Source: Chloroflexota bacterium | Lineage (GTDB): Bacteria > Chloroflexota > Dehalococcoidia > Lucifugimonadales > UBA3495 | Length of the DNA stretch: 46,035 nucleotides | Reading direction: 5' to 3' | Assembly (NCBI GenBank): GCA_027623675.1 | Contig: JAQBVF010000029.1 | Span: forward strand, 1-46,035 | Shown here: positions 1 through 46,035 of the stretch, piece after piece | Layout of the letters: the number at the start of each line of letters is the position of its first letter | Numbering within the stretch: the first letter of the stretch is position 1 | Position numbers and translations under genes: made by a program | Notes under the pieces: model-generated | Told to the model about the DNA's origin: nothing | Databases searched by the model: none | Seen by the model: only the letters and a program-made list of their open reading frames with translations

Positions 1-128
1 AGGACGTGGCGGCCTAGCTGAGCCACGGTCTTTAAGACCTAGGACGATCCGGCCTGCCACGTCCTGGTTTAAGATACAAGGACGAGCGGATACCCTCGAG
101 ACATCTGATTGTTGTAGGAAAGTCATAC

Positions 129-716
129 TTGCCGAAAACGAGCACAGGATCAGCCGCCCTTTCGATGCTGGAAACCCGCGCCAGGGAATACCATTCTGCC
201 AAGCGGTTCCCCCAGGCGGTGGAGTTGCTGCGCGAGGCGCTGGCGGCCCGGCTGGAATCGCAGGGGGAGGGGCACTTCCAGACCATCAACGCTCGGAGCA
301 GCCTGGCCCGGTCGCTGCGGGCGATCCACCACTATGAGGAATGTTTCGTCCTCTATACCGAGAACATCCGGGTCCACACCGGCAAGCTTGGCCCAGACCA
401 TCCGCAGACGTTGCGGAGTCTAAGCCGGCTGGCCAACACCTACTTCGCGGCGGGCCGGTACGAAGACGCCATGCCCATGTTTCAGGAGATACTGGCCAAG
501 CGTGTTCAAGTGCTGGGCCGGGACCATCCCGATACCCTGCGCAGCCGGAGCAGCCTGGCCAACACCTACACAGCCCTGGGCCGTTACGCTGAGGCCGTTG
601 ATCTGCATCAGGTGATTATCGAGGACCGGGCGAGGGTGCTGGGTCGAGACCACCCGAGGACGGAACTGAGCCGGGTGCGATTGGAGACCGCCCGGCAGTC
701 CGCCGAAGCCAACTGA
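129..716 (+). CDS. Tetratricopeptide-repeat protein (42-aa kinesin-light-chain-like TPR units)
   Basis: Repeated units LG(P/R)DHPxTLRSxSxLANTY...GRYxEA. The TTG start is uncertain. Confidence 0.8.
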   Translation: MPKTSTGSAALSMLETRAREYHSAKRFPQAVELLREALAARLESQGEGHFQTINARSSLARSLRAIHHYEECFVLYTENIRVHTGKLGPDHPQTLRSLSRLANTYFAAGRYEDAMPMFQEILAKRVQVLGRDHPDTLRSRSSLANTYTALGRYAEAVDLHQVIIEDRARVLGRDHPRTELSRVRLETARQSAEAN

Positions 717-746
717 TCGATCTTACATGATATTGGAGACTGGACG

Positions 747-1700
747 ATGAGATACGGATTCACGCTGCCGGGGAGAGGGCCGATGGCCACTCCAGAGAAC
801 CTGGTCAAGATCGCCAAGAAGGGTGAGGAACTGGGCTTCGATGCCCTGTTGACCGGCGATCACATATTGGTGCCGAACCACATAGCTTCGACCTACCCGT
901 ACACCGAGGGCGGAGAGTTTCCGGGGTCGGCGTCGGGCGAATCCATGGAGCAGATCACCCTGCTTGCGTACATCGCGGGGCAGACGAGCAAGATACGCTT
1001 GGTCACCAGCGTGCTCATCGTCCCCCACCGCAACCCGCTCATCGCCGCCAAGTCGCTGGCCACACTGGACGTGCTCTCCGGAGGACGGCTGGTGGTGGGT
1101 GTGGGCGTCGGCTGGATGCGGGAAGAATTCCAGGCTCTGGGTCTGCCTCCTTTCGAGGAGCGGGGCGCGGTTACCGACGAATATATCCGCGCTTTCAAGG
1201 TGCTCTGGACCGAGGACAACCCTGGCTTCGAGGGCAAGTACATCAGCTTCGATGACATCAGCTTTCTGCCCAAGCCGGCGCAGAAGCCCCATCCGCCGAT
1301 CTGGGTGGGAGGCGAGAGCCGGCCCGCCCTGCGCCGGACCGCCGAATTGGCCGATGGCTGGTACCCCTTGGGCTCAAACCCCACCTTCCCCATGGGCACC
1401 CCGGACCAGCTCAAGGCCGGTTTGGCCCGCTTGGCCCAATATGCCGAGCGTTTCGGCAGAGACCCATCGGAGATCGAGACCATCTACCGTACCCACCAGT
1501 TCGAATTGACCAAGTCGCCGGCCGGCCCGGGGCGTTTGCCCTTCGTGGGCGACGCCGGGCAGATCGCCGGGGACATCCGCAGCTACCAGGACATGGGCGT
1601 GGCGTCCATGATCTTGGACTTTCTGCGCCAGACCGATGACCTGGACAGGATGCTGGGCCTGATGGAGGATTTCGCCACCGAGGTGTGGCCCAAGGTCTAA
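747..1700 (+). CDS. LLM-class (luciferase-like) oxidoreductase, probably F420-dependent
   Basis: MRYGFTLP start, GDHILVP, LATLDVLSGGRL..GVGVGW..EEF, PKPAQKPHPPIWVGG, RRTAELADGW. GGAGA RBS upstream. Confidence 0.9.
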   Translation: MRYGFTLPGRGPMATPENLVKIAKKGEELGFDALLTGDHILVPNHIASTYPYTEGGEFPGSASGESMEQITLLAYIAGQTSKIRLVTSVLIVPHRNPLIAAKSLATLDVLSGGRLVVGVGVGWMREEFQALGLPPFEERGAVTDEYIRAFKVLWTEDNPGFEGKYISFDDISFLPKPAQKPHPPIWVGGESRPALRRTAELADGWYPLGSNPTFPMGTPDQLKAGLARLAQYAERFGRDPSEIETIYRTHQFELTKSPAGPGRLPFVGDAGQIAGDIRSYQDMGVASMILDFLRQTDDLDRMLGLMEDFATEVWPKV

Positions 1701-2260
1701 CTGTGCCGAAGCCCGGGTTCGGCTTCCCGCTCCTGCCGGGGGCAACAGTATCTCTGCAACTCGATCCGAATAACCACTATTCGCCTTTGGGAATCAGTGG
1801 ACAAATCACATAGTTACGATTTAGTATCTTCTGGCGGAAATGGGGCTAAAACCCTCCAGGCAATCGATGCGTCCTAATCTTAGTTTTCTGTCCAACCTCT
1901 ACGCCCTATATTCCGGCACCTGCTGTCGCAACTCGTCATAGGGCGCTAGCAATGGAAGTGTTTTAAGGCGAACACCGAAAATACGGGTCCGACAGGTGTT
2001 TGCCATGCCGCCAAGTATGGGATAGCCGTTGGCCGGAGAAACCGTCGCCGCTGGTATATAACCGAGGGGTAAGTCCGTCTAATCCCTCGGCGAACGGTGA
2101 TTTATCTGCCCGGCAGCGGTTGCGCAAATACATACCACCTGATGTATTCGCAAGGCCAACTTGAAGGATCAAGCGTCACCAATCAAGATAGGAACCCTTG
2201 GAGCGGCTTAAAAATGTCGCTACTAGCCATACCCGTTACAAAGCTAATGATTGAGTCAAG

Positions 2261-3178
2261 ATGCAGCGGTACATCTTAGTACGGCTATCACAGGGGATAG
2301 TCACTCTCTTCGTCCTGAGCATCGCGGTGTTTATCAGTTCCCACCTGACCGGTGACCCTGCTTTGTATCTACTTGGACCGGAAGGCACTCAGGAAGATTA
2401 CGAACAGCTGAAGAGAAATATCGGCTTGGACAAACCCCTCCCGGTACAATACGGGGTCTTCTTAAGTAACATTCTTCAGGGTGATTTCGGTACTTCACCG
2501 ATCACGGGTCAATCGGCGCGAGATACCCTCATGGAACGATTACCCGCCACTCTGCAATTGGCCGGGGTAGCGTTTGTCCTGACGCTCATCGTTGGCATCC
2601 CATTGGGCGTCTTATCCGCGGTGAACCGCGACTCTATCTTCGACCATCTTGGAAAAGCCTTCGCCATCTTAGGTATCGCCGCGCCCAGTTTTTGGGTGGC
2701 GATCATGCTCATTCTGTTGTTCGGCGCGATACTCGGCTGGCTTCCAACGTTCGGCCGGGGCGGAGTATCCCACTATATCCTTCCGGCGTTCGTGCTCTCA
2801 TGGGGTGGCATGGCCGGGATCGTTCGCCTGGTTCGGTCCAGTATGCTGGAGGTCCTAGACAGCGAATACGTCAAGTTCGCCCGCGTAAAGGGTCTCGCTG
2901 AAAATATGGTCATCTATAAGCATGCGCTTAAGAACGCCGTTATTCCGGCCCTGACCTTCAGCGGACTTACGCTGGCGGGCCTGCTCAACGGATCCGTGGC
3001 GGTAGAGGTGGTCTTTGCTTGGCCAGGTATCGGCCGGCTGCTGCTGCAAGGCATCACTCAGCGAGATTTCCCGATCATTCAGGCGACCGTTCTGGCGGCA
3101 GGTTTATTCTACGTGATCGTGTCTCTGGTCGTGGACATCCTTTACGCCTATATCAATCCCCGAATCAGGTATCAATAG
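2261..3178 (+). CDS. Peptide/nickel ABC transporter permease (DppB/OppB-like)
   Basis: GLDKPLPVQY, ERLPATLQL, EAA-loop RSSMLEVLDSEYVKFARVKG, YAYINPRIR ending. Confidence 0.93.
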   Translation: MQRYILVRLSQGIVTLFVLSIAVFISSHLTGDPALYLLGPEGTQEDYEQLKRNIGLDKPLPVQYGVFLSNILQGDFGTSPITGQSARDTLMERLPATLQLAGVAFVLTLIVGIPLGVLSAVNRDSIFDHLGKAFAILGIAAPSFWVAIMLILLFGAILGWLPTFGRGGVSHYILPAFVLSWGGMAGIVRLVRSSMLEVLDSEYVKFARVKGLAENMVIYKHALKNAVIPALTFSGLTLAGLLNGSVAVEVVFAWPGIGRLLLQGITQRDFPIIQATVLAAGLFYVIVSLVVDILYAYINPRIRYQ

Positions 3179-3189
3179 GAAGGTTTGGA

Positions 3190-4068
3190 ATGGCAATAGG
3201 CACGATTCCGAATCGAGCGGAACCCTGGTGGCGTGGCGCGTTTCGGCGAGTCAGGGATGTTCGACTCCCTTGGGTATCAGTCTCGATCGTTTTTGTCTTG
3301 CTGGTTTGCGCGATTTTCTCCCCGCTGCTTGCGCCCCACAATCCTACCCAGATCAACATCCTTGACGGCAGAATGGCCCCCGGCGAGGATCTAAACCATC
3401 TGCTGGGAACCGACATCATGGGCCGGGATATGCTGAGCCGACTGATCTACGGGGCTCGCACCACCGTGTTCATCAGCCTGGTGGCTCTGGGCACCGGTGC
3501 CCTCGTTGGGACGTTGGTGGGTCTGGTCGCCGGTTACCGGGAAGGCTGGTTCGACGCAGTGGCGATGAGAGCCGCCGATGCCGCCCTCGGCTTCCCCACT
3601 ATTCTCGTTGCCATGGTGATCGTGGTGATCATGGGCGCCGGGATTGAAAGCATAATATTGGCGGTTATATTAACGGTTTGGGCGAGGTTCGCCCGGATGA
3701 TTCGAGGCGACGTTCTAAACATCAAGGACATGGACTTCATCACGGCGGCCAGGCTCGCCGGGGTTTCCACGCCCGTGATCATCTGGCGCCACGTCTTCCC
3801 TAACACTATTAATACCCTAATGATCATCACCAGTCTCCAGGTAGGACAAGTGATCTTGTTGGAGGCGTCGCTGAGTTTCCTGGGCTTGGGCTTGCCGATA
3901 GGAGAACCAGCCTGGGGAATCATGGTGTCGGAAGGAAAAGCCGTCATCTTGGAAGTTTGGTGGTTATCTTTGTTCCCGGGCATCGCCATCACCGTGGTGG
4001 TTTTGGCATTCAATTATTTTGGCGACTGGATGCGGGACGCCTTGGACCCCAAGCTGAGGAGGCTCTAG
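3190..4068 (+). CDS. Peptide/nickel ABC transporter permease (DppC/OppC-like)
   Basis: HLLGTDIMGRDMLSRLIYGAR, EASLSFLGLG, GDWMRDALDPKLR. Start moved to ATG 3190, just after the upstream stop and the GGAAGG RBS. Confidence 0.92.
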   Translation: MAIGTIPNRAEPWWRGAFRRVRDVRLPWVSVSIVFVLLVCAIFSPLLAPHNPTQINILDGRMAPGEDLNHLLGTDIMGRDMLSRLIYGARTTVFISLVALGTGALVGTLVGLVAGYREGWFDAVAMRAADAALGFPTILVAMVIVVIMGAGIESIILAVILTVWARFARMIRGDVLNIKDMDFITAARLAGVSTPVIIWRHVFPNTINTLMIITSLQVGQVILLEASLSFLGLGLPIGEPAWGIMVSEGKAVILEVWWLSLFPGIAITVVVLAFNYFGDWMRDALDPKLRRL

Positions 4069-4313
4069 GCCAGTGACTAGACCGTTGATCGTTACCACAA
4101 CCAGGGACGATCGCTTGCGATCTTCTATTAACAGATGGTCTGGATGGTCTCGATCTAGGTGTTAGCGACGGCTATTAAGCTTGTACGACCGCGGGTTTCT
4201 TACCCGCTGAAACCGAAACGAACCAAGATTCATTGACAAAAGGAGGGATGAACCTCAAACGCCCAGCAGGTATTTTTGACAACGGCTCTAACGCTTTAAA
4301 TGGAGAATGGTAA

Positions 4314-6035
4314 ATGTATATAAAATTGATTGTGGCGCTGATCGCCGTGCTGGCGTTGGCGTGCGGGAGTTCCGCGACGTCCACGCCAACTTCGTCGACT
4401 GGATCACCCACGTCCGTTCCTGGCGGTGGTTCGCCGACACAACCTACGGCTGTTCCCGAAGGCACGAATCCGCCGTCTGAGGCGATGGTGTACTCGGGTG
4501 CACTCAAGATTCTGGTGGGGGATCTTGGCAGTGAGAGGTTCGACGTGGCATTCTCGCTGGGTCTGGCGGGAGACCTAAACTATGGACGCCTGATACACGG
4601 CTTCCTCATCTCCGACACCGCAGAACGGGAGATGGTCCCTGGCATCGCCTCCGATTGGGGACTTTCAGATGACGGATTGACCTGGACGTTCACTATTCGC
4701 GAAGGCGTCATGTGGCAAGATGGAACAGAATTGACACCGGAAGATGTATTGTGGTCTTTCAAGCATCTTTATGGACCTGAAGCCAAAGAGACGGTCATCG
4801 CTCCTACCGCTCTCAGGTTGTCACGGCAGGCCGCGGCCGATGGTATCGTTTTAAACGGCCGTGACGTAAGCTTGACCACCACGGTTCCGGCTACCGAAGT
4901 TGCCAGCGTATTGTCCGAATCTGGTACCGGCTGGTACCACGTGATGCCCGAAAGAGACGCGCTTCACGACAACGCCGCCGAGATTGCCTACGATAAGAAC
5001 CCCATCGGCGCCGGTCCCATGAAGCTGGTAGACCACACTCGGGCCAGTTCGATGACCTTTGAGCGTTTCGACGACTTCTACTACCACCCCGGCAACGGAT
5101 TCCCGGAGGACAAGAGGATCCCATTTAGCGAGGTGACATTGTTCCTCGTGCCGGAGGAATCCACGAGGGTCTCGGCGATCCGAGCCGGGGATGGCGACAT
5201 CGCGCCGGTTAGCTTGCAAGCCAAGAGCCAGTTGGAATCCGGCGGCGGACGCTTGATATTCGGCGAGGAAGGCTCCTACGTATGGGTGCCGTTCATGGGA
5301 TGCTGGGCAGACCCGAACTTCCCGTGCGCCAAGAAAGAGTTCCGCCAAGCATTGGGTTATGCCATCAACAAAGAACTTATCCGGGATAACCTCTACGGCG
5401 GCCCCGAAGTATTCCAGGTGAAAGGCTGGGCGGCGGTCACTCCGAGCACCATCGGGTACTCACCCGAGTTAGACCCGTTCCCCTTTGATCCCGAAAAGGC
5501 GCGCCAACTCCTGGCCGATGCCGGCTATCCCGGCGGACAAGGAGTGGGCAAGGTGGTGATGCACACCTGGGAATCCACATCGATGCCCTTCCAAACAGAA
5601 GCAGCCCAATTAGCGGCTGAGTTCTGGAGGACCGAACTGGGACTTGATGTTGAGATTCGGGTTGGGAATAGTTCCGCGATCAGGGCAGCTTGGGCTAACG
5701 GCGAGCTGAATGGCGAGCTGATCTGGCGAGACAATGAAACCCGCCGCGACGCCACCAGCACCATGAACTCGGGTTATTCCGATCCGGAAGCGGCCATCCG
5801 CCGAACCGATGACCCGGTATTCCGCGCTATCGCTCAGGCGGCCACCCAAACAGTGGACAATGATGAAAGAGCGATAGCCATGGGCGAACTGTACAAAATG
5901 GCAAAGGATGAAGGCTACGAGATAGGTATCGGATACGCGAACATCCCCTGGGGAGTGGGGTCTCGCATAGCAAGTTGGCAGCCCTACCCGCTGGCTCCCA
6001 ACGTATCTGCTCTTCATACGGTAAGACTTAAATAG
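4314..6035 (+). CDS. ABC transporter substrate-binding lipoprotein (family 5)
   Basis: Lipobox LALAC, Thr/Ser/Pro linker, SDDGLTWTFTIREGV-W-DG, PIGAGP, RQALGYAINKE, FDPEKARQLLADAGY. Confidence 0.9.
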   Translation: MYIKLIVALIAVLALACGSSATSTPTSSTGSPTSVPGGGSPTQPTAVPEGTNPPSEAMVYSGALKILVGDLGSERFDVAFSLGLAGDLNYGRLIHGFLISDTAEREMVPGIASDWGLSDDGLTWTFTIREGVMWQDGTELTPEDVLWSFKHLYGPEAKETVIAPTALRLSRQAAADGIVLNGRDVSLTTTVPATEVASVLSESGTGWYHVMPERDALHDNAAEIAYDKNPIGAGPMKLVDHTRASSMTFERFDDFYYHPGNGFPEDKRIPFSEVTLFLVPEESTRVSAIRAGDGDIAPVSLQAKSQLESGGGRLIFGEEGSYVWVPFMGCWADPNFPCAKKEFRQALGYAINKELIRDNLYGGPEVFQVKGWAAVTPSTIGYSPELDPFPFDPEKARQLLADAGYPGGQGVGKVVMHTWESTSMPFQTEAAQLAAEFWRTELGLDVEIRVGNSSAIRAAWANGELNGELIWRDNETRRDATSTMNSGYSDPEAAIRRTDDPVFRAIAQAATQTVDNDERAIAMGELYKMAKDEGYEIGIGYANIPWGVGSRIASWQPYPLAPNVSALHTVRLK

Positions 6036-6065
6036 TTAAACCGGTCGATTGATCGGACCCAAAAG

Positions 6066-6106
6066 CCCTTAGGGGATCAGCGAGTGATTCAACGATCCCC
6101 TAAGGG
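6066..6106 (+). terminator. Stem-loop after the substrate-binding gene (attenuating terminator or mRNA stabiliser)
   Basis: CCCTTAGGGGATC ... GATCCCCTAAGGG, a 13-bp perfect inverted repeat with a weak U-tract. Confidence 0.6.
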
Positions 6107-6146
6107 ATATTTCCTACCCGATCTCCGGTTTCCCCAAGGGTTTTAG

Positions 6147-7124
6147 ATGTCAGCGATACCCGTTTTAGACGTTCAGGGTTTGAAGACCCACTTTTTCACC
6201 AAGACTGGAGTGGTGAAAGCAGTGGACGGGGTGAGTTTCACCTTGATGCCGGGAGAGACTCTGGGCATTGTCGGCGAGTCTGGTTCTGGCAAAAGCATGA
6301 CCGCGTTGTCCCTGATGAAGCTGGTTCCAGAACCGGCCGGAAGAATAGTTGAAGGCAAGATTCTTTTTCAGGGCGAAGACTTGGTGCCTAAGACCTCGTC
6401 TGAGATGCAGGAGATGCGAGGACGGGACATTTGCATGATATTGCAAGACCCGATGACGTCGCTCAACCCATTGTTCACGATCGGCAGTCAAGTGCTTGAG
6501 ACCGTGCGGCAGGGCCAAGGCGCCCGCAAAGGCGGATTGAAAGCCAAAGCGATAGAACTGCTGCAAAAGGTGAAGATTCCGTCCCCTGAAGTGCGGATGA
6601 CCAACTATCCCCACCAGATGAGTGGCGGAATGCGGCAGCGCGTGGTCGGATCTATCGCCATCGCCGGCTCCCCCAAGGTGTTGATCGCCGACGAGGCAAC
6701 CACGTCGCTGGACGCAACGATTCAATATCAATATCTAGCCCTGCTGAAAGAACTTCAATCCGAGACCGGCATGGCTATAATTTTCATCACCCACGATTTT
6801 GGAATCGTGGCCAAGATGTGTGACCGGGTCGCGGTGATGTACGCGGGCCGGATCGCAGAAATCGCCGATGTACGGGACCTGTTCAACAGCCCGGCGCATC
6901 CCTATACCGAAGCATTGATGCGGTCGGTTCCCAACGTAGATGAGGAGGTTGAATACCTTTACTCGATCGAAGGGCAACCACCTGCATTGGACAACCTGCC
7001 GCCTGGTTGCACCTTCGCGCCGCGTTGTCCCTACGTTTTTGACCGTTGCAACGAGGCATTCCCGGACCTGATCAGCGTTGGCAACGGACATTCAGCTACT
7101 TGTTGGAAGCTGGCCGAAAAATAG
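6147..7124 (+). CDS. Peptide ABC transporter ATP-binding protein (DppD/OppD-like)
   Basis: Walker A GESGSGKS, YPHQMSGGMRQR, LIADE, C-terminal GCTFAPRC...C...C. Confidence 0.95.
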   Translation: MSAIPVLDVQGLKTHFFTKTGVVKAVDGVSFTLMPGETLGIVGESGSGKSMTALSLMKLVPEPAGRIVEGKILFQGEDLVPKTSSEMQEMRGRDICMILQDPMTSLNPLFTIGSQVLETVRQGQGARKGGLKAKAIELLQKVKIPSPEVRMTNYPHQMSGGMRQRVVGSIAIAGSPKVLIADEATTSLDATIQYQYLALLKELQSETGMAIIFITHDFGIVAKMCDRVAVMYAGRIAEIADVRDLFNSPAHPYTEALMRSVPNVDEEVEYLYSIEGQPPALDNLPPGCTFAPRCPYVFDRCNEAFPDLISVGNGHSATCWKLAEK

Positions 7125-7125
7125 T

Positions 7126-8115
7126 ATGACTACAACGATCGAAGGTCCAAATCAGCCTATTATTCAACTGGATAATTGCCAAAAATACTTTCCCGTAACC
7201 AAAGGGCTGATCCTGCAGCGCTCCATTGGACAGGTGAAAGCGGTTGATGGCGTTTCCCTACAGATTCGGGACGGCCAAACCTACGGCCTGGTCGGCGAGT
7301 CAGGATGTGGTAAAACGACGACCGCCAAAATGGTGCTTCAGATCGAAGTGCCCACCGGTGGTCTAATCAGTTTTAACGGAAAGAACATCGCCGATTTCAG
7401 CGCGAGCGACCGCAAGCTATACCGGTCTTCGGTCCAAGCGGTGTTTCAGGATCCCTGGAGTTCGCTGAACCCCCGGATGAAGGTTGGTTCGATCATTCTG
7501 GAGCCTCTGCTGGCCAATCGACCGATGGGCAAGCAGGAAGCCAGGGAAAATCTACTTCGATTGCTGAACGACGTTGGCCTGCACGACTACCAAGCCGATT
7601 ACTATCCCCACGAATTCAGCGGCGGACAGCGGCAGCGCATCGCCATCGCGCGCGCTCTGTCCTTGCAACCAAAAGTAATCGTGCTGGACGAACCGGTATC
7701 GGCTCTCGACGTATCGATTCGCGCCCAGATAATGAATCTCCTCAAAGACCTGCAGAAACGTTACAGCGTAAGCTACCTGTTGATCGCCCACAATCTGGCG
7801 ACCGTACGCTATATGAGTCATTACGTTGGGGTTATGTACCTGGGCAAGATCGTGGAAGAAGGCCCAACCCGCGAACTTTTCACCAACCCGATGCACCCAT
7901 ATACCAAAGCTTTGATTTCCGCATCGTTGCCGGCGCATCCTGACGTCCAACGGGAAGATCTCATCCTCTCCGGAGAGGTGCCATCCCCTCTCAATCCACC
8001 AACCGGGTGTTCTTTCCACCCCAGATGCCCGATGGTGCTCAGCCGGTGTTCTCAGGAAGATTCTGTGTTGCGCGAGTTGGCGCCCAGCCACAACGTGTCT
8101 TGCCACCTTTACTAA
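7126..8115 (+). CDS. Peptide ABC transporter ATP-binding protein (DppF/OppF-like)
   Basis: GESGCGKT, YPHEFSGGQRQR, LDEPVSALD, PSPLNPPTGCSFHPRC. The ATG at 7126 follows the upstream stop. Confidence 0.95.
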   Translation: MTTTIEGPNQPIIQLDNCQKYFPVTKGLILQRSIGQVKAVDGVSLQIRDGQTYGLVGESGCGKTTTAKMVLQIEVPTGGLISFNGKNIADFSASDRKLYRSSVQAVFQDPWSSLNPRMKVGSIILEPLLANRPMGKQEARENLLRLLNDVGLHDYQADYYPHEFSGGQRQRIAIARALSLQPKVIVLDEPVSALDVSIRAQIMNLLKDLQKRYSVSYLLIAHNLATVRYMSHYVGVMYLGKIVEEGPTRELFTNPMHPYTKALISASLPAHPDVQREDLILSGEVPSPLNPPTGCSFHPRCPMVLSRCSQEDSVLRELAPSHNVSCHLY

Positions 8116-8329
8116 CGCCAAACGTTGGTTGATTGCTGGCAAATAGAACACGAGTCGGAATCAAAGAGATTCGATTCCGCAGGTATGGGGCCGGGTCTAT
8201 TCCGGGCACACCAGGAACGGACCAAAGGGTGTCGGGACCAAGACGGATCCGCGTAAGATTGCGCCCTCCCCCGTTAATTCCGTTCTTCACCCGAAGGATC
8301 TCGAAGGGCCCCCGGCCGCAGGTAAAGCT

Positions 8330-9298
8330 TTAGTCCCGGAAACCCCGGTGGTATAGGTCGCTGAGTCGGGCCATGTGGGCCGGCGAGACTGGGGCCAGGT
8401 CGATGCACCGGGCGATCTCTTCCGCTTCGGCCTGGTTCTTCACCCCGGGCACGGTGGTGTGGATGTCGCGGTTCATCAGGCAAAAGGCCATGGCCGCCTG
8501 AGACAGGTTCTCGAAGTGGCTGTCCAATAAGAAGTCCAAGCGGGCGGCGCTGGCCACGTCCTGGCGCAGCAGTTGGTTATCGGCGGGGATGGGACGGTCC
8601 ACCCCGGTGGACAGGGCGCCGGCGGCATGGGAGCGGATGCCGATGACCCCCATGTTGTGTTTCTTGGCCAACTGGATATTCTGGCCGTTGTCGAACAGTT
8701 CCACCCCTGGCGGTGGAGGCGATTGGGCCGTCCAGTTGAGCAGGTTGTAATAGGCCAACACCGTGTCCCAATGGCCGCTTTCCATGATTCGGTTCAAAGT
8801 TGGCACGTGATGGTCCATGGCGGAGAGGCCGATGAACCTGGTCTTGCCCGCCTGCCGCACCGATTGGTAGGCGTCTAGAACCGGCCCCAGGGTATCGTCG
8901 GCGGAAAGGGAATTGGGGATTTCGCCGCGGCGCTCGGTGAATCGGTTGTGCACGTGGAGTATGTCCACCGAGTCTCGTTTCAATAGCCTCAGGCTAGTTT
9001 CCATGGAACGCCGCACGGCTCCGGTCACATCGCCCATGTCCTCGGCGGCCAGCCTGACCTTGGTGGCGACGATGACGTCTTCGCTCCGTCCTTCCAAGGC
9101 TAGCCCCAGGGCTTCCTCGGCTTTGCCGTTCCCGTAGGCCGGCGCCACGTCGAAGAAATTTATGCCTAGGTCAAGCGCCCGGTGGACGGACCTGATGGCT
9201 TCGTCCCGGGTGGTCTCGCCCCAGACCTGCCCGATGCCGCCGCCGAATCCCACCCGTGAGACGTTGAGCCCGGTGCGGCCCAGTTTGGTGTATTCCAA
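8330..9298 (-). CDS. Aldo/keto reductase
   Basis: (M)EYTKLGRTGLNVSRVG, GINFFDVAPAYGNG.AE, VATK, SLRLLKRDSVDILHVH. TTG start at 9298 preceded by GGGGGA. Confidence 0.9.
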   Translation of the reverse strand: MEYTKLGRTGLNVSRVGFGGGIGQVWGETTRDEAIRSVHRALDLGINFFDVAPAYGNGKAEEALGLALEGRSEDVIVATKVRLAAEDMGDVTGAVRRSMETSLRLLKRDSVDILHVHNRFTERRGEIPNSLSADDTLGPVLDAYQSVRQAGKTRFIGLSAMDHHVPTLNRIMESGHWDTVLAYYNLLNWTAQSPPPPGVELFDNGQNIQLAKKHNMGVIGIRSHAAGALSTGVDRPIPADNQLLRQDVASAARLDFLLDSHFENLSQAAMAFCLMNRDIHTTVPGVKNQAEAEEIARCIDLAPVSPAHMARLSDLYHRGFRD

Positions 9299-9389
9299 GA
9301 TCCCCCCAATCCCCATGTGTGAAGGGGCTTTGTTTTTGCTACGAAGACTGAAGCCCAAGATTCCCCCTTTCATAAAGGTAATAATATAC

Positions 9390-9418
9390 TTGACTCAGTA
9401 CGTGAATCATGGTACTCT
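9390..9418 (+). promoter_or_regulatory. Sigma70-type promoter for the transposase, with its -35 inside the left TIR
   Basis: TTGACT-N17-TACTCT with an extended -10 TG, then AAGGAG and ATG 9440. Confidence 0.6.
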
Positions 9419-9439
9419 AGTCGTAACGAAAGGAGTTTC

Positions 9440-28759: not shown

Positions 28760-29084
28760 CCCAGATCCGGCCCACGTTCAGGCGATGATCGTGCCCAAGT
28801 TTGTGGGGTCATTGGCTTGTTGGCCATTGGCGCGGCGTTGTTGTTGCGCCTCTTCGATTTCCAGGCGCAGCGCCGGCGTTTATAATAAGGTCTGATTTAT
28901 CTGATATGAGTCTCCCCGCCCCTGTGGCCGCCGGCGTTTCAGGCGTTCGGCTGATCGGATTCTCAACTCAGGACTTGTGCCATTCTGATATTGTGATATA
29001 TTTAACAAAATCGTTTCGCGGCCCTGTTTTTCAGGGAGGATTGTGCTTACGCCGTGACTAGCGGCGATTAGGCGTTTTCCAGAG

Positions 29085-29123
29085 TGTTTCCCCAGGGTAT
29101 TTCCCCAGGGTATTTCCCCAGGG
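29085..29123. repeat. 13-bp tandem repeat, 3 copies, T(A/G)TTTCCCCAGGG
   Basis: Read directly, upstream of gltB. Confidence 0.8.
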
Positions 29124-29182
29124 CGTTTCGAAAAAATGTTGCGCTGAATCTCGTACCGGGTTTTTAGATAGGTTATCGGCTG

Positions 29183-33737
<4,555 letters not shown>

Positions 33738-33745
<8 letters not shown>

Positions 33746-35198
33746 ACCCGAAGGCTTCATGGAATCGGGCCGGAAGCCCCCCGAGAGGCGTCCGGCGGCA
33801 GAGAGAAAAGGCGACTACCGCGAGTTCTACCAACCCTGGGGCGAAGCCGAGGCCAAAGAGCAAGGCTCACGGTGTATGGATTGCGCCGTGCCCTTTTGTC
33901 ACATGGGCTGTCCTCTGGGTAATGTTATCCCCGAGTTCAATCACCAAGTGTACAAGGGTGATTGGAAAGGGGCGCTTGAGATTCTGCTCTCCACCAACAA
34001 TTTCCCCGAATTCACCGGCCGTGTCTGCCCCGCGCCCTGCGAGGCCAGTTGCGTACTCAGCATAAACGCCGACCCGGTGACCATCGAATACATCGAGAAA
34101 GAGATCGTCGAGCGGGGTTATGAGAACGGGTGGGTCAAACCCGAACCGCCGGCCAAACGGACCGGTAAAAAGGTCGCCGTTGTTGGGTCGGGCCCTTCCG
34201 GCTTGGCCGCCGCCCAGCAGCTGAACCGCGCCGGCCATCTGGTCACAGTTTTCGAACGGGCCAGTTACATCGGCGGCTTGCTCACGTTGGGCATCCCCGA
34301 ATTCAAGCTGGAAAAGAACGTGGTCCAGCGCCGCATCGACCTGATGACCCAAGAGGGCATCACCTTCTTGACCAACACCAACGTCGGCATGGATTTCCCT
34401 GTCGACCGGCTGCTCTCCGAGTTCGACGCGGTCTGTTTGGCCTGCGGGTCGACCCAGGCGCGGGAATTGGACGTGCCGGGAAGGGACTTGGACGGCGTCC
34501 ATCTGGCCATGGACTACCTCTCCCAGCAGAACAAAGTCCTATCTGGAGAGGAATTCTCCGAGGGTGAACGCATCGAGGCCGAGGGCAAACGGGTGGTCAT
34601 CCTGGGCGGTGGAGACACCGGCGCCGACTGTCTTGGCACGGCGATACGCCAGGGCGCTGAGGTTGTGCACCAATTGGAGCTGCTGGATGAGCCTCCGGAA
34701 AAAAGGCCCAGTAACAACCCCTGGCCCCAATGGCCCATGATTCTGCGGTCGTCGCCGGCCCACGAAGAAGGCGGGATCCGAGACTATTCGATATTGACCA
34801 AATCGTTCTCGGGCAGCGACGGTAAGCTGGAGAAACTGCACGGGGTGCGGGTGGAATGGAAGCCGGGCGTCGACGGAGGCCGGCCATCCATGGAAGAGAT
34901 TCCTGGCAGTGAGTTTGAGATTGAAACCGAATTGACCCTGCTGGCAATGGGGTTTTTGCACCCCGAGCAGGACGGCATGCTGGCGCAGATCGGAGTGGAA
35001 CTGGACGGCCGAGGCAACATCGCCATCGACGCTAACCGCATGAGCAACGTTCCGGGAGTGTTCGCGGCCGGCGACGCGGCCAGGGGCCAGTCGCTAGTGG
35101 TCTGGGCCATTGCCGAAGGCCGGGAAACCGCTCGAGCCATCGACCTTTATCTGATGGGCAAGACCTTCCTGCCCCATTCTCTCCCGAACAACTACTAG
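33738..35198 (+). CDS. gltD: Glutamate synthase small subunit
   Basis: MGKPEGF, RCMDCAVPFC..GCP, GRVCPAPCE, GSGPSG, GGGDTGADC, GQSLVVWAIAEGR. ATG 33738 overlaps the gltB end. Confidence 0.97.
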
Positions 35199-35204
35199 TT
35201 CAGG

Positions 35205-36254
35205 TCAGTTGTCCGGCGCGAACATCTGGAACGCGTCGGCGATCTTGGCCACCTCGACGATCACCCTGGCCCTTACGTTGGCACCCTCTTGGCGAACGCC
35301 CAAGTCTTCAAAGTCCCGGGTTGCCTTTTGACTTTCCAAAGCCCCCGCGGCCAGCTGCATGGCCGCCGCGGCCTGGTCCTCGTCCTCGAATCCGATCAGG
35401 GCATGGACGACCGCCAGTTCGTCAGAGAGCAAACTGGCGGAGGCGACCGCGCCGGTGCAGCCGGGCAATTCAGGTACGCTGTTCAACAATGGCAGCACCT
35501 GGCATTGGGAGAGCGCTGCCGCCGCGAACCCGGAGGGCACATCCGCCATCAGAGCGGATAGCCCCGGTGCGTCGAGAAGCCCCGCAGACCGGCCGTCAAA
35601 GGCATCGAGCGAGGCTACGACCAGCCCCCGCGCTTCGGAGGCTGCCGCTACCAGACCACCTGCCGCCACACCGGTGGAGTCGCCGGCTTCGCCAATGGCC
35701 AAGACGTTTCCTTGGAAGTCGATGTTCCAGATGTCGTGGCCCTCATGGGGCACGGGGCCTCCGGTGGTTAAGGGCAAGCCAAAGTTGCTGGCGAACTGGA
35801 GCAGGTTTGCTATTGCGATGTCGCTTTGGAAGGCCGTGACCAGGGTTTGGGTCTTTAGGTCGGCCGCGATTGCGATAGAGTTGACCAGGCCGGTGACGAT
35901 CGACGGCAATGCCGAATCCAACCCCAAGACTTCGGCGGTGATGATACTGGACAGAACGGGGTCCGACCGTAATAGCTCCACGTCAAGATAGACCGCCGCG
36001 CCGTGGTTATCGGGCACCAGTGACAGCAGATCGGTCAACCGGGCCAGACGCTCCGGGTCCGCCGGCGGGACCTCGGCATCGGCGAACTCCCGGTAGGGAA
36101 CGGGGGTGGATGTGGGCGCCACTGTTGGCTCCGCATCAGGTCCAGCGGACTGCGTGGCAGATGTGATCTCTGATTCGCAGGCGACCAGGAAAACGGCCGC
36201 CACCAGAGCCATCAGGAAGGCAAATGCGATACGGTTTCTACCCGCAAGGGACAC
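35205..36254 (-). CDS. Hypothetical lipoprotein
   Basis: Signal peptide ending FLVAC, Pro/Thr linker, co-oriented immediately after pyk. Confidence 0.7.
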   Translation of the reverse strand: MSLAGRNRIAFAFLMALVAAVFLVACESEITSATQSAGPDAEPTVAPTSTPVPYREFADAEVPPADPERLARLTDLLSLVPDNHGAAVYLDVELLRSDPVLSSIITAEVLGLDSALPSIVTGLVNSIAIAADLKTQTLVTAFQSDIAIANLLQFASNFGLPLTTGGPVPHEGHDIWNIDFQGNVLAIGEAGDSTGVAAGGLVAAASEARGLVVASLDAFDGRSAGLLDAPGLSALMADVPSGFAAAALSQCQVLPLLNSVPELPGCTGAVASASLLSDELAVVHALIGFEDEDQAAAAMQLAAGALESQKATRDFEDLGVRQEGANVRARVIVEVAKIADAFQMFAPDN

Positions 36255-36258
36255 AGGT

Positions 36259-37701
36259 CTAATTCTTGGCGGCTGCCGCGGGCTCCGCGCTGACCTGGGA
36301 TAGGTATTCCCGCATGTCCAATACCTGCACCGCGTTGGTGGTGCCGGAAACTCCTGGCAGGAAGCCGTGAACGATGGTCACGACATCGGTCTCGGAAATC
36401 ACGCCGCCTTCCAATCCTGACTTGATGACTGAACCCACCAACTTGGCCATGTCTTGTTGGGGCGGAATCACTCCGCCGGGACGGATGCCCCAGCCCAGGC
36501 ACAGCTTTTGCAGCACGGCGCTGTCGTGGGAAAAGGCCAGCACGTCCTGATCGGGCCGGAACCGGGACAGCTCGAAAGCGGCCCTTCCCGTGCTGGTCAC
36601 CACCACCGGTTTGGCGCCGAGAGAACGGACCAGCCGCGCCGCCGCCGACGTGATCGCCTGAGTGCGGTCCCCTGAGCCCAAGTCGCTGAAGTAGGGATAG
36701 ATCTTCTCGGTTTCTCTGATCGTGGCATCGAACATGTTAAGGGCTTCCAGCGGGTATTGGCCCATGGCGGTCTCATCCGAGAGCATCACGGCGTCGCAAC
36801 GGTCCAACACGGCATTGGTCACATCCGATATCTCAGCCCTGGTTGGGGCCGGGGCCACGACCATGGACCAGAGCATCTGCGTGGCGATGACCGAGAGCTT
36901 GCCGGCCTCGTTGGACTTGGCCACCAGTTGTTTCTGGACGATGGTCACCCGCTCCATCGGAATCTCCACGCCCAGGTCGCCCCTGGCCACCATGATGCCG
37001 TCAACCTCGGGGAGGATGGAGTCGATGTTGTCCACACCCTCGCCCCGTTCCAGCTTGGCCATTACCAGAGCCTTGCTGCCGGCGGCGTTCAGGTGTTCCC
37101 TGGCATAGAGAATGTCCTCGGCGCTGCGCACGAAAGACAGGGCGACCCAGTCAACGCCATGCTCGACGCCGAACTGGAGCGCAATCTTATCCTGCTCGGT
37201 CAATACCGGTTCGTCGATGGGCACGCCGGGGAGGTTTACACCCTTGAAAGACGAGACCACGCCCGAAGACAGGACAGTGGCTTCCACTCGGGATGGGCTG
37301 GCCGCCGTAACGTGCAGCCGCACGGTGCCGTCGGCGATGAAAATGTTGTGCCCCGGCTCGATGTTCCGGAGCACCCCTGGCTGGGGAAAGGGCAGCACTC
37401 CGGCTTCTTGGGTGCTGTTCTCGGGGACCAGGCTGACATTGTCGCCATGGTTCAGCAAGACGGGCTCTTCCAAACGGCCCAGGCGCAGCTTGATGCCGCC
37501 CAGGTCCTGGAGAATTGCCACGGGCCGTCCGTGCTTCTTGGACAGCCGGCGGATGTTGGCAATCACTTCGGCGTGCTCATCCAGTGTCCCGTGGGAGAAA
37601 TTCAGCCTGGCGCAATCGATGCCCCGTTCGATGAATCTGTCCAAAATCTCGGGGCTGCTGGATGATGGGCCGATGGTAACGACAATCTTTGTCTTGCGCA
37701 T
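36259..37701 (-). CDS. pyk: Pyruvate kinase
   Basis: RKTKIVVTIGP, ARLNFSHG, KGVNLPG, SFVR, MVARGDLGVE, ATQML, RAE.SDV.NAV.D, MLSDETA. Confidence 0.96.
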   Translation of the reverse strand: MRKTKIVVTIGPSSSSPEILDRFIERGIDCARLNFSHGTLDEHAEVIANIRRLSKKHGRPVAILQDLGGIKLRLGRLEEPVLLNHGDNVSLVPENSTQEAGVLPFPQPGVLRNIEPGHNIFIADGTVRLHVTAASPSRVEATVLSSGVVSSFKGVNLPGVPIDEPVLTEQDKIALQFGVEHGVDWVALSFVRSAEDILYAREHLNAAGSKALVMAKLERGEGVDNIDSILPEVDGIMVARGDLGVEIPMERVTIVQKQLVAKSNEAGKLSVIATQMLWSMVVAPAPTRAEISDVTNAVLDRCDAVMLSDETAMGQYPLEALNMFDATIRETEKIYPYFSDLGSGDRTQAITSAAARLVRSLGAKPVVVTSTGRAAFELSRFRPDQDVLAFSHDSAVLQKLCLGWGIRPGGVIPPQQDMAKLVGSVIKSGLEGGVISETDVVTIVHGFLPGVSGTTNAVQVLDMREYLSQVSAEPAAAAKN

Positions 37702-37870
37702 AGGGACCGCCTCTTTTTGGCGTGCACTCGGAGTTTGGCCGGGAACGGTAGGCCTGGTGGCTTCCGCTGGTTGATGCCGCCTTTAATACATCTTAATACC
37801 GTTCGCCGGTTAAGGATACAACAGAAGGGTTAATATTCTACGAACCTACAGGTGTGGGAGATTCATGATG

Positions 37871-37904
37871 AAAGGGGCGCTGAATAATCTCAGCGCCCCT
37901 TTTT
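37871..37904. terminator. Terminator-like hairpin downstream of the LLM gene
   Basis: AAAGGGGCGCTGA-ATAATC-TCAGCGCCCCTTTTT. Confidence 0.75.
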
Positions 37905-37945
37905 GTTCATCGAAAAGCCGAAACCTGACGGCTGGTGGCTTTAGG

Positions 37946-39109
37946 CTAATTCCGGTTGGCGTCGAACCGGTCGGTGGCCGCCTTGATGCCGGCGTAACGG
38001 TTCTGCTGCAGGGCCTCGCGGCGTTCGCTGGCCCATTCGTTGGATATCTTAATTCCATCCAAGCTGCCCTGGAAATGGGGCATCACGTACCGGGCCAACA
38101 GTTCGTAGCTCCGGTGGATCTTGTCGCGGGGCGCCCAGTCTTCCACCCGCATCATGAACTTGCCGAAGCCGCCGGTGATCTCCTGCAGGCGGTTGATGCC
38201 GGCGATGCAGTCGTCGGGTGTGCCGACGATCCACTGGTTGTGGTCCACCATGTAGTCCACGATCTGGTCGCGGGGGACGTCCGGCACCGGGTTGCCCAGG
38301 GTGCGGCCAAAGTATTCGGTGACCACATTTGCCGCGCCTTCCTTGATGTCTTTGATGGCCTGCTTCTTGCTGTCGGCCAGGTGCATGCCCATCACCACGC
38401 CCCAGTCCTCGCGGCGCATGGTCTTGCCGTGCTCAGCCGCCGTTTCCTCGGCGATGGTCCAGAGCTCGGCCAACGACGTTTTGCGGATGGTGTCGCGGGG
38501 CACGCTGAGGGACAGTACGGACGCGCCGTGCTTGCCGGCCAGGGTGACGCCGGCGGGGGATTCCACGGAGGCAACGGCCACCGGGACGATGGGGTCCTGG
38601 TAGGGACGAAGCTGCAAAACAGCTTCGTTCATCTCGAACCAATCGGTCTTGCAGGAGAAGGGTTCAGGGTCGGACATCAGCCGCACGATGGCGTCCAACG
38701 ACTCTTCCATCATGGCGCGCTGCCTCTCGGGTTTGATGCCCAGCATCAGGGCGTCGGAAGCCAGCGCGCCCGGGCCGCAACCCAGAATCACCCGGCCTCT
38801 GGTCAAATGGTCAAGCTGGACCATGCGGTTGGCCACCATGAATGGATGGTGGTAAGGGAGGCTGGTGACGCCGGTGCCCAGCCGGATGTGGCGAGTGCGC
38901 TCGGCGGCGGTGGCCATGAACAACTCGGGCGACGCGATGGTCTCCCACCCCGCGCTGTGGTGCTCGCCGATATAGGCCTCGTCGAAGCCCAGGGTGTCCA
39001 GCCATTGGAGCAGCTCCAGGTCCCGTTCCAAGGCCAGAGTGGGGTTCTCGCCCACCCGGTGGAAAGGAGCCATGAAGACGCCGAATTTCATGCGCTTGGG
39101 AATCGCCAT
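37946..39109 (-). CDS. LLM-class flavin-dependent oxidoreductase/monooxygenase
   Basis: MKFGVFMAPFH, GEHHSAGWE, IRLGTGV.SLPYHHP, LDHLTRGR, IVGTPDD, SYELLARYVMPHFQG. Confidence 0.93.
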   Translation of the reverse strand: MAIPKRMKFGVFMAPFHRVGENPTLALERDLELLQWLDTLGFDEAYIGEHHSAGWETIASPELFMATAAERTRHIRLGTGVTSLPYHHPFMVANRMVQLDHLTRGRVILGCGPGALASDALMLGIKPERQRAMMEESLDAIVRLMSDPEPFSCKTDWFEMNEAVLQLRPYQDPIVPVAVASVESPAGVTLAGKHGASVLSLSVPRDTIRKTSLAELWTIAEETAAEHGKTMRREDWGVVMGMHLADSKKQAIKDIKEGAANVVTEYFGRTLGNPVPDVPRDQIVDYMVDHNQWIVGTPDDCIAGINRLQEITGGFGKFMMRVEDWAPRDKIHRSYELLARYVMPHFQGSLDGIKISNEWASERREALQQNRYAGIKAATDRFDANRN

Positions 39110-39135
39110 GCTTACATCCTCCGTCTGTGTTCCAT

Positions 39136-39177
39136 TAGTCTCCTGGGTAGTCTCCTGGGTGGTCCCCTGGGTAGTCC
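39136..39177. repeat. 12-bp tandem repeat, 3.5 copies, T(A/G)GTC(T/C)CCTGGG
   Basis: Read directly, just upstream of the LLM gene RBS. Confidence 0.8.
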
Positions 39178-39414
39178 GTCGGGAAAATCAACCGAGACAT
39201 CTGGGACGCTGGGGTCCGCCAGGTTGCTCCGCCAATCATCCTCTCTACTAGGTATTTCTGTTGGACGATCGGCCGGGTTAGGCGGACGGTCGAGGGTATT
39301 CTAACATGCGGCGAAATCAAGGAATCATGACGCCCCACGAGCCTGGGTGCTGGGTCTGGTGGCCGAAGAAACTATGCGCCGGTAAGACCGCGGCGCGGCC
39401 CTGATTAACTTGAA

Positions 39415-39921
39415 TCAGGCGCCGATCACTCCGCTGCGGCGTTCCATCAGGAGGGTGTCGCGCCACTTGCCGTGAAGACAGCCGATCCGCTCTCTGGTGC
39501 CCACCGAGCGGAACCCGCAGGCGGAGTGCAGGGTGATGCTGGCTTCGTTCTCGACGAAGATCATTGCCTGCAGGGTCCATATCCCGGCGGCTTCGGATTC
39601 CTCAACCAGGGAACTGAGCAAGAGCTTTCCGATGCCGTTGCCCCTGGCGTGCTCGGCTACGTAGACGCTCACCTCAGCCACGCCGTTGTAGGCCTCACGG
39701 CTAGATACCGGCGTAAGGGCGGCCCAGCCAACGACAGTGTTGCCGTTGTCTCTGGCGACCAGCCGGCAGTCCCGCCGGTGGACGCCGTCCCAATGCTCCC
39801 AAGCGGGCGCTTGAGTCTCCACGGTGGCATTCTCCGTGGCGATGCCCTCTTGGTAAATGTTCCTAACCGCCGCCCAATCCCCCGCTGCCATACTTTCAAT
39901 GATGCAGTTTGCGGTTTTCAT
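39415..39921 (-). CDS. GNAT N-acetyltransferase (phosphinothricin/methionine-sulfoximine acetyltransferase-like)
   Basis: IYQEGI...AT.ET, GWAAL.PVS.R.AY.GVAEVSVYV, RGNGIGK, NEAS..LH..CGF..VG. Confidence 0.9.
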   Translation of the reverse strand: MKTANCIIESMAAGDWAAVRNIYQEGIATENATVETQAPAWEHWDGVHRRDCRLVARDNGNTVVGWAALTPVSSREAYNGVAEVSVYVAEHARGNGIGKLLLSSLVEESEAAGIWTLQAMIFVENEASITLHSACGFRSVGTRERIGCLHGKWRDTLLMERRSGVIGA

Positions 39922-40188
39922 TCTTGCGTCAGTTTTCGATGTTCTCCCTCCGGTCCGCCGGACCTGGACCGGCGCGGGAGGCAGTCATTCGCAGATGGAT
40001 TCTAAATGAGGAATCCATTGTAGTTTTAGCAAGGCCAGGTGTAAACCGGTGGTGTGGCAACGGGAATAACTCAGGCGTGGATCTATCCGCGGCCAAAGTG
40101 ACATTTTTCGGCCAAACGTGGTATCTTTGGTCAACCCAGACGCACGGTCTGGAGATTCGATAAAAAAACCGGCAGGAGGGGTCTCGAG

Positions 40189-40614
40189 ATGCCCAAGATT
40201 AAGCACATCGCTATTGCCACCCAGGATGCGGCGAAGACCGCTTCCTTCTACAAAGACGTTTTCGGTCTTCGCGAGATCGCTCAGCTGGAAAGCGCCAACG
40301 CCAATGGCTTTTTCCTCAGCGACGGAAATGTGAACATGGCCATCTTGGACTTCCAGAACGACGCGGTGGCTGGAGAGCGCGGCAAGGACTACAGCGGCAT
40401 TCACCATATCGGCTTCGAGGTCGAAGACCTGGAGGACGTTGAGAGGAAGCTGGCTGCCAACAACTCCGCCCCGATGGACGAGGTCAACAATGCTCTGGGT
40501 GTGGGCATGGGCGGACCCCGCCACGCCAATGTGGAGATCAAGTACACCGGCCCCAACGGCGAGATGATTGACGTTTCAGCCCACGGCTGGGTCGGCACCC
40601 GCGGCTTCGACTAG
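40189..40614 (+). CDS. VOC/glyoxalase-family protein
   Basis: KIKHIAI, FYKDVFGL, GIHHIGFEV, GPNGEMID. AGGAGG RBS. Confidence 0.88.
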   Translation: MPKIKHIAIATQDAAKTASFYKDVFGLREIAQLESANANGFFLSDGNVNMAILDFQNDAVAGERGKDYSGIHHIGFEVEDLEDVERKLAANNSAPMDEVNNALGVGMGGPRHANVEIKYTGPNGEMIDVSAHGWVGTRGFD

Positions 40615-40638
40615 GCCAAGACCAAGCGCACCAGATGG

Positions 40639-40679
40639 AAAAAGGCCCTCCCATCCAGTTCGGATGGGGAGGCCTTTTT
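40639..40679. terminator. Bidirectional intrinsic terminator
   Basis: AAAAAGGCCCTCCCATCC-AGTTC-GGATGGGGAGGCCTTTTT between convergent genes. Confidence 0.85.
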
Positions 40680-40711
40680 CTTTTGCCTTTTGGAGATTAC
40701 TTGAGAGGGGA

Positions 40712-41119
40712 TCAGGCTGGCTTGAACGCCAGGGAGGGCGATTCCTCGTCCACGTCTTCAAGGTCCAACACCACGTCCATCCCGGTCTTGATGTCCTGGG
40801 GGTTTCGGCCGTCAACGCCGTTGATCCTGGCGCTGATACGGGGGCCTTCCTCCAGAGTGACGATTCCGGCGCAGCAGGGGTTGTCCCGTCCGTAGCCCTT
40901 GGCGGCCATGGCTGCAGAAACGATGGATATGCAGGTGAAGGTACTGAGCTTGGCCCTGCCGCTGAACTGGCGCCACTCCATGTTGAATCCGTGGCAGACC
41001 GGGCACATGGGCCGCGGCTCAGGCGACAGGTGGCCGCAGTCCTGGCACTTCACCCCCATCAACTTCTTTCCTTCCTTGAGGTGTTTGTAGAAGGCGGCGG
41101 CGTTGAATTCGCTGGTCAT
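40712..41119 (-). CDS. DUF35 Zn-ribbon/OB-fold protein (thiolase partner)
   Basis: KCQDCG...PRPMCPVC, LEEGPRI, IKTGMDV. Lies 2 nt after the thiolase stop. Confidence 0.9.
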   Translation of the reverse strand: MTSEFNAAAFYKHLKEGKKLMGVKCQDCGHLSPEPRPMCPVCHGFNMEWRQFSGRAKLSTFTCISIVSAAMAAKGYGRDNPCCAGIVTLEEGPRISARINGVDGRNPQDIKTGMDVVLDLEDVDEESPSLAFKPA

Positions 41120-41121
41120 GG

Positions 41122-42402
41122 CTAGGACTCCCGCCGCAGCACGTTTACCACGCAGGTCCCGCCGGTGCCGCCCACGTTATGGGTGATGCCCACGCTGGGG
41201 TTGGCCTTCTTCATCTGACGCTCTCCGGCCTCGCCGCGCAGTTGGTGGTAGATCTCGATGACCTGACCCACGCCCGAAGCGCCCACGGGGTGGCCTTTGG
41301 CTTTCAGGCCGCCCGAGGTGTTGATGGGATGGTCGCCGTCCCGCGCCGTCCGGCCTTCGTCAACCGCCCGCGGACCCTCGCCCGGAGCGAAAAAGCCCAG
41401 GTCTTCGCTGGCGACGATCTCGGCGATAGTGAAGCAATCGTGGACCTCCGCCAGGTCGATGTCGGCCACGGTGATTCCGGCCATGTCGTAGGCCTGCTGT
41501 GAGGCGGCCTTGGCGGCGGAGAGTGAGGTCAGTTCCTCCGAGTCGTGCAGCGGCTTGCCGGTGGCCTGTCCGATGCCCGCGACGCTGATGGGCGTGTCGG
41601 TGAAGTTATCGGCGATCTCGGCCGACACCAGCAACACGCAGGACGCGCCGTCGGTGATGGGGGCGCAGTCGTACAAGCGCAGGGGCCAGGCGATCCAGGG
41701 ATTGGAGCGGTCATCTCTCAGGAAATCCAGGTCGGTCTCCCAAGCGGGCACCTCTTGGCCGCGTTCTTGGGCCCGGGCCTTCCGGCGCTCCATCATCTCG
41801 GTGATGGTCTGCTGGAACTGGGCTTTGGGGTTCAGCGCGCCGTTCTGGTGGTTCTTGATGCCCACCTTTAGGAGGTGGTCAAGGTTGGTCTCGTAGCGGT
41901 CCATGTGGGCCTTGGCGATGGCGCCGAAGATGCCTGGGAAGGTCAGCCCGGACGGCACCTCGTAAAGTCCGTCGGCCGCGGAGGCTAGAACGTCGGTTAC
42001 GCCGTCGGTGGGCAGATTGGTCATCTTCTCCATGCCGCCGACCAGCACCACGTCGTACATGCCGCTGGCTATCGCCATCACACCTTCGCGGAGGGCGCTG
42101 CCGCTGCTGGCGCAGGCGTTCTCGATGCGAGTGATGGGGATGGGCGTTATGCCCAGCCAGTCGGCCACGATGGGGGCGGTGTGGCCTTGGTGCTCAAACA
42201 GGTCGGAGGAGTAGTTGCCCACGTAGGCGCATTCGATGTCGTGGATGTCGAAACCTTTGTCCATGCTCTGGACCATGTCTTGGAAGGCCTCCACGAACAG
42301 GTCGCGGCTGTCCTTCTCGGGGAAGGCCCCAAATTGTGACAGGCCGGCGCCAACGATTGAGACCGGCCGGCCCAATTGACGCTTTTTATTGATCGTGGCC
42401 AT
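41122..42402 (-). CDS. SCP-x/archaeal-type thiolase (acetyl-CoA C-acyltransferase family)
   Basis: ENACASSG, GGMEKM, KNH.NG..NP.AQF, DCAPITDGA, EVHDCFT, NTSGGL..KGHPVGASG. Confidence 0.92.
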   Translation of the reverse strand: MATINKKRQLGRPVSIVGAGLSQFGAFPEKDSRDLFVEAFQDMVQSMDKGFDIHDIECAYVGNYSSDLFEHQGHTAPIVADWLGITPIPITRIENACASSGSALREGVMAIASGMYDVVLVGGMEKMTNLPTDGVTDVLASAADGLYEVPSGLTFPGIFGAIAKAHMDRYETNLDHLLKVGIKNHQNGALNPKAQFQQTITEMMERRKARAQERGQEVPAWETDLDFLRDDRSNPWIAWPLRLYDCAPITDGASCVLLVSAEIADNFTDTPISVAGIGQATGKPLHDSEELTSLSAAKAASQQAYDMAGITVADIDLAEVHDCFTIAEIVASEDLGFFAPGEGPRAVDEGRTARDGDHPINTSGGLKAKGHPVGASGVGQVIEIYHQLRGEAGERQMKKANPSVGITHNVGGTGGTCVVNVLRRES

Positions 42403-42508
42403 GTGAATCCTCCTGCGCTATCGAATCGCGAATCTTTAGGATGGCCGTCGGCCGTGCAGCCGAAACATGCCAGGGTAACCGGCCGTTGGTGCGGTTGGGT
42501 CCGTCCGG

Positions 42509-42934
42509 CTAGGAAGGCCGGTCTTTCCGCTCTTGTTCCCTTTCCTCACTTTTGTGCCTGAGAGGCCGTCCTTTAGTGGGGTCTGGGTCTTTGATAATGC
42601 CGTATGATTTCCGGCCTTCGTGGTCTTCGGGCAGATATTCCGTTATGGGGAATCCATCCTCATTAACGAAGAGCATTCAATGACAATACTTGTAGATCTG
42701 CATGTCGTCGCAGGCGCACATCCAGGTGCGATGCTTCTTCTCTTCGTTCTTATCTGGATAGAACCGGCATGGGCACAGGGGCCTTCCGATCTCGTCGATG
42801 TTCTGAGCCAGGCCAAGGATAACTTGCTCGGTCACGCCCTCGATAGGGGAAACGGTTGTTCCGGATTTCTCACAATATTTCTCCACGAAGACGCGCATCT
42901 TCTGGATAGACTGCTCGCTGGGCATGTCTGACAT
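42509..42934 (-). CDS. Ferredoxin:thioredoxin reductase catalytic (beta) subunit, probable selenoprotein (UGA = Sec at codon 86; 141 aa)
   Basis: VILGLA...G..LCPCR, CAC, YCH-TGA-MLFV. The family motif is CHCxLF. The frame stays open 55 codons to TAG at 42509-42511. Confidence 0.85.
42635..42676 (-). promoter_or_regulatory. Candidate bacterial SECIS hairpin
   Basis: Immediately 3' of the UGA: UUCGUUA pairs with UAACGGA, AUGAGGA pairs with UCCCCAU (one mismatch), and the apical loop UGGAU contains G. Confidence 0.55.
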
Positions 42935-43097
42935 CGGGGCTATTCCTTCCGGCTGAGAAGCCGTTAACTTTATCGGTGCGCTTGAGAGTGGTTCGGGCCT
43001 TACTGTGCATTTCCGCGAACCCGGCGGTTAATTCGATGATGATTTGGAGATTGAGATTCTGGTCAAGGGCGTTGTCAATGTTTGAGTGCAGGAGAAC

Positions 43098-43310
43098 TCA
43101 GGCCAACATGGGACGCCGGCCTTTCGGTTTGGGAATCGGGTCGCCGAACTCCTTGGAAGTGTCGATCCAGAGCTGGACCGCGTCTTGGGCCGCAGCCAGT
43201 GCCTCCTCTTGCGATTCCCCGTGAGTGATGCATCCGGAAAGCTCTGGTACCTCCGCGACGAAAACCTTGTCCTCTTCGGACCAGTATAGGATTATTTCAT
43301 ATTTGTGCAT
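43098..43310 (-). CDS. hicB: HicB-family antitoxin (short form)
   Basis: YEIILYWSEED..FVAEVPEL.GCITHGES.EEAL...WI......G.PIP.P. Confidence 0.9.
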   Translation of the reverse strand: MHKYEIILYWSEEDKVFVAEVPELSGCITHGESQEEALAAAQDAVQLWIDTSKEFGDPIPKPKGRRPMLA

Positions 43311-43564
43311 CAGCCCTCGTGGCCGTAGCCGTATTTCAGAATCATGGCTCTTACTTGCCGGACTTGGTAAACCTTCGCTTTGCTGCCGTCTCTCTGCAAG
43401 TTGATGCGCTCATCCACACCGTTTTTCCGAAAAATAGGGTGACTGTCTCTGACTCGCTCTTCGAACCCTAAGCGCAAAAGCAATTGGCGGAGATGGTTGA
43501 ATGGAATATTTGAATCTGAAGCACCGCCTAAAACCCGGGAAAGTATTCTATCGTTAGTTGACAC
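43310..43564 (-). CDS. hicA: HicA-family toxin
   Basis: NIPFNHL..LL..LGF...SH.IF...INLQ..G.KAKVYQVRQV. Stop overlaps the hicB start. GTG start at 43564. Confidence 0.85.
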   Translation of the reverse strand: MSTNDRILSRVLGGASDSNIPFNHLRQLLLRLGFEERVRDSHPIFRKNGVDERINLQRDGSKAKVYQVRQVRAMILKYGYGHEG

Positions 43565-43631
43565 GTTACCGCCCCAGGTCATTATCTGGGCCGTAAGGTT
43601 GACCAGTCAACCTGGTCTCCTCTTGCCCATC

Positions 43632-44714
43632 TTACGTCCCCCGGATAACCGCCTCGCACATCTGGGCGCCCAGCAGCACCTCGGAGATTACGGCTGTCTC
43701 CCAGGTGGTATGGAAATCGCGGACCCCGATGCCCACCGGTATGGCTGTGATTCCCTTCTCGATGAATACATTGGCGTCGGACCCACCGCCGGTGGACTCC
43801 AAGATGGGCTCCAGACCCATGCCGGCCAGCGCCCGCCCGATGGTGGCTACGGCCTGGCTGTCGGCGGCCACATGGTAGGCCTGATAGGTGTTCACGATTT
43901 CCAGGTCTATCTTGGCCTCGCGGTACCGGGAGGCGACTTCGTCGAACACGCTGCGGAACTTGCGCTCCACATCGGCCAGCTTCTCGTTGTCCCGGCTGCG
44001 GAATTCGCCGTCCAAGAACGCCTGCTCGGGGATGATGTTGCGCTTCAGGCCGCCCTCAAGCCGCCCGATGTTGGCGGTGGTCTCTTCGTCGATGCGTCCC
44101 AGGGGCAGCCGGCCCAGTATCTCGGCGGCGATGATCAGGGCGGAGATGCCCTTCTCGGGTTCCAGCCCGGCATGGGCGGCGCGCCCGGTAATGGTGGCGG
44201 TAACCACGTTCTGAGAAGGCGCCGACACGCAGATGCGGTTGGGCGGGCCTTCGCCGTCGAAAACGATGCCCTCTTTAGACTTGATCATGCTGAAGTCGAG
44301 ATGGTGTGCCCCCACCAGGCCGCCCTCCTCATGGCGGGTGAACACGACCTCGATGGCCCGGTTGCTGCCACCCGGCTCCAACGCCGCGGTGAGGGCTTCT
44401 AGGACGATGGCCACCCCGGCTTTGCAGTCGCCGCCCAAGATGGTGCTGCCATCGGAGCGCAGCACGCCCCCGTCAATCACGGGCTTGATACCCCGGCCCG
44501 GCTCCACGGTGTCCAGATGGGCGGAGAGCATCACCGGTTGGCCCTGCCCTGGCAGTGAGGCAATCACATTGTTGTAAGAGTCATGGGACACCTTCAGTCC
44601 CAAGGCTGCCAGGCGGGAGCTTACCTCCCGGTCCATGGCGTCTTCCTCCCCGCTGGGGCTGTCAATCTTAATCATCTCGATCAGGGTTCTTACCAACCGT
44701 TCCTGGTCTGCCAC
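43632..44714 (-). CDS. M20/M25/M40-family metallohydrolase (peptidase T-like)
   Basis: IDSPSGEE, AHLDTVEPG, ILGGDCKAG, HEEGGL.GA, GRAAHAG..PEKG, GGGSDAN, FHT..E. GTG start at 44714 with GGAG RBS. Confidence 0.92.
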   Translation of the reverse strand: MADQERLVRTLIEMIKIDSPSGEEDAMDREVSSRLAALGLKVSHDSYNNVIASLPGQGQPVMLSAHLDTVEPGRGIKPVIDGGVLRSDGSTILGGDCKAGVAIVLEALTAALEPGGSNRAIEVVFTRHEEGGLVGAHHLDFSMIKSKEGIVFDGEGPPNRICVSAPSQNVVTATITGRAAHAGLEPEKGISALIIAAEILGRLPLGRIDEETTANIGRLEGGLKRNIIPEQAFLDGEFRSRDNEKLADVERKFRSVFDEVASRYREAKIDLEIVNTYQAYHVAADSQAVATIGRALAGMGLEPILESTGGGSDANVFIEKGITAIPVGIGVRDFHTTWETAVISEVLLGAQMCEAVIRGT

Positions 44715-44836
44715 AGTCTTTCTCCATTCCTCTGGTGGGTACTGACGGATTCCGCCGTTGTCGAATATCGGCCAATTATAGGGCACGCGTTCGCCGCGGG
44801 CGAGTGGGCGTCCGGGCCCATGCTATACTCGGCGAG

Positions 44837-45262
44837 ATGGCTCCAGAGACTCAAAGACCCCAGGTTGGCGTAGGCGTGATATTCGTGCGTGACGGCAAGG
44901 TATTTCTGGCCAAACGGCATGGCGCTCACGGCGAACACACCTGGGCATCGGCGGGCGGTCATTTGGAGAATGGGGAGACGCTCGAAGAATGTGGCCGGCG
45001 GGAAGCCATGGAAGAACTGGGCGTGACGGTGGGCGACATGAGGTTCCTCTGTTTCAGCAACATCATCGCCTACGGCAAGCACTACGTGGACGTGGAGTTT
45101 ATCGGCGACATCGGCGACCAGGAGCCCCGCTTGATGGAACCGGACGCCTTCTACGAAAGCGGCTGGCATCCTCTGGACGACCTGCCGGAGCCATTGTTCC
45201 ACGCTGTGCGGTACGCGCTGGAAAGCTACGAAACCGGGGAACATTACTTTCCCGGCGGCTAA
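44837..45262 (+). CDS. NUDIX hydrolase (MutT/NUDT15-like)
   Basis: RPQVGVGV, Nudix box GGHLENGETLEECGRREAMEELG, HYV, EPRLMEPD...W..L..LP.PLF. Confidence 0.92.
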   Translation: MAPETQRPQVGVGVIFVRDGKVFLAKRHGAHGEHTWASAGGHLENGETLEECGRREAMEELGVTVGDMRFLCFSNIIAYGKHYVDVEFIGDIGDQEPRLMEPDAFYESGWHPLDDLPEPLFHAVRYALESYETGEHYFPGG

Positions 45263-45304
45263 AACACGGCATTCAACAAACAGAATCTAGGTTTGGAGGC
45301 AGAT

Positions 45305-45997
45305 ATGGCGGCGAAGAAAGGCGACGGCCTGCTGATGGTCTACAGCGACGTGGCGGCCGAACACGACGAAGAGTACAACCGGTGGTACAACGAGGAGCAC
45401 ATCCCCGAGCGCCTGTCCATTCCCGGCGTGCTGAACGCCGCCCGGTACGAGGCGGTGCAGGGCGGACCAAAGTACCTGGCCTGTTACGAATTGGCTTCGG
45501 TCGACGCGTGGCACTCGGACGCCTGGCAGAAGTGGCTCAAGGAGCCCACCGAGTGGTCCAAGCGCATGTCGCCCAGCGTGATCGGCACCAAATACATCCG
45601 GAACCTGTACACCCGCATCTACCCGGACGACGTTTCGGAGGAGACGGCCAACGCCGGCATGGCGCCGGTGATCCTGGTGGGGCGGATGTCCGTGCCGGAG
45701 GGAATGGACGAGAAGTTCAACCACGCCTACAACACGGAGCGTTTGCCCGAGGCTCTGAAGATCCCAGGCTACATCCGGGCCAGGCGGTGGCAGGCGGTCA
45801 TGGGCGCGCCCAAGTACTCGACGGTGCACGAGATGGAGTCCATGGACGTGGTTAACGGCGAGGGCTGGAAGGCCTGGAGTCCCATGGTCACGCCGGTCTG
45901 GAACTCTGAGATTCGACCCCACATGGTCCACGAAGAGGGATCGCCGGGCGTTTTCAAGCGGATATTCCGAGCTAATATCAGAAGTTGTGGAAATTGA
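45305..45997 (+). CDS. Tandem-domain EthD/DUF4286-like (dimeric alpha-beta barrel) protein
   Basis: Two internal repeats: EEYNRWYNEEHIPERLSIPG...PKYLACYE and EKFNHAYNTERLPEALKIPG...PKYSTVHE. GGAGG RBS before ATG 45305. Confidence 0.75.
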   Translation: MAAKKGDGLLMVYSDVAAEHDEEYNRWYNEEHIPERLSIPGVLNAARYEAVQGGPKYLACYELASVDAWHSDAWQKWLKEPTEWSKRMSPSVIGTKYIRNLYTRIYPDDVSEETANAGMAPVILVGRMSVPEGMDEKFNHAYNTERLPEALKIPGYIRARRWQAVMGAPKYSTVHEMESMDVVNGEGWKAWSPMVTPVWNSEIRPHMVHEEGSPGVFKRIFRANIRSCGN

Positions 45998-46035
45998 GTG
46001 ACGCCGACTGAAAAGAAGGCGTACCCTTCCAGCAA

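What the first reader, a model, noticed from the sequence alone, without database searches (positions are those of the whole stretch)
42509..42934. Hidden selenoprotein: ferredoxin:thioredoxin reductase catalytic subunit with CH-U in place of CHC
Seen: the ORF track stops at TGA 42677-42679 after ...LCPCR...MCAC...YCH. The same frame continues MLFVNEDGFPITEYLPEDHEGRKSYGIIKDPDPTKGRPLRHKSEEREQERKDRPS to a TAG, and a hairpin with a G-containing apical loop begins 6 nt after the UGA. Established: FTR catalytic chains have CPC/CxC/CHC motifs with CHC followed by (M/L)LF, and the last Cys is the [4Fe-4S]-proximal member of the redox disulfide. Inference: UGA is decoded as Sec exactly at that residue, giving an Fe-S/selenol enzyme with a ~50-aa C-terminal extension in a non-photosynthetic Chloroflexota-like organism. 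Sec-containing FTR-like proteins have been reported in prokaryotes, so any novelty lies in the lineage, the extension and the context.
Basis: partly seen in the sequence, partly recalled or inferred. Interest (0 to 1): 0.85.

Follow-up and report, generated by a model that had tools for sequence, protein, structure and literature searches.

The report
One-selenocysteine ferredoxin:thioredoxin reductase-like gene
This gene encodes a small protein related to the iron-sulfur enzyme ferredoxin:thioredoxin reductase, and its internal "stop" codon is very likely read as selenocysteine at a predicted active-site position, making it an often truncated one-selenium variant of an enzyme type already predicted to use selenium.

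Summary
Confirmed (minus strand). TGA at 42679-42677 is codon 86 of a 141-codon frame and aligns with Cys87 of Synechocystis FTR. The genome has selA, selB, selD and tRNA-Sec. Of 153 homologous loci, 52 have TGA and 101 Cys here; none has TGA at the other five motif cysteines. A bSECIS-type hairpin follows 36 of 41 TGA versus 10 of 97 Cys sequences, though alone it is no better than chance. All 51 TGA genomes tested show selA or selB. Two corrections: the 55-residue tail is the clade's normal C-terminus, shared with Cys forms, and only about 25 residues longer than in FTR. It is not the catalogued selenoprotein family (NF041072: 44 bits, cut-off 160; two-Sec controls 203-224). Likely mechanism: a single-chain [4Fe-4S] enzyme passing ferredoxin electrons through a Se-S bond to a thioredoxin-fold protein; untested. 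FTR selenoproteins were predicted in 2008, so this is a new variant of a known kind. The scan reported it before in five other genomes.

The parts
42509..42934 (-). Coding sequence, 141 aa with predicted Sec86; FTR catalytic-chain homologue (Pfam FeThRed_B)
   Evidence: Translation; Pfam PF02943 85.1 bits, cut-off 22; only PF02943 match in the genome; model pLDDT 94.7, matching 1dj7 at Z 12.3, rmsd 1.7 over 91 residues
42944..42950 (-). Likely ribosome-binding site (GGAAGGA), 9 nt before the ATG at 42934
   Evidence: Read from the sequence; function inferred
42767..42775 (-). CPC motif, Cys54 (predicted cluster ligand) and Cys56 (predicted exchange thiol)
   Evidence: Aligns with CPC of 1dj7/7bzk; always Cys codons in 153 loci; roles recalled from the FTR literature
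42710..42718 (-). CxC motif, Cys73 and Cys75 (predicted cluster ligands)
42677..42685 (-). C-H-U motif: Cys84 (predicted ligand), His85, and TGA at 42679-42677 = predicted Sec86
   Evidence: 52 TGA / 101 TGC or TGT in 153 loci; aligns with Cys87 of 1dj7
42639..42670 (-). Predicted bacterial SECIS hairpin, +7 to +38 after the UGA; loop UGGAU at 42656-42652
   Evidence: Fold; fits the published model of G in the first two loop positions, 16-37 nt from the UGA (PMC13188914 passage); enriched in TGA homologues
42512..42676 (-). 55-residue C-terminal part (MLF...GFPITEYLPEDHEG...DP.P.KGR), clade-specific after about residue 95; shared by Sec and Cys forms
   Evidence: modelled at pLDDT 96-98 for residues 91-130

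Best explanation
The gene encodes an FTR catalytic-chain homologue whose in-frame UGA is very likely recoded as selenocysteine 86, and the product is predicted to work as a single-chain [4Fe-4S] enzyme that passes electrons from a ferredoxin, through a Se-S bond, to thioredoxin or a thioredoxin-fold protein. Shown here: the reading frame, the Cys/TGA exchange at one site, the Sec machinery, the SECIS-type signal that tracks with TGA, the FTR fold of the model, and no variable-subunit gene found. Inferred by homology: Cys54, Cys73, Cys75 and Cys84 bind the cluster, and Cys56 and Sec86 form the redox-active selenenylsulfide. Recalled FTR mechanism, not read in any call: the first electron frees Cys56 to attack the substrate disulfide while residue 86 binds a cluster iron as a fifth ligand; the second electron releases the reduced substrate. 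Selenium would therefore sit on the iron-contacting, resolving side and not on the substrate-attacking side. The conserved tail is guessed to shield the cluster in place of the variable subunit. Without selenium, termination at UGA would give an 85-residue chain lacking the redox pair.
For: Recoding: TGA only at this site (52 of 153 loci; 0 at the other five Cys). Tail conserved in frame. selA 555 bits, selB 348, selD 380 with its own TGA, tRNA-Sec 70 bits. Hairpin with G-loop at +22/23 in 36 of 41 distinct TGA sequences, against 11.0 expected from synonymous redraws; Cys forms 10 of 97 against 14.7 expected. Apical stem of 4 or more Watson-Crick pairs in 38 of 41 versus 3 of 97; different stems in different clades (GGAA/TTCC, GGCA/TGCC, GGGC/GCCC), some needing amino-acid changes not seen in Cys forms. 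Within the window's genus, 6 TGA and 9 Cys forms, hairpin in 5 of 6 versus 1 of 9. selA found in 50 of 51 TGA genomes, and the one without has selB; 15 of the 16 genomes without a selA match carry Cys. Function: all six motif positions and His85 align with solved FTRs; fold match; a WCGPC thioredoxin gene lies next to the gene in 15 of 154 loci, 9 of them co-oriented just downstream; G000 has a WCGPC thioredoxin and a 79-aa ferredoxin-like ORF; no PF02941 match.
Against: No protein, RNA or activity data. The window's own hairpin is weak (z -1.05). Homologues are kin, so the counts are not independent; the tree needs at least 7 Sec/Cys changes but only 4 are forced by well-supported branches, and it is a quick tree on 133 columns. 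Most Cys-form genomes also have selA (84 of 99), so the selA test discriminates only weakly. G000 has an NADPH-type thioredoxin reductase (TIGR01292 362 bits, cut-off 343), so this enzyme is not needed to reduce TrxA. The thioredoxin linkage is a minority pattern, and its co-oriented cases are all Cys forms of one branch. The related archaeal FDR reduces an atypical thioredoxin, not the canonical ones (PMC6262447 passages). The genome is 91% complete, so a missing variable subunit is not proven.
Confidence: 0.66

Rival explanations
1. Sec86 is real and the chemistry is FTR-like, but the physiological acceptor is not TrxA: it is a glutaredoxin-like, peroxiredoxin-like or other selenoprotein of this Sec-rich genome, or a small-molecule disulfide.
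For: G000 already has an NADPH-type TrxB (HRR motif). A rough scan shows many UxxC/CxxU thiol-oxidoreductase candidates in the genome. FDR of Methanosarcina reduces an atypical Trx. 139 of 154 loci have no adjacent thioredoxin within the fetched flanks.
Against: The closest solved relatives by sequence and fold are the thioredoxin-reducing plant and cyanobacterial FTRs (about 40% identity) rather than FDR or the Grx-FDR fusion (22-26%); trxA is the adjacent gene in 15 loci from at least two branches.
Confidence: 0.24
2. Sec86 is real, but the protein acts as an Fe-S redox sensor or electron relay, with the tail closing the thioredoxin face, and has no reductase turnover.
For: The tail is highly conserved, confidently modelled and without a solved counterpart; where it packs was not determined.
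Against: Complete catalytic motif including His85; thioredoxin-adjacent homologues carry the same tail.
Confidence: 0.07
3. TGA is a true stop: a truncated 85-residue protein or a pseudogene.
For: Gene callers end the protein there: 13 of the 150 best cluster representatives end exactly at ...CH. TGA is a working stop in this genome (149 of 614 long frames).
Against: The same nonsense change would have to recur only at this codon in several branches while the tail stays intact and a hairpin appears behind it.
Confidence: 0.02
4. TGA is read as Trp (genetic code 4), or is a sequencing error.
For: Nine of the 120 best database proteins show W at this position.
Against: RF2 is present (454 bits, cut-off 370), TGA ends many long frames, the only TCA-anticodon tRNA called is tRNA-Sec, and the aligned residue is otherwise always Cys; the W entries are most likely gene calls under table 4 (inference). 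Contigs of two runs agree with TGA.
Confidence: 0.01

Closest known systems
FtrB family double-selenoprotein (NCBIfam NF041072; GOS reads JCVI_READ_1093012271142 and JCVI_READ_841845, PMC2398784; representative MCS5647748.1 in PMC13188914 and PMC12013277)
   Same: FTR catalytic-chain fold family; Sec predicted at the last position of the third motif; found in the same class (10 such loci seen).
   Different: That family has two Sec (CPU ... CPC ... CIU; sequences seen in supplements). This clade has CPC ... C(A/P)C ... CHU, one Sec, keeps the His, has a different tail, and scores 37-49 bits against a cut-off of 160.
Ferredoxin:thioredoxin reductase catalytic chain (FTRc) of cyanobacteria and chloroplasts (PDB 1DJ7, 2PU9, 7BZK; Pfam PF02943)
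   Same: About 40% identity over residues 2-95, all motif positions, same fold.
   Different: Sec for Cys87; about 25 more C-terminal residues, unlike FTRc in sequence after residue 95; no variable subunit found, which is described as exclusive to oxygenic phototrophs (PMC9025218 passage).
Ferredoxin:disulfide reductase (FDR) of Methanosarcina acetivorans (PDB 4TPU) and the Grx-FDR fusion of Desulfotalea psychrophila (PDB 7PWE)
   Same: FTR-like enzymes outside phototrophs with the same cysteine pattern.
   Different: Only 22-26% identity; those carry a rubredoxin or glutaredoxin domain (entry names); this protein has neither.

Membership tests
Bacterial selenoprotein (UGA recoding) | In-frame UGA aligned with a conserved Cys of homologues | tested here: met
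   52 TGA / 101 Cys of 153 loci, 0 TGA at five other Cys
Bacterial selenoprotein (UGA recoding) | selA, selB, selC, selD in the genome | tested here: met
   All over curated cut-offs
Bacterial selenoprotein (UGA recoding) | bSECIS: G in first two loop positions, loop 16-37 nt after UGA | tested here: met
   Loop UGGAU at 20 nt (model); not significant alone, enriched in TGA homologues
Bacterial selenoprotein (UGA recoding) | Selenium shown in the protein | not testable with these tools
   Needs labelling or mass spectrometry
FTR catalytic-chain family (PF02943) | Score over the Pfam cut-off | tested here: met
   85.1 bits vs 22
FTR catalytic-chain family (PF02943) | CPC, CxC and CHC motifs in register | tested here: met
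   with U for the last C
FTR catalytic-chain family (PF02943) | FTRc fold | tested here: met
   Predicted model: Z 12.3, rmsd 1.7, 91 residues to 1dj7_A; Foldseek E 1e-9
Heterodimeric FTR of oxygenic phototrophs | Variable subunit (PF02941) | tested here: not met
   No match in G000 at E 0.1; control rings in Synechococcus; genome 91% complete
Heterodimeric FTR of oxygenic phototrophs | [4Fe-4S] cluster and ferredoxin-dependent thioredoxin reduction | not testable with these tools
   Needs biochemistry; candidate partners exist
FtrB double-selenoprotein (NF041072) | HMM score of 160 or more | tested here: not met
   44.1 bits; five other one-Sec members 37-49; four two-Sec controls 203-224
FtrB double-selenoprotein (NF041072) | Second Sec in the CPU motif | tested here: not met
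   Codon 56 is TGC; Cys in 153 of 153 loci
FDR / Grx-FDR fusions | Fused rubredoxin or glutaredoxin domain | tested here: not met
   Only PF02943 matches; no Cys in the tail

The most novel reading that the evidence does not exclude
Selenium has been recruited repeatedly, in three separate FTR-like lineages of Dehalococcoidia (this CHU clade, the two-Sec CPU/CIU clade, and rubredoxin-fused CYU forms), always at the residue that contacts the cluster iron. This clade would then be a natural single-chain enzyme that forms a five-coordinate Fe-Se [4Fe-4S] intermediate, with its conserved tail replacing the variable subunit, and with Sec and Cys orthologues side by side in one genus as a ready-made comparison.
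Probability: 0.45. Interest if true: 0.6.

Novelty: new variant of a known kind. Interest (0 to 1): 0.38.

Why it matters
It adds a widespread, uncatalogued one-Sec form to the FTR family and corrects a gene that callers truncate or mistranslate. In the recalled FTR mechanism the substituted residue is the one that binds a cluster iron during turnover, so a natural Sec form would give a spectroscopic handle (77Se NMR, Se EXAFS) on that intermediate. Close Sec/Cys orthologue pairs in one genus allow a direct test of what selenium buys next to an Fe-S cluster. A selenoprotein specialist would find it plausible, not surprising: Sec-FTRs have been predicted since 2008.

Tried and rejected
Plus-strand reading: nonsense. 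Hairpin as stand-alone evidence: rejected. Membership of NF041072: rejected. 'Split FTR genes' suggested by paired matches: these are single genes with an insertion after CPC. A functional link to the downstream thiolase and zinc-ribbon/OB-fold pair: found next to the gene in 11 of 15 same-genus loci whatever the codon, and a different thiolase lies convergently in one other family; treated as local synteny. No neighbour is conserved across the clade. Expression: no RNA holder listed, which is no evidence either way. Fold of the tail: not tested on its own; no separate match was listed, which is inconclusive. No complex model of the protein with thioredoxin was obtained, so binding is untested. 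The careful tree did not finish; the quick tree is used. Primary mechanistic papers on FTR and FDR and the 2025 selenoprotein-neighbourhood paper were not held, and two searches for residue-level text found nothing, so the roles of the individual cysteines are recalled. Of the 76 strong matches, two insertion forms (G294, G255) were not fetched. Only the best 80 of 449 relatives were returned. L087 shares a genome with L076 and was left out of the selA count.

Full report
Observation. The frame lies on the minus strand, 42934 to 42509, and gives 141 residues and a TAG when its single in-frame TGA (42679-42677, codon 86) is read through; a standard ORF list splits it into 85 and 55 residues. 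A purine-rich GGAAGGA lies 9 nt before the ATG. The hairpin starts 6 nt after the UGA, with loop UGGAU 20 nt from it. By itself it is ordinary: z -1.05, and 810 of 2612 random TGA triplets in this genome pass a loose version of the test. Contigs from runs X1 and X2 cover the codon with no difference; both are from one study and may be the source of this DNA.

Family. The read-through protein matches Pfam FeThRed_B at 85 bits and is the only such match in the genome. It aligns without gaps to cyanobacterial and plant FTR catalytic chains over residues 2-94, putting codon 86 on Cys87 of 1DJ7. The AlphaFold model (mean pLDDT 94.7; Cys standing in for Sec; alignment of 150 rows, 9 with W at this site) matches 1DJ7 at Z 12.3, rmsd 1.7 over 91 residues, and more weakly 7PWE (Z 8.0) and 4TPU (Z 6.5). 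No variable subunit was found.

Sec machinery. selA (555 bits), selB (348), selD (380, itself with one TGA) and tRNA-Sec (70 bits; anticodon TCA) all pass their cut-offs. RF2 is present and TGA ends 149 of 614 frames of 450 codons or more, so TGA is not generally reassigned. A rough scan listed 25 motif-filtered TGA candidates elsewhere in the genome, many resembling UGSC, peroxiredoxin, glutaredoxin, DsbA, AhpD or rhodanese selenoproteins (names are my recognition of motifs, not library hits; some rows are noise, and the scan's filters missed this gene itself).

Comparative test. I gathered 74 of the 76 strong matches from a sample of 301 genomes of the same class and the best 80 of 449 relatives in the genome collection; the two sets may share genomes. 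Leaving out one unpublished genome, 52 of 153 loci (the window included) have TGA at this codon, 101 have TGC or TGT, and none has TGA at the other five motif cysteines. The first 40 residues after the site are 55% or more identical to the window's in all 152 others, and 91 of 153 have exactly 55 residues to the stop. The tail is therefore the normal end of this clade, not a Sec-specific extension. Among the 80 named records, all 11 TGA forms are titled Dehalococcoidia or Chloroflexi, and the 19 records of other phyla (mostly Acidobacteriota) all have Cys. The window's organism is placed in Dehalococcoidia only by its nearest named relatives (82-86% identity).

SECIS. Among distinct 45-nt downstream sequences, a hairpin whose loop opens on the G at +22/+23 is predicted in 36 of 41 TGA and 10 of 97 Cys cases. 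Keeping the amino acids and redrawing synonymous codons gives 11.0 and 14.7 expected. An unbroken apical stem of four or more Watson-Crick pairs occurs in 38 of 41 versus 3 of 97; position +18 is G in 41 of 41 versus 45 of 97; and different branches build the stem differently (GGAA/TTCC, GGCA/TGCC, GGGC/GCCC, GGA/TCC), with position +20, invariant A in all 97 Cys forms, changed in 7 TGA forms at the cost of an amino-acid change. In the window's genus, 15 genomes with an intact motif split 6 TGA to 9 Cys, with the hairpin in 5 of 6 and 1 of 9. One Cys form (L135) nested among TGA forms keeps the hairpin, as a recent reversion would. selA was found in 39 of 40 and 11 of 11 TGA genomes of the two sets, and the exception has selB; it was found in 20 of 31 and 64 of 68 Cys genomes. 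A quick tree with the site masked needs at least 7 changes, 4 forced by starred branches. These genomes are kin, so none of these counts is an independent-sample statistic.

Context. Downstream are a thiolase-like gene and a zinc-ribbon/OB-fold partner, upstream a HicB-like gene. The thiolase follows in 11 of 15 same-genus loci regardless of codon; no neighbour is clade-wide. A WCGPC thioredoxin is adjacent in 15 of 154 loci: 9 co-oriented directly downstream (all Cys forms) and 6 convergent (all TGA forms). G000 has one clear TrxA, on another contig beside tRNA-Sec, one TrxB over the cut-off and two just under it, and one 79-residue ferredoxin-like ORF found by motif.

Mechanism. Recoding: about 97% likely. 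Function is inferred. The 2008 paper states that the two Sec of its FTR reads match the two redox-active cysteines (passage), and its supplement shows them in CPU and CIU, so codon 86 is one of the redox pair. That this member is the cluster-proximal one, binding iron as a fifth ligand while the CPC cysteine attacks the substrate, is recalled from the FTR literature; I could not open the primary papers. I commit to a single-chain ferredoxin-dependent reductase of thioredoxin or a close thioredoxin-fold protein with a Cys56-Sec86 bond (0.66). The main rival is the same chemistry on another acceptor (0.24), favoured by the redundant NADPH reductase and by the FDR precedent (PMC6262447 passages). 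The role of the tail as a cluster shield is a guess from the stated protective role of the variable subunit (PMC9025218 passage) and the confident model of residues 91-130.

What is known. FTR selenoproteins were predicted from two ocean reads in 2008 (PMC2398784: passages and supplement). Reviews list one FTR entry (PMC9312934 table row; PMC13188914 table row: NF041072, two Sec), and the deep-Sep supplement's representative is the two-Sec form (PMC12013277). This protein fails NF041072 (44 bits against 160), as do five other one-Sec members (37-49), while four two-Sec genes from the same class pass (203-224). I found no description of the one-Sec CHU form in ten searches of the held library (most seen as listings only). 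Limits: subscription papers are missing; BSepDB (PMC13326102; passages, and a supplement cut when stored) covers Dehalococcoidia genomes and its online entries could hold this form; the 2013 survey of bacterial FTRc groups and the 2026 groundwater survey were seen only as references. Public gene calls do mishandle it: 13 of the 150 best representatives end at CH, and 9 of the 120 best proteins show W. Five earlier scan reports on other genomes reached the same reading; they are not independent evidence.

Wider pattern. In the same class sample, rows flagged with TGA gave 10 two-Sec CPU/CIU loci and 4 rubredoxin-fused FTR-like genes with CYU; two of the latter were tested and also fail NF041072 (54 bits). 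In all three lineages the last motif position is the one that always takes Sec. This is the basis of the novel case.

Verdict. A real, well-supported predicted selenoprotein; a new one-Sec variant of a known kind; interest 0.38.

Noticed in passing
L180:1250-1768:-, L181:1331-1843:-, L182:5-523:-, L183:1274-1792:- (G295, G256, G152, G169): FTR-like genes fused to a C-terminal rubredoxin-like motif (FDR type) with TGA in a C-Y-U motif; Cys forms in L184, L186, L187. Two tested score 54 bits on NF041072, below its cut-off: a third Sec-FTR lineage that I did not see in the tables read.
   Followed up: partly
L169 and L171 (G108, G030): A two-Sec NF041072-type gene lies head to head, about 200 nt apart, with a Cys-form gene of this clade (L169 tested).
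   Followed up: partly
G000:C23:59994-60662 (L193, L001): The genome's canonical thioredoxin gene lies about 250 nt upstream of tRNA-Sec on the same strand.
   Followed up: no
L135 (G058:C14:34427-34819): Cys codon followed by an intact SECIS-like hairpin nearly identical to its TGA sister's: likely a recent Sec-to-Cys reversion.
   Followed up: partly
L047, L158-L171, L188-L191: A Cys-only branch with an insertion of about 15 residues between CPC and CxC.
   Followed up: no
L221 (G385:C33:21922-22244): Same-genus copy with an in-frame deletion removing the CxC and CHC motifs; pseudogene or assembly artefact.
   Followed up: no
G000, several contigs (e.g. C13:59521-, C17:90927+, C20:59470-, C35:40728+, C35:86573+, C47:14831-, C47:63360-): Many further in-frame TGA candidates with hairpins, among them five UGSC-like genes and a membrane-protein-like frame; the genome looks Sec-rich.
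   Followed up: no
window 43098-43582, minus strand: HicB-like antitoxin gene (Pfam PF15919) preceded by a 90-aa ORF with no family match that may be its HicA-type partner.
   Followed up: no
window 40712-42402, minus strand: Thiolase-like gene plus ChsH2-type zinc-ribbon/OB-fold gene, 106 nt downstream of the FTR gene with no terminator-like site found on that strand.
   Followed up: partly
L076 and L087: One Dehalococcoidia record holds two near-identical Cys-form copies of the gene.
   Followed up: no
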